Assembly (NCBI RefSeq): GCF_006345805.1 | Contig: NC_043007.1 | Location: forward strand, 73,222,001-73,286,000 | Origin: Octopus sinensis | Taxonomy: Eukaryota | DNA: 64,000 bases | Direction: 5' to 3' | Shown: piece by piece, positions 1-64,000 of the stretch | Layout of the letters: every line of letters starts with the position of its first letter | How positions within the stretch are numbered: the stretch's first letter is position 1 | Translations under genes and position numbers: made by a program | The notes under the pieces: generated by a model | What the model was told of the DNA's origin: nothing | The model's input: the letters and a program-made list of their open reading frames with translations, nothing else | Databases searched by the model: none

Positions 1-533
1 AGTGGTTTTCTGATTGCAACCCTCCTGTGAAATCCAGCTTTGTGCAGCTCCCGGCAAACAGTTTTTGTGGAAACTGGCTTCTCGAGGTGGCCATTAAGCT
101 CTGCAGTAATTTTGGGAGCTGTACTTTTGTGATCCTTTCTAACAATTTGCGTAAGAGTCCAAACTATCTGAAAGTTTTGGTTTTCTTCCAGAGCTTTGTT
201 TCGACAAGGAGGTTTTTCCCTCTTTCTCAAAGGCTGTGTCATTACTTTCAAGACAGTACTTCTTGATACACCAAACATTTCGGCTGTTTTTGTTATACTA
301 GCACCTGCCATACGAGCACCAATAATTTGACTGCTTTGAAAGCCCGACAGATCTGTCATTTTAATGAATTTTAATTACCTTTTTGTGATGATATCTGAAA
401 AGAAACAGCAATTTTAGCAAAGCATATTAAGCAACACTAATAAGAAAATAAATAAACTTTTGACAGTTTTATAAATATTTCAAAATTATGATGCTATTAT
501 GCAAGGTGTTTCCATTATTTTGTCCAACCCCTG
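1..533 (-). mobile_element. Tc1-like DNA transposon, 5' part with frameshifted transposase (runs off the window)
   Basis: Terminus TA|CAGGGGTTGGACAAAATAATGGAAACACC at 533. ATG at 359 gives MTDLSGFQSSQIIGARMAGASITKTAEMFGVSRSTVLKVMT/AFEKEGK...SGRKPKLS/...TAPKITAELN...VSTKTVCRELHKAGFHRRVAIRKP (paired-like HTH, GRPR-like motif), with two frameshifts. Confidence 0.9.
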
Positions 534-698
534 TATATGGAATGGAGTTGATAAGATCCAGGCTACATGTTCCATAGTAAGCAAAACTTCAGAAGAGGTA
601 AATATCCAAACAAGGTGTATACCACAGGCTACTCTTCAGGCAAGGATATTTTGATTAAATGAAAGTTTACATTGTTGCAAGGAGGTACATGTTAACAC

Positions 699-917
699 GG
701 CGGGGCAGAATCGTTAGCACACCGGGCGAAATGCGTAGCCGTATTTAGTCTGTCGTTACGTTCTGAGTTCAAATTCCGCCGAGGTCGACTTTGCCTTTCA
801 TCCTCTCGGGGTCGATAAATAAAGTACCAGTTTCGCACTGGGTCGATGTAATCGACTTAATCCCTTTGTCTGTCCTTGTTTGTCCCCTCTATGTTTAGCC
901 CCTTGTGGGTAGTAAAG

Positions 918-920
<3 letters not shown>
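699..920 (+). mobile_element. tRNA-derived SINE family B
   Basis: B-box-like GAGTTCAAATTCC and conserved GCCTTTCATCC...GGGGTCGATAAA core; more than 10 related copies in the window. Confidence 0.85.
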
Positions 921-1015
<95 letters not shown>

Positions 1016-1418
1016 GGCACAGGAGTGGCTGTGTGGTAAGTAGCTTGCTAACCAACCACATGGTTCCGGGTTCAGTCCCACTGCGTGGCATCTTGGGCAA
1101 GTGTCTTCTGCTATAGCCTCGGGCCAACCAAAGCCTTGTGAGTGGATTTGGTAGACGGAAACTGAAAGAAGCCTGTAGTATATATGTATATATATATGTA
1201 TGTGTATGTATATGTTTGTATGTCTGTGTTTGTCCCTCTAGCATTGCTTAACCGATGCTGGTGTGTTTATGTCCCCGTCACTTAGCGGTTCGGCAAAAGA
1301 GACCGATAGAATAAGTACTGGGCTTACAAAGAATAAGTCCTGGGGTCAATTTGCTCGACTAAAGGCGGTACTCCAGCATGGCCACAGTCAACTGACTGAA
1401 ACAAGTAAAAGAGTAAGA

Positions 1419-1420
<2 letters not shown>
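1016..1420 (+). mobile_element. tRNA-derived SINE family A (bipartite, with internal microsatellite)
   Basis: A-box TGGCTGTGTGG, B-box GGTTCAGTCCC, tail ...ACTGAAACAAGTAAAAGAG; near-identical copies at 10553, 34588, 39988 and 59951. Confidence 0.88.
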
Positions 1421-1460
<40 letters not shown>

Positions 1461-1465
<5 letters not shown>

Positions 1466-2743
1466 TCGTTACTAACCCGGCCGTAGCCGGCCGAACAATT
1501 TTTTGGTTCAAAGTACCAACCCGGCCATACCCGGCCGTTAGAACCCATTGTTATTTAAATGTAAATTTGAACCCAAATCTCGTTGGTACATTCGTTAAAG
1601 CATGTGATTTCACATTGTAAATAGTTAAGTTATAGTATCCGACATTGCTTGAAGTGATATCTCAACTCAGTGAATTTTGGGAGATTTTTTTCCACATGTT
1701 TTACGGCATCGATTTTTCTTCAACTTTGAAAATGGATAGGAGTTTCATGTTATCAAGCATTGATTCCGAATTTAAAGCTTTGTCAACGGAAAATAGGGAG
1801 ATATCGAGAAAAAGAATGAAATAGGTACTAAAGCACGTGGTGTACAAAATAATGAATATTTTTTTATCCGAAAATGAAAGCAGCGCCTTCCGAAGAAACA
1901 AAGCGGCGAAGGTGACAGCGAAGACGATTTTACATCGGAATGAAGTAAAAAAACTTTTTAAATGTTTTTATTAGCAATTTTCCTGAGGAGATAAAGTTTA
2001 TCTATAGCCTTTCTTAGGAAGTGAAACCATTAGACTTTTATTTTTTTCAGTATGCTAGTTTGAAGCGATCAATGTGGAAACAAACTTACGCAGATTGTAA
2101 ACAAACCCAAAATCGGGGTTCAAAGTTTGGGAAATTTGTGAAGCAAATTACTGGGTACTGCGTGGATTTAGTTTTTATACAGGGAAAATAATATTAGTCA
2201 GCATGGCCTAGGGAACGATGTGGTCTGGAATTTATCACTTCCATACCATAACCAGGGCCGTATATTATTTTTTGACCGATTTCTTTAGTTCGGTCAAACT
2301 TACGGTGGATTCCAATATTTCAGTTTATTCCACCTTTATGGTACACCTGTTGTGCATTAAATTCAACTGATGTGCACAATTCTTCTTTATCAAAATTTTG
2401 TTGTATACCCATTTGAATATTAGCTGATGATTCATTTTCTATAGTGATGTTTAAACAAAATTTTTATTTTTTACCTTTTGCTCAATTTAAAATTTTAATA
2501 TTTTTACCTTTTGCTCAATTTACCTGGATTTACCTGTAATTAAAGTCACTTTGAGTCAAAAGTTATGCAATAGAATTGATTAAGAACCCTTCCTTTAATT
2601 ATGTTCCAAATATCACATTAAAATGTTGATAAGTAAAAAAGTTACAGTTATTTAATGAAACAAGCCTAAATTCATGATTATTTTAGAATTAAATTGAAAC
2701 TCATGAGGGGTGTATTTTGGTCAGAAATATAGTAACGAAAGGG
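1461..2743. mobile_element. Non-autonomous piggyBac-like element (1283 bp) inserted in (TA)n
   Basis: Perfect 14-bp TIRs CCCTTTCGTTACTA / TAGTAACGAAAGGG, flanked by ATAT on both sides, with subterminal CCCGGCC repeats. CpG-rich, so probably young. No transposase ORF. Confidence 0.75.
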
Positions 2744-2974
2744 ATATATATATATATATATAACATTTTGTTGTATCTATTAAGTGGTTGGTGCTAGGAA
2801 AGGCATCCAACCGTATAAAACCATGCCAAAAATAGACAGTGGAGCTTGTAGCCCTCTGGCATTCTAGCTCCTGTCAAACCATGAAACCCATGCCAGCATG
2901 GAAGACTGACGTTAAATAATGATGATGCAAGGATCATTAAAACCAATAATGTTAAAATAAACTGAAGATGTTAA

Positions 2975-3190
2975 CCCTTTAGCATTCAGATTATTTTGTT
3001 AAATGTAACGCTTAGTTATTCACATTGTTTTGAATTAATCATGAATTATCTTGTAGCTTCAAGTGTATGATGACGTGGTAGTTTATTTTTAGAATGACAA
3101 TGTAGGGTAGGTGTAAGGAGGCAAATGTGACCAGTTTGAACATAAAGCAACTATAATATTTTGGCTGAATATAGCCAATTTAAAAGGTTC
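2975..3190 (+). mobile_element. piggyBac-type MITE (~220 bp), degenerate copy
   Basis: Starts TTAA|CCCTTTAGCATTCAGATT; homologous to copies at ~5125-5340, 19670, 20245, ~27160-27340 and ~36580-36805. Confidence 0.7.
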
Positions 3191-4540
3191 AGTTCTAAAT
3201 AGCTATTAAACAAATAGTTTGCAATATCATATTCTCCTTGTTTTCTATCTTAAGATCACTGGATATGAACAAACTCAATTAACATTGCAATTTTTTTTGT
3301 ACTTCAGAGAAAAAGACTACTTTACAGAAAAAGACTAAATTTAAATATCAATATTCCATATTTTAATCTAATAAACATTTGACACAGACAACATCTGTTA
3401 TTTGTTGTCATCACAAGTTTCTAACAATGACATGACAATTTTAGAAAATAGAAAACAGATTAACTGCTGAGGCAACGGCATTCAAAATGTTGTTCCAACC
3501 AAAAATTCACAGTGTCATGGTATCACCCAGACAATCAGATATTGTTATATACCACTGGTCAACTGGCCACAATGCGCTTTGCATTGTTTTACCTTTGAAA
3601 TGACATCACCCTGCTGGCTAGGCGAGCAGGCCAACATTCCTTTATTCTATTCTCAGAATGGAATAAGCAGAGCAAGAGCACACACAAAGACAGAAAGTGT
3701 CAATGAAGAGGTCAAAATGAGTGAAGAATGAATACATAGTTTGTGTGTTTATTTGGGGGAAAAAAATGACCATCCCAAAATACAATATATGTTTCAACAC
3801 ATGGTTTCACATCAGGAATCTTGCAACACAAATTCATAAACATAAGTGTGTGTGTGTGTCACAGTGTCTGTGTTTCCCACCCCAACTACATGACAAACCA
3901 ACTGGTGTTGGTTTGTTTACGTCTCTATAACCTAGCAGTTCAGCAAAAGAGACTGACAGAATAAGAACCAGACCTAAAAGGTAAGCACTGTGTTCAATCT
4001 GTCTGACGAAAACTTTTCAAGGTGGCGCCACAGCATGGCCAGAGTCTAATGACCAAAGTATGTAAAAGATAAAAGAAAAATACTAAAGCTAATCATGGTG
4101 CAGGCATGGTAAGAAGTTTGTTTCCCAGCCACATGATACCGGGTCAGCCCCACTGCATGGTACTTTGGGCAAGTGTCTTCTGTTATAGCTTCAGACTGAC
4201 CAAAGACTTGCGAGTAGATTTAGTCACAGAAACTGAAAGAAGCCCATCATATACATATATATGACTGTGTGTCTTTGTCCTCAACCACCACTTGACAACT
4301 GGTGTTAGTGTGTTTACGTCCCTGTAACTTATCAGTTCAGTAAAAGAGACTGACAGAATAAGTGCCAAGCTTAAAAAGATAATAAATATTATGGGAGTGA
4401 GATTTCTGGCAATTTGTTGGGCTTGAGAAGTCAAGCTAAGTAAAATTGTAGTCATCCATACATTCAAGCATGTCCTTTACAGCCATGCCCCACCACTCCC
4501 TCACTCAGCCTAGCAGTCTTTGTCTAGTGGGCTCATGGAC

Positions 4541-4985
4541 GCTGGTGCCACATAAAAAGCACCTGCGCTGTTATCACATAGGAAAGCATCGGTGCTGGTT
4601 CCACATAAAAAGCACCCATGCCTGTGCCATGTTAGGGTACCTGTGCCAGAGTCACGTAAGAACACCTGTGTCAGTGCCACATAAGAGGACCTGTGCCAGT
4701 TCCACATAAGAGCACCTGTGCTGGTGCCACATAAAAGCATCTGTGCTGGTGCCACATAAAAGCACCTATGCTTGTGCAACATATAAAGCATCGGTGCCAG
4801 TATCACATATCAAGCACTTGAGTCAGTGCCATGTAAAGAGCATCCTGTAAAGTGGTTGGCATTAGGAAGAACATCCAGTTGTAGAAACCATGCCAAAACA
4901 ATCAAATGAAGCCCAGGCAGCTTTCTAGCAGGCCAGCTCCTGTTAAACTATCCATGGAAAACTGATGTTAAATGATGATGATGGT
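4541..4985 (+). repeat. RTE-associated 3' element (family C) with an expanded ~25-bp minisatellite (~12 units, 4541-4845)
   Basis: Tandem GCTGGTGCCACATAAAAGCACCTGT-like units followed by GTGGTTGGCATTAGGAAG-ACATCCAG and an (ATG)n tail, as in the RTE 3' end at 52356-52873. Confidence 0.7.
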
Positions 4986-5825
4986 CGTTGATTAGTCTGA
5001 CTAAAATTCTTAAAGGTGGTATCCTAGCATAGCCAGAGTCAAATGAATAAAATAAGTGAAAAATAAAATTAAGATATTAAAGCTAATCTTTCAGATTGAA
5101 AACTACCTTTTTAATTCTTTGAATACTTTTTAGTATTCAGATTATTCTGTTGAATGTAATGCTTATTTATTTATTATTTTGAACTTATCATCTATTATCT
5201 TGTAGCTTTGATATTTCGATGATGTGATTGTTTATTTTAAGAATGACAGAATAAGTGTGAGAGGCTGGGTCTGGCTAGTCGAAGCATAAGACAGGTAAAA
5301 TATTTGGGCCTGATATAGCCAGTTTCAATACTAAAGTGTTAAAAAAAAAAAAAAAAATTCAGCTCAAATAGTTAAATGTACAATTGGACAGTTTATATTT
5401 AATTTTTCAAATGATATATTAAAATTAAAAGAGAAAACATAAACAGCCGAAATGGGGTTCCAAAGAGTCTCTAGAATAATATTACTTAACAGGGTGCATA
5501 ACTTGAAGATCAGCAGAGTTTCTTCAGATTGATCTGCTACTTCTCCACATTAGCTCTGGTACCATGGACATGTAATTAGAATGTTGTAGGAAAGAATCAA
5601 AATATGGAATCTTCAAGTAGAGTAAACCAACAGCAGACCCAAGGTTGGATTGAGATGGCTGGATAATATCCATAATCTTTAGTTGGTCATGCTTGGAAAT
5701 CCAGCTGGAAAATCTAATGAGGTTTATTTCTGATAGGACCCTAAGGAAGAGATGTCTGAATACACTACCCCAACGACCCTCCCAGATAAAAAAATATAAG
5801 TTTCAAATGATGTAGATACACATAC

Positions 5826-5976
5826 CCTTACGGAGGTGTTCAGCAATATAGACAAATCCAGTGGTTTTTGGATGTAAAACATATTGATATTTTTCTAAAT
5901 GGTGTTTTTCAGCATAGTCATTACTCTTCTTCACAGTTTGTTCTGTCAAATCTGTTCCTTCGGGAAATAAAAGAAC
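5826..5976 (-). CDS. LCLAT1: LCLAT1 coding exon 4 (VLLFPEGTDL...VLHPKTTGFVYIAEHLRK-G); gene continues beyond the left edge of the window
   Basis: TTGCAG acceptor, 151 nt, G|GTATG donor in phase 1. Contains motif III FPEGT and LHPKTTGF. No further exon found in 1-5825. Confidence 0.96.
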
Positions 5977-7199
5977 CTGCAAAGAAAACAAACTTCAAAA
6001 TAGTATTTCAGTATCAACTACAGCAGATTTATATTTCTTAACCTGTGCAGACACTGCCTGGTGCTTCAAACTTGTTAAAGTATTGTGCACAAGGTAAGCC
6101 TTTTAAACACTAGTTTAAATATCTAAATGCATCAAATGACATTATCTTGTTCCTAGAAATAAATTTTTCAAAAATGATGGAGTCTATTCACTTTTGAGAT
6201 GAATGTGTGTAAATAATTAACGTCACATGAGATAGTGTTGAATAAAATATATGTGTGATGTCATTCAAGTGTAACTGGAAGAGATAAGACCTATCACTAC
6301 AAGAATACAACTGGGAAAAATTTCAGCCCCTTACAAAAACATTCCACTCCATCCTTTACTTTCTTCAGGTCCTGATTCCTGACTCTAAACAAAAAAAACC
6401 TATTAAAAGAAAAAAATTTAATTTTTTTTTAACGCTTATATCTGTTTAATAGATAACTATGACAACTTGGCATTTAAGCATCTTAACACCGTCACATTAC
6501 ATGAAAAAGTCAATAACATCACACCTAGCCAGCTCGAAAGCTATCATAAACACTGGCTGGACGAACACCTGTGAAGAGAGTTTACTTATAAACAAGATTA
6601 AGTACAACTTCACCACAAGAAAAAGTAAACTTGCAGCCGTCTATCATCTCAAAAACATGGAAACCAGGATCAAATTTTAAAATTAGACTAACTGCAATAA
6701 TATTGCAGCTGGTGCCTCAAAACTCAAGAGGGTGGCCTAGAAAGACTGAAAGAAAGGAATAAGCAGAGAACTTTATCAAGTAATTCAAAGAAGGAAAGTA
6801 AAACATAAGATGTAATTAGCAAGGAGAAAAGCAGAAAGTAGATTTTACATGTTTCATGACTTAAGGATGATACGCATAAAATGTTCCAGATTGCAAAGTG
6901 TTTAATAAAATATTGAAATGTTGTGGAAAAGCAAGTGCGAAACGATAATGGTACACTTCCTTACACTGTCACCGAGAAGGAAACATGGCAGTGTTATTAT
7001 TGTGATTTGCTATTGAAAGATGAGATATAAAGGTCTTTCTCATTTTAATTAATAGCAGTATGAGATATATATAATCTTTTGATAATGACCACTTGTTACA
7101 GTTAGTTGACTGCAGCCATGCTGGAGAACTTCCTTGAAGGTTTTTAGTCAAACAAATCGGCCCAAAGACTTATTCAGAACAGTTAATCAATAAGTTTGT

Positions 7200-8200
7200 A
7201 TTATTACTATGTTTCAAAATTTCCTATGTCTCCATAGAACAAAGTTCACATCCATCCCTACTATTTTTATAAGGCTGTGCCTTTTTTATTATATCCCATC
7301 TTAGGTTAAATTCGATATTTTTTTCCTTCAGTTCCCAAATTTTACTAGACAGCATTGTGCAACCCGCCTTATGTTTAAGTCTAAAAGAAGAAAAATGATT
7401 GTTCAAACGTTTCTTTAGGTCTATGGAACATCTGAAATAAAGATACATTTATAAATTACATTTTAAACCAGACAATGACCAGATACCGGACATTTTGATC
7501 TAATTCTACAATTACAACTTGGGGGGGGGGTGATTCCCGATATTAGTATTATTTAGGAACAAGCTGTTTTTATTTTCATAACTAGAGCTATTACTAGCAT
7601 TAGTGTTATTTCCCTTATCTATAATTATATTGTTATGTAAGTTAGAGTTGTTTGTTACTAATTTTTTCCTAATTTCCTCACTTTCCACATTTTTATTATT
7701 ATCATTCATATTATTGATATTATTATTGTTTATATTAATGTTATTATTATTATTATCATTATTATTGTTGTTACTATTTATTCCATTTCTAGCTAACTTA
7801 ATATTTTTTCTATTTAGTCTAGCTATTATGGTACCCATATTTGGAAGAGTAGAGTATGATATTCTCACTGATTTACTAGAAATTATTTTATAATATTTAT
7901 GGGAAGCAGGGAAGTTTTTTCTAGTATGGACATAAATTTGCCGTATATGTTCGTAGAAATTGTACAGTTGAAGGGAATATTTAGCCATACAATATTTTTT
8001 CTTTTGAATTTTTTTATTTGAGTAAGGGTGAGAAAGATTAATGTTATCCATATCCTTTAAGGATTCGTTATTCCCTTTAGTCTTATATTTATTAGGTTCT
8101 TTATCAGTGGGAGAGATTTTTATATAAATAAATTTAAATATAGTGAAATTAGAATTTCTTTTATATTCTCCTATATGGGATTGCAAAAAATTCTATATAT
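7200..8200 (-). mobile_element. Decayed Penelope-like retroelement (RT thumb, Cys linker, C-terminal GIY-YIG endonuclease)
   Basis: KRKNIVWLNIPFNCTISTNIYGKFMSILEK/NFPASHKYYKII...VRISYSTLPNMGTII, then an Asn-rich tract, SCNCRIRSKCPVSGHCLV*NVIYKC, and KKRLNNHFSSFR...LSSKIWELKEKNIEFNLRWDIIKKAQPY...CELC. These are typical PLE C-terminal motifs, with frameshifts and stops. Confidence 0.85.
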
Positions 8201-9203
8201 CTAGGGAAATTATTTGGTTCATCTTGATTACCTCCCTTACATTACATTTTAATATATCTTATTGATTCCTGATATATGTGCTAAATTGATAAGGTTTTTT
8301 TTTTCCACAGTTAGTAAATATTATGTCTAACATATTCTTTTAATTTAACTCATTAATAAAATAAATCACTATTTACTAACTAACTATGATTCTATATTAA
8401 TAGAAATGGATATATATATATATTTATATAAATATGAAATGATTTCTATATTTTCTATCCCTATATAAGACACTAATATATATTGGAATCTTTCAGAAAA
8501 TTATCTAAAGGATATTTATTTAAAATTCACAATACAGAATTATGGCTGTTAAATGGTAAGGGACATTGAAAACCTCTAGAGCATTAGTAGTCTCTATTCT
8601 TCCTACCCCACTAACTTCAGCCTACATGCTTTTGCTATAATACATTCAAATGTATGGATGGATTTATCGCTTTGACATTTGTACTACCCCTTCCTCTATC
8701 TATAAATAGAAAAAAATTATTGTTTGTCTCCATTCAACCAAGAATAGAAAAACCCCTCCCCACTGATAGATCTAAATAACAAAGTGAACTCAGTGATAAA
8801 AAATCTACAGACAGAGAGGAACATACTACCACCATGTTATTAATGATGAAATTAACCTCTCTGTGTATATATCTACCATCTTAGTAATGTTGGCAAGTGA
8901 AATAAGTATAAGAATGTGCATTGTCCATTTAATTTTTAAAAATTCTATATGTGGTTGAAGATTGCTTGACATTTTAAAACTGATGTAATACTTAGTGTTT
9001 AATAAAATGAAGTAGCATGAAACAATTGTACTACACTACCTTGGATATCCTTGTTACTTATTTTGATTATAATCACCCCATTTGATTTATATGGATAATA
9101 CCAAACGAAATTCTGGTGCCTTTAGCTTAAGTACCATATTCATCTGAATCTAAATTTTGCTGAACTTATATATATATATATACACATATATACATATATA
9201 TAG

Positions 9204-9263
<60 letters not shown>

Positions 9264-9399
9264 GTATACATATGCATACATATATATATATATATATACA
9301 CATATACATACATGTATACATATATATATATATACACACATATATATATATATACACACAAATACATACATGTATACATATATATATATATACATTCAA

Positions 9400-9587
9400 T
9401 ATGTGACCGCGTATGTATCGTTGGTGATTTCTTTTCCTCCGTCTTCCCTTCCATGGATCTTTCCTTTTTCTATGTTTCTGATAAGGAGCTCCGCTCAAAA
9501 CATTAAATCCTCCTTTATTTCCTTTCCTGAGCATCCAATAACACTATACTTGCTCCACGTCCTCACATTGTTGTGTTTTCTGTTTGG

Positions 9588-9590
<3 letters not shown>
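9400..9590 (+). mobile_element. Short HHR-bearing element, family H1 (core decayed)
   Basis: Homologous to 9990-10130 (+), 12720-12925 (-) and 24065-24262 (-). Contains CTGATAAGGAGCTCCGCTCAAAAC and ends in (TA)n. Confidence 0.7.
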
Positions 9591-9625
<35 letters not shown>

Positions 9626-9835
9626 CATACACAAATATATATATATATATATATATGTATATATGTTTACATATTTGTTTTGCAAGATTCTTGATGTGAA
9701 ATTGTGTGTTGAAACAGATGTTGTTGTATTTAGGAATGGTCATGTTGCCAGTTTAGCCAATAAAAATCCACACACTATATATGTGGTGTTAATTTGCTTC
9801 AGCTTTATTTATTTTTTACATTAATCTTAATCTTA

Positions 9836-9878
9836 TTTCGGCCAAAATTCTTTCCTCACACTTCTGTGACCTCATCAG
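9836..9878 (-). ncRNA. Hammerhead ribozyme-like core
   Basis: Minus strand reads CTGATGA-GGTCA...TGGCC-GAAA: intact core and 5-bp stem II, but stems I and III do not pair well. Confidence 0.5.
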
Positions 9879-10153
9879 TGGTCCTTTGCTTTCTTCTTTT
9901 TTACTTGTGTGTGTCTCCTTACAAACGGTCAGCCATTTTGTATTTCGTATTCCTACTGTGTGTCTTTATTACACACACACATATATATATGTCTTCCCTT
10001 CTTTGGATCTTTCCTCTTCCTATGTTTCTTGACAAAGAGCTCCGCTCGAAACGTTAAACCCTCCTTCTTTCATGAGCGTCCAATAATACTGTACTTGTTC
10101 CACGTCCTCACGTTGTTGTTTTCTCTTTATATATACACACACATGTATGTATG

Positions 10154-10229
<76 letters not shown>

Positions 10230-10261
10230 TATTTAAAAATAGAACACAAAGGATATCACTG

Positions 10262-10341
10262 TACACGTGTTTCAAGCTTTATAAACAATCCATTATTACA
10301 TCAGTGTATTAATATAAAAGATGGTTTAAAGCTCTCTTCAG
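10262..10341 (-). ncRNA. Hammerhead ribozyme-like motif with long stem II
   Basis: CTGAAGA-GAGCTTTA...TAAAGCTT-GAAA-CACGTG-TA: 8-bp stem II, palindromic stem III (ACACGTGT), GUA site; stem I is poor. Confidence 0.6.
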
Positions 10342-10552
10342 TCGCAAACATTGTTAGTCCAAAGATTACATTACAATATAAAAAATATAAAAAGTACATG
10401 TAGTATTACCCATTATAATAGGCTTATCATATCTCCTTGAAAAAGTATATTTGTATAATTCCCTAACTATAAATGTATAAAGATTCATTGGATTTCGAAA
10501 ATCTACCCATACTGTATCACTAATCAGCATAGAGTGAATGTTAAATTTATAT

Positions 10553-10715
10553 CGCAGGAGTGGCTGTGTGGTAAGTAGCTTGCTAACCAACCACATGGTT
10601 GCGGGTTCAGTCCCACTGCGTGGCATCTTGGGCAAGTGTCTTCTGCTATTGCCCCGGGCCGAACAATGCCTTGTGAGTGGATTTGGTAGACGGAAACTGA
10701 AAGAAGCCTGTCGTA

Positions 10716-10762
<47 letters not shown>

Positions 10763-10956
10763 TTGTCCCCCTAGCATTGCTTGACAACCGATGCTGGTGT
10801 GTTTACGTCCCCCTCACTTAGCGGTTCGGCAAAAGAGACCGATAGAATAAGTACCGGGCTTACAAAGAATAAGTCCCGGGGTCGATTTGATCGACTAAAG
10901 GCGGTACTCCAGCATGGCCGCAGTCAAATGACTGAAATAAGTAAAAGAGTAAAGAG

Positions 10957-10957
<1 letters not shown>
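10553..10957 (+). mobile_element. SINE family A
   Basis: Near-identical to 1016-1420. Confidence 0.88.
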
Positions 10958-10988
<31 letters not shown>

Positions 10989-11230
10989 TATATATATACA
11001 CATATACATACATATATATATATACACACATATATATATACACATATATATATACACACATATATATACACATATATACATATATATATACACACATATA
11101 TATACATATATACACATATATATATATACATATATACACATATATATATACACACATATATATACATATATACACATATATATATATATATATACACATA
11201 TATATATATACATACATACATACATGTATA

Positions 11231-11462
11231 GGATAGTAAAAGAGGGTGAGGAATGGGGAGAAAGTTTCTTGCCATATAGTTTGGCAAACCTATCTGGAAC
11301 TATTAGCTTAGTCTCTATAATAATGTCCTCACGATGCACAAGAATTTGTATGCATATCTGTTTCATCGAACTCCTTCACAAGACACTTTCCCTTGTACAT
11401 TATTATCCATCCTAATATCTTCAGGTTTGTAAAGAATTGTTCCTATCTTCATTCCTCTTGAA

Positions 11463-11494
<32 letters not shown>

Positions 11495-12463
11495 ATATAG
11501 CTGTGACTGGTGAAATATCACTACTTCTGTAATGATTTGTACTGTATGAAGGACCAATTTTGTAAAGTAAACTGTAACTTTGTATTAAACATACACACAC
11601 ACACAGTACTATACATATGTACATATACATAAATAGAAACAATCTTACATCCAGATTTTCCAACCCATACCAGTACGAGAACTCAAACATTGGACAAGGA
11701 AGATGATGATGATAATAAATCCAGACAATTTTTTGAAAAATAACTTATTAACCAACTTGTCATCATCCATTGAAAGAATTGAACAGCTGTACAAATGTAA
11801 ACACAATTTTTTCTTCTATCAAGACCCCACTTAGAGTAGCCACCCAGTTTTGTCATTTTAAAGGCCAATAATCAACTCAATACTTTCTATTGAAAGAAAT
11901 GACAAGCTGTAAAGATGTAAACACATTTTTCTTCTTTCTTCCCTTCAGATACACAGGTGTGCACACACACACACTCTCTCTCTCTCTCACTGGGCAATGA
12001 CAATAATAAATCCAGACAATTTTTTGAAAAATAACTTATTAATCAATTTGTCATCTTCTATTGAAAGAACTGAACAGCTGTATAGATGTAAACACAATTT
12101 TTTCTTCTGTCAAGACCCTAAACACATTTTTTCTTCTTTCTTCCCTTCTCTTTTCCATTGACACTCCATTCAGATACACAGGCACACACACTCTCTCTCG
12201 CTGGACAATGATGAAAATAAATCCAAACAATTTTTTGAAAAATAACTTTTATCAAGACCCCCCTCAGAGTAGCCACCTGGTTTTACCATTTTTAAAGGCC
12301 AAGAATCAACTCATCACTTTCTATTGAAAGAACTGACCAGCTGTAAACACATTTTTTCTTCTTTCTCTCTTCCCTTCTCTTTTCCATTGACACCCCTTTC
12401 AGATACACAGACACACACACTCTCTCTCACTTTCTTCCCATTCTTCACCCTCTTTTACTATCC
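11231..12463. repeat. TIR-bounded segment containing a mosaic triplication of a ~250-300 bp unit (11690-12430)
   Basis: ~35-bp inverted ends GGATAGTAAAAGAGGGTGAGGAATGGGGAGAAAGT / ACTTTCTTCCCATTCTTCACCCTCTTTTACTATCC, flanked by TATA. AATAAATCCARACAATTTTTTGAAAAATAACTT occurs three times inside. Confidence 0.6.
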
Positions 12464-12684
12464 TATATCTCTCCCCACCCCACACACTCAATAATGCTAT
12501 AAAAAGAGAGGAATGATCTCAAACACATTCAAATCTGAAGAGTCTACTAGAGTAGATGCAAGTGCTAATATATAATTTATAAAAATGTGACATATTAATA
12601 AAAATCTGTAAATTTTCTGAGTACTTTATTTCTTCTAATATATATACCTGTACATCACCCCCAAATCTTCTAATATATATATAT

Positions 12685-12716
<32 letters not shown>

Positions 12717-12719
12717 ATA

Positions 12720-12925
12720 TAAGGTTAATCCAAACGGGAAAACAGAAAAAACAACAACACGTGGAACAATTACAGTATTATTATTATTAGGCGCTCAGGA
12801 AAATGGAAGAAGGAGGGTATGACGTTTCGAGCGGAGCTCTTCGTCGGAAACATAGAAGAAAGAAAGATCCCGAGACGGGAGGACAGAGGAAAAAAAATTG
12901 CAGGTAGTCTTCACGAGGTCACATA
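12720..12925 (-). mobile_element. Short HHR-bearing element, family H1
   Basis: Minus strand GTTT-CCGACGA-A-GAGC-TCC-GCTC-GAAA-CG-TC at 12851-12817; abuts (TA)n. Confidence 0.7.
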
Positions 12926-13384
12926 TAATATATATATATACACATACATACATACAATGGGGTTTTTTCAGTTTCCATCTACTAAGTCCACTCATAAGTC
13001 TTTGGTTAGCCCAAGGCTATAGTAGAAGACACTTGCCCAAAGTGCCATGCAGTGGGACTGAACCTGGAACCATGTGGTAAGGAAGCAAGCCAATATATAT
13101 ATATATAAAGTGTAACTTCACCACAAGAAAAAGTAAACTTGCCTCCATCTATCATCTCATAAAAACATGGAAACTAGGATCAGATTTAAAAATTAGACTA
13201 ACTGCAACAAAAATTGTAGATGGTGCCTCAAAAGCTAAGAGGCTGGCCCAGAGAGGCTAAAAGAAAGGATTATTTGCATTGGTTCCTGATAAACTCTTGT
13301 TTATCCCGTTGTTACCTGCACTCCACATGCATGGTGTGCCTGCACACCAGTGCCCAGGGATAATACGGGTAATGGATACCAATA

Positions 13385-13620
13385 GTATATAATAATAATA
13401 ATAATAATAATAATTGTGTACAGTGCTCAGGTGCACTACAACTCATCTAAAGTGTATATATAATCAGGTGTAGTTTCGGCGGATTTCGGAAAGCATGAGG
13501 GCCTTAAAAGATGCAGTGTCATGGCAGTCAACAACTGACGCAGGCAGTTTATTCCATGCTTCAGCAACTCTGAGCGTGAAAAAATGTTTCCGAAAGTCAT
13601 GGGAGCTGTATTGTTTTCTG
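13385..13620 (-). mobile_element. CR1-like LINE 3' end with (ATT)n tail
   Basis: Homologous to 39070-39460; encodes ...SHDFRKHFFTLRVAEAWNKLPASVV. Confidence 0.75.
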
Positions 13621-13662
13621 ATATTTTATCCCTAATTTGGCTATTATAACTGCTAACTGTTT

Positions 13663-13674
<12 letters not shown>

Positions 13675-13693
<19 letters not shown>

Positions 13694-14026
13694 TATATAT
13701 AGTATATGTACTGTATATATATATATGTATATGTATTATATATAGTATATGTATATATATATATGTATATGTATATTATATATGTATATGATATATATAT
13801 ATGATATGTATATATATATAGTATATGTATATATAATAATGTATATGGATATATATATATGTATATGTATAATGTATATGTATATGTAATATGGTATATG
13901 TATATATATATATGTATATGGTTATATATATATGTATAGTATATATATATATGTATATGTATATATATATTGTATATGTATATATATATATGTATATGTA
14001 TATATATATATGTATAATATATATTG

Positions 14027-14063
<37 letters not shown>

Positions 14064-14211
14064 TGTATTATATATATATATGTGATATGTTATATATATA
14101 TGTGTATATTATATATATATATATATATATGTATATGTATATATATATAATATATTATATATATATTATATTATATATATATATATGTATATGTTATATG
14201 AATATATAATG

Positions 14212-14242
<31 letters not shown>

Positions 14243-14257
14243 ATATATATAATATAT

Positions 14258-14331
<74 letters not shown>

Positions 14332-14350
14332 GTATATTCTATATATATGT

Positions 14351-14398
<48 letters not shown>

Positions 14399-14414
14399 TA
14401 TGTATATATATATA

Positions 14415-14460
<46 letters not shown>

Positions 14461-14473
14461 ATATATATATATG

Positions 14474-14546
<73 letters not shown>

Positions 14547-14548
14547 GT

Positions 14549-14582
<34 letters not shown>

Positions 14583-14584
14583 AT

Positions 14585-14637
<53 letters not shown>

Positions 14638-14641
14638 TATA

Positions 14642-14715
<74 letters not shown>
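13675..14715. repeat. ~1-kb imperfect (TA)n/(TATG)n microsatellite
   Basis: Seen directly; source of spurious YIYI ORFs. Confidence 0.95.
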
Positions 14716-14716
14716 A

Positions 14717-14943
14717 GGTGGCGAGCTGGCAGAAACGTAGCATGCCTGGCGAAATGCGTAGCCGTATTTCGTCTGCCGTTACGTTCTGGGTTCAAATTCC
14801 GCCGAGGTCGACTTTGCCTTTCATACTTTCGAGGTCGATAAATTAAGTACCAGTTACGCACTGGGGTCGATGTAAACGACTTAATCTTTTGTCTGTCCTT
14901 GTTTGTCCCCTCTGTGTTTAGCCCCTTGTGGGTAGTAAAGAAA
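14717..14943 (+). mobile_element. SINE family B, full length
   Basis: GGTGGCGAGCTGGCAGAA head through GGGTAGTAAAGAAA tail. Confidence 0.88.
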
Positions 14944-14951
14944 TATATATA

Positions 14952-14992
<41 letters not shown>

Positions 14993-15764
14993 GCAGGAAT
15001 TTCATACAGAGTACTATGGATACTCTGGAGGAGTTTCAGGATTACAAACAGGCTGTAGCTGTCTAAGACAAGTAGCACTAAAAGTACCCATGTGATCTAT
15101 TTAGCAGTAAATGTGACTGCTCTCAAAAATGAAGTAAAGACAGGTCAGAGAGATTTTATCTCTGCTCACAACAAAGGACTCCCCACTATAATGAAAGGGC
15201 AGATTATATGATGTTTGTTTTTGAAGTGCAACACTGCAAGGAAGTGAGATGTTGGCATTGAGCACAGAGAATTGAGAATGGCGTTAGGAAGGGCATCCAG
15301 CTGTAGAAACACTGCCAGATCAAACTGGGCCAGGCGCAGCCTTCTGGCTTCCCAGACCCCAGTTGAACCGTCCAACCCATGCTAGCATGGAAAACGGATG
15401 TTAAACGATGATGATGATGATGATGATAAAGGAAAGAGAGGTAGTATGTAAGAGAGAAGACTTTGTTACTACAGGTATGTGATGTAGATGGGGGATGAAC
15501 AACTGTATAAGGAAATACCAAAAATGCAAAGTGAATAGAACCTATGGAAGAGGAGATCAAAGGAAAATTTAAGGTAAAGAGGTGAAGACAGATCTCAAGA
15601 TGTTGCATCTTCTGAAGGAAATGACAAAGAACTGTAATGAGTGGCAACATCACATTATCAGCACTGACCATTTCTACAACTTTCCATCACTCACTCACTT
15701 TTAAACATGTAGCTGCTAGCTGTTTCTCTACCATCATCCTACACTGCGGTTCTCATTATACCTG

Positions 15765-15993
15765 TTTCTTTACTACCCACAAGGGGCTAAACACAGAGAG
15801 GACAAACAAGGACAGACAAATGGATTAAGTCGATTATATCGACCCCAGTGCGCAACTGGTACTTATTTAATCGACCCCAAAAGGATCAAAGGCAAAGTCG
15901 ACCTCGGTAGAATTTGAACTCAGAACGTAACGGCAGACGAAATACCGCTAGGAATTTCGCCCGGCGTGCTAACGTTTCTGCCAGCTCGCTGCC
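15765..15993 (-). mobile_element. SINE family B, full length, inverted relative to the copy at 14717
   Basis: Reverse complement of 14717-14943. Confidence 0.88.
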
Positions 15994-16562
15994 TTACCAT
16001 GCCATGACTCTTCATTGTGCCTCTAGCATTCTTTCTCTCATTACCCCTCTCCTCTTCTACATTAGTAGTCCTCTCCCCACCCCTGTTTCCTCCATCAACT
16101 CTTTCTTGCTCTTCTTTCTCCTTCTCACCTTTATTTATCAGCAATTGCCCTCCTTTCTACCTATTCTATTGGTCACATCCTAAACGAACGGGGCAATTGT
16201 AGAGGAACGGGGCAATTAGGAGGATACTGCCTTGGTCTTGTAGAATGCAAAGTAACCTCTCTCATATTGGTGCCACAATACACTGTATCCAGTACACCCA
16301 GTAAAATTGTTGGTTAACAAATGGAGACACCATGAATTCAAAAGAACTCTCTTGTCTTGTGTGGTTGAAGATATGACAACTAGATTCCATGCCATGGTAA
16401 AAATAGACCCAGCACACACCTTAGAGTGGTTGGTGTTGGGAAGGGAAATCAGCTGTAGAAACCATATTAAAATAAACTGTACAAGACATGTTCCCCTAGG
16501 TATATTAACAATGATGAAACTAAATTTTATCCAACAATTTTAATTTTAGTTAAGAAACTTAC

Positions 16563-16675
16563 CTGTGTTGGGTAGTTTAAAGCCTTAAAATAATTAAGGT
16601 ATTTATCAAGTAAGATTTCATCACTGGTCCATTTTCTATCCAGGAATATTAGCACCAAACATTGCATGGCCCAGC
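16563..16675 (-). CDS. LCLAT1: LCLAT1 coding exon 3 (G-WAMQCLVLIFLDRKWTSDEILLDKYLNYFKALNYPTQ)
   Basis: Not in the ORF track; translated by hand. TTTAG acceptor, 113 nt, completes the split Gly codon, contains GWAMQ and IFLDRKW (motif II), ends CAG|GTAAGT in phase 0. Confidence 0.95.
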
Positions 16676-17175
16676 CTAAATGATAAAGAAAATTAATTAA
16701 GTTGCTAATTTTAATATTAAGATTAGCTTAATACAAACACAAAAATGACCTAATTTTGATACTAAGATTAGTTTAAAACAAATACAAAACATATTTTGTA
16801 ATGTTTCCAAAATAATGATTAGATTTCACTAAGTTTTCATAAGCCTTTTTAATGATTTTTCCTTCTGATCAATGCAAAAACAGGCATATATGTTTAATAA
16901 ATATTTAAATACAATATTTAAAGTGAGGAGCACATGAGCATAGAATCTGCTTGACAGATGAACTGCAAATGTTAAAACACTCGAATCAGTTACAATGTCA
17001 CACATCAGGTTTACTAGGTAAATAAATCAATAAGATCAATTTCTGTTCAGCCAGAGAGCAGAAAATAGAAAAAAAAAAAGACTACTTCACCATCCTTCTC
17101 ACATTATACAATAGAGTAAGTAGTAGAATATATTGTTTGCAGTAAACATTGATTTTGAACTTTGGCCCATTTATA

Positions 17176-18382
17176 TAGTCATGTTCAAAAGTCTGAATAC
17201 ATTGATAAAAACATGGTTTTATATTGTAAATGATAATGTAGACGGAAACAAGAAATGTATTTTCTAATCAAATAAGTAGAAAACTTGAGAACAGTTTACA
17301 AAATGTTACACTTGGAATAGCACCTCCTCCTTTGCCTCCAACAGCGCAGCAAGGTGGTCAGATGTGCTTTTTGTAGTAGTTTAGCATTATTTCCTGTGTT
17401 CAAACTTGTCTTCTCTTTTTAATCCAGAATTGCTAAAGCATTGAAATCTGCAATTTTCTTTTTCACACAATCAGCAGACATTTTTCTCTAGGGCTCAGAT
17501 CAAGAGATCTAAACCTACCTTTTATGCATTTTGTAGAATGGCAGGATGTACCTCCTGTTGGAATACAGTAGTTATTATAGCTAGTTATGTGAATAACAAT
17601 GTCTCCAGAATATACCAGTATGTTTTAGAGTTTAGTGCACTTTGAGGTATTATTCAAATACCAGCTCTTCCCTTTGCTGAAATGGTCCCTGTATAATAAT
17701 GGATTCATAATGCTTGACTCTTGTAAGTGTATACATGAGGCTATGCTTGAGTTTGTTGGACAACAAATTAAAGGAGTAGGAAATGCAGACTGTTTAACAA
17801 TTTGCACTAAACATGACTTTAAACCAATCCTATACAGTCCAATTTTTATGGTCCCTACAAAATTATAAATGATCCTGAACGTTTTTCCATGGGTACCTTG
17901 AAACTGCAACTGACCTGTTACCATGTCAGTGCTGCATTTTACTGTTGCAGGTATCAGTGCTTGTATGGCATTGCTAGATGTAAATGGAGATATAACATAA
18001 AAGTGATGAATCATACAATCAGTTTGATGATTTCTGGTATGAAGACTGCCTGCTATGCCAAATGATTTATGTTCATTTGTCTGACAAAAATAAGATGAAG
18101 CTTTCAGGACAGGACCAAGAAATATTTAACTATGCTGGTACCTTCCTGAACCTGAGTCCCCTCCTATGGAAAACAATTTGAGTTCTTTTTTTAAATGGAA
18201 ATTTCGTAAATTTATAAAATATTGAGGTCCCAGGAATGTCAAACTGGAGATGAAATTAAGAAATATTTCATCATTCACATATCAAAATACATACTTTCAA
18301 TATCTACTTTTTATTTTATATCAAAACATATTTAAAATAATGCTAAATTTCTTCTTTGTATTCATAATTCTGATCAGTATTG
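17176..18382 (-). mobile_element. Old, degenerate Tc1 element (~1.2 kb)
   Basis: Imperfect TIRs flanked by TA (TAGTCATGTTCAAAAGTCTGAATACA at 17176 vs CAATACTGATCAGAATTATGAATACA at 18382). Transposase relics HKNWTV*DWFKVMFS, SLDLSPREKCL (SPDLNPIEN-like) and CCAVGGKGG. Confidence 0.7.
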
Positions 18383-18907
18383 TATACTGTCCAGCATTAT
18401 AAGGTTTTTGCCATTCCTGCCATTTTTTCAAAGATAATTATTAATTTCTTTAATGATTAAATGAAAATATATAAACTTGCTGATAAAATACCAATACTGT
18501 TATTTCTCAACAGACTTCAAGAAAAAAAACTGTCATTTACTATATCTGACAGAGCAGAATGTATAATCTTTTGACAATGATCACTTTATATCAGTGCTAA
18601 CATATGTCGAAATAAACACAAAGTAAATACTGTTATATTTTAAGCTATCCCCTTTCTTACTTTGTATTTCTACATCTTCTACTGATCCATTAGCAAATAC
18701 TTCAAGAATGACATTGAGTCCATATTATTACAAACTTCTTCATTGCATATAAAGCAGCCTTTCAATTGCAATATCTTATATCATAAAGGTCCACTTTATA
18801 CAAACAAAACAATGATTCATCTATACATATACCTCATTTTGTCACTCTTATAAACAATGCTCTATTTAATGCATATTTCCTAATATACACAAATCATCTG
18901 TACTTAC

Positions 18908-19106
18908 CGGCACCAGGAATTTTTTTTAAGCCAGATTTTAAAACTATCTTCAAATGCCTAAGAGATCCACAACGTAACATAAAAGAATATGCAAACAACC
19001 AGTCCAGCCGAGTGCGGTGATTCATAACGATCAAAGACTGCTCATCTCGTTTTCCTGGGAATCCAGCAACAGATATTTTCACACCTAAAACAATTTCATA
19101 TAAGGC
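18908..19106 (-). CDS. LCLAT1: LCLAT1 coding exon 2 (ALYEIVLGVK...MNHRTRLDW...KKIPGAG)
   Basis: Poly-T/CAG acceptor, 199 nt, GTAAGT donor in phase 1. Contains the AGPAT-family catalytic motif I NHxxxxD (NHRTRLD). Confidence 0.96.
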
Positions 19107-19284
19107 CTGAAAAAAAAAAACAAAAAAAAACCCATCAATGGTTAATTTCATACATCTTTTTCCTTAGATATCTATATATCATCTACAAGTATATCAATGG
19201 ATAAATAAAATGTCTCTTCTACATACAGATATATATATATCCTCATCACTTAATGTCCACCTTCATTACTGGCATGGGTGGGAC

Positions 19285-19460
19285 TTTATATATATATAAT
19301 TGAAATTTACAGAAAAACAAAAGATGAAGACAGGTGTATAAACAACAAGCAGGTGTATTAGTTTGATGCTCGGGAAGGTGAGAAAGTCTTTTACGTTTCG
19401 AGCCTATGCTCTTCAACAGGAAGGAACACAAAGAAATAAACAGAGAGAGAAAAAAAACTT
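19285..19460 (-). mobile_element. Short HHR-like element, family H2 (CUGUUGA core)
   Basis: CTGTTGA-A-GAGC-ATAG-GCTC-GAAA-CG-TA at 19419-19392; homologues at ~35370-35465 (-) and a tail-only copy at ~41315-41400 (+). Confidence 0.6.
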
Positions 19461-19669
19461 TTGGAATTATCAGTCAATCATATATATAAACAATAAATAT
19501 TGCATATATCATGCAAATATATGAAAAATAGACACATGTGTGTCTGTTTGACGAATCAATACACTGTACTTAATGGTATATAAAATGCACTTCTTTCCAA
19601 AAAGAAAAAAAGTTTCAAAACACCCACTCTGGGTCCTGTATGCCATGTTGGGTTTACCACAAGTTTTAA

Positions 19670-19889
19670 CCCTTAAGCATTTAAGCCAGCCATACACAGT
19701 CCAGATATTTTACCTATTTTATGTTCAAACCAATCAGATCTGGCCTCTCACACCTACCCAACAATGTCATCCTGGAAATAAACAATCACATTGTCAAAAT
19801 GCCAAAGCTAGAAGATAATGCAAGATTAATTCAAAACAATATGAATAAATAAGCATTACATTTGAGAGAATAATCTGAATGCTAAAGGG
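19670..19889 (-). mobile_element. piggyBac-type MITE, intact ends
   Basis: TTAA|CCCTTAAGCATT ... AATGCTAAAGGG|TTAA, 220 bp. Confidence 0.85.
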
Positions 19890-20244
19890 TTAAGGCTCTA
19901 AAACAATTTTCCTCTCAATATGTGTCACTGAAATTGAGGTGCATCTAATATGTTCATACATTTTTCATGCCATCCAATATGGTATATATTCCAGTGATGA
20001 TTTATGTTGATGAATTGTTTGCAAGTAAAAAGTACTGAAAGGAGAGTGATTTCAGGACTATAATTAGAATAGTCTTTATTTTAAATTCTTTTACTGATTC
20101 CAACTATTGCACGGTAGGTCTTACAGAAACCTGGTGACTCACTCTGATACAGGTCATTGAGGTGTTTCAATAGTCTGGTGACAATGACCTTTGTAAACAG
20201 AGAAAAATCATATGGGGTGCAAGTTTTTTTGTTGTTTTTTTTAA

Positions 20245-20452
20245 CCCTTTAGCATTCAGATTACTCTATCAAATGTAATGCTTATTTATTCTTGTTCTTG
20301 AGAATTAATCTTGCAGTATCTCAAAACTTCAAGATTTCAATAGTGTGTGATTCTTTATTTTTAGAACGACATTGTAGGACAGGTGTGAAAGGTCGGATCA
20401 TAAAACAGAAAGATTATTTGGGCCTGATATGGTCTGTTTATATGCTAAAGGA
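20245..20452 (+). mobile_element. piggyBac-type MITE, opposite orientation to the copy at 19670
   Basis: TTAA|CCCTTTAGCATT ... ATGCTAAAGGA|TTAA. Confidence 0.85.
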
Positions 20453-20456
20453 TTAA

Positions 20457-21000
20457 TTCTTCTTCATTACCCTTCTTATGAAGCAAGATGGTATTCAACT
20501 CTTTCCATAGTGCAGGTATTTTACCCTCCTTCAGACAGCAACTGAAGCTTTGAACAAGGCTTTTCCATAGCTCTTCGCCTCTGCACTTTAACATTTCTCC
20601 TGTTATGCCCTCTTCCCCAGGAGCTTTATCTGTTTCTATTAGTTTGAAGGAAGTTTCAATTTCACAGACCAGAATAAGTGGCACTTCTTCCAACATTTGT
20701 GATGGTGGAGGATAAAGCTTCACTGATGATTTATAAAAGTTAAGGTAGAAGGTTTTGCATATGTCTTCCATCTCCCGATTGTCTGTCACCCTGAACGTCT
20801 TGGTTTTTAAGTGCTATCTCTCTTGCAGGTTATTAGACTTTTCCTTTCTTCTGCAGCTTGCATCAGCACCTGCTGTCTGATTGCTTTGCAGAACATGGAA
20901 TACTTCAGGTGATTCATAGTTTTCCATTTTTCTAGCATCTTGTTCATTTCCTCCAAGATTCTTCTGTCAAGCTCCTATCTGCTCTTATCTTCCACTTGCA
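20457..21000 (-). mobile_element. RTE-clade LINE ORF fragment (region preceding the RT core)
   Basis: ICKTFYLNFY...EVPLILVCEIETS...KAPGEEGITGEMLK...CLKEGKIPALWKELNTILLHKKGN matches the KAPGxDGI / IPxxWK / LxKKG non-LTR RT entry motifs. Confidence 0.8.
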
Positions 21001-22038
21001 ACTTTTAATTATCTGAACCAGTAAATTGTAGTCCTCATCAAACTCTTTAAGTTCACTCCGAATTTCCCTCTTGATAGTGGCATAAAGAAGTGCTAGTCTC
21101 TAAATGTGGAAGAGGGAGACTTAGGAAGACATGGAATGAAGTAGGGAAGAATGACCTCCAGATGTCAAGTCTCATGGAGGAGAAGACAAAAGATTGAGAT
21201 GATTGGCAATTTGCTGTGCTTGAGAAAACCTGTCCACATCAACACAAATAGGGTCCTAAAAGCACATCAATTATATCTAAACTTCTGTACCCAATCTGTC
21301 CCTAATGTATCTTCCCTCCTCTACTTATCTTCCTAACACCCATCCCTCCATCATTCTTCTGACTATGGCACTACTCATTCAGCTGCTGTAATTTTGAGAA
21401 CAGAACTGCACATATTCTGTTCGTCTGCTGCTGAACTACCAATTACCACTCTCTCAGGAATCACTTCCTTTGTCACCTGCATTTTCATAATCAACTATTC
21501 CCACCTTATTTCCTTTCACCTCCTCTTTCTCTGCACACACCTCCTTTTGCCAATGGTAGTCTTCTCTCCATTACCTCTATTTGTCTCTCACCATTTCCAA
21601 CCTCTTCTACTTCTGACTTTCATCCCTGGCACTGTGTGTCTCTCTCACACCCTAACACATTTCACACCATCTTTGCTGTCACCTTTTAACTCCCTGACCC
21701 ACAACTACATCCTCCACCTTCACCTCCAACAGACATTCATCATTGACCACATTCTCCACCAGTGCTCACCACTCACTATTTCCCTCTTTTCATCTGCCAC
21801 TATCTTTCACACTCCTGCAAACTTACTTACCCACCCATATCACTTCTCTTATATTCACCTTCCTGTAACTTGTGGCTACACCCTCACACGTCTTCACCAC
21901 CATCCTCTTCCCTTTGCAACTGGGGTAACCATGTACCTCCTCCAAAGCTAGACACCTTCTCCTTTCCTATTTATTTTAACCTCACATCGTCTGGAATAAA
22001 ACTACACACATAAATATATATACATAGACACACACATA

Positions 22039-22947
22039 TGAGGTGGTATCAAAAAGTTCCTGGACTAGTCACGTTTAATAAAAAATAAATTATTTACTTA
22101 AGTTTTAATATCATCTCCTTTAAAATAGTCACATCGCACAGCAATACACCAGTCCCAGCATTCCTGCCACTTTTGGAATCTGGTCTGGAAATTGTTTCCT
22201 GTAAGCAAGTTGAAGACCTTCTGCGATTCACTCTGGATCTTGACAATGGTGTTAAAATTGTGATGTTTTAGCTGCATTTTTATCTTGGGGAAGAGATGAG
22301 AATAGGGTGGGTGTGGAAGTGATACCATGTTGTTTTGGGTAAGAAACTCATAAGTGAAGAGAGCTCAGTGACAGGGTGCATTGTTGTGAAGAATCCAATA
22401 CTTCGTGAATGTTAGGATTACCTGCATTGAGCCATACGACACCATCAACATCAGCAATGTCATTGATTATCCTCTGACGATCCTCATGCACAAGCTGATG
22501 AATTTTCTCTACATTTCCAGAAGTGACACTCACGGCAGATCTTCCAGATTGCTCATTGTCTTCCAGGAATGTCCTTTGTCTTCCAGGAATGTTCTTCTGC
22601 TTTTGAAGCACCTGTGCCACAGGAAACATTGTGTATGAGCCATTGTCTCATCGCTGTAAGTGTGCCAAAGCATGCTTAGTGTCTCTGTAGCAGACTTCTC
22701 AAGTTTCACGCAAAATTTCATGCTGGCACTTTGTTCCAACTTCCTGTCCACAACAAAAATCACAGACTACAACATACATATAATAAAAAAAAACACAAAT
22801 TTCACAACTTGCAAAGTAAACACAGCGATGTCACTCAGCACACTGCCTCATGAAAGTCATTGCTAGCTCTCACTGCACGTGCAACCATTGCTGCTATCTA
22901 TTGGCACACTACAGAACTAGTCCATGAATTTTTTTGACACGACCTTG
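22039..22947 (-). mobile_element. Mariner-like element, internally deleted (909 bp)
   Basis: TIRs TGAGGTGGTATCAAAAAGTTCCTGGACTAGT / ACTAGTCCATGAATTTTTTTGACACGACCTTG with TA TSD. Transposase relics MKFCVKLEKSATET...LEDNEQSGR...HPPYS..LFPKIK...WQECWDWCI..RCDYFKGD. Confidence 0.9.
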
Positions 22948-23184
22948 TATTTATGCGTGAGTATATTCTTTTATTTTTTTACTAGTTTCAGCCATCTAAC
23001 TGTAGCCATGCTGGAGCACCGCCTTTAGTCGAACAAATCAACCCCAGGACTTAGTCTTTGTAAGCCTAGTACTAACTCTATCAGTCTCTTTTGCCAAACC
23101 ACTACATTATGGGGATGTAAACACACCAATATCAGTTGCAAAGTGATGGTGGTGGGACAAATACAGATACACAAATACATACAT

Positions 23185-23227
<43 letters not shown>

Positions 23228-23515
23228 CATATGCATGCATATACAACAGGCTTATATATATCATCATCTTCATAATTTAATGTCTGCTTTCCATGTTGGC
23301 ATTGGTTGGACAGTTTGATAGGAGCTGACAAGTTCGAGAGCTGCACCAAGCTCCAGTTGTCTGTTTTGGCATGGTTTCTATGGATGGATGCCCTTCCTAA
23401 CACCAACCACTTTACTGAGTGCACAGGGTACTTTTTATATGGACCAGCATTGGTGCTTTTTATGTGGCACTGGCATGGGTGCCTTTTACATGGTACCGGC
23501 ACAAATCATACACAA

Positions 23516-23546
<31 letters not shown>

Positions 23547-24064
23547 TAATTCCATTGCCACAGGAAGCACATATGGAAAGTGCTTCCTTGCGGCTTTAAG
23601 GCTCTTATTTCCAGCAATATAGGTGCTACTCAGCACCATTAGTCACAATTCATGACGACTGAATTTTACTTTTTAGTTTATATTGCATGTAGCCACCTTC
23701 ATTATTTTATCATGTTCACATTACCATTGTGCTGAATTAACCATAGAATCATATGGTAATACTATATACTGACAGACAGGATTTAGCCAAACCATCCAGT
23801 GATGGCATAGTTACCACTGATGAGTTTAATTTTAAGCGAAACTAGACTAGTATAGTGACCTTGCTCGCTGTGAGGTGGTTATCTCCCCAATTGGTATATG
23901 GAATGTTCTTTTAACTCTTATTTCTAGCAATGTAGGTGCTATCCTGCACCGTTAGTCACAATTAGTGGCAATTGCATTTTTTTTAAAGTTTTATATTGCA
24001 TATAGCCACCTTCGTCATTTTATATATACATGTGTGTGTGTGTGTGTATATATATGTATATATA

Positions 24065-24262
24065 TAGTTAATCCAAGCATGAACAAACGGAGGACGTAGA
24101 ATAAGTATAGTGTTATTGGGCACTCAGGAAAGGAAAGAAAGAAGGAGGATTTCACATTTCGAGCAGAGCTCTTCGTCAGAAATATAGAAAAAACAGAAAA
24201 GTCCAAAGAAGGGAAGACGGAGTAAGAAAATCGCCAACGATACGCACGCGGTCACATATTGA
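24065..24262 (-). mobile_element. Short HHR-bearing element, family H1
   Basis: ATTT-CTGACGA-A-GAGC-TCT-GCTC-GAAA-TG-TG-AAAT at 24183-24149; core intact, cleavage position changed to G. Confidence 0.7.
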
Positions 24263-24439
24263 AACGACTGGAAGGAAATGGGTGAAGAAAAAGTTCTTTC
24301 AAAGACAGGAGAGTGCAAGAGATGGAAGTATGTGTGTGTATGTGTGTGCACGCAGGTCTGTGTGTGTGTGATATATATACATACATATATATATATATAT
24401 AAAACTCTCGAATATGACTGTCGGCCACAAATGGCCATG

Positions 24440-24760
24440 GTGCACCTGAGAGGTTCCCCTCCGGGGTACAAGTCTGAGCAGAAAGTTGCCTCACCAGCAA
24501 ATGCACAACCTAGGGTTGTTTTTATGGAAGACCAACAGTTGCCCATGCATACCAGCTTCCACTCTCCATGTCACCGATGTTATACAAGGGAAAAGCAAAG
24601 GCTGATACAGCTTGGCACCAGTGATGTTGCAACTCATTTCTACAGCTGAGTGAAATAAAGTGTCTTGCTCAAGAATACAACACACACAGCCAGGTCCAGG
24701 AATTAAACTCACAACCTCACGATCGTAAGCTCAACGCTCTAACCACTGAGCCATGTGCTT
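24440..24760 (-). mobile_element. tRNA-derived SINE (family D-related)
   Basis: Minus head GCACATGGCTCAGTGGTTAGAGCG...GAGTTTAATTCCTGG followed by TTCTTGAGCAAGACACTTTATTTCAC; related heads at 37444, 39582 and 54705. Confidence 0.7.
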
Positions 24761-24996
24761 TTATATATATATAAAATATAAATTAGAGAAAAACCACTAT
24801 TTTTCATCTATTTACTCTATTATTTTAACCTTAAATATTTAACATAATAAATGTATTGCAGGCAAATGATCCTAATGTTTTAAGTTTCAAATTTAGTTAA
24901 TGGAGTTACTTCTACAAGAAAAATCATTATTTTATTTTTTTAATAAATATTGTTTAACTCTATTTGCTTATTCATTTAATTATTATTATTATTGTT

Positions 24997-25091
24997 AACC
25001 TGAAGAGTGACAATAATTTTAAATTGAATTGATTTTCAATTAAATTTAATTATAATTTGAATTTAATTATAGCCATGAAACATACGTAGTT
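24997..25091 (+). ncRNA. Type I hammerhead ribozyme with extended AT-rich stem II (family H3)
   Basis: AAC-CTGAAGA-GTGACAATAATT...AATTATAGCCAT-GAAA-C-ATAC-G-TA-GTT. Confidence 0.65.
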
Positions 25092-25718
25092 TTTTTACTT
25101 TATATTGATTATTCATTTTTGTACTTTTTGTGATCTAGTTATATGTTTTGAAAAAAATATATATATTTTATTTTTTATTTATGATTTGGCTTATGTCTAT
25201 CATTGTTTGAATTGCATAATAGTGGTTTTTCTCTAATTTATATTTTATATATTTATATTGTGAAATTTGATTTAATACTAAATTGAATTTTTCCCTGTAA
25301 GTTTGGAATTATACTCCCTAATACTATTATATATATATATATATATATATTAACGTTCGCTTTCCATGCTAGCATGGGTTGGAAGCCAGAAGGCTGCGCC
25401 AGGCCCAGTCTGATCTGGCAGTGTTTCTACGGCTGGAAGCCCTTCCTAACGCCAACCACTCCGTGAGTGTAGTGGATGCTTTTTACGTGCCAGATGAAGC
25501 TGGCAAACGGCCACGATCGGATGGTGCTTTTTACGTGCCACCGGCACTGGTACCACGGCTACAATCTCCATTAATGTTGATCGATTTCGATTTTGATTTT
25601 CACTTGCCTCAACAGGTCTTCACAAGCAGAGTTTTATGTCCCAAGAAGGAAAGGTATGCATAAGTGGACTGGCTACATCCCAGGGTTATGGTCTCACTTG
25701 TCCTGCCGAGTCTTCTCA

Positions 25719-25762
<44 letters not shown>

Positions 25763-27809
25763 CACACACACAAAGACATAACTATATACATACATAATTG
25801 GTGCCTGTCAACTTGTAAATGAGTATGATCATCATTAATAAATTATCTTATACAAAATGTTAAAGTGAATGGCTGACCTGACAGCAATGCTCATATTGAA
25901 ATTTAAAGTCAATATCAGCTGGCACAACACCACTAACTCTCACCTACAAAGCCCAATATTCCAGACACAAGCAACAGCAAGATTTCTAGCTCCACAATGA
26001 AGCAGGAGTTATTTCAGAGTTCCCTTCTTTTAGAAAAATGTTTAAATAAAGATTAGGGGTCTCTCACATATATACACATACCAACATTCACACACACATA
26101 CAAATATATATACCTACATAAACACATACTTAGTATAATACATTATAAGATGTACATGTGGTTGCTAATGGCATCAAAACATTTATGAATTAGTTATAAA
26201 GAAGTGAGTATAAAAAAAATATACATAATTGATTAAGTGGAAAAACAGGAAAATGGAAGTTGATAGTCATTCTTCATAGATTATATATATATATAAATAG
26301 ACACACACATACATATATTTATATAAACATATACAATACTCACACATGCAGAGTCATATACATATCTACATGCACACCTTTTATCTTTTACTTGTTTCTG
26401 TCATTAGACTGTGGCCATGATGGGACGGGACACAGCCTTGAATAATTTTTATTCAAATGTATCAACCCCAGTACTGTTTTTCTTTTTCTTTTAAGCCCAG
26501 TACTTATTCTATTGGTCTCTTTTGCTGAACCACTGTATTACAGGGATGTAAACAAACCAACACCAGTTGTCGATCAGTGGTGGAGGACAAACACACATGT
26601 GATATTGATACATGTGATGGGCTTCTTTCAGTCTCCATCTAGCAAATTCACTCACAATGCTTTGATCTGCCTGAAGCATTAGTAGAAGATACTTTTCTAA
26701 GTTGCCATGGAGTATAACTGAATCCAGAACCATGTGGTTCTCTCCACCCACTCCCAGTAAACCACCAAATTGTCTCTCTTCTCTCCCCACCATACTGAGC
26801 ATAACTGAGTTGTGGTAGTGTGTGTGTCTGTGTGTGCACAGCAAATGTCTGCACTTTACAACTGTAAAGATTAGGTAGGGTTGAAAGGCAAATATGGTAA
26901 ATGGTGGAGGACCACTGATGTATAAGTTAGGAGAAGTAGCCACAGAGTAGGAGATGACTAACAGTGTGGGGCAGCAGAATGGTGATTGATAATACAGTAG
27001 ATAGGAGACGGATGAGAGAAATATAATGTTAGGTAGGCTGCAGGACTGTGGGAGTGGAGGAGAGAGGCAGGTATAATACATGAGTGAGATATGGATGGTA
27101 GTGGAGAGAAAAGAAATAATGGATGATGGATCAATAACAAATGAAACAATTCCCAGTTAAAACTTTAATATTTAAAGCAGCCATATCCAGCCAAAATATT
27201 CTGCTTGCTTTATGTTCAAACTGGTCAGATCCAACTTTTCACATTTACCCTACAATGGAAGTCTAAAAATAAACAATCACATCATCGAAATCTCAAAGCT
27301 ACAAGAAAATGCAGGGTAAATTCAAAACAATGTGACTAAATAGTTAAAAAAGTAAGTGGAACCAAGGAAGAGCTGTAGTTAGAATTAAAAGTTGGTGGGG
27401 ATGTCTTTAGGAGGAAGGAAATTGAGTAATGGGTTCAGCTGTGCATAAACACATGTACACATATGCACACACACACACACAGATGCACTACCATAACTCA
27501 GTTATACTCAGTATGGTGGGGAGGGAAGAGAGATAACTTGGTGGTTCAGTGGAGGTGGGTGATCAATGAAAGTGTGGGTGGAGAGAACAGTTTTTGTATT
27601 AGTGGATGAAGGATGGACAGCAAGTGAAGAGGTTCTGGGTAGTGAAAAAAGTAAGTGGTATCAGAAAAGAACTACAGTTAAGAATGTGATGGGTGTCCTG
27701 AGGAAGAAGGAAATTAGGTGAAGGTCCCAGTTGTGCATATATATATATGTGCACACACACACACACAGTACTTCCAGAAATCAGTTTCACCAAATTGGAT
27801 GAGTCATCT

Positions 27810-28860
27810 CAAGAACAAGTATCACCAGTCATTCCAGTCCTTTGTCATCCTGAGATCAGCCTTCACAATTTTCCCCCATGTTTTCCCTCTTCTGCAAGTT
27901 CCGTCCGTTACTAAGTGAACAGCACTTTTTTTTGTACAGCTGTCCTCATGCATATGCATTACATGTCCAATACCAGTGTAGTCTTCTTTCTTGCATACTA
28001 CACCTGATTCCTCTTATGCCCAGTTATTCTCTCAGCACATTCGTACTGTTTTTCATGCATACTCACATTGCGTATGAAATGGAGCATGCTCCATTTCTTT
28101 CCAGTAATTTCAAACCCTTTACATTCAAGGCTCATGTCTCGCTACCAAGCAGCATCACAGTTCTAATACAAGTGTCTAACAATCTGCACTTCACTTTGAA
28201 GAAAAAGGACATTTGTAGCTAGCAGGAGATGTAGCACCCTGAACTTTCGCCAGCCTATTCTTATTCAGGCTACTATAGTTTCCGAGCAACCATCTTCCTT
28301 ACAAATTATATCTCTGAAGTAACAAAAGCTACCAACTGCTTCTAGTGAACTAGTAAAGAGAATTTATTTCCAGTGTGCTCTTAGTATGTACTGCTCAAGA
28401 GTATTATTACATCCAAAGCTTACATTCTCGTATAGTCTGACTTTGATTCCACTACATTTCACATGTACATAGCTTACATCGGGTATAGCATATGAAATTT
28501 ATACCCACTTCTTTTCTGCATATTAAGTAAGGCCATTTCATTGAAGCTCTCAAGGAGCCATCATCTTACTTGCAAACTAAATCCTGCATGTTTTCTAAGT
28601 TTACCTTAAGATCTTTCAGTCCTTGGTTTGTTTCCAAGCCTGGATTTTCCTTTCTAATTTCCCTATAGATTCAGCCATGAGAACTAGATCCTCAATATAT
28701 AGGAATTCCCATAGACAGACTGAAACTCCTCTGTGATGGTCAGTAGGACAAGGATTGAAGACTGAACTTTTATGGACTCCTACCTTCATGCTAAATTCAT
28801 CATTGAAATTGTTGTTGATTCTCATTTTACCCAATACACCATTGTACATAGCTTGTAAAG
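27810..28860 (-). mobile_element. Degenerate RTE LINE 3' ORF region
   Basis: EFSMKVGVHKSSVFNP...WEFLYIEDLVLMAES (GVHQGS and LYADD motifs), followed by RTE C-terminal relics. Confidence 0.7.
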
Positions 28861-31800
28861 TGGTGCACTGTCAAACACTGTCTTCAAACTGCATCTCATC
28901 TAAGTCTATTCAGTTGTGAATCAATTGTGCTAAGAATCTCTCTTCATAACCTGATCTGATACTTATACGCACACACATATCCAGTTTTACTGTCAAATTG
29001 ATACATCACATTGGTCATCCAGAGTGAGTTCTCAGGTTCATGTTTGTGGTATTATGGATGAGGAGGTTCTTAGCTTTGGTCAGACCAGTACAAGACTCAC
29101 ATAGGCTAACCATGTACTTGCAAACTCAATGAAGGGTAAAAAAAGAAAGACTACCCTTTTCCTTTCCAATGATGGATAGGACTTCAAGATATAGGTATTC
29201 CAAGACTACCTATCTTTTTTACAGTTTACTTTTATAATCCATATTCTTTTGTAAATTAATTTGTAATTTGGTATGAAATATTAATGTCAAGTATTAATGA
29301 TTAAATGATATAAGTAATTGGGTGGAGTGGAGTCTAGGGTACTTGTGAAAGTCACAGAAATGCTGTTCAAGTCATGCGATGTCATACCAGAGCTGAAGAA
29401 TTCTTTTCTTTTTCCAGATTTTCCATACTAAAAAAGTCAAAGAGTATTTTCGGTAATCCTTATTTTGAACAACATATTTTCAAATTTACTATTGGTTTTG
29501 ATTTCCATCCATATTTCAACAAACTTGATGGAAAGCAGCACTTCCCTCTCTGTCTTTATTTTCCTTTTCAAGTAAAACTTGATGAAAATTTGGCCAAAGA
29601 GGAACGTGTCTGTCTTCAGTCCTGTCAGTGCGGTTCACCATACAAATCTCATTTGCCAAAGCTGTTAAACAGATAAAAACTCCCAAGACTACCTGCCCTT
29701 TTCCCGCCAAAGGAAGGCAGCAAAAAGATCTTCACGGTGGATTCGACCAATTGACAGATCCATCCTAAACGTGACAGCGGGTGTTCAACATGAACTTATA
29801 CAAGTCACGCTGCTCATCATGTATAAATACATTATTCCTGCAAACACTATCAAACTACAACATAATGGTTTCAAATTTTTGGTTAAGGCCAAGTTTTGAC
29901 GGGGAGGGGGTTAGTCGTTATTATCGACTTGAGTCGATACTTGACAGGTACTTCATAAATAATGAAAAATAATAAGAAAGAACAAGTGATAAAAGAAACC
30001 TTTTATCACTACTTCATTCTTTTTCAGCTTGTACTACTTTTTAATGGCCACAAACTCAGACTTATCTCTCAACTTTAAAACCTCTTTAACCCAGTTACAA
30101 GTGCAAGATGTACGTGCAAGTGCAAGGTGTGACGTTATCAATCGTGATTGAAATCTCGATCACTCCAAGCAAGGTAGCTGATAGAGTTACGATATATATC
30201 AGCATTGCAGCTACTCTCCCGCCGCCACCCCGATTTGGGTTACTTGTAACTTTAAAACTTTAATTTCTAAAATGTAAAATTTCTGTTGAATATTATTAAC
30301 TTATCGACTAAATAAATTAGAAATGATCCAAGCAATCTTTCGTTTTGACTCTACAAGCAGTTCTAATATATTTCTTAAATTACTAGTAAAACTTTTAATT
30401 TGAACTACTTTCTAATACAATCTGTCACTTTTTGAAAATGCTTGTGCTACTTTTTATGGTAACAGTGGGTCAGGTAATTAAAGTTGGATAAATTGCATAG
30501 ACAACTCGGCAATTAAAAGTTGACTAAAGCATTTCTTCACCGTAGGATATTACAACTAGATGACATCTGTTTTCTTCAAATGTTTTCCATTTCCTTCCGA
30601 GAATGCCCTTTACAGTCAAATTGCACTTGTGACATTAGTAATGACAGATTTTATAAGTTGGACTGACGATTAATTATCGCTTTGTCTTCAACGTTAAATG
30701 TAAATTGTTTTGACAAAGTCTCCAGGTAACGAACTACGTTGCACAAATGAATGTGGATTAGATAGTTTAGTAAAAATAATTTTACAAATATATCGCAAAC
30801 GGCAACAATTTCAGACGGAAGAAAAAAAAGGTTGGCGAGCATCAAGTGTCATAAAGCAAGCTCTTAAAAACAGGGATACAAGTGCGTGTGACATTCAAAT
30901 TAAAATGTCATCTATCGTAACAGTGATAATAAGAATAATGGTTTGTGTCAGTAATAAGTTTAAGGGTTTGTATTCGATGTGCAAAGAGCAATAAAAGGTA
31001 ATTAAATGGTTGATAATCTAACAAAGCTACTTAACGACAACCAGAAAATGGCGTCAATATCACGTGACAATGGTGCTGCCAATATTTCATGGTCAATGTT
31101 TTGTCTTTTGATGAACAGGGGAAAAGTTGGGAAAACTAAATGTTGAACTACATAATTTCACCATGAAGCATGACGGATTGTCTTCCATGCTGTTGTCTGC
31201 CACAAATCAACAAACATCTTGATGTAAAAACTGAGCATAAATAAAGTTAATAACAAACGACATTAACTAATAATAATTTACTTCAATTAACAATATATTA
31301 ACTCAATGAAATTAAGTCAAAAGTTGCAAAGGTTTCTACAGGAATATATTAGATGTAATCGATATACATCGCTAAAATTAGTCTAGTGTAAATACCTCTG
31401 GAATTGTAAATACATGTTAGGAAAACGAAATGTTAAGCACGCAGCACTACTGTCTTCAGTAAATCAACAATCATCAAGTTGTAAAAACCAAACCGAAGTT
31501 TAACAATTGCAGAAATATTTGACATGAACAATTATGTCAATTGTTTTATGAAACTCAAGTCTGAAGTTGAAAAAATTTCTATAAGATTTATTTTAATGTT
31601 TCAATAGTTGTTTACACACACACATACATGTAGATTATACAGTATGTATGTATGTATATAGGAATAATCTTGAGCAGCATGTAAACAAAATAGGGAGATA
31701 ATTAATTAGATGCTTAATTGACTGATAGCAGACGCTATGATTTTACAAGTTCTATTTAGGTTAATAAATATATTGTCAGTGAGTGACAACAGTTCAATCA

Positions 31801-32926
31801 ATATTAATAATAATCTTTTTTTTTTCTTTTCGCCACATGTTACAATAACATTTCGTTAATGTGACAAAACATAATTAATGAGATGCGGACGTTTTTATGT
31901 TGTTTTTTTTGTAACCCCTGGTCAACAATTATCGAACAGACTTATGTTCAACGGCAACTCCGTCCTTTTAGGGATGTCTAAAACATCATTATCTGATGTG
32001 TTCTTTCTCCCCTTTTTTTTTTTCTAACGGTAAGGGAAGATTTGCTGCTGTTTCTAGCAGGTTAGGCTTATCATGTAACTGACAAACGGTTTAATTTTCC
32101 GGAGAGGTTTTTGAAACTCAAAACCGATTCATAAACTCTGTTTCATATAGTTTAAGCAAATAAAAACTATAAAGCGGAAATGTATCCACAATTATTTTGT
32201 TTAGCTGTCAAGGAGAAAGAACATAAATATCCATTAATTTAAAATTAATGTCTGCAACACAGAAGACAAGTATATTTGTACAATTTGCAAAGACCAACAC
32301 TAGCATAACATCTGCTCGTTTAAGTATTACACGATATAACAATGTTTTTAAATTTGCTTTGCAAACAGAATAATAAAGTTAGTCGTCTTACAACATAATT
32401 AACAAAAGTGAGGAAAATTTCAATGGCTTTGAGGTCGAAGTATAAAAGTTAGCAGCAGGAAAAACAAAACAAATATTAGCATCGACATTACAGTTTTCAA
32501 GTTTACATTAAAAATTACGTATATTTTAAATATCTAAAGAATGTTTGGGTATATACAGTTTGGTAGCAGAACGAAGAATGACTCAACAAAGTCAAATTTG
32601 CGTAGAGGAAGATTTTTGAAAACTTCTATTTGTGAAAATAGAATCGATATCACGTGCAAGGAAATAAATGATTTATTGTAAGCAAAGTTAAACAAACTAT
32701 CGGCAAAATATATTAAAGGAATGTTTTGTTTTTGTTGTTAAAAGCATGAATAAAAGCAGCAACTGTTAAGTGGCGAGGAATTTACTGTTGGCGAAAAGTT
32801 CTATCGATCTGTTTCGCAGAATTTGAAAGTAGACTTATTAATGCTGGTATCAGATCGTACGCACGCAGCCAGTGGGGAAAAGGATTATGTATATAGTTGT
32901 TTAGTAGAAATATTAATTAAACTTAC

Positions 32927-33103
32927 CACGACGTAGAGTTTCCAGGAAAGGACGATCGTATCTAATAACCATCGTCCCCAGAAGGGCTCAAAAAGGGTAA
33001 CTGGTAGGACGGGCGTCAGCAAGAAGAGTGTCCCCATCATACTACTAAGGAATACAAGACAGCTAAAGGTCACTCCGAGACATACTGCCGAGCGACTGGT
33101 CAT
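32927..33103 (-). CDS. LCLAT1: Lysocardiolipin acyltransferase 1, coding exon 1 (59 aa, MTSRSAVCLGVTF...SWKLYVV)
   Basis: ATG at 33103. Hydrophobic N-terminus resembling LCLAT1 (S-x-x-G-x-x-F-x-L-x-P-x-L-P...RW...W). Ends phase 0 at a GTAAGT donor (32926) and joins exon 2 in frame. Confidence 0.88.
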
Positions 33104-33360
33104 CTTCAACAAGATTCATTCACTAACACAAGAATGAATGAACGATAAACAACGACGACACCGGTAGCCCTTTGCAAGCTGCTTTATCTTCTGCTTGGCT
33201 TCCGTCCGTTCCGCTCGAGCCTAGCTTTCTTCTTGATTAACCTTCTTCCTTTCATTTATTATTCAACCCTTCACTTTTTGATTTTGCTTTATTTTTTTTT
33301 TCCTAAAGTCTTCTGTTTATTTCTCCTATTTCCTTTCTGTTGTTATTTCCTTTCGAGTGA
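33104..33360 (-). promoter_or_regulatory. Putative LCLAT1 5' UTR / core promoter
   Basis: Repeat-free, CpG-retaining sequence directly upstream of the ATG, with an ETS-like CGGAAG at ~33199-33204 (minus). TSS not determinable from sequence. Confidence 0.4.
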
Positions 33361-34479
33361 ATAATTGTAGCAGGAATTGGGTGATACCTTGTCACTCTAA
33401 AACACCCTACGAGCTGATACCACACCATAAAGACTACTTTAGCTACAGACAGATGAAATGACAGACTTCGGAAAGTCTGACGGACGAAAAAAAAAACGAT
33501 GAATGGAAGAGATGTGACAAGAAAAGAAAGAAATGTAAGCGAAGTCGGCTAAGGGTAAATGATTTTGGCTGTTAGTGCTGAATGATCGAGTGAGAAGATC
33601 TGCATGACGGTGAAACGTAGCAATTTGAATGGGAGGAGAAGGCAGAGGATACAGTTATAAGAGAGGAAGGAGAAGTTAGGGGCAAAGGGAAACAAATGTC
33701 AGAGTTGTGGAACTGGAATTGCAAGAAGACACGATTAATGACGGAGTAAAACTAACGACAAACTCATATACTACGCATGAAAGGATATACTAAATAGACA
33801 AGTCCATTGCTATTTCTATAACCCAGTTAATTATTTCTATTGTAAAATACATTACTATTATATATAATTATTTTACTATAATAAAATAGAAACTTACTTT
33901 ACTACAATTATACTATAAATATAATAAAATAAAATATACGTTGTTACTAATTAATTAACGAAATAGAGGCTATAACATAACTAGTTAGCAAATTTAATTA
34001 GTATAAATAATAATAACCGCCTCTAGTATTTTGTGATAGTCATTTAATGGCCCTTAGAACCATAAAAGGCAATGGGATTCCATGGGGTTTCAAACTCAAA
34101 AACCAAACACTGATGCAGCTCTTTCCAAAGTTGGCCCGCAACGTTCAACAGGAGATATAGTATTTAATAAAGAGATAATACCTTTAAATATTTAAGACTG
34201 CTATGTATCTTTTATTTTAAAGGAGCTGGGATTCTCGTGATTTACATGTTTAGGGTAGACTCAATCGATTACCTGATTTAATAACAGCTACCTCCCCTTG
34301 AAATCCTCTAGCAGAATGTACCCTGTTGCAACCATTCCGACCAAGAATCTATTTAGAGGATAACTTCTTTTTAACTCTTGGAGGTACTGAACAGGTTATG
34401 GAGACTGTCCTTCATTCCTCACCTCGCACTCCCCCCTCCCTGATATATATATATATGTATATATGCATGTATATATATG

Positions 34480-34527
<48 letters not shown>

Positions 34528-34536
34528 ATATATATA

Positions 34537-34587
<51 letters not shown>

Positions 34588-34910
34588 GGCGCAGGAGTGG
34601 CTGTGTGGTAAGTAGCTTGTTTACCAACAACATGGTTCCGGGTTCAGTCCCACTGCGTGGCACCTTGGGCAAGTGTCTTCTACTATAGCCTCGGGCCGAC
34701 CAAAGCCTTGTGAGTGGATTTGGTAGATGGAAACTGAAAGAAGCCCGTCGTATATATGTATATATATATGTGTGTGAGTTTGTATATCTGTGTTTGTCCC
34801 CCCAACATCGCTTGTTTGCAAAGATAGAATAAGTCCCGGGGTCGAGTTGCTCGATTAAAGGTGGTGCTCCAGCATGACCACAGTCAAATGACTGAAACAA
34901 GTAAAAGAGT
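34588..34910 (+). mobile_element. SINE family A (internal deletion in 3' half)
   Basis: Homology to 1016-1420. Confidence 0.85.
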
Positions 34911-35193
34911 ATATATGTATATATATATGTATATATATATGCATGTATGTATGTATATATGTATATATATATATATATATGTACGTGTGTGTATATATAT
35001 ATATATATATACGTGTGTGTGTGTTTGTGTTTTCCAGTTTCAGCTCTTGAGCTGTGGCCATGCTGGGGCACCACACACATATATATATGTATATACACAC
35101 ACACACACACATAAACTACTCTACATCTTAGATATATATATAAGATATATATATATATAGAATTAGAATATATTTCTGAGTAAATGATTCACC

Positions 35194-35230
<37 letters not shown>

Positions 35231-35232
35231 CA

Positions 35233-35283
<51 letters not shown>

Positions 35284-35941
35284 GTGTGTGTATCATCATC
35301 ATCATCATTTAACGTCTGCTTTCCATGAATGGTTTTTCTTTACTTGTTTTAGTCATTTGACTGTGGTGACAGGTAAGAGAACAACAAGCAGGTGCATTAG
35401 TTTGATACTCAGGAAGAATGGAAAGTCTTCAACATTTCAAGCTTATGCTCTTTGACAGAAAAGGTTGAGAGGAAAAAAATTGGAAAGGAAAAAAATGTGT
35501 AAGGATTAACTGCTCAACACGCATACATGTATACGTATGTTATATATATATGTGTGTGTAGTTGTATATATACACATACATTCACACACAAATACACACA
35601 CATATACACACACACACATGAACACATATGGCTGTGTGGTAAGAAGCTCACCTCCCAACCACATGGCTTCAAGGTCAGTCCCACTGTGTGACATCTTGGG
35701 CAAGTGTCTTCTGCTATAGCGTCAGGCCAACCAAAGCCTTGTGAGTGGATTTGGTAGACAGAAACTTAAAGAAGCCCATGGTGTGTGTGTGTGTGTGTCC
35801 GACCACTGCTTGACAATTGGTTTTAATGTGTTTACATCTCTGTAACCTAGCAGTTTGGCAAAAGAGACTGATAAAATAAGTACCAGGCTTTAAGAAAAAA
35901 GAATTACAGGGGCTGATTCATTTAACTAAGAAAAGTATGTA

Positions 35942-36215
35942 TACAGTAATGGAAAGCAAAACTTGTGCACAAAACGTGTTTTATTGATTATACAAACCTA
36001 TCAATAATAAATTATTTAATCCCTCAAACATTCAAACAGTTTGCTCCTGGTATAACATAAACGCCATTAGTCGAGTGTGGACACCGATGCATACTCTAGC
36101 ACAAAGGTCTTTATCAGCATCAATTTCCTGGCAAGCCTTCTGTATGAACTAAATAGTGGAATCAACAGAATGTAGCTTGGATGTGAAAACTGTCTTTTTC
36201 ACATCCCCAGAAAAA
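35942..36215 (-). mobile_element. Tc1/mariner C-terminal fragment with one terminus
   Basis: FFFWG/VKKTVF...FIQKACQEIDADKDLCARVC..TRL; TA|CAGT end at ~35942. Confidence 0.5.
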
Positions 36216-37443
36216 GAAATATTAAAAATAGTAATAATAATTTTTATATATTAAATGAATTCTAGTATTGAATTAATCTTAGCACCACTATTATAATACT
36301 AGTATAATCTTTACTGTATACCTACTTTTGATGAGAGAGAGAGTTCCATTGAAACTTTTACCCTCCTACATAGCCAGTAACTTAGTATTGCTTCCTTAAC
36401 CAGTTTCAACGCGACTTGTCTTGTACATCAAACATAAAATATCTTTGTTCTGAATAGCTGTTGCCACTATACAGGGTTTTAATTCCTTTATACCATCATA
36501 AACATCCATATATTGGATAATACATTTCTTCAGAGACTGTTATGGTGAGAAGTATTTGCTTTTCCCAGAGACAAATTTAATGCTTTAGCATTCAGATTGC
36601 TCAGTCAAATATAATACTTATTTATTCACTTTGTTTTGAATTAATCAAGCATTATCTAGTAGCTTTGAGATTTTGATGATGTGGCTGTTTATTTTTAAAA
36701 TGACAATGTAAGGTTGGTATAAGAGGCTGAGTCTGGCCAGTTTGAACATAAAACAGGTAGAATATTTGGGCCAGATATGTATGGCTGGTTTAAATGCAAA
36801 AGGATTAAACTTCAAGTCAACAGAACCACCACTACCACCACCATCATTATCACCATTTAACATCAGTTTTCCATGCTGGTATGGGTTACACAGTCTGACT
36901 GGAACTGGTACGCTGGAGAGCAGTACCAGGCTCCAGTTTGATTTGGCTTGTTTTCTTCAGCTGGATGCTCCTCCTAATGCCAACCACTCCAAAAGTGTAG
37001 TGAGTGCCTTTTACATGTCACTGGCACAGCGTGTCGCCTGCATGGCATGTCAAAATGTTTTGTTTCTTTTTAAGTGACTGATGAAAGTCTTGGTAAACTT
37101 ATCAAGAAGATTAAATATAAATTTAAATATCAAAGTGGTCTTGATCAAAGGGCAACATTTTGCTGTGCCTTTGCACTTGAAATGTAAAGGTATGCAGTTT
37201 TTGGAACAAATCAAGTTATCAATGTTTGGAGCTTTTCCTGTACTTAAGTGTTGTTATGTGTGTCTGGTCTGAAAGATAGCATTTTTAGGATGTTGTTGTT
37301 GTAGTGTTAAAGTGAGTTGTATATTGTCTGGGCTTTTGCAGATGATTTTAAAAGAAGTTGCATGGAGTGTGAATGTTTCAGCTTGTAACAAGTGGTGTGT
37401 TGTATAGTTCTGTGTACTTTATAGTTTAATGTGAATATAGTGA

Positions 37444-37750
37444 CGCCACATGGCTTAGTGGTTAGGGGTAATTGGCTCACAGTCATAAGGTCATGAGTTT
37501 GGTGCTCAGTGGTGTGTTATGTCCTTGAGTAAGACATTTCATTTCATGTTGCTGCAGTTCACTCAGCTGGCAAAAATGAACTGTACCTATAATTCAAATG
37601 GCCAGCCTTGTCACATTCTGTGTCACAGTGAATCTCTCTGAGAACAGCATTAAGAGTATGTGTGTTTGTGGAGTGTTCAGCCACTTTCATGTTCATTTCA
37701 CAAGCAGGTTGTTCCATCCATTGGAACAACTAGAACACTTGTCATAACCA
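37444..37750 (+). mobile_element. SINE family D
   Basis: tRNA-like head CACATGGCTTAGTGGTTAGGG; second copy at 39582-39900 and a degenerate copy at ~58583-58830. Confidence 0.75.
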
Positions 37751-39069
37751 ATGTAGTATCAGTTATAGTTTAATGAGGCTAACTGGAATGAGAGAGAGAG
37801 AGAGAGAAGATGTATGTCTCTATGTGGGTCTTGTACAGCCCATGCTGGATCTAATGTGTTATTTACACACCATTGTTGTTATTACATATTTTTTTGGGAC
37901 CAAATATATGGAACCTCTAATTGCTCTGAGAATGCTTATGTCTCACAATGCAACTGACACGAAATTCAGAAATAAAAAGCTAGCTTTCAAGCAAAAAATA
38001 TTAAAAGTGACATGGTTTTGTTCAAATCTTTATTAACATCTCTTAATTTTCTGAAAATGAAAATACATAAATTATTGACAGAAAAAAAGATCAACCAAGA
38101 TTACAGTAAAGTAAAGTTAGTAAAAGAAAAGTAAATTGAACAAAACAGTTAATGAAACAGGGATAGAGCAATCCGACATTATTAATTTCCTATAAACTTG
38201 TAAACTATGTACCATGCACAACCACAAATGAAATGGCCATTTTTGTTGTTGGGCAATGTTATTACAGAGATAGTAGCTTAACCACCCTCGCTGTACCTGG
38301 GTTGCTTCCAGAAGCAAATGCTTAGCCCCAAGTCTACTTACCATCTCTAATCATGGACACATCATAAAGGAAAGACAAGTCAGTGTATTCACAGCATCCA
38401 TGGAGTCATAGGAGATGTCAGATACAGGTTAAGTAAAACTGTACATATCTGCTTTAGGGTCCCTAATTTCCTGTAAGGGGTTACTCCTTTGGCTTTTTTT
38501 AAATGTTCAATAAATTACCCCCAAAGTAACAGGGATTTATTATTATCACAGTGGGGCATGGTTTGTGATGATAATAAAGTCATTCCCACCCGTTCATCAT
38601 TTAATCTTGTATTAATCTAGTACAAGTACCATGAACCAGATAGATATCAGGATGCAGGATTTGTATGGAGTTACCTCCTCTTAGACGAGCGGTTAAAGTA
38701 CTGAAAGACTTCATCTGCCATAAGACTGTTGGGGTGTTTGTGAGTGAACTTTTCCCTTATGCGGTTCCATGACATCTTATAAACCCTAGCTAGAGCCCTG
38801 ACAAGTGGTGCTACTCTGAGTTAAAGCAGATCTAGGAACAATAGTGGCTAAGAGGCAGTTCCATAGTCTTCAAAACCCTGGAACTCCTTAAACAGGGCCC
38901 CATTAGTGGATGCAGTCTAAAGTCTTATTCAATTTAAAGCCACACAAACTCTCAACAAGAAGTGAAGTTTGTGATAAAACTGTGAAAGCAGAACTTCTCT
39001 TTCCATGAAAGCAACCATACTGTGGAATTACCAGAAATACTTGAACTTGTCCAGTTGATTATAATAATA

Positions 39070-39460
39070 TAATAATGAAATTATTTTATACAGTGCTCAG
39101 GTGCACCACAACTTGTCAGAAAGTGCATATAGAGTATATGCAGTAATGTACAAATGTCTGGAAAGTGAACAATGTATGAGTCAGATACATGCTTGTGTGT
39201 GTATGGAGGGGAGAAAACCAGGTGTAGTGTTGGCGAATCTCAGGAAGCATGGAAGTTTTGAAGCATGCAGTGCTCCAACAACTAACAACTGATGCCGGCA
39301 GTTTGTTCCATGCTTCAGTAACTCTTAGCATGAAAAAATGTTTCTGAAAGTCATGGGAGCTGTGCTCTTTTCTGACTTTGTAAACATGTCCACGGGTGTT
39401 AGACAGGTGGAGTTTGAAAAGGTGCTCAGAGTTATTGTTTGTAAGATGGTTGATAATTAT
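39070..39460 (-). mobile_element. CR1/L2-group LINE 3' end
   Basis: LFKLHLSNTRGHVYKVRK..SHDFQKHFFMLRVTEAWNKLPASVV is the TRGH...FF..RV...WNxLP C-terminal signature. Confidence 0.85.
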
Positions 39461-39987
39461 GATCTTACATGATGAAGGACCTATAAGTAATTCACCAGTC
39501 CAAGAAATAATTACCAATCAAGAAATGGTAGAACCTAGTTGCAAGGGTCACCTGAGTATAGTACTTTAAATGTACAAAGAAGACACATGGCTTAGTGGTT
39601 AGGGTATTCAGCTTACAGTTGTAAGGTTGTGAGTTTAATTCCTGACAGTGCATTGTGTCCTTGAGTAAGACACTTTATTTCACTTTGCTCCAGTCCACTT
39701 AACTGGCTAAAATTAGTTTTACCTGTAATTCAAAGAGCCACCCTTGTCAAATTCTGTGTTGTGCTGAGGGAGACTCAGCATGACAGCATGTGAAGTGTAT
39801 GCATATCTGCAGGACACTCAGCCATTTGTATGTTAGTTTTACAAGCAGGCTGTTCCATTGACTGGATCAACTAGAATCCTTGTTGTCAGAACTAACAGAG
39901 CACCAATTTTAGTTTAAATGCACAAAAATAAAATAAAAATTAACCACAAATTGTAAAAAAGGGATATTATGGAATAAAGATAACCAA

Positions 39988-40346
39988 GGCACAGGAGTGG
40001 CTGTGTGGTAAGTAGCTTACTAACCAACCACATGGTTCCGGGTTCAGTCCCACTATAGCCTCGGGCTGACCAAAGCCTTGTGAGTTGATTTGGTAGACGG
40101 AAACTGAAAGAAGCCCGTCGTATATATGCATATATATGTATGTGTGTGTATATCTTTGTGTGTCTGTGTTTGTCCCCTCCAACATCGCTTGACAACCGAT
40201 GCTGGTGTGTTTACATCCCCGTAACTTAGCGGTTTGGCAAAAGAGACCGATAGAATAGGTCCTGGAGTCGATTTGCTCAACTAAAGACGGTGCTCCAGCA
40301 TGGCTGCAGTCAAATGACTGAAACAAGTAAAAGAGTAAAGAGTAAG
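39988..40346 (+). mobile_element. SINE family A
   Basis: Homology to 1016-1420, with a short internal deletion at CCCACT|ATAGCC. Confidence 0.85.
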
Positions 40347-41283
40347 ATAGAAGAGAGATCCATATCGGGACTAGTCTAAGAGGAAATTACAATGCTTGCA
40401 ATACAATTTTGATTTGATTGAGAAAAAAAAAATGCAAATTTAAAAAAATCTAAACAGTAGATTAGCAGACTCATTAGAATTTTTTTTTAAATGTCTTGTG
40501 GTATTTAATTAGTCACTTCTATGTTTTGAGTTCAAATCTTACCATAATCAACTAGGAATTTCATCCCTTGGAGTTGGGGAACATTAAAATAAAGTTACAG
40601 TTAAGTACTGGATCAATTTATATACCTATAATACTTCCTAGATGTATTATAAGAGAATGCAATTATACAGTATTTACATCTGACAGATATTTGTCCTCAT
40701 CTTATTTGTTGTTAACACGTTTCCGCTGATATACCCTCCAGCCTTCATCAAGTGTCTTGAGGAAATTTCGAACCTGGGTTCTCATTTTTCTATGTTATTA
40801 TTATTATTATTATTATTATTCAGGTTACTGCCTGGGATCGAAATAATAATAATAATTCTTTATATTTTAATTGATTTTTGTCAGCCCTTGTGGCCAATAA
40901 AACGAATTATTATTATTATTAATATTATTATTATTATTCAGGTCACTGCCTGGGATTGAACTCAGATCCTTGGGGTTTGTAGCCCACACTCCTAACAACT
41001 ACGCCATATGGCTGTGGGCAATTATGTGAGAACTAGAAATTTGTGATATTTTAGGCAAAGTAAATTATTTGATTGCTATAAAACTCTTATGAACAAATTT
41101 TTGTTTTGTTATTTATATTGGTTTCTGTACTAAGGCTATCAGGTTTGTCAGCCAGTATCTATTTTTATTCATTTATTTTTTTATTAATTAATTTATCTTT
41201 AACTCGGCCCAGGAATTACGTTTTTCTTTTCAGATGTTCAACTTTAAGGTTAAAAAAACTTGTTCATACACACACACACACGC

Positions 41284-41314
<31 letters not shown>

Positions 41315-41438
41315 GATATCTGAGCGTTATACTAATACATCTGTTTATTTTGTACACCACCTGTCTTCGTCTTTTGTTGTTTTTTTCGTAAACTCTCCCT
41401 ATATATATATATAGAAAATAGAATAGAAAATCTGAAAT

Positions 41439-41484
41439 CCACCTGATGAATGTCCTGAGAAGAGACATGAAACAATTGTAGTGG
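41439..41484 (+). ncRNA. Intact minimal type I hammerhead ribozyme (family H3)
   Basis: CCAC-CTGATGA-ATGTC-CTGAGAAGA-GACAT-GAAA-C-AATT-G-TA-GTGG: stems I, II and III all pair, all core nucleotides are present, GUA cleavage site at 41478-41480. Confidence 0.8.
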
Positions 41485-42007
41485 CGAATATAATTTTATT
41501 TAATTTATATTAAAATTTTTTTATGTATTGGATTAAGTCTTTCTTTGTTTGATTTGCAAAATAGTGGTTTTGTCTCTAATTAATATTATATATTATTTTA
41601 CTATAAAATTGGATTCAATCCTAAATCTGATTTTCCCTGTAAATTTGGATTTATTCCCTAATATTTATTATTATATATATATATATATATAGTTTTTTAT
41701 CTTTTAAAAATGCTAGCTAATAAACTCCCTGCCTATATCCTACATACGAAAATCAATGTCCATTTTTTTTTACTTTCATATATCTCGAACATTCTAATTA
41801 ATAGTAGTAATTAATTGGTGTTACAGAATTAACTGATATTAGAAAAAGTCGAATCGACTTCAATAGTTTCAGATAGAGATTCCAGAGTTCTCTCCCTTAC
41901 TCTATGTCTATTGCGATCTCAATTTTTTATTTTCTGTTTAAGAAATGTTAGGTTTTACAACGCAACTGTTTGCAGCATCAGAAAATCATCATCATTATTA
42001 TTATTAA

Positions 42008-42400
42008 TGCGGTGAGCTAGCAAAATCATTAGCACACCGAGCGAAACACTTAGCGGTATTTCGTCTGCGTTACGTTGTGAGTTCAAATTCCGCCGAGGTC
42101 GACTTTGCCTTTCATCCTTTCGGGGTCGATAAATTAAGTACCAGTTACGAACTGGGTCGATGTAATTGACTTAATACCTATGTCTGTCCGTGTTTGTTCC
42201 CTCTGTGTTTAGCCCCTTGTGGGTAATAAAGAAATAGGTATTTCGTCTGCCGTTACGTTCTGAGTTCAAATTCCGCCGAGGTCGACTTTGCCTTTCATCC
42301 TTTCGGGGTCGATAAATTAAGTACCGGTGAAACACTTGAGTCGATGTAATCGACTACTCCCCTCCCCCAAATGTCAGGCCTTGTGCCTTCAGCAGAAGCG
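42008..42400 (+). mobile_element. Tandem SINE family B copies (one full, one 5'-truncated)
   Basis: Core GAGTTCAAATTCCGCCGAGGTCGACTTTGCCTTTCATCC occurs twice. Confidence 0.85.
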
Positions 42401-45400
42401 ATTGTTATTATTATTTATTAGACTTCGGTCAGTTCAGAAAGAACAGTGATTCATTCTTAAGCGATGCATCACAAAGAATATATATTTCAGAATATGATTT
42501 AAGGCTTTAGAATATTAACGCATTCAGGCAAATACTTAAACGAGTTGAAAAATATGCTGTTCAAAATTTTGTTTTGTTATAAGTATGATGAATAAAACGA
42601 TGTAAGCAATAATGTTCTATAGTTTTATTGTAAATTTTTAAAGTTTATAAATTAAAAAACAAAATTCTCTGTCCAGTGCGCTTCTGGCAAATGTAAAAGT
42701 AAAAAAAATTAAGAAGCACCGAAATAGAGGCTAAGTTTTGAGCTTTTGAATATAGCAATGGTCAGGATAAAAGTCCAATCAGACGAACTTCTCTACTGAA
42801 AAGTCGAAGGGTTGGGCTTGGATGAAAGAGTAAAACTAAGTTAAAGATAACTTGTAGATTAATAAAGAGAAATACAAAACTAGATAGGTTTATTAGTAGC
42901 GTAGCAAGACCATATTGCCGTCCAGGACAGCCCTTCATTTTGGCATCTCCATTCTCCAGGCTCGCAAGCCTTTACAGGCTTATTCAGCAGACTCAGAAGT
43001 ACCTTTCTCCCATAAAAACGACACCTGGGTGGAACCCCCCCCCCCTCATTTACCACTAGCTACGTTATTGGAATTAATTTGAGAGGAGAGAAATTACAAA
43101 GTGAAATTGTGATGTTTGACAATGAATCGGAATGCTGCTATTGTTGGTGCTGCTACTGCTGCTGCAGGTAGTGATGGTGGTTGACGTGATACTTTAAAGG
43201 TATTTTTGTCCTTATGATAATCTTTCTTGTGTGGTGGTATCAATATCAACTGCCGTCCATGGGCAATGTTTTCAAGGCCTTGAAAATGTTTTGTTTCGCT
43301 TGCATATCACAGTGTCAAATTTCTTAGTAAACCATTTTACAAAATGTAGGTGCGATAGCATTAATATATTCAATGAATAAAACATCAAAACGCAAGCTAG
43401 AAAGTAGAACATGGTGAGTAAAAAAAAACCCTCAACAACTTTATTAGTCAATGACTTTAAAAAAAATTTTCTCAACAAGTAGAAGAGAAATGCTGAAGTA
43501 GAGATGAAAAAATCGCTAAAACTGTTATTTGCTTTACAAAAGTATTTGAAAATTGTTCGTGTGTTAATTCTGAGATAAGTCAGTGTGTAGAAAAACACAA
43601 TAGATTGTTTGAATAGAAGGGGATAATTAAAGGGCCAGGGAATTACAGGTGTTGGACATTTTGACAGCCCTTTTACTGCCGTCTGCTTGACGTTGCTGAT
43701 TCAAAGATGATTAAACTAACATCAGGCGTTTTTTTAATGTTTCTCCCGTTCTCTCCCTCCTTTCCTATCTCTGTCTGTCTGTCTCTCTCTCACACACGCT
43801 TGCACCCCCCCCCCACATACACACACACTGTATGTGTATATTTCATCACACACGTACGAGTATCTGTATGTGTCTGCCCCTAATGCTAAAATGTACTGTC
43901 ACTAAAACAGGCTCATTGTCCAGTCAGCCGTTCCAAAGTCTGCATCCAATCAGTTCCTTCTGATGAATTACAAACATTTCGTCAAATTCATGTGTAGCGG
44001 GAGGGACTGCTGATGGCAGAGGGTGCAAGAGGATGCCATCTGAACAGAAGGGAAAGGAATTAGTAAAATTTGAGCTTGAACTTTTAGAAAAAATGCTGTT
44101 GATACTGTTCAGTCTTATGTTAGTTTATAGCCTCGAATCTTCTAAGAATAAGAACTAAGAGAGACAGCCATTCATTGATAGACAAGACTGGAAATATGGT
44201 ATTTATTCCACTCAACCTTTGAAAGTATTAAAGAAATTAACATTAGAGAGGTAATAAAGAAACTGAAGAAGATCAAAAATAATCATTTTCTTAATGTTAG
44301 ATTTAAAAGAAATATAAATGTCATTTGGAAATCAGATAAGTTATGAGCTAAGCAGTTTTGATAGTTAATTTTATAATTAAAAGATATTATTTAGGAGCTT
44401 GTTTGGGTTAATATTCATTATTTGATTATTTGATGATAGTCATTAAAACGCTAATTGTGTGTGTACGCGTGGAATGTTCTTGGTGACTTCAATTTCCAAA
44501 ACCAAATATTTACCATCCTTAATCTCATTTTCAACTCCAAACTTACAACTGACTCTATGCTGGTCACATCCCCTGACCGCTGTCTAACCAAAGGTCACAT
44601 AAACGCATCCACATATTGCATACCCACCTGCACCTTGAATTGTCTGAGATCCCCATTAATTTCATATTGGCTAACCTTGGCAGCAAATGTGCTTCTCCCC
44701 TAATGTAGGTCACTGAAACTGTCTTATTAATTATGTCCCTTCCCAGGAAGGCGAGCTGGCAGAATTGTTAGTACACCAGGCAAAATGCTTAGCAGTATTT
44801 CTTCCATTCTGAGTTCAAATGCTACTGAGGTCAACTTTACCTTTCATCCTTTTGGGGTTGACAAAATAAGTACCAATTGAACACCAAGGGGTATTCAACT
44901 TTACGCCTCCCCCGAAATTGCTGGCTTTGGTACTTATTCTATTGAACTCTTTTGCTGAACTGCTAAGTTATGGTGATGTAAACACACCAACACCGGTTGT
45001 CAAACAGTGGTGGTGTACAAACACAGACAAAAATGCACCCACACACACACACACAGAGTGAGTGTCTTTCAGTTTCTGTCTACCAAATCCACTCTCAAGA
45101 CTTCAGTCAGCCTGAGGCTTTTAGTACAAGACAATTGCTTAGGACACCACACAGTGGGAATGAACCTGGTACCATGTGGTTGGGAAGCTAACTTCTCACT
45201 ATACAGCTACAACTTCTGAAAGCAAGATCACTACTACTGAGCCCAGGTAAACATAACAATACATCAACACTGACGCAACTGCAATGTCAATAACCTCACT
45301 GGCCACCAACCCCATAATGACATGAACACTGCCAACAATAATGCCAGTGGAACATGAATTGCCATGCTCTGATTCTATCACACTTTGTAGAACTCATTCT

Positions 45401-46400
45401 CTAATTGTGACTACCAGAAACTGCAAACATACAGAAAGAGACTGGACAGTGGAAAGAATGTGTGTCCAGGATGTGATATTGCACTATTTATGACTCAATG
45501 CAATGTGTTTAGAGGTATATATTGTTTTCAATGCAGTGAAGGTAAGGTGTAACCAGAGAAACAGATCTGGTTTGTGTCTGGACTGGGATTTGAATGTACA
45601 ATGTAAGGTAGATACATATCATAACATTTTGTCCACTTCTCTGATTTCTTGCTACTTTGATACAAGGATATGAATGTTGGAAGAGTAATATTGTCCTGGT
45701 CATTGGTCTCAGTACTTGACGGGTACTAATTTTACAAATCCCAGTGATCTCTCTTCAATATCTTAACTACAAACTACACACACCTTGGTTGATCTACAAG
45801 CACTCTAGCTGATGTAATGTCTTCATTTTTGGTAGAATCATTAGCACATCAGGCAAAATACTTAGCAGTATTTCATCTGCCTTTATGTTCTGAGTTTAAG
45901 TTCTAATGAGGTCATCTTCACCTTTCGTCTTTTCAGAGTTGATAAAATAAATACCAGTTGAGGCACTAGGGTCGATGTAATCCACTTAACCCGACCCCCA
46001 AAATTGCTAACCTTGTGCCAAAATTTGAAATCATTATATTCTAGCAGCAGATTGTATTTACCCTACAAGCCCTAACTGCAGCTACAAAAAATTTCTGGAA
46101 GAGATTAATAGATATTATTTCGAGACATATCCAACATATTCCAAATACCCATTTTAGAGTGACTTGGCAATTTTCATAATAAGGATTTTTAACACTGACA
46201 CTACAGATTTTAAGAAAAAAGTATTGTTACTGACATTAGTTGCAATTCTTGTTTGCTATTTTGTTTTAATCAACTTCAGGAGGGTGAAAAGTAAAACCAG
46301 CTTAGGTGGAATTTGAACTCAGAACAAAAATGTTTGTAACTAAATATAATACTGTATTTTATCTGATGCCTTGATTTTTGCTTTGGAAACAAGACAACTA

Positions 46401-47297
46401 ATTTTGGGAGATATATTAATTTTAATTGATCTCAATACGTTACTGTAAAACAATTTTATCAACCCTAAACATATCTTATCTTCATGATATTGAATACTGA
46501 TTTTAAATTTTGGTACAAGGCCAACAAGTTTGGGAGAAGTGGTAAGTTGATTAAATTGACCTCAGTGCTTGACTGGTACTTATTTTATCAACACTGAAAG
46601 GATGAAGGTCAAATTTGACTTCAGCAAAATTTGAAATTAGAATGTAAAAATGGACGAAATTCCACTAAGCATTTTGCCCCACATGCTAAGACTTTTGTCA
46701 GCTTGCCACCTTATGATATTGAGTATTGGCAAACTTTCTACTTACTGCATTTCTTTCAAATAAATAAGATTAATATCTTACTTTCTGTCTAGTTTCTTGG
46801 TGTCCCTGCTACCTGCTTTCTTTGACTCCTCCAAAGTTGGTTGTTATCTCTTAGAGTCTTATCTACAACACTATTCAAACAACATGTTGCTTGCTGTTTG
46901 GTTGGTCATAGAAGAGGTCAATATTAAGCTATTTTCTGTAAGATATTGTTCAGATTTGTCCTGGAATCCATTTTAGGGTTATATGGAACCCAAAATATTA
47001 GCAAACTTCATTTTTTTTTTTTTGTCGATCTCAAGTGAGTTGAAGTATTTTGTTTATGAAATGATACGTCTTTAGTCTATAAAGTTAACCTAATTTCGAG
47101 CTATGTGTTACATCACATCTCTTCATGTTAGATAATGTCTAGATAAAGAGATCATGTTCTCTATCTAGATTTAGAAACATCAGACTGATAGCAAATAACA
47201 ATACTTCAATTAATCTTTGAATTAACAGACATTGTTGGCATGTTTAATGTTTGTTCTCTTTATGAAAGCTCATCAATAAAATGTAGCTTTTTTGCAA
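46401..47297 (+). repeat. Left arm of long inverted duplication (interrupted by SINE B at 46500-46712 with a 16-bp TSD)
   Basis: Reverse complement of 56840-57517; TSD ATGATATTGAATACTG / ATGATATTGAGTATTG. Confidence 0.85.
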
Positions 47298-48104
47298 GCC
47301 ATCAAAGTATGATGGCATGGGTTAAAGAAATTCCTTGTGTTAGGTTTTTTGTTCCAACCCTTACCTATTTTCAAGTAAGGTGATATTTCCCCTCGTCCCT
47401 CAAACAGGGCCAGCACATTAACTGGATATGTTTTCATGGAAGCCTGCAAACGAATGACTGCTTGTATGATGGTACATTTTGTTTATAAACAGAAAAACAT
47501 AGAAATACAAACACACATATACACATACAATGTTTACCAAATTCACTCACACGACTTTGGTTACCAAGAGCTATAGAAAGAAAACTTGGGCCAAGGTGCT
47601 ACTAAGTGGGATTGAATCTGAAACAACATAGTTGTGAAGTGAACTTCTTAAGCACACAGCCATAGACACACACATGTATCTGGAGTGTTGTACTTTTATT
47701 AGGACCACTCATGGAGGCCAAGGTCAAAGAAGAGAAGTGAGACTGAATGTGACCTGCCTCCACTTCAAGACTCCAGTGGCCTAGCAAGTGGACGTTGATG
47801 AAAACAATGGTTGAACTGGCAGAGGATGGCAATGACAAAGTTCTAGGTGATACCACTTTAGACTGCAACCAATTCAGAGGAAATCTGTCGCAATTTCATC
47901 ATTTGATATTGCCTGTTTCAGTTTACATCTTCTGCAGACGATGGTTCTAAAACTATTGTGTGTGGGGGGGGGGGGTCACATCCTTGCAAGTTGAGATCCA
48001 CTCTAAATAAATCCACAGCATTTGGCATTTCTTTCTACTGATATTTCCTTCAGCTGAGAAAAATTGAAACTCTAACATAAGAAACAGCCACTGTTACCAA
48101 TATA

Positions 48105-49012
48105 TCATTATCATTATTATCATCCTTTAACCTCCATTTTCCATGTTGGAATGAGTTGGATGGTTTGACCAGAGCAGAGAGCTGCACCAGGTTCCAGTCT
48201 GATTTGGCTTGGTTTCTACAGCTGGATGCCCTTCCTAATGCCAACCATGCCAAGAGTGCTTTTGCATGCCACTGACACAAGCACTTTTATGTGGCACCAA
48301 CATGAGTACTTTTTATGTGGCACCAGCACCAGATTTTTGCAGGTCAGTCCTCTTCACCAAGGGATGTGGCTTTAACACTTCTGCTGTGGAGGACAAGTCT
48401 TCTTGAGTACAGCAAGACACCAGGTATCTTGGTCCTTTGTCATCTTAGCCAAAAGGTTCAGTCTCTTAACGTCATCCTTCAGTACTTCATCCCATGTCTT
48501 CCTGGGTCTCCCACTTCCATGAGTTCTATTTACTTTGAGTGAACAGCACTTTTCTATGGAGCTATCAACATCCATCTACATCACATGACCAACCCAACAT
48601 AGTCTCCTCTCTGGTACACTGCATCTAATTCCTTTTATACTTAACCTCTTTCTCAATATACTAACACTCTGTTGCACATATACACTTACATTAAACACTT
48701 AGCAGAGCATACTAACCTCATTTCTCTCTAGTCTTTGCATGTCCTCTGCATTCAAGGCTCACATCTCACTATCATGTAGAATTACAGTTTGTATGCATTC
48801 ATCATATCTTTTCACTTGGAGAGAGAAACCTTTGGTTGTCAACTGAGGTAAAAGCTCTTTGAATTTTCTTCACCCTATTCTAGCTATTACACTCTCTGTA
48901 CATCCTCCTCCACTACTAATTTGAACCCCTAGGTAGCAGAAATTATCCACTACCTCTAAAAAGCCTCTGGGGCATTTGAGAAAATCAATTTCCTGAGTAT
49001 CTACAGTTTTAT
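48105..49012 (-). mobile_element. RTE LINE 3' fragment with family-C 3' UTR and (ATG)n tail
   Basis: RRLCWVGHVM*MD...GSGRPRKTWDEVLKDDVKRLNL. Confidence 0.8.
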
Positions 49013-49440
49013 GGCTCCTGTGCAGACAGATTTTCTTCAATTAAAAATTATTAATCATAAAAAGCACACACAATATGTATGTACTTTTGCTGTTTACAAC
49101 TTTTTAAACAAACATGTGATGAGGTAATTAGTATTGAGGAAGTTGTTATTAGTAGCAGTGTTGACAATTTACAGCTTGGTTTTGGATTTTGAATTCTTAT
49201 AAAGTATTTTTCTTTTACCTTCCATTGTTAATCATTTTCTTCCTTTATTTCACAAAAAGGAAATATTTTGCATTTTTACCATTTACACAAGTATCTCAGT
49301 GGAATATTTCTAAAAGATGTATCTTCAATTTGTTGCTTATGTATCCTAAACCCAATGCATTCATTCTGATCCATATAATTCTCATGACATTGTGGGCATA
49401 CAGTGCGCCACATGAGAACTTTTTGTTTTGCAATGCATAC

Positions 49441-50131
49441 AGTGTTAAAACAGTCACCTTTGAGCTAAAACTTCATCTTGGGGAAGAGATCTAAGTCAAC
49501 TGATGCTAAATTTAGTGAATAGGCTGGGTATGGCAGTAACACCATGTTGTTTTTGGTAAGAAACTCACGCGTGAAGAGTGCATTGTTGTGAAGAATCCAA
49601 TTCTTTGTGCTCCACAAAGCTAGTCACTTTTGCTGAATGTTATCCTTCAAATACTTAAAAACATCGTTGATTGTCCTCTGACGATCCTCATACACAAGTT
49701 GATGAATTTTCTCCACATTTCTGGGGGTAACACTCATGGCAAGTCTTCTAAATTGCTCATCATCTTCCAGGGATGTTCTTCTGCTTTTGAAGTGCCCATA
49801 CCACTCAAAACATGGCATATGACCCATTGCCTCACCACGGTAAGCTTGCTGAAGCATTCTCAGATCTCTGTAGTAGACTTCCCAAGTTTAACGCAAAATT
49901 TCACATTGGCTCTTTATTCCAACTTCCTGTCCATGACAAAAGTTACAGACTACAGCATACACATGATCACAAAAAAAAACAAATTTCACAACTTGTGAAG
50001 TAAACACAATGATATCACTCTGCACACTGCTTCATGAAGGTCACTGCTAGCTCTCACTGCACACGCAACCATGTGCTGCCATCTGTTGGTGTGCTACAGA
50101 ACTAGTCCGGGAACTTTTTGATACCACCTTG
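49441..50131 (-). mobile_element. Mariner-like element, same family as 22039-22947, deleted and truncated
   Basis: TIR ACTAGTCCGGGAACTTTTTGATACCACCTTG|TA; relics CFEWYGHFKSRRTSLEDDEQ and PYPAYSLNLASVDLDLFPKMK. Confidence 0.85.
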
Positions 50132-50191
50132 TATATCTATCTATCAATCTATGTGTCCATCTGTCTGTCTGTCTATCAGTCACTCTCTCTC

Positions 50192-50230
<39 letters not shown>

Positions 50231-51926
50231 TTGGAAGTGGATGCGTGGCATTCGATCATATAATAACAAAATAATAAATAAAACATATGCATATATACAT
50301 ACATATATGTACATACCTACATCTATATGTATATATACATGCATATATGGGTACAGGACACCAAAAAAACCTATATATATATATATATCATTGCTATTAT
50401 GCAAAAGTGTCTTAAATCCAAAACATTGCTTTTTTTTTTATCAGAAAACAAAAAATAGTTTGACCATTCCATAGCAAAACAGTTGTACTACACTTTGACA
50501 ATTTTTGATATCTTGGCATCTGAAGCAGCTGGAGATACAATAGTTTGACCAAAAGAACTGGCTATTGCAAGCAAAAATAAATATTGAAAAAAAATGCATT
50601 TGCCCAAATTTGGACGTGCAACAGTTTAACATAATAGTAACGATGTATATATTGTAGCCCAACTCATCTGAAAAGTTCTTAGTCTTGCAAGCTACATGAT
50701 ATCCTCTCTATGCTGGTACCACAAAAAGAGCACCAGTGTTCTGTGTGAAGTGGTTGGCATTAGAAAGGTTACCCAGTTGCAAAAGAGACCATACCAAAGC
50801 AGACTTTGAAGCATGATGCATTCCTTGAAACTAGTGGATCCTATTAAACTGTCCAACCCATTCCAACATGGAAGACAAACATTGAAAGATGATTGGTAGT
50901 TAATGGTACATGCCCATACACACTCACAGATGCACACATATATACATATATATACATATATTTACACACATAGTCACAGTTGGTCTCTTTGTTTTCTTGT
51001 CTTAACTAAAGTACTGAAAACATAATTTCCTCAGACAGTGACACCATAATATATCATTAACTTTGGTACATTTTAAATGCAATCTCACAGTGGCTGCTTT
51101 GTATCCTAATTAATGTATTACAGAAGCATTTGATTATTAGCTCCAGGCCAGCAGTCTTTGAACAGCCCTATGATCAAAGGCAATTCATCCATAACCATCC
51201 AATCTAGTTTTCAAACAGTCTATCTAAGACTATATTTTCTAATGTGTCCTTCATGTTTACAAAGTTAGTAAGGTTTAATTTGAGGGGTATTTTAGTTGCT
51301 ATTTCTAGCAGGTCAAACATTCATGTAGAGACGCACTCACTGGTTTGACAGTAGCTGGTCTGTTTAATGCAGTGTCACTGTTGCTGCTGTTAAGAACTTC
51401 TGATAAGAAACTAGCTGTGATTATGAATTACTTTTCTCTCCATATTATCTATTTATTTATTTACAAAATCTCTAATTTAAGAAGAATTTATTTTTATAAT
51501 TTTACCCAGTGATGTTAGTATTGTTTGATTAAGAGTAAATAGTCACAACTGTGATTTGTCAAGTTTCAGTCTACTTTTTGCTAAACCGAAATCTAGTTTG
51601 TAATTTTACAATTAAAAAAGAGTTTATTTTAGTCATGGAATTATTGGAATGATGCTTGGTAATCAGATGCTCTGGCACCAGTCAACAGAAGGTACTTAGA
51701 TTACAGTGTCATTCAGGACTGGTTGCTGGGCTGTTCACTAGAGTCTGCTCTGTGAGAATTCAAACATTGATGCTATGCACCATAAAAATGGTGTGTTCTA
51801 TTCTGTCTTTATGAAAAGCTTTTAATGTTTATTAAGTTCTTGACTTGAAGTTCAGGATTGTATCATTCCTTGCACTAAATTAGAAGAAGGAACGGGGGAG
51901 GAGGAGGAGGAGATTAAGGATATGTA

Positions 51927-51967
<41 letters not shown>

Positions 51968-52097
51968 TTTAATGTCCATTTTCCATGCTGGCATGTTTTG
52001 GATACAGATACACACACACATGCTATACTATGTATATGTGTATGTGTGTGTATGTACATACATATATATATATTTGTATGTATGTATACATATCTGT

Positions 52098-52135
<38 letters not shown>

Positions 52136-52136
52136 A

Positions 52137-52873
52137 CTCTGGTATGGTCACGTGGCGAGAATGGATGAAGATAGGTGTGTGAAAAAGTGCCAATCCCTAG
52201 CAGTTGAGGGAACCCGTGGAAGAGGTAGACCCAGGAAAACCTGGGACGAGGTGGTGAAGCACGACCTTCGAACTTTAGGCCTCACTGAGGAAATGACCAG
52301 CGACCGAGACCTTTGGAAATATGCTGTACGTGAGAAGACCAGGCAGGACAAGTGAGCCCAGCCCACTTATGCATGCCTTTCCTCCCTTGGACACAAAGAC
52401 CTGTTGAGGCAAGCGAAGTCGATATCGAACCTCATCCGACGACAGGCACCCATGCCAACCCCCTTTGCTTGCGAAGACATGTTGGCGCAAGTGAAATCGA
52501 AATTGAACCAATCCTATGACTGCCACCCGGCAGATGCCAGGACCCCTGGACTGGTGGTACATAAAAAGCACTATCCGAATCGTGGCCGATGCCAGCACCG
52601 CCTCGACTGGCTTCCATGCCGGTGGCACGTAAATTGCACCAATCCAACCGTGGCCGTTGCCAGCCTCGCCTGGCACCTGTGCGGGTGGCACGTAAAAAGC
52701 ACCCACTACACTCACAGAGTGTTTGGCGTTAGGAAGGGCATCCAGCTGTAGAAACATTGCCAGATAAGACTGGAGCCTGGTGCAGCCTTCTGGCTTCCCA
52801 GATCCCCGGTCGAACCGTCCAACCCATGCTAGCATGGAGAACGGACGTTAAACGATGATGATGATGATGATGA
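52137..52873 (+). mobile_element. Young 5'-truncated RTE LINE (ORF end, 3' UTR and (GAT)n tail)
   Basis: LWYGHVARMDEDRCVKKC...GTRGRGRPRKTWDEVVKHDLRTLGL...REKTRQDK* ending at 52355; CpG-rich. The 3' UTR is homologous to family-C fragments at ~2780, 15275, 23260, 25352, 36850, 50700 and 62728. Confidence 0.9.
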
Positions 52874-52877
52874 TATA

Positions 52878-53107
52878 TTTCTTTACTACCCACAAGGGGC
52901 TAAACATAGAGAGGACAAACAAGGACAGACAAAGGGATTAAGTTGATTGCATCAACTCCAGTGCGAAACTGGTATTTTATTTATCGACCCCGAAAGGATG
53001 AAAGGCAAAGTTGATCTCGGCGGAATTTGAACTCAGAACGTAACGACAGATGAAATACCGCTAAGCATTTTGCCCGGCGCCACGCTAAAGTTTCTGCCAG
53101 CTCACTG

Positions 53108-53110
<3 letters not shown>
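52878..53110 (-). mobile_element. SINE family B
   Basis: Reverse complement of the 14717-14943 type. Confidence 0.85.
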
Positions 53111-53163
<53 letters not shown>

Positions 53164-53204
53164 TATATATATACATATATACACATACATATACATACAT
53201 ACAC

Positions 53205-53298
<94 letters not shown>

Positions 53299-54013
53299 GT
53301 GTGCATGTGTGTGGTGTGTGTGTTAACTGGTCTTAGCTTTTGGATAGCAATTTCAAACCATTCCTAAGCTATTTCAGATATGTAGTTGACTTGTGATAAG
53401 CAGACTGTCCCAAAATAGTTCCCACTCTCCCATCCACTCTCTCCCTCCTGCTATCTTTGACATACTCCAGCTGTATACATCTAACAACATTCATTCAAAC
53501 CCCTCTAAATATTTACAGTAGTGGACTAAAAGTCATAAATATGTTGGCTTGTTTTTGAATTAAACTGTTTATTTTGGGGCATTCTTTTTATAGATGCCTT
53601 CTTTAGAAGAGAAAGATGAAAAAACACAGTGTTCTATACAGCATGAAGCTAACTTCACAAATATTTATGATCGAATCCCTCATTAAATTCATTTTATTAG
53701 AAGGGATTTTTTCCAGTTTTTATTTCACTAATTAGCAAAAGAAAAAAATACTTGAGTCTGAAGAAATTTGTGAAGATCTGAATCAGCAATAAAAAGAAGA
53801 AAGTTAAAATTCTTGCCACCGGCATCGACATGGCTGTATGGTACAAAGCTTGCTTCACAACCACATGGTTCCAGGTTCAGTTTCACCTTGTGGCAGCTTG
53901 GGCTAGTGTATTCTCCTACAACCAATTGTTCTCAGTACTGAGCTGGTAAAGCAATTTTATCAACCCTAGACATCTGTGAGTGGATTTAGTAGATGAAAAT
54001 TGAAAGAAGCCTG

Positions 54014-54047
<34 letters not shown>

Positions 54048-54161
54048 CAGGCTTATATAAATACAATAAGAGGCTTCCAAATAGGAAAGCGTTGTGCTAG
54101 ATCACAAAAAGGGATAAATTCATGAAAGGAATGAAATTAAAAACATTTACCATCTCAACTA

Positions 54162-54238
54162 TATCCCAGACCGACGGTTTCTAACTATTTCCAGCAAAAA
54201 AAATATATTTGCCGAAGGCAAGTTTCTTCAGTGGGACA
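54162..54238 (-). ncRNA. Type I hammerhead ribozyme (family H4) in a ~300-bp island between (TA)n tracts
   Basis: TGTCCCA-CTGAAGA-AACT...AGTT-A-GAAA-CC-GTC-GG-TC-TGGGATA: 7-bp stem I, 3-bp stem III, GUC site, one extra A before GAAA. Confidence 0.7.
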
Positions 54239-54350
54239 GCCTTAATAATCCTGATGCATAGACTGTTAGAACCACATGTAGATCTAACGGTTTGTAAATC
54301 CTAACTTTTCAAACATCTGCGCAGACGCAAATCATACCCGGCAACAGAGA

Positions 54351-54403
<53 letters not shown>

Positions 54404-54787
54404 TAATGGACTCTCCTGTTGTTAGACGATGTATGAGGGTTTGACAATTTCTTACTGAACAATCATACAGATGATTTGTTTATAGTGATCAAATGTTTGT
54501 GTAGATACAAGCTAACTCCCTCCATCAAATCGACATTACCTGTACAAGTGCATGTACCTGTACATATCAGATGTCGAAATGATCGTAGAGCAACACGAAA
54601 TGAAGTGCTTTGCTCAAGAACACAGTGCAACGCCTAGTCTGGGAATCGAACCCACGATCTCACAATCATGAGTGCAACACCCTAATCACTAAGCCATGCG
54701 CCATCAAAGATCTTGTAAATGAAATAGAAAAACAAAGTATGTATACATACATACATACATACATACATACATACATACATACATACA

Positions 54788-54820
<33 letters not shown>

Positions 54821-55366
54821 GCAAGCCTTGAATACTACAGGGTGGCCACCTACCACTGAATCAGCTCATAATCAATAAGGAGAAGAATGCCTACCATGGC
54901 TTTTCGTCCATGATAAATGATTATCAGAGTTGAATAGATCTAGAGATGACCAATGTATGTGTAGATTGTAATGGCATACCAATCCCATATCTCTTCTACA
55001 ACATAACTAATTCTACTAATCTAAATATAATAGACAAATGGAACAATCAAAAGAAAGTGAAAAAAATGGCTTCAGCTAAAAGAGCAAGATTAAATTTCTA
55101 CTGAGGCAACCACAACAACAATTTTACTTCTGACAATCATATCAGTCAATCATTTGTGTGTACAGTCTTAGCAATTAGTGTACAAAAACAATCTAATCAT
55201 GTGAAAAAATGTTATGTAATTTTATAAAATATTTCTAATGTTTCTCTCAAGTAATTTTGGTATAATAATTCCCCAAGAGAATATATGAATCTAACAATCT
55301 AACAATTTTAATATAGAGTTAATTCACGTGCTCTGTTGTAGTATGTTGCATAATGTAGTTCTCAAA

Positions 55367-55675
55367 GAGTTTGTTTGTTCCTTCTCGAGCCACACCTGGC
55401 TCATAAGGGCCAGTTTCCTGGTTTCCTTGGTGTATAGGTTCCCCACCTGGACAGGACGCCTGTCTGTCACAGGTGAGCTGCAAGATGCATGAGGAAAGAG
55501 TGAGAGAAAGTTGTGGCGAAAGAGTCAGCAGAAGTTCACCATTACCTTCTGCCGGAGCTGTGTGGAGCTTAGGTGTTTTGCTCATAAACACATACATCGC
55601 CAGGTCTGAGATTCGAACCCGCAATCCCTCGACTGTGAGACTGCTGCTCTAACCACTAGGCCATGTGCCTCCACA
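55367..55675 (-). mobile_element. tRNA-derived SINE (additional family)
   Basis: Minus head GGCACATGGCCTAGTGGTTAGAGC...GGGTTCGAATCTCAG (A and B boxes) and an (AAAC)n tail. Confidence 0.7.
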
Positions 55676-56174
55676 CTCAAAGAGTAATTACTTAAATTTG
55701 CACTTCTAGATTGTATATTCTAAATATAGTCTTGCACATTGGTATTGGCATCAGGAATGGCAGTGGCATCATCGTTAAAGGTCAACTTTTCTATGCATGC
55801 ATGGCTCAGATGGAATTTGTTAAGGGGGATTTTCTATAGCTGGATGCTCTTCCTGTTTCCAACTTTCAGTTGTTTCCAAGCAAGATTTCAACACGGCCAG
55901 ATTTGCTTTTCATGAAAGATTGATAAATGAGCAGCACTGCTTGTGAGATGGTGAGGCTCATTTGCAACTATCACACAATGTCAAAATCAGGAAATCAGGA
56001 GGTGCGCACGCATGCACATGCACACACACACACTCTCTCTCTCACACACACATGCATGTACATCACAAGCTTCTTTCAGTTTTTCTGTCAAATCTACTTA
56101 GAAGACTTTAGTCTGTCCAATGCTGTAGCAGAAGACACTTGTCAAGTTGCCATGCAATGGGACTAAACCCAAAT

Positions 56175-56720
56175 ATATCTCATATAAAAATCTGTTCTGT
56201 CTGTCTGTCTGTGTGTGTGTCTCTTCTCAGATCTCGGGCATCCTCCATCCGATTGAACTCAAATTTGATATGTAGATACCAACGGTATCAGGGCGTGTAT
56301 AAGTTTTGAAAAAATTACAAAAATCGATTCCAGGTGAAAATGCGATTGATAAAACCGTTTTTGTCCTGATTTTCTTCCGTTAATCTGTACATAACTGCAC
56401 CTTCCATTTTTTGTTGTTTTTGTACTGCTTAAAGGCACGTTTCTTTCCTGCCAAGCTTACTGTTTAAACCATGTTTGTGTTCTCCCAGTCAGCAGCCGTA
56501 TCATTACTGGTACTTTAAACTCTTCAGTTGCATATTTGTGTGAATAAAATCGTTTTTCTTTGGAATAGAAAAAAAGTCTATCTTTATTTCTTCTTTTGCT
56601 CGCATCTCAAATTTAGGTTAAATCAGTGTTTCTCAAAGGGGAGGCCTATGGGAGGGTCTGACTTGTTGTTTTGAGAAAATTTGGTTTAAATGTTTGACAA
56701 CTCAGCACCGTTCATTAGAC
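56175..56720 (+). mobile_element. Possible Helitron/DINE-like non-autonomous element 5' portion
   Basis: ATCTCATATAAAAA-(CTGT)n-...CCGATTGAACTCAAATTTG architecture and locally CpG-rich; no 3' hairpin or CTAG identified. Confidence 0.35.
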
Positions 56721-56839
56721 GGAAGGTGTTTTGCTTATATATATATATATATGTACATATACATACAAATGTGTGTGCATTCACTTATGCGAATTAAAAA
56801 TTCAGTATTTTTCCATTGCTCATTAATACTTTAACATAT

Positions 56840-57517
56840 TACAAAGAAGCTATATCATATTGATAAACTTTCAAAAGGAGGAGAAACATATTGGACCTGT
56901 CAACATGGACTGCTAATTCAAATTTGAGTTGAAGCATTGATATTTGCTGTCAGACTGATATTTCTAAATCTAGATGAGAGAACATGATCCCTTTAACTAG
57001 ACATTATCTTACATGTGAGATGTGATGTTGTAACACATAGCTTGAAATTAGGTTAACTTTATGGACTAAGGACGTATCATTTCATAAACAAAATACTTCA
57101 AACCATATATTGAGATCGACAATAAAAACAAAAACTTATGAAGTTTGTTAATGTTTTGGGTTTTATATGACCCTAAACTCATATAGAAAAGAGGATTCCA
57201 AGACAAATCTGAATAAAATAACTTATATTGACCTCTTTTAAGGCCAACCAAGCAGCAAGCAACATGTTGTTTGAATAGTGTTGTAGCTAAGACTTTAAGA
57301 GATAAAAACCACCTTTGGAGGAGTCAAAGAAAGCAGGTAGCAGGGACATCCAGAAGCTAGACAGAAAGCAAGATATTAGTCTTATTTACTTAAAAAAAAT
57401 ACAGTAAGTAGAAAGTTTGCCAGTATTCGATATCATGAAGACAGATGTCTAGGATTGATAAAATTGTTTTACCAGCTCAGTACTGAGAACAATTAAAGCT
57501 AATATATCTTTGAAAAT
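56840..57517 (-). repeat. Right arm of long inverted duplication
   Basis: For example GGAGGAGTCAAAGAAAGCAGGTAGCAGGGACA here matches TGTCCCTGCTACCTGCTTTCTTTGACTCCTCC at 46801. Confidence 0.85.
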
Positions 57518-57669
57518 ATAGCATATGGTTTCAGGTTCAATCCCACTGTACAGCCCATTGGGCAAATGTCTTCTACTATTGTCTCAGACCAACCAATGCT
57601 TTGTAAGTGAGTGTGGTAGACAGAAACTGTGTGGAAGCTCATCATACATACATACATACATACATACAT

Positions 57670-57938
57670 AAAGGATGTGTAAGATATTTGAGGACAGATT
57701 TATGTTTATAAAAAAACATATATATAATAACAGATAATAACTTTATTTATCAAAAGATGCTATGAGGATAAAAATAAACCTCCCTTTCTATAATGTTATT
57801 CAATAAAGTCACCTTCAGCTTCAACAATTACTTCTATACGAGATCTAAATCATATGCATGCTCAAATCAAATGGTCTTGGTTCATTTTGGACATTACTCA
57901 GACTATGGCAGCTTTCAAAGAATCTTTGGAATTGTGGG
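57670..57938 (-). mobile_element. Tc1/mariner-superfamily C-terminal fragment
   Basis: HNSKDSLKAAIV*VMSKMNQDHLI*ACI*FRSRIEVIVEAEGDFIE*; internal stops are consistent with CGA>TGA decay. Confidence 0.65.
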
Positions 57939-58427
57939 CTTTTCATCCTTTTAGGGTCCATAAAATAAGTACCAGTTGGATACTGGGGTCAATGTAATCA
58001 AATTACCCCCCTCCCAAATTCCCAGCCTTGTACCAAAATTTAAAACCAATATTATTGTAATTATTATAATACCATAATATAAGGTGGCACCTGACAGAAT
58101 CACATTGGACAAAATGCTTGGTGGTATTTCTCCTGACTCATTATGTCCTGAGTTTGAATTCTGCTGAGGTCAAATTTGAATTTCATCTTTTGGGGGTCGA
58201 TAAAATAAGTATCATTTGAACCCTGGGGTTGATCATATTGACTTACCTTCCCCCAAAATTGGTCGCCTTGTGCATATGAGACCAAGAATAATTATGTGAC
58301 AATATGCTATACTATTAACACACCAATATCCAGCGGCTTAAACCACCGCTATACATGTATGTGTATATATTTACGTATGTGTGTGTATGTATGTATTTAT
58401 GTCAGTGTGTGTGTGTATGTGTGTATA

Positions 58428-58471
<44 letters not shown>

Positions 58472-59950
58472 CACATACACATATACATACATACGTATAC
58501 ATATGTATATGTGAGTGAGTATATATGTAAGTATATATGATTTGTCTGTAATCATTGTTTATATAAAGTAATGATGCTGATATGGCTGAGTAGTTAAGAG
58601 GCTCACTTCATAAACATGAGTTCACCAGTTCAATCCCACCAAAGGATATTTTGCAAAAGTGTCTTTTACTTTACAAAAATTAGATAGACAGAGACTCTAT
58701 CTTTTGGATAGATTATTGCTGTGATTCAATGAGTCCAGCCTCATTACATACTGTATCAAGCTGATTTGGTCTGAGAATTATAATAAGGGGTTATGTATCC
58801 AAGAGATACTCAATCACTTTACATGTTAATATGACTAGGAAGAAGGGAGTGAGTTGGCAGAATCATTAGCATTCCAGGCAAAATTCTCAGCAGTGTTTTG
58901 CCCATCTGAGTTCAAATTCCACTGAGGTCGACTTTATCTTTCAACCTTTCAGGGTTGATAAAATAAATACCAGTTGAATGCTGGGGTCAATGCAATTGAC
59001 TTACCCCTACTCCGAAATTACTGGCCTTGTGCAAAAAATATGAAATCTGTAAGGCAGTAAACCGATAGAATCATGCCGGGCAAAATGCTTAGCAGTATTT
59101 CGTCTGTCTTAATATTCTGAGTTCAAATTCCACTGAGGTTGACTTTGCCTTTCATCCTTTCAGGGTTGATAAAATATGTACCAGTTGAACACTGGAGTCA
59201 ATGTAATTGACTTATCCCTTCTCATGATATTGCTGGCCTTGTGCAAAAATTTGAAACCAGTGTATGTACCAATAAGTATTTCAGTTGACTGAAAGAACCA
59301 AATTGTTCATTGTTGAAACTGATTGGAAAGCCTTCATCATCATCATCCTCACCACCACCACTGCTGCCACCGCCACCACCACCACCATCACCACCACCAC
59401 CACTATCATCATCGTTATATGAATACAGAAGTTTCAATTGTTTAATCAATATATTTGTATATATAAATAAAGTTTGGCAGATTGTGCCACAAATAACAAC
59501 TTTTGGCAGACTGTGCCACAAACAACTACGTTTTAGGACGGAAAGTTACCTTTTATCTTTTACTTGTTTTGGTCTTTGGACTGCGGCCATGCCGGAGCAC
59601 CACTTAAAGGATTTTTATCAAACAAATCTACCCCAATACTTATGGTTTTTTTAGTCTGGTATTTATTCAACAGGTTTCTTTCTCTTTTGCTGAACTTCTT
59701 AATTATGGGGATGTAAACAAACCAACAACAGACTTTTACTTACTGTCTGTCTACAAAAGTAACTGGCAGGGTATCGGTCATTCTTGGGCTACAGTAAAAG
59801 ACACTTGCTCAAGGTGTCACACAGTGGGACTGAACTCCAAACCATGTGGTTGAAAAGTAAGCTTCTTAACCACGCAGCCAATGTCTTGCACCTTTGAAAT
59901 TTTAAACTTTTAAATATAAAAACTTTATGACATTAAATCATCATCTAATA

Positions 59951-61028
<1,078 letters not shown>

Positions 61029-61030
61029 TA

Positions 61031-61340
61031 AAAGGTGAGTCAAAAAGTAATGCCATTTTGTTTTGGACAGGTATAATTACCAGCACAGGAACATGTATGA
61101 TACGTCAAAATGAAGCTGGTTCTCTGTAAATCACATCCCTACTTCTCAACATATAAACTGTTTCTCTCAATAGCAATGTTCCACCTTCGAATGAGAGCAT
61201 GTATCTCTGCTCTGTAAAATTCTGCTGACTGTTCTTTGAGCCACTTCTTCACTACAGTTTTCATTTCCTCGTCACTGAGGTAGTGTTTGCCTCTCAGACC
61301 CTCTTTCATGGGGCTGAAGAGATGATAGTCCAGCGATGAA
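61031..61340 (-). mobile_element. Mariner transposase C-terminal fragment with one TIR
   Basis: SLDYHLFSPMKEGLRGKHYLSDEEMKTVVKKWL...FYRAEIHALIRRWNIAIERNSLYVEK; terminus TA|AAAGGTGAGTCAAAAAGTAATG. Confidence 0.8.
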
Positions 61341-61693
61341 GAATTTGTCAAGTACAGGGTTTAATTATGTAAGAGATTATATAAATAACAAGGAAACAAG
61401 CAGTTATGTAATGAACTTCATTAGCTTACAGCCGTTTCTGCTGTAAGATGTAATGCACTCATAGGTGAATGCTTGTGTATCAATTTATAGCTTTGTCAGA
61501 GCTTATATATCATTTTATCATTTACTTGTTTCAATCATTAGACATCTCCTTGGAATTTTTAGTCAAATGAATTACCCCAGAACTATTATTTTTTTGTAAA
61601 GCCTGGTACTTATTCTTCTGGTCTATTTTGCCAAACCACAAAGTTATGGGAATGTAACAGCAACACTAGTTCCCAAGTAGTGGTGGGAGATAA

Positions 61694-61873
61694 TGAGGAG
61701 GTACTGGAAAGTTCCTGGCTTTAAGATTATTGTGAAGGGCCAACCTTCCAAATTCTTTTACAGGGCTTAGAAAAACTGAAGGGCTGCTGCAATAAGTGTG
61801 TGAATCTGAGAGGTGGATACGTTGAATAAGATCATAAGTTACTTGATCCACTTGCATTTTCAGCACACCCTTG
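61694..61873 (+). mobile_element. Mariner-derived MITE (~180 bp)
   Basis: Imperfect TIRs GAGGAGGTACTGGAAAGT / ATTTTCAGCACACCCTTG|TA; internal CCNKCVNLRGGYVE* relic. Confidence 0.55.
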
Positions 61874-61945
<72 letters not shown>

Positions 61946-61949
61946 TATA

Positions 61950-62300
61950 GAGGGCATTATTACACATAAATTCCACATGCTAGGAGGGACTCTTAAAGTC
62001 AAAATTACTAAAATAAATAAACATATCATACCGAGTGCAATTCTCGAAGCAAGTCATTTAAAAAACAGAATTCAGCTGCATATCACCTGTGATTTCGTAA
62101 TCAGTGCAGTGGTGTGCCCTCTTTACTTATCAGTGCAAGCATAATTCAAGATTTATAATGAATGAACAAAATCAACATACCAGATGAACAACTATCGTAT
62201 CCACCCATATCGTATTCGGTACGATATGTTTATTTATTTTAGTAGTTTTGACTTTTAGAGTCCCTCCTAGCGTGTAGCATTTATGTGTAATAATGCCCTC
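61950..62300. mobile_element. Fold-back MITE with ~90-bp TIRs (GAG termini, possibly Sola-like)
   Basis: GAGGGCATTATTACACATAAAT...CATATCATACCGAG vs TTCGGTACGATATG...ATTTATGTGTAATAATGCCCTC; TATA on both sides. Confidence 0.75.
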
Positions 62301-62415
62301 TATATTATATAAATAAATATATTTAAGTGAAAAAATTGGTGGATTTTTTCTCTTATGAGGTTTTTCACGCTGACTACTTGATAAATTCTTATGAAGATTT
62401 TAGCCTATTTTTAAA

Positions 62416-62489
<74 letters not shown>

Positions 62490-63295
62490 GTGATTGGCTT
62501 CTTTTTCAGTTTCTGTCAATGAAATCCATTCACATGGCTTTGGTCAGTCTGGAGTTATAGTAGTAAACATTTGCCCAAGGTGCCATAGTAGTAAGTAATG
62601 TATGTATAGACTTAAAAATAGTTTTCTTGACAAAACCAAGTCTAAATTCATATTTAATGTGTACCACTTCGGTAACACTCAAGAACTAGTAAGTTTGTCA
62701 CTTGTCATGACATATTGCAAAAATAAATCATCATCATCATTTAACGTCCGCTTTCATGGGTTGGACGATTTGACTGAGGTCTGGTGAACCAGACTCCAAT
62801 CTGATCTGGCAGAGTTTCTACAGCTGGATGCCCTTCCTAATGCCAACCATTCCGAGAGTATAGTGGGTGCTTTTACGTGCCACCGGCATGAGGGCCAGTT
62901 TGGTGGTAATGGCAACGGCCACGCTCAAATGGTGCTTTTTATGTGCCACCTGCACAGGAGCCATTCTAGCAGCACTGGCAACGACCTTGCTTGAATGTTT
63001 TTTTCATGTGCCACCAGCACAAGTGCTAGTAAGGCGATGCAGGTAACGATCACGCTCAATTTTTAAAGATCTAAATAAATAATAATTATAATAATAATGA
63101 TTTCAAATTTTGGTACAAGGCTAGTAGATTTACGGGAGGACTAAGTCGATTGTATTGACCCAATGTTCAAACCTGAAAGGATGAAAGCAAAGTCAACCTT
63201 GGCAGAATTTGAATTCAGAATGTAAAGATGGACAAAGTGGTACGAAGCATTTTGCACAGGACACTAACAATTCTGCCAATTCACCGCCTTTAATA

Positions 63296-63360
63296 ATGAT
63301 GATGAAGAAGAAGAAGAAGAAGAAGAAGAAGAAGAAGAAGAAGACGACGACGACAACGAT
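63296..63360. repeat. (GAT)/(GAA)/(GAC) trinucleotide microsatellite
   Basis: Seen directly. Confidence 0.9.
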
Positions 63361-64000
63361 TGCCCTGATGCAGTATTAGGCAGCAGTTCTTGTGGCTTTT
63401 AATCTTAACTGATTGGAAGTGTTATCATGTACATTGCTTTGTCTTGGTATAAAAAGATGGGCTACAACAAATATTCTGCTCAGTACCACAGATTTGCTTG
63501 TCAGTTGTTTGACCATAACCAGTTGGTGTTTGAATAATTCACCTCTGGAAACATGGGCGTTTTGTTCATCATCCTTAAAACAATCCTTATTCAGGGACCT
63601 TTTGAGCAGGGTAGGCTACTCAACCTGAAGAAAATTATAACTGGGCCCCACCTGCAAGATTATGCACTGTTTATCTTGATATGAAATCACCATATTGTGC
63701 ACATATGGTTATGATGCATGTGCCTGGTGTACTCCTTATCAGATGGGTAGTCATGATGGGTATATTGGGCTTCATATATTTGTACCCAAGTGTCACTTTG
63801 ATGGCATGCGCTACTCTCTCACATAATAATAACGATAATAATAATAATAATAATTTCTAATTTAGGCACAAAGATAGCAATTTTGAAGGAAGGGGTTTAG
63901 TTGATACCACTGCCTTCAGGACTCAAATTGTACTTATTTTATCAATCCTGAAAGGGTGAAAGTTGTAGGCAACCTTGGCAGAATTTGAACTCAGAATGTA

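What the first reader, a model, noticed from the sequence alone, without database searches (positions are those of the whole stretch)
41439..41484. Apparently fully intact minimal hammerhead ribozyme
Seen: stem I CCAC/GTGG, core CUGAUGA, stem II AUGUC/GACAU (extendable by CU/AG around a GAGA GNRA loop with one bulged A), GAAA, stem III A-U plus C-G closing a palindromic AAUU loop, and a GUA triplet. Predicted cleavage is 3' of 41480. This is the best candidate for a still-active ribozyme in the window.
Basis: partly seen in the sequence, partly recalled or inferred. Interest (0 to 1): 0.72.

Follow-up and report, generated by a model that had tools for sequence, protein, structure and literature searches.

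The report
Hammerhead in spliced Penelope retrotransposon fragment
The hammerhead-ribozyme motif is real and lies in a 260-base, intron-less fragment of a young Penelope-type jumping gene; this lone copy is predicted not to cut itself, but the family's spliced and unspliced copies likely record which RNAs these elements copy, which is an open question.

Summary
Observation confirmed: 41439-41484 is an intact type I minimal hammerhead (only descriptor hit in the window; 0 of 300 shuffles give one as good). It is not a host ribozyme. It lies in a 260-bp fragment (41415-41674, between (TA)n tracts) of the terminal repeat of a Hydra-type Penelope-like retrotransposon; I found the RT + GIY-YIG parent. 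48 exact copies and at least 629 related arms exist. This copy joins exon 1 to exon 2 across a 0.9-1.1 kb GT-AG intron of the parent, so it was likely copied from spliced RNA, through an uncut ribozyme. Of 100 junctions listed, 58 are exon-1-spliced, 36 unspliced, 6 spliced from a 3'-UTR donor; 18 of 18 repeats in front of an ORF keep the intron. Only 6 of 368 arms start at the cut site. Core and stems are invariant across 10 variants, but helix III is predicted to form only in a dimer. 'Still active' is likely for the family (slow, dimeric), unlikely for this lone copy, which lies opposite to the nearby LCLAT1 gene. The scan noted spliced Hydra leader copies before on other DNA, this genome included.

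The parts
41400..41413 (.). (TA)7, left side of the microsatellite target
   Evidence: sequence; family arms end in (TA)n in 89 of 98 sampled
41415..41674 (+). spliced, 5'-shortened copy of the terminal repeat (pLTR plus tail) of a Hydra-type Penelope-like element; single arm, no ORF
   Evidence: blast of 29 other loci ends at 41415 and 41593/41691; 1 difference in 245 nt of exon 2 from the parent's 3' repeat; right end ambiguous within 41670-41691
41415..41429 (+). last 15 nt of the 27-nt exon 1 (starts 12 nt after the inferred start site; last base A where the family has G)
   Evidence: parent copies have this exon followed by GTATGT
41429..41430 (+). exon 1/exon 2 splice junction (intron of 912-1120 nt absent)
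   Evidence: intron GT...TTTTAG in 6 long copies, 912-1120 nt; a 7th spans a duplication; junction classes
41439..41484 (+). type I minimal hammerhead motif
41472..41479 (+). self-complementary ACAAUUGU; predicted 8-bp helix III of a double hammerhead
   Evidence: cofold MFE of two 46-mers is the double hammerhead, -24.2 kcal/mol against -7.9 per monomer
41480..41481 (+). predicted cleavage site, 51 nt downstream of the splice junction
   Evidence: GUA triplet; cleavage not shown
41589..41593 (+). short 3' end of family arms (inferred first reverse-transcription start)
   Evidence: 49 of 98 sampled arms end here; by analogy with PMC11167929
41590..41674 (+). about 85-nt tail up to the long 3' end (inferred second start); the parent's ATG follows about 45 nt later
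   Evidence: 49 of 98 sampled arms end at the long end; HHR-to-ATG 266-308 nt
41673..41691 (.). (TA)n, right side of the target
   Evidence: sequence

Best explanation
This is the hammerhead motif of a young Hydra-type Penelope-like retrotransposon, lying in a 260-bp intron-less fragment between (TA)n tracts that was likely made when the element's reverse transcriptase copied the front end of its own spliced, uncut RNA; it is predicted to cut only slowly and as a dimer, and likely not at all from this lone copy. Shown: the parent (RT + GIY-YIG ORF between direct repeats 5.5-7.7 kb apart), the intron, three junction classes, two fixed 3' ends, (TA)n targets, an invariant core. Inferred: transcription starts at the Inr-like TC-A-CTTC; the cap-proximal intron is spliced; the endonuclease nicks (TA)n; RT starts internally about 110 or 195 nt past the cut site and reads back through the uncut ribozyme and the splice junction to near the RNA 5' end, giving short dead copies. 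Long ORF-bearing copies come from templates that keep the intron at this place. In the parent RNA the two hammerheads would pair through ACAAUUGU and cut slowly or with the element's protein (about 60% likely); this locus cutting as a monomer is about 10% likely.
For: Repeat: 50 matches at 91-100% identity, 48 exact 46-mers, 937 exact matches to a downstream 31-mer, 68+186+131+244 arms in four subfamily patterns. Parent: L032 minus strand ORF of 826 aa with one in-frame stop, Hydra motifs by inspection; 137 matches to a 299-aa piece. Splicing: exon 1|GTATGT in subfamilies A, B, C; 58 exon-1-spliced, 36 unspliced, 6 UTR-donor-spliced of 100 listed of 107 (counted by eye); donor G|GTAAGT in L031 and L052, joined form with ORF end in L147 and L151. 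Start site: of 56 spliced arms 9 begin at the A, 40 inside exon 1, 7 at most 9 nt upstream. Uncut template: 6 of 368 listed arms begin within 2 nt of the cut, against 8 in the next 9 nt, p 0.05-0.11. Constraint: 30 of 30 core and stem positions invariant in 10 variants, while N7, loop II, the 10.1/11.1 pair and the 3' flank vary; CAAUUG changes to CGAUCG, still palindromic. Dimer. Literature: minimal PLE hammerheads did not cut as monomers and cut weakly as dimers (PMC4209133); in the anole PLE, RT starts internally, uncut RNA is the main template and cutting needs the protein (PMC11167929).
Against: No cleavage, transcription or splicing was seen in RNA: only assembled contigs were available. 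Covariation is not significant against shuffles (60 of 500 reach the score; 11 of 13 pairs never vary), and the 10 variants are related, so invariance is not 10 independent tests. Pfam does not recognise the parent protein and PDB has no match to its first 299 aa; Hydra membership rests on motifs, not on a tree. Subfamily B and C sequences misfold in their local context (penalty 3-8 kcal/mol) and so does the window copy in a 250-nt context (6.9), while in a 106-nt context its stems I and II form at 0.8-1.0. The slight excess of starts at the cut site leaves some in vivo cutting open. No target-site duplication can be read inside (TA)n.
Confidence: 0.85

Rival explanations
1. A stand-alone active ribozyme that cuts a host transcript at this locus.
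For: Core intact; stems I and II form at 0.8-1.0 in a 106-nt context and the monomer hammerhead fold costs only 1.4 kcal/mol there; GUA is an active triplet in natural hammerheads (PMC1636495, passages).
Against: Helix III probability 0.03; no second copy in the window; 2 differences from the parent type, so a recent insertion, one of 48 identical motifs; LCLAT1 runs on the minus strand with its ATG at 33103, so the motif is not in sense in that transcript. A plus-strand host transcript was not excluded.
Confidence: 0.07
2. The hammerhead matters in the long copies: both hammerheads cut, the capped spliced leader is discarded, and the unit is closed into a circle (or RT jumps ends), so RT reads from the tail into the intron-bearing 3' repeat and rebuilds the promoter. 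The short spliced copies come from the RNA pool that escaped cutting. This adds to the best explanation.
For: 0 of 18 repeats in front of an ORF are exon-1-spliced, against 27 of 44 classed arms in an unselected sample (Fisher p 3e-6; by locus 19 of 35, p 4e-5). L160's 5' repeat runs past the start site; the two repeats of one insertion differ by 1 base in both of 2 valid pairs, against 6-7 between L052 and L055. The cut lies 51 nt past the acceptor. Circles were proposed in PMC4209133.
Against: Unspliced nuclear pre-mRNA, read-through from tandem copies or template jumps give the same picture without cutting. No pile-up of ends at the cut site. In vitro the anole PLE does not need its hammerhead (PMC11167929). 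Naiads thrive without canonical hammerheads (PMC8557442).
Confidence: 0.2
3. A non-autonomous non-LTR retrozyme: a short tandem hammerhead monomer that spreads as a small circle.
For: Short, non-coding, dispersed, hammerhead-bearing copies; retrozymes are argued to derive from PLE repeats (bioRxiv 10.64898/2026.07.22.740005, part 1 of 5).
Against: No short head-to-tail pair among the 48 exact copies; close pairs are head-to-head. Each subfamily has coding or intron-bearing parents, and spliced copies stop at the start site instead of running round a circle.
Confidence: 0.04
4. The motif is a catalytically dead relic kept only as part of a protein-binding or splicing signal.
For: Templates were copied uncut; the 10.1-11.1 pair is lost in 6 of 10 variants; local misfolding in subfamilies B and C.
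Against: Variation falls on the positions that catalysis tolerates (N7, loop II) and the palindrome is kept by a double change; an unpaired base on each side of stem II is common in published Hydra hammerheads (File S2 rows).
Confidence: 0.15

Closest known systems
Hydra clade of C-terminal EN+ Penelope-like elements (Craig et al. 2021, PMC8557442; passages and supplement rows seen)
   Same: RWK-like, DKT, CxCX5C, CxxC and CxH motifs, no CCHH, (TA)n targets, hammerhead with 4-bp stem II often flanked by an unpaired base on each side, palindromic helix III, inverted 5' arms and a tail.
   Different: Unit 5.5-7.7 kb against under 3 kb; tail about 85 nt against 30-40; a 1-kb leader intron and a second 3'-UTR donor; over half of the copies that reach the junction are spliced. 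Hammerhead and N-terminus differ by eye from Hydra-1_Obim; no alignment was computed.
[quoted passage not shown]
   Same: Short helix I, 2-bp palindromic helix III, solo and opposite-strand pairs, intron ending just before helix I as in D. virilis Penelope, dimer expected.
   Different: No G10.1-C11.1 pair; helix II 4-5 bp; the intron ends 9 nt before helix I, so splicing does not alter the 4-bp stem.
Poseidon PAc of Anolis (Frangieh et al. 2024, PMC11167929; parts 1-2 of 4 read)
   Same: Two fixed 3' ends about 110 and 195 nt past the cut, AT-rich targets, copies read through an uncut hammerhead.
   Different: There the ORF starts inside stem II; here it starts about 270-285 nt after stem I. 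No spliced genomic copies are described in the parts read.
D. virilis Penelope (Schostak et al. 2008, PMC2377424; passages)
   Same: Start site in the pLTR, short exon 1 (46 nt there, 27 here), 5'-UTR intron, spliced and unspliced RNAs.
   Different: 75-bp intron there, described as retained during transposition; here intron-less genomic copies are the commonest junction class.

Membership tests
Type I minimal hammerhead of PLEs | Core CUGANGA, GAAA, UH with helices I and II | tested here: met
Type I minimal hammerhead of PLEs | Short palindromic helix III/loop 3 allowing a dimer | tested here: met
   ACAAUUGU; cofold MFE is the double hammerhead
Type I minimal hammerhead of PLEs | Located in the terminal repeat of a PLE | tested here: met
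   same repeat on both sides of an RT-EN ORF in L032/L031, L052, L055
Type I minimal hammerhead of PLEs | G10.1-C11.1 pair (typical, not universal) | tested here: not met
   A-U here; unpaired in 6 of 10 variants; also absent in many Hydra rows of File S2
Type I minimal hammerhead of PLEs | Self-cleavage after H17 | not testable with these tools
   contigs only; 6 of 368 genomic arms start at the site, not significant
Rfam hammerhead families | Covariance-model match | tested here: not met
Hydra-clade PLE | Single ORF, RT then C-terminal GIY-YIG | tested here: met
   motifs by inspection of the L032 translation, which has one in-frame stop; Pfam gave no hit
Hydra-clade PLE | RWK motif and DKT in place of DKG | tested here: met
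   RIKWK and SDKT; definition
Hydra-clade PLE | CxCX5C linker, no CCHH, CxxC and CxH near the conserved E and N | tested here: met
   CTCRDKSKC, CYLC-SNE, CRH; one cysteine only inside the GIY-YIG core (by inspection)
Hydra-clade PLE | Insertion into (TA)n | tested here: met
   89 of 98 sampled arms
Hydra-clade PLE | Generally under 3 kb (typical, not diagnostic) | tested here: not met
   repeat-to-repeat 7746, 6095 and 5509 bp
Hydra-clade PLE | RT phylogeny within Hydra | not tested
   no reference proteins held as usable sequences; no tree built
Non-LTR retrozyme | Short head-to-tail tandem monomers with no coding parent | tested here: not met

The most novel reading that the evidence does not exclude
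The hammerhead is what makes Penelope-like elements keep their intron: it cuts 51 nt past the splice acceptor, throws away the capped spliced leader, and joining to the cut in the 3' repeat puts the intron-bearing promoter back in front of the ORF. RNA that escapes cutting gives the short spliced copies such as this one. The genome then holds a record of two template pools, and the record rules out an antisense-only template for this family.
Probability: 0.2. Interest if true: 0.75.

Novelty: new member of a known kind. Interest (0 to 1): 0.4.

Why it matters
As a ribozyme at this locus it matters little: hammerheads are expected in Hydra-type PLE repeats. The family is useful because it is young, abundant and has a long intron, so each insertion shows which RNA was copied. 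Why PLEs keep introns and what their hammerheads do are both called unknown in PMC8557442, and PMC3846280 proposed an antisense template to explain intron retention. Precise GT-AG junctions from two different donors show that sense, spliced RNA is copied, and the absence of the exon-1-spliced form in front of ORFs (0 of 18) makes the link between cutting and intron retention testable. I did not find intron-less PLE genomic copies in three searches, but Arkhipova 2003 and 2006, Evgen'ev and Arkhipova 2005 and Lunse 2017 were not read, and earlier notes of this scan report such spliced copies.

Tried and rejected
Rfam: no hammerhead match. RNA: no RNA holder listed; the runs are contigs of uncertain kind, they cover parts of the repeat, show no joint across the intron and cannot show ends, so they are no evidence either way. 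Pfam and PDB on the parent protein: nothing. Covariation test: not significant. First pass at 5' ends in the mixed sample was dropped because AT-rich fold-backs extend alignments spuriously; replaced by exact-anchor counts. A non-templated G at spliced 5' ends (cap copying) was considered; most cases can be explained by the inverted arm or the target, so it is not claimed. One loose-pattern flag of an ORF leader behind a spliced arm (L112) was not borne out: (AT)n follows its anchor and 0 of 98 arms read through. In one search the L052 pair is invalid (one repeat found twice) and was dropped. An ORF starting inside stem II as in PAc: rejected, the ATG at 41450 is followed by one codon and a stop. 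Retrozyme: rejected as above. Lunse et al. 2017 was not held; only its title and a review's account (PMC6765202, passages) were seen. PMC544870 (passages) gave nothing on the 10.1-11.1 pair; the effect of A-U there is untested here. Earlier findings near this place: none; by sequence: one unrelated note.

Full report
Observation. The motif is as described: CCAC CUGAUGA AUGUC [CUGAGAAGA] GACAU GAAA CAAUUG UA GUGG at 41439-41484 on the plus strand. A type I descriptor finds only this site in the window; 11 of 300 dinucleotide shuffles gave any hit and none a hit as tight. The core heptamer alone is at chance level, the folding energy is ordinary (z -1.12), and Rfam has no match.

It is a repeat. 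The genome (2.7 Gb; an octopod cephalopod to judge by a 96% protein match) gave 50 matches at 91-100% identity and 48 exact copies of the 46-mer. Similarity to other copies spans 41415 to about 41674-41691, with (TA)n on both sides. A downstream 31-mer has 937 exact matches. For the first 100 of these places, 98 arms could be scored: 49 end near 41590, 49 near 41674, and 89 are followed by (TA)n. Many insertions are head-to-head pairs with one short and one long arm, the known PLE pattern of an inverted arm and a tail (PMC8557442, passages).

The parent. Some tails continue into a common sequence. In L032 this leads to an 826-aa ORF with one in-frame stop, with a second repeat 7746 bp downstream. 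By inspection it has RT motifs, RIKWK, DKT, a CxCX5C linker, a GIY-YIG domain without CCHH, and CxxC and CxH near the end, the diagnostic set given for the Hydra clade. Pfam and PDB do not recognise it and no tree was built. A 299-aa piece has 137 matches in the genome. By eye it is not the published Hydra-1_Obim, and its hammerhead string is not in that supplement.

The window copy is spliced. Long copies have a 27-nt exon, GTATGT, an intron of 912-1120 nt in 6 copies, and TTTTAG just before ATCTGAAATCCAC. The window joins the exon directly to ATCTG. Genome-wide for this subfamily, 100 of 107 junctions were listed: 58 exon-1-spliced, 36 unspliced, 6 spliced from a second donor about 210 nt after the stop codon (counted by eye; donor and joined forms). 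Subfamilies B and C show the same. Of 56 spliced arms, 9 begin exactly at the A of TC-A-CTTC, 40 within exon 1 and 7 at most 9 nt upstream; PMC3846280 (passages) names TCACT as Inr-like in a rotifer PLE. I infer a transcription start there. The window copy begins 12 nt downstream of it and differs from the parent type at one base in exon 1 and one in 245 nt of exon 2, so it is recent.

Long copies differ. Of 30 best ORF loci, 23 showed the start motif, 18 had the hammerhead within 420 nt, and all 18 keep the acceptor; in the unselected sample 27 of 44 classed arms are spliced (5 more were other or truncated; Fisher p 3e-6). L054, outside that set, may have the UTR-donor junction in front of an ORF. 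L160's front repeat runs past the start site, and in 2 valid pairs the two repeats of one insertion differ by 1 base. So ORF-bearing insertions were not simply copied from the capped spliced mRNA.

Does it cut? For: in 10 variants all 30 core and stem positions are invariant, while N7 (U, A, C), loop II, the 10.1/11.1 pair and the 3' flank vary, and the loop III palindrome is kept by a double change in 2 variants. The variants are related and the covariation score does not beat shuffles (60 of 500). An unpaired base on each side of a 4-bp stem II is common in published Hydra hammerheads. Against monomer activity: helix III has probability 0.03 and the monomer MFE pairs the core with loop III; two copies fold as a double hammerhead with an 8-bp helix III (-24.2 against 2 x -7.9 kcal/mol). 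Cervera and de la Pena (parts 1-2 of 4) saw no cleavage by a minimal monomer and low cleavage by dimers; Frangieh et al. (parts 1-2 of 4) found protein-assisted cleavage, internal RT starts and uncut RNA as the main template. The genomic record agrees: among 368 listed arms holding the sequence just 3' of the cut (68 of 68, 100 of 186, 100 of 131, 100 of 244; copies with C at the pattern's first place are missed), 6 begin within 2 nt of the cut and 8 in the next 9 nt (counted by eye; p 0.05-0.11). RNA data were contigs only and say nothing.

Surroundings. Four coding exons of an LCLAT1-like gene lie on the minus strand at 33103-32924, 19106-18906, about 16670-16560 and about 5970-5827. The insertion is 8.3 kb upstream of its ATG on the opposite strand. 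A plus-strand host transcript was not found by Pfam on the 140 longest of 153 open frames and is not excluded.

Mechanism. Shown: anatomy, parent, junction classes, end positions, target. Inferred: the parent is transcribed from the repeat, the first intron is spliced, the endonuclease nicks (TA)n, and RT starts in the tail and copies back through the uncut hammerhead to near the 5' end, leaving a promoterless fragment. The family's hammerhead likely cuts slowly as a dimer; this lone copy likely does not. The boldest reading left open (about 20%) is that cutting removes the spliced leader and end-joining restores the intron-bearing repeat in long copies; unspliced pre-mRNA or read-through templates explain the same data without cutting.

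Novelty. A hammerhead in a Hydra repeat is a new member of a known kind. Intron-less genomic copies were not found in three literature searches, with key subscription papers unread. Notes of this scan, seen after my own result, report spliced Hydra leader copies in this and other genomes; I did not check whether they are the same family. The 3'-UTR-donor class, the 0 of 18 result and the cut-site count are not mentioned in the few lines shown. Supplements of PMC4209133 and PMC11167929 were not opened and may list related motifs.

Noticed in passing
window 33103-32924, 19106-18906, about 16670-16560, about 5970-5827 (minus): Four coding exons of a lysocardiolipin acyltransferase 1-like host gene.
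   Followed up: yes
window 23817-23860 (+): Degenerate hammerhead-like motif of another family: CUGAUGA, 5-bp stem II, GAAA, then an apparently duplicated CTAG and a mismatched stem I.
   Followed up: partly
window about 9878 (-) and 24179 (-): Two more core-plus-stem-II matches without a valid helix I/III.
   Followed up: no
window 7215-7519 (-): Broken fragment of a related GIY-YIG endonuclease, 43-46% identical to the parent's C-terminus, inside an LCLAT1 intron.
   Followed up: partly
window 3-374 (-) and 22533-22766 (-): Tc1/mariner transposase fragments (Pfam HTH_Tnp_Tc3_2, HTH_48).
   Followed up: no
window 41985-42420 and 40000-40360: Copies of other common interspersed repeats next to the insertion.
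   Followed up: no
L031 minus strand about 3768-3795 (G000:C11 about 54120200): About four TTAGGG units sit exactly at the exon 1 splice donor of one long copy; cause unexplained.
   Followed up: no
L031 and L048: A 1.4-1.5 kb tandem duplication that contains exon 1 and the start of the intron, giving two donors for one acceptor.
   Followed up: partly
L032 minus strand ORF, about residues 490-590: Asparagine-rich stretch after the RT core, like the N-rich inserts described for rotifer Penelope elements (PMC3846280, passages).
   Followed up: no
L069 (G000:C8704 about 20816-21204): Four arms fold back exactly at the loop III palindrome, forming perfect hairpin insertions.
   Followed up: partly
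L004/L012 (G000:C23 about 24044235-24044640): Two arms separated by host-like sequence that recurs beyond one arm, suggesting a long duplicated target.
   Followed up: no
L039 and L048: LINE-type elements (endonuclease and RT frames) inserted inside the PLE intron.
   Followed up: no
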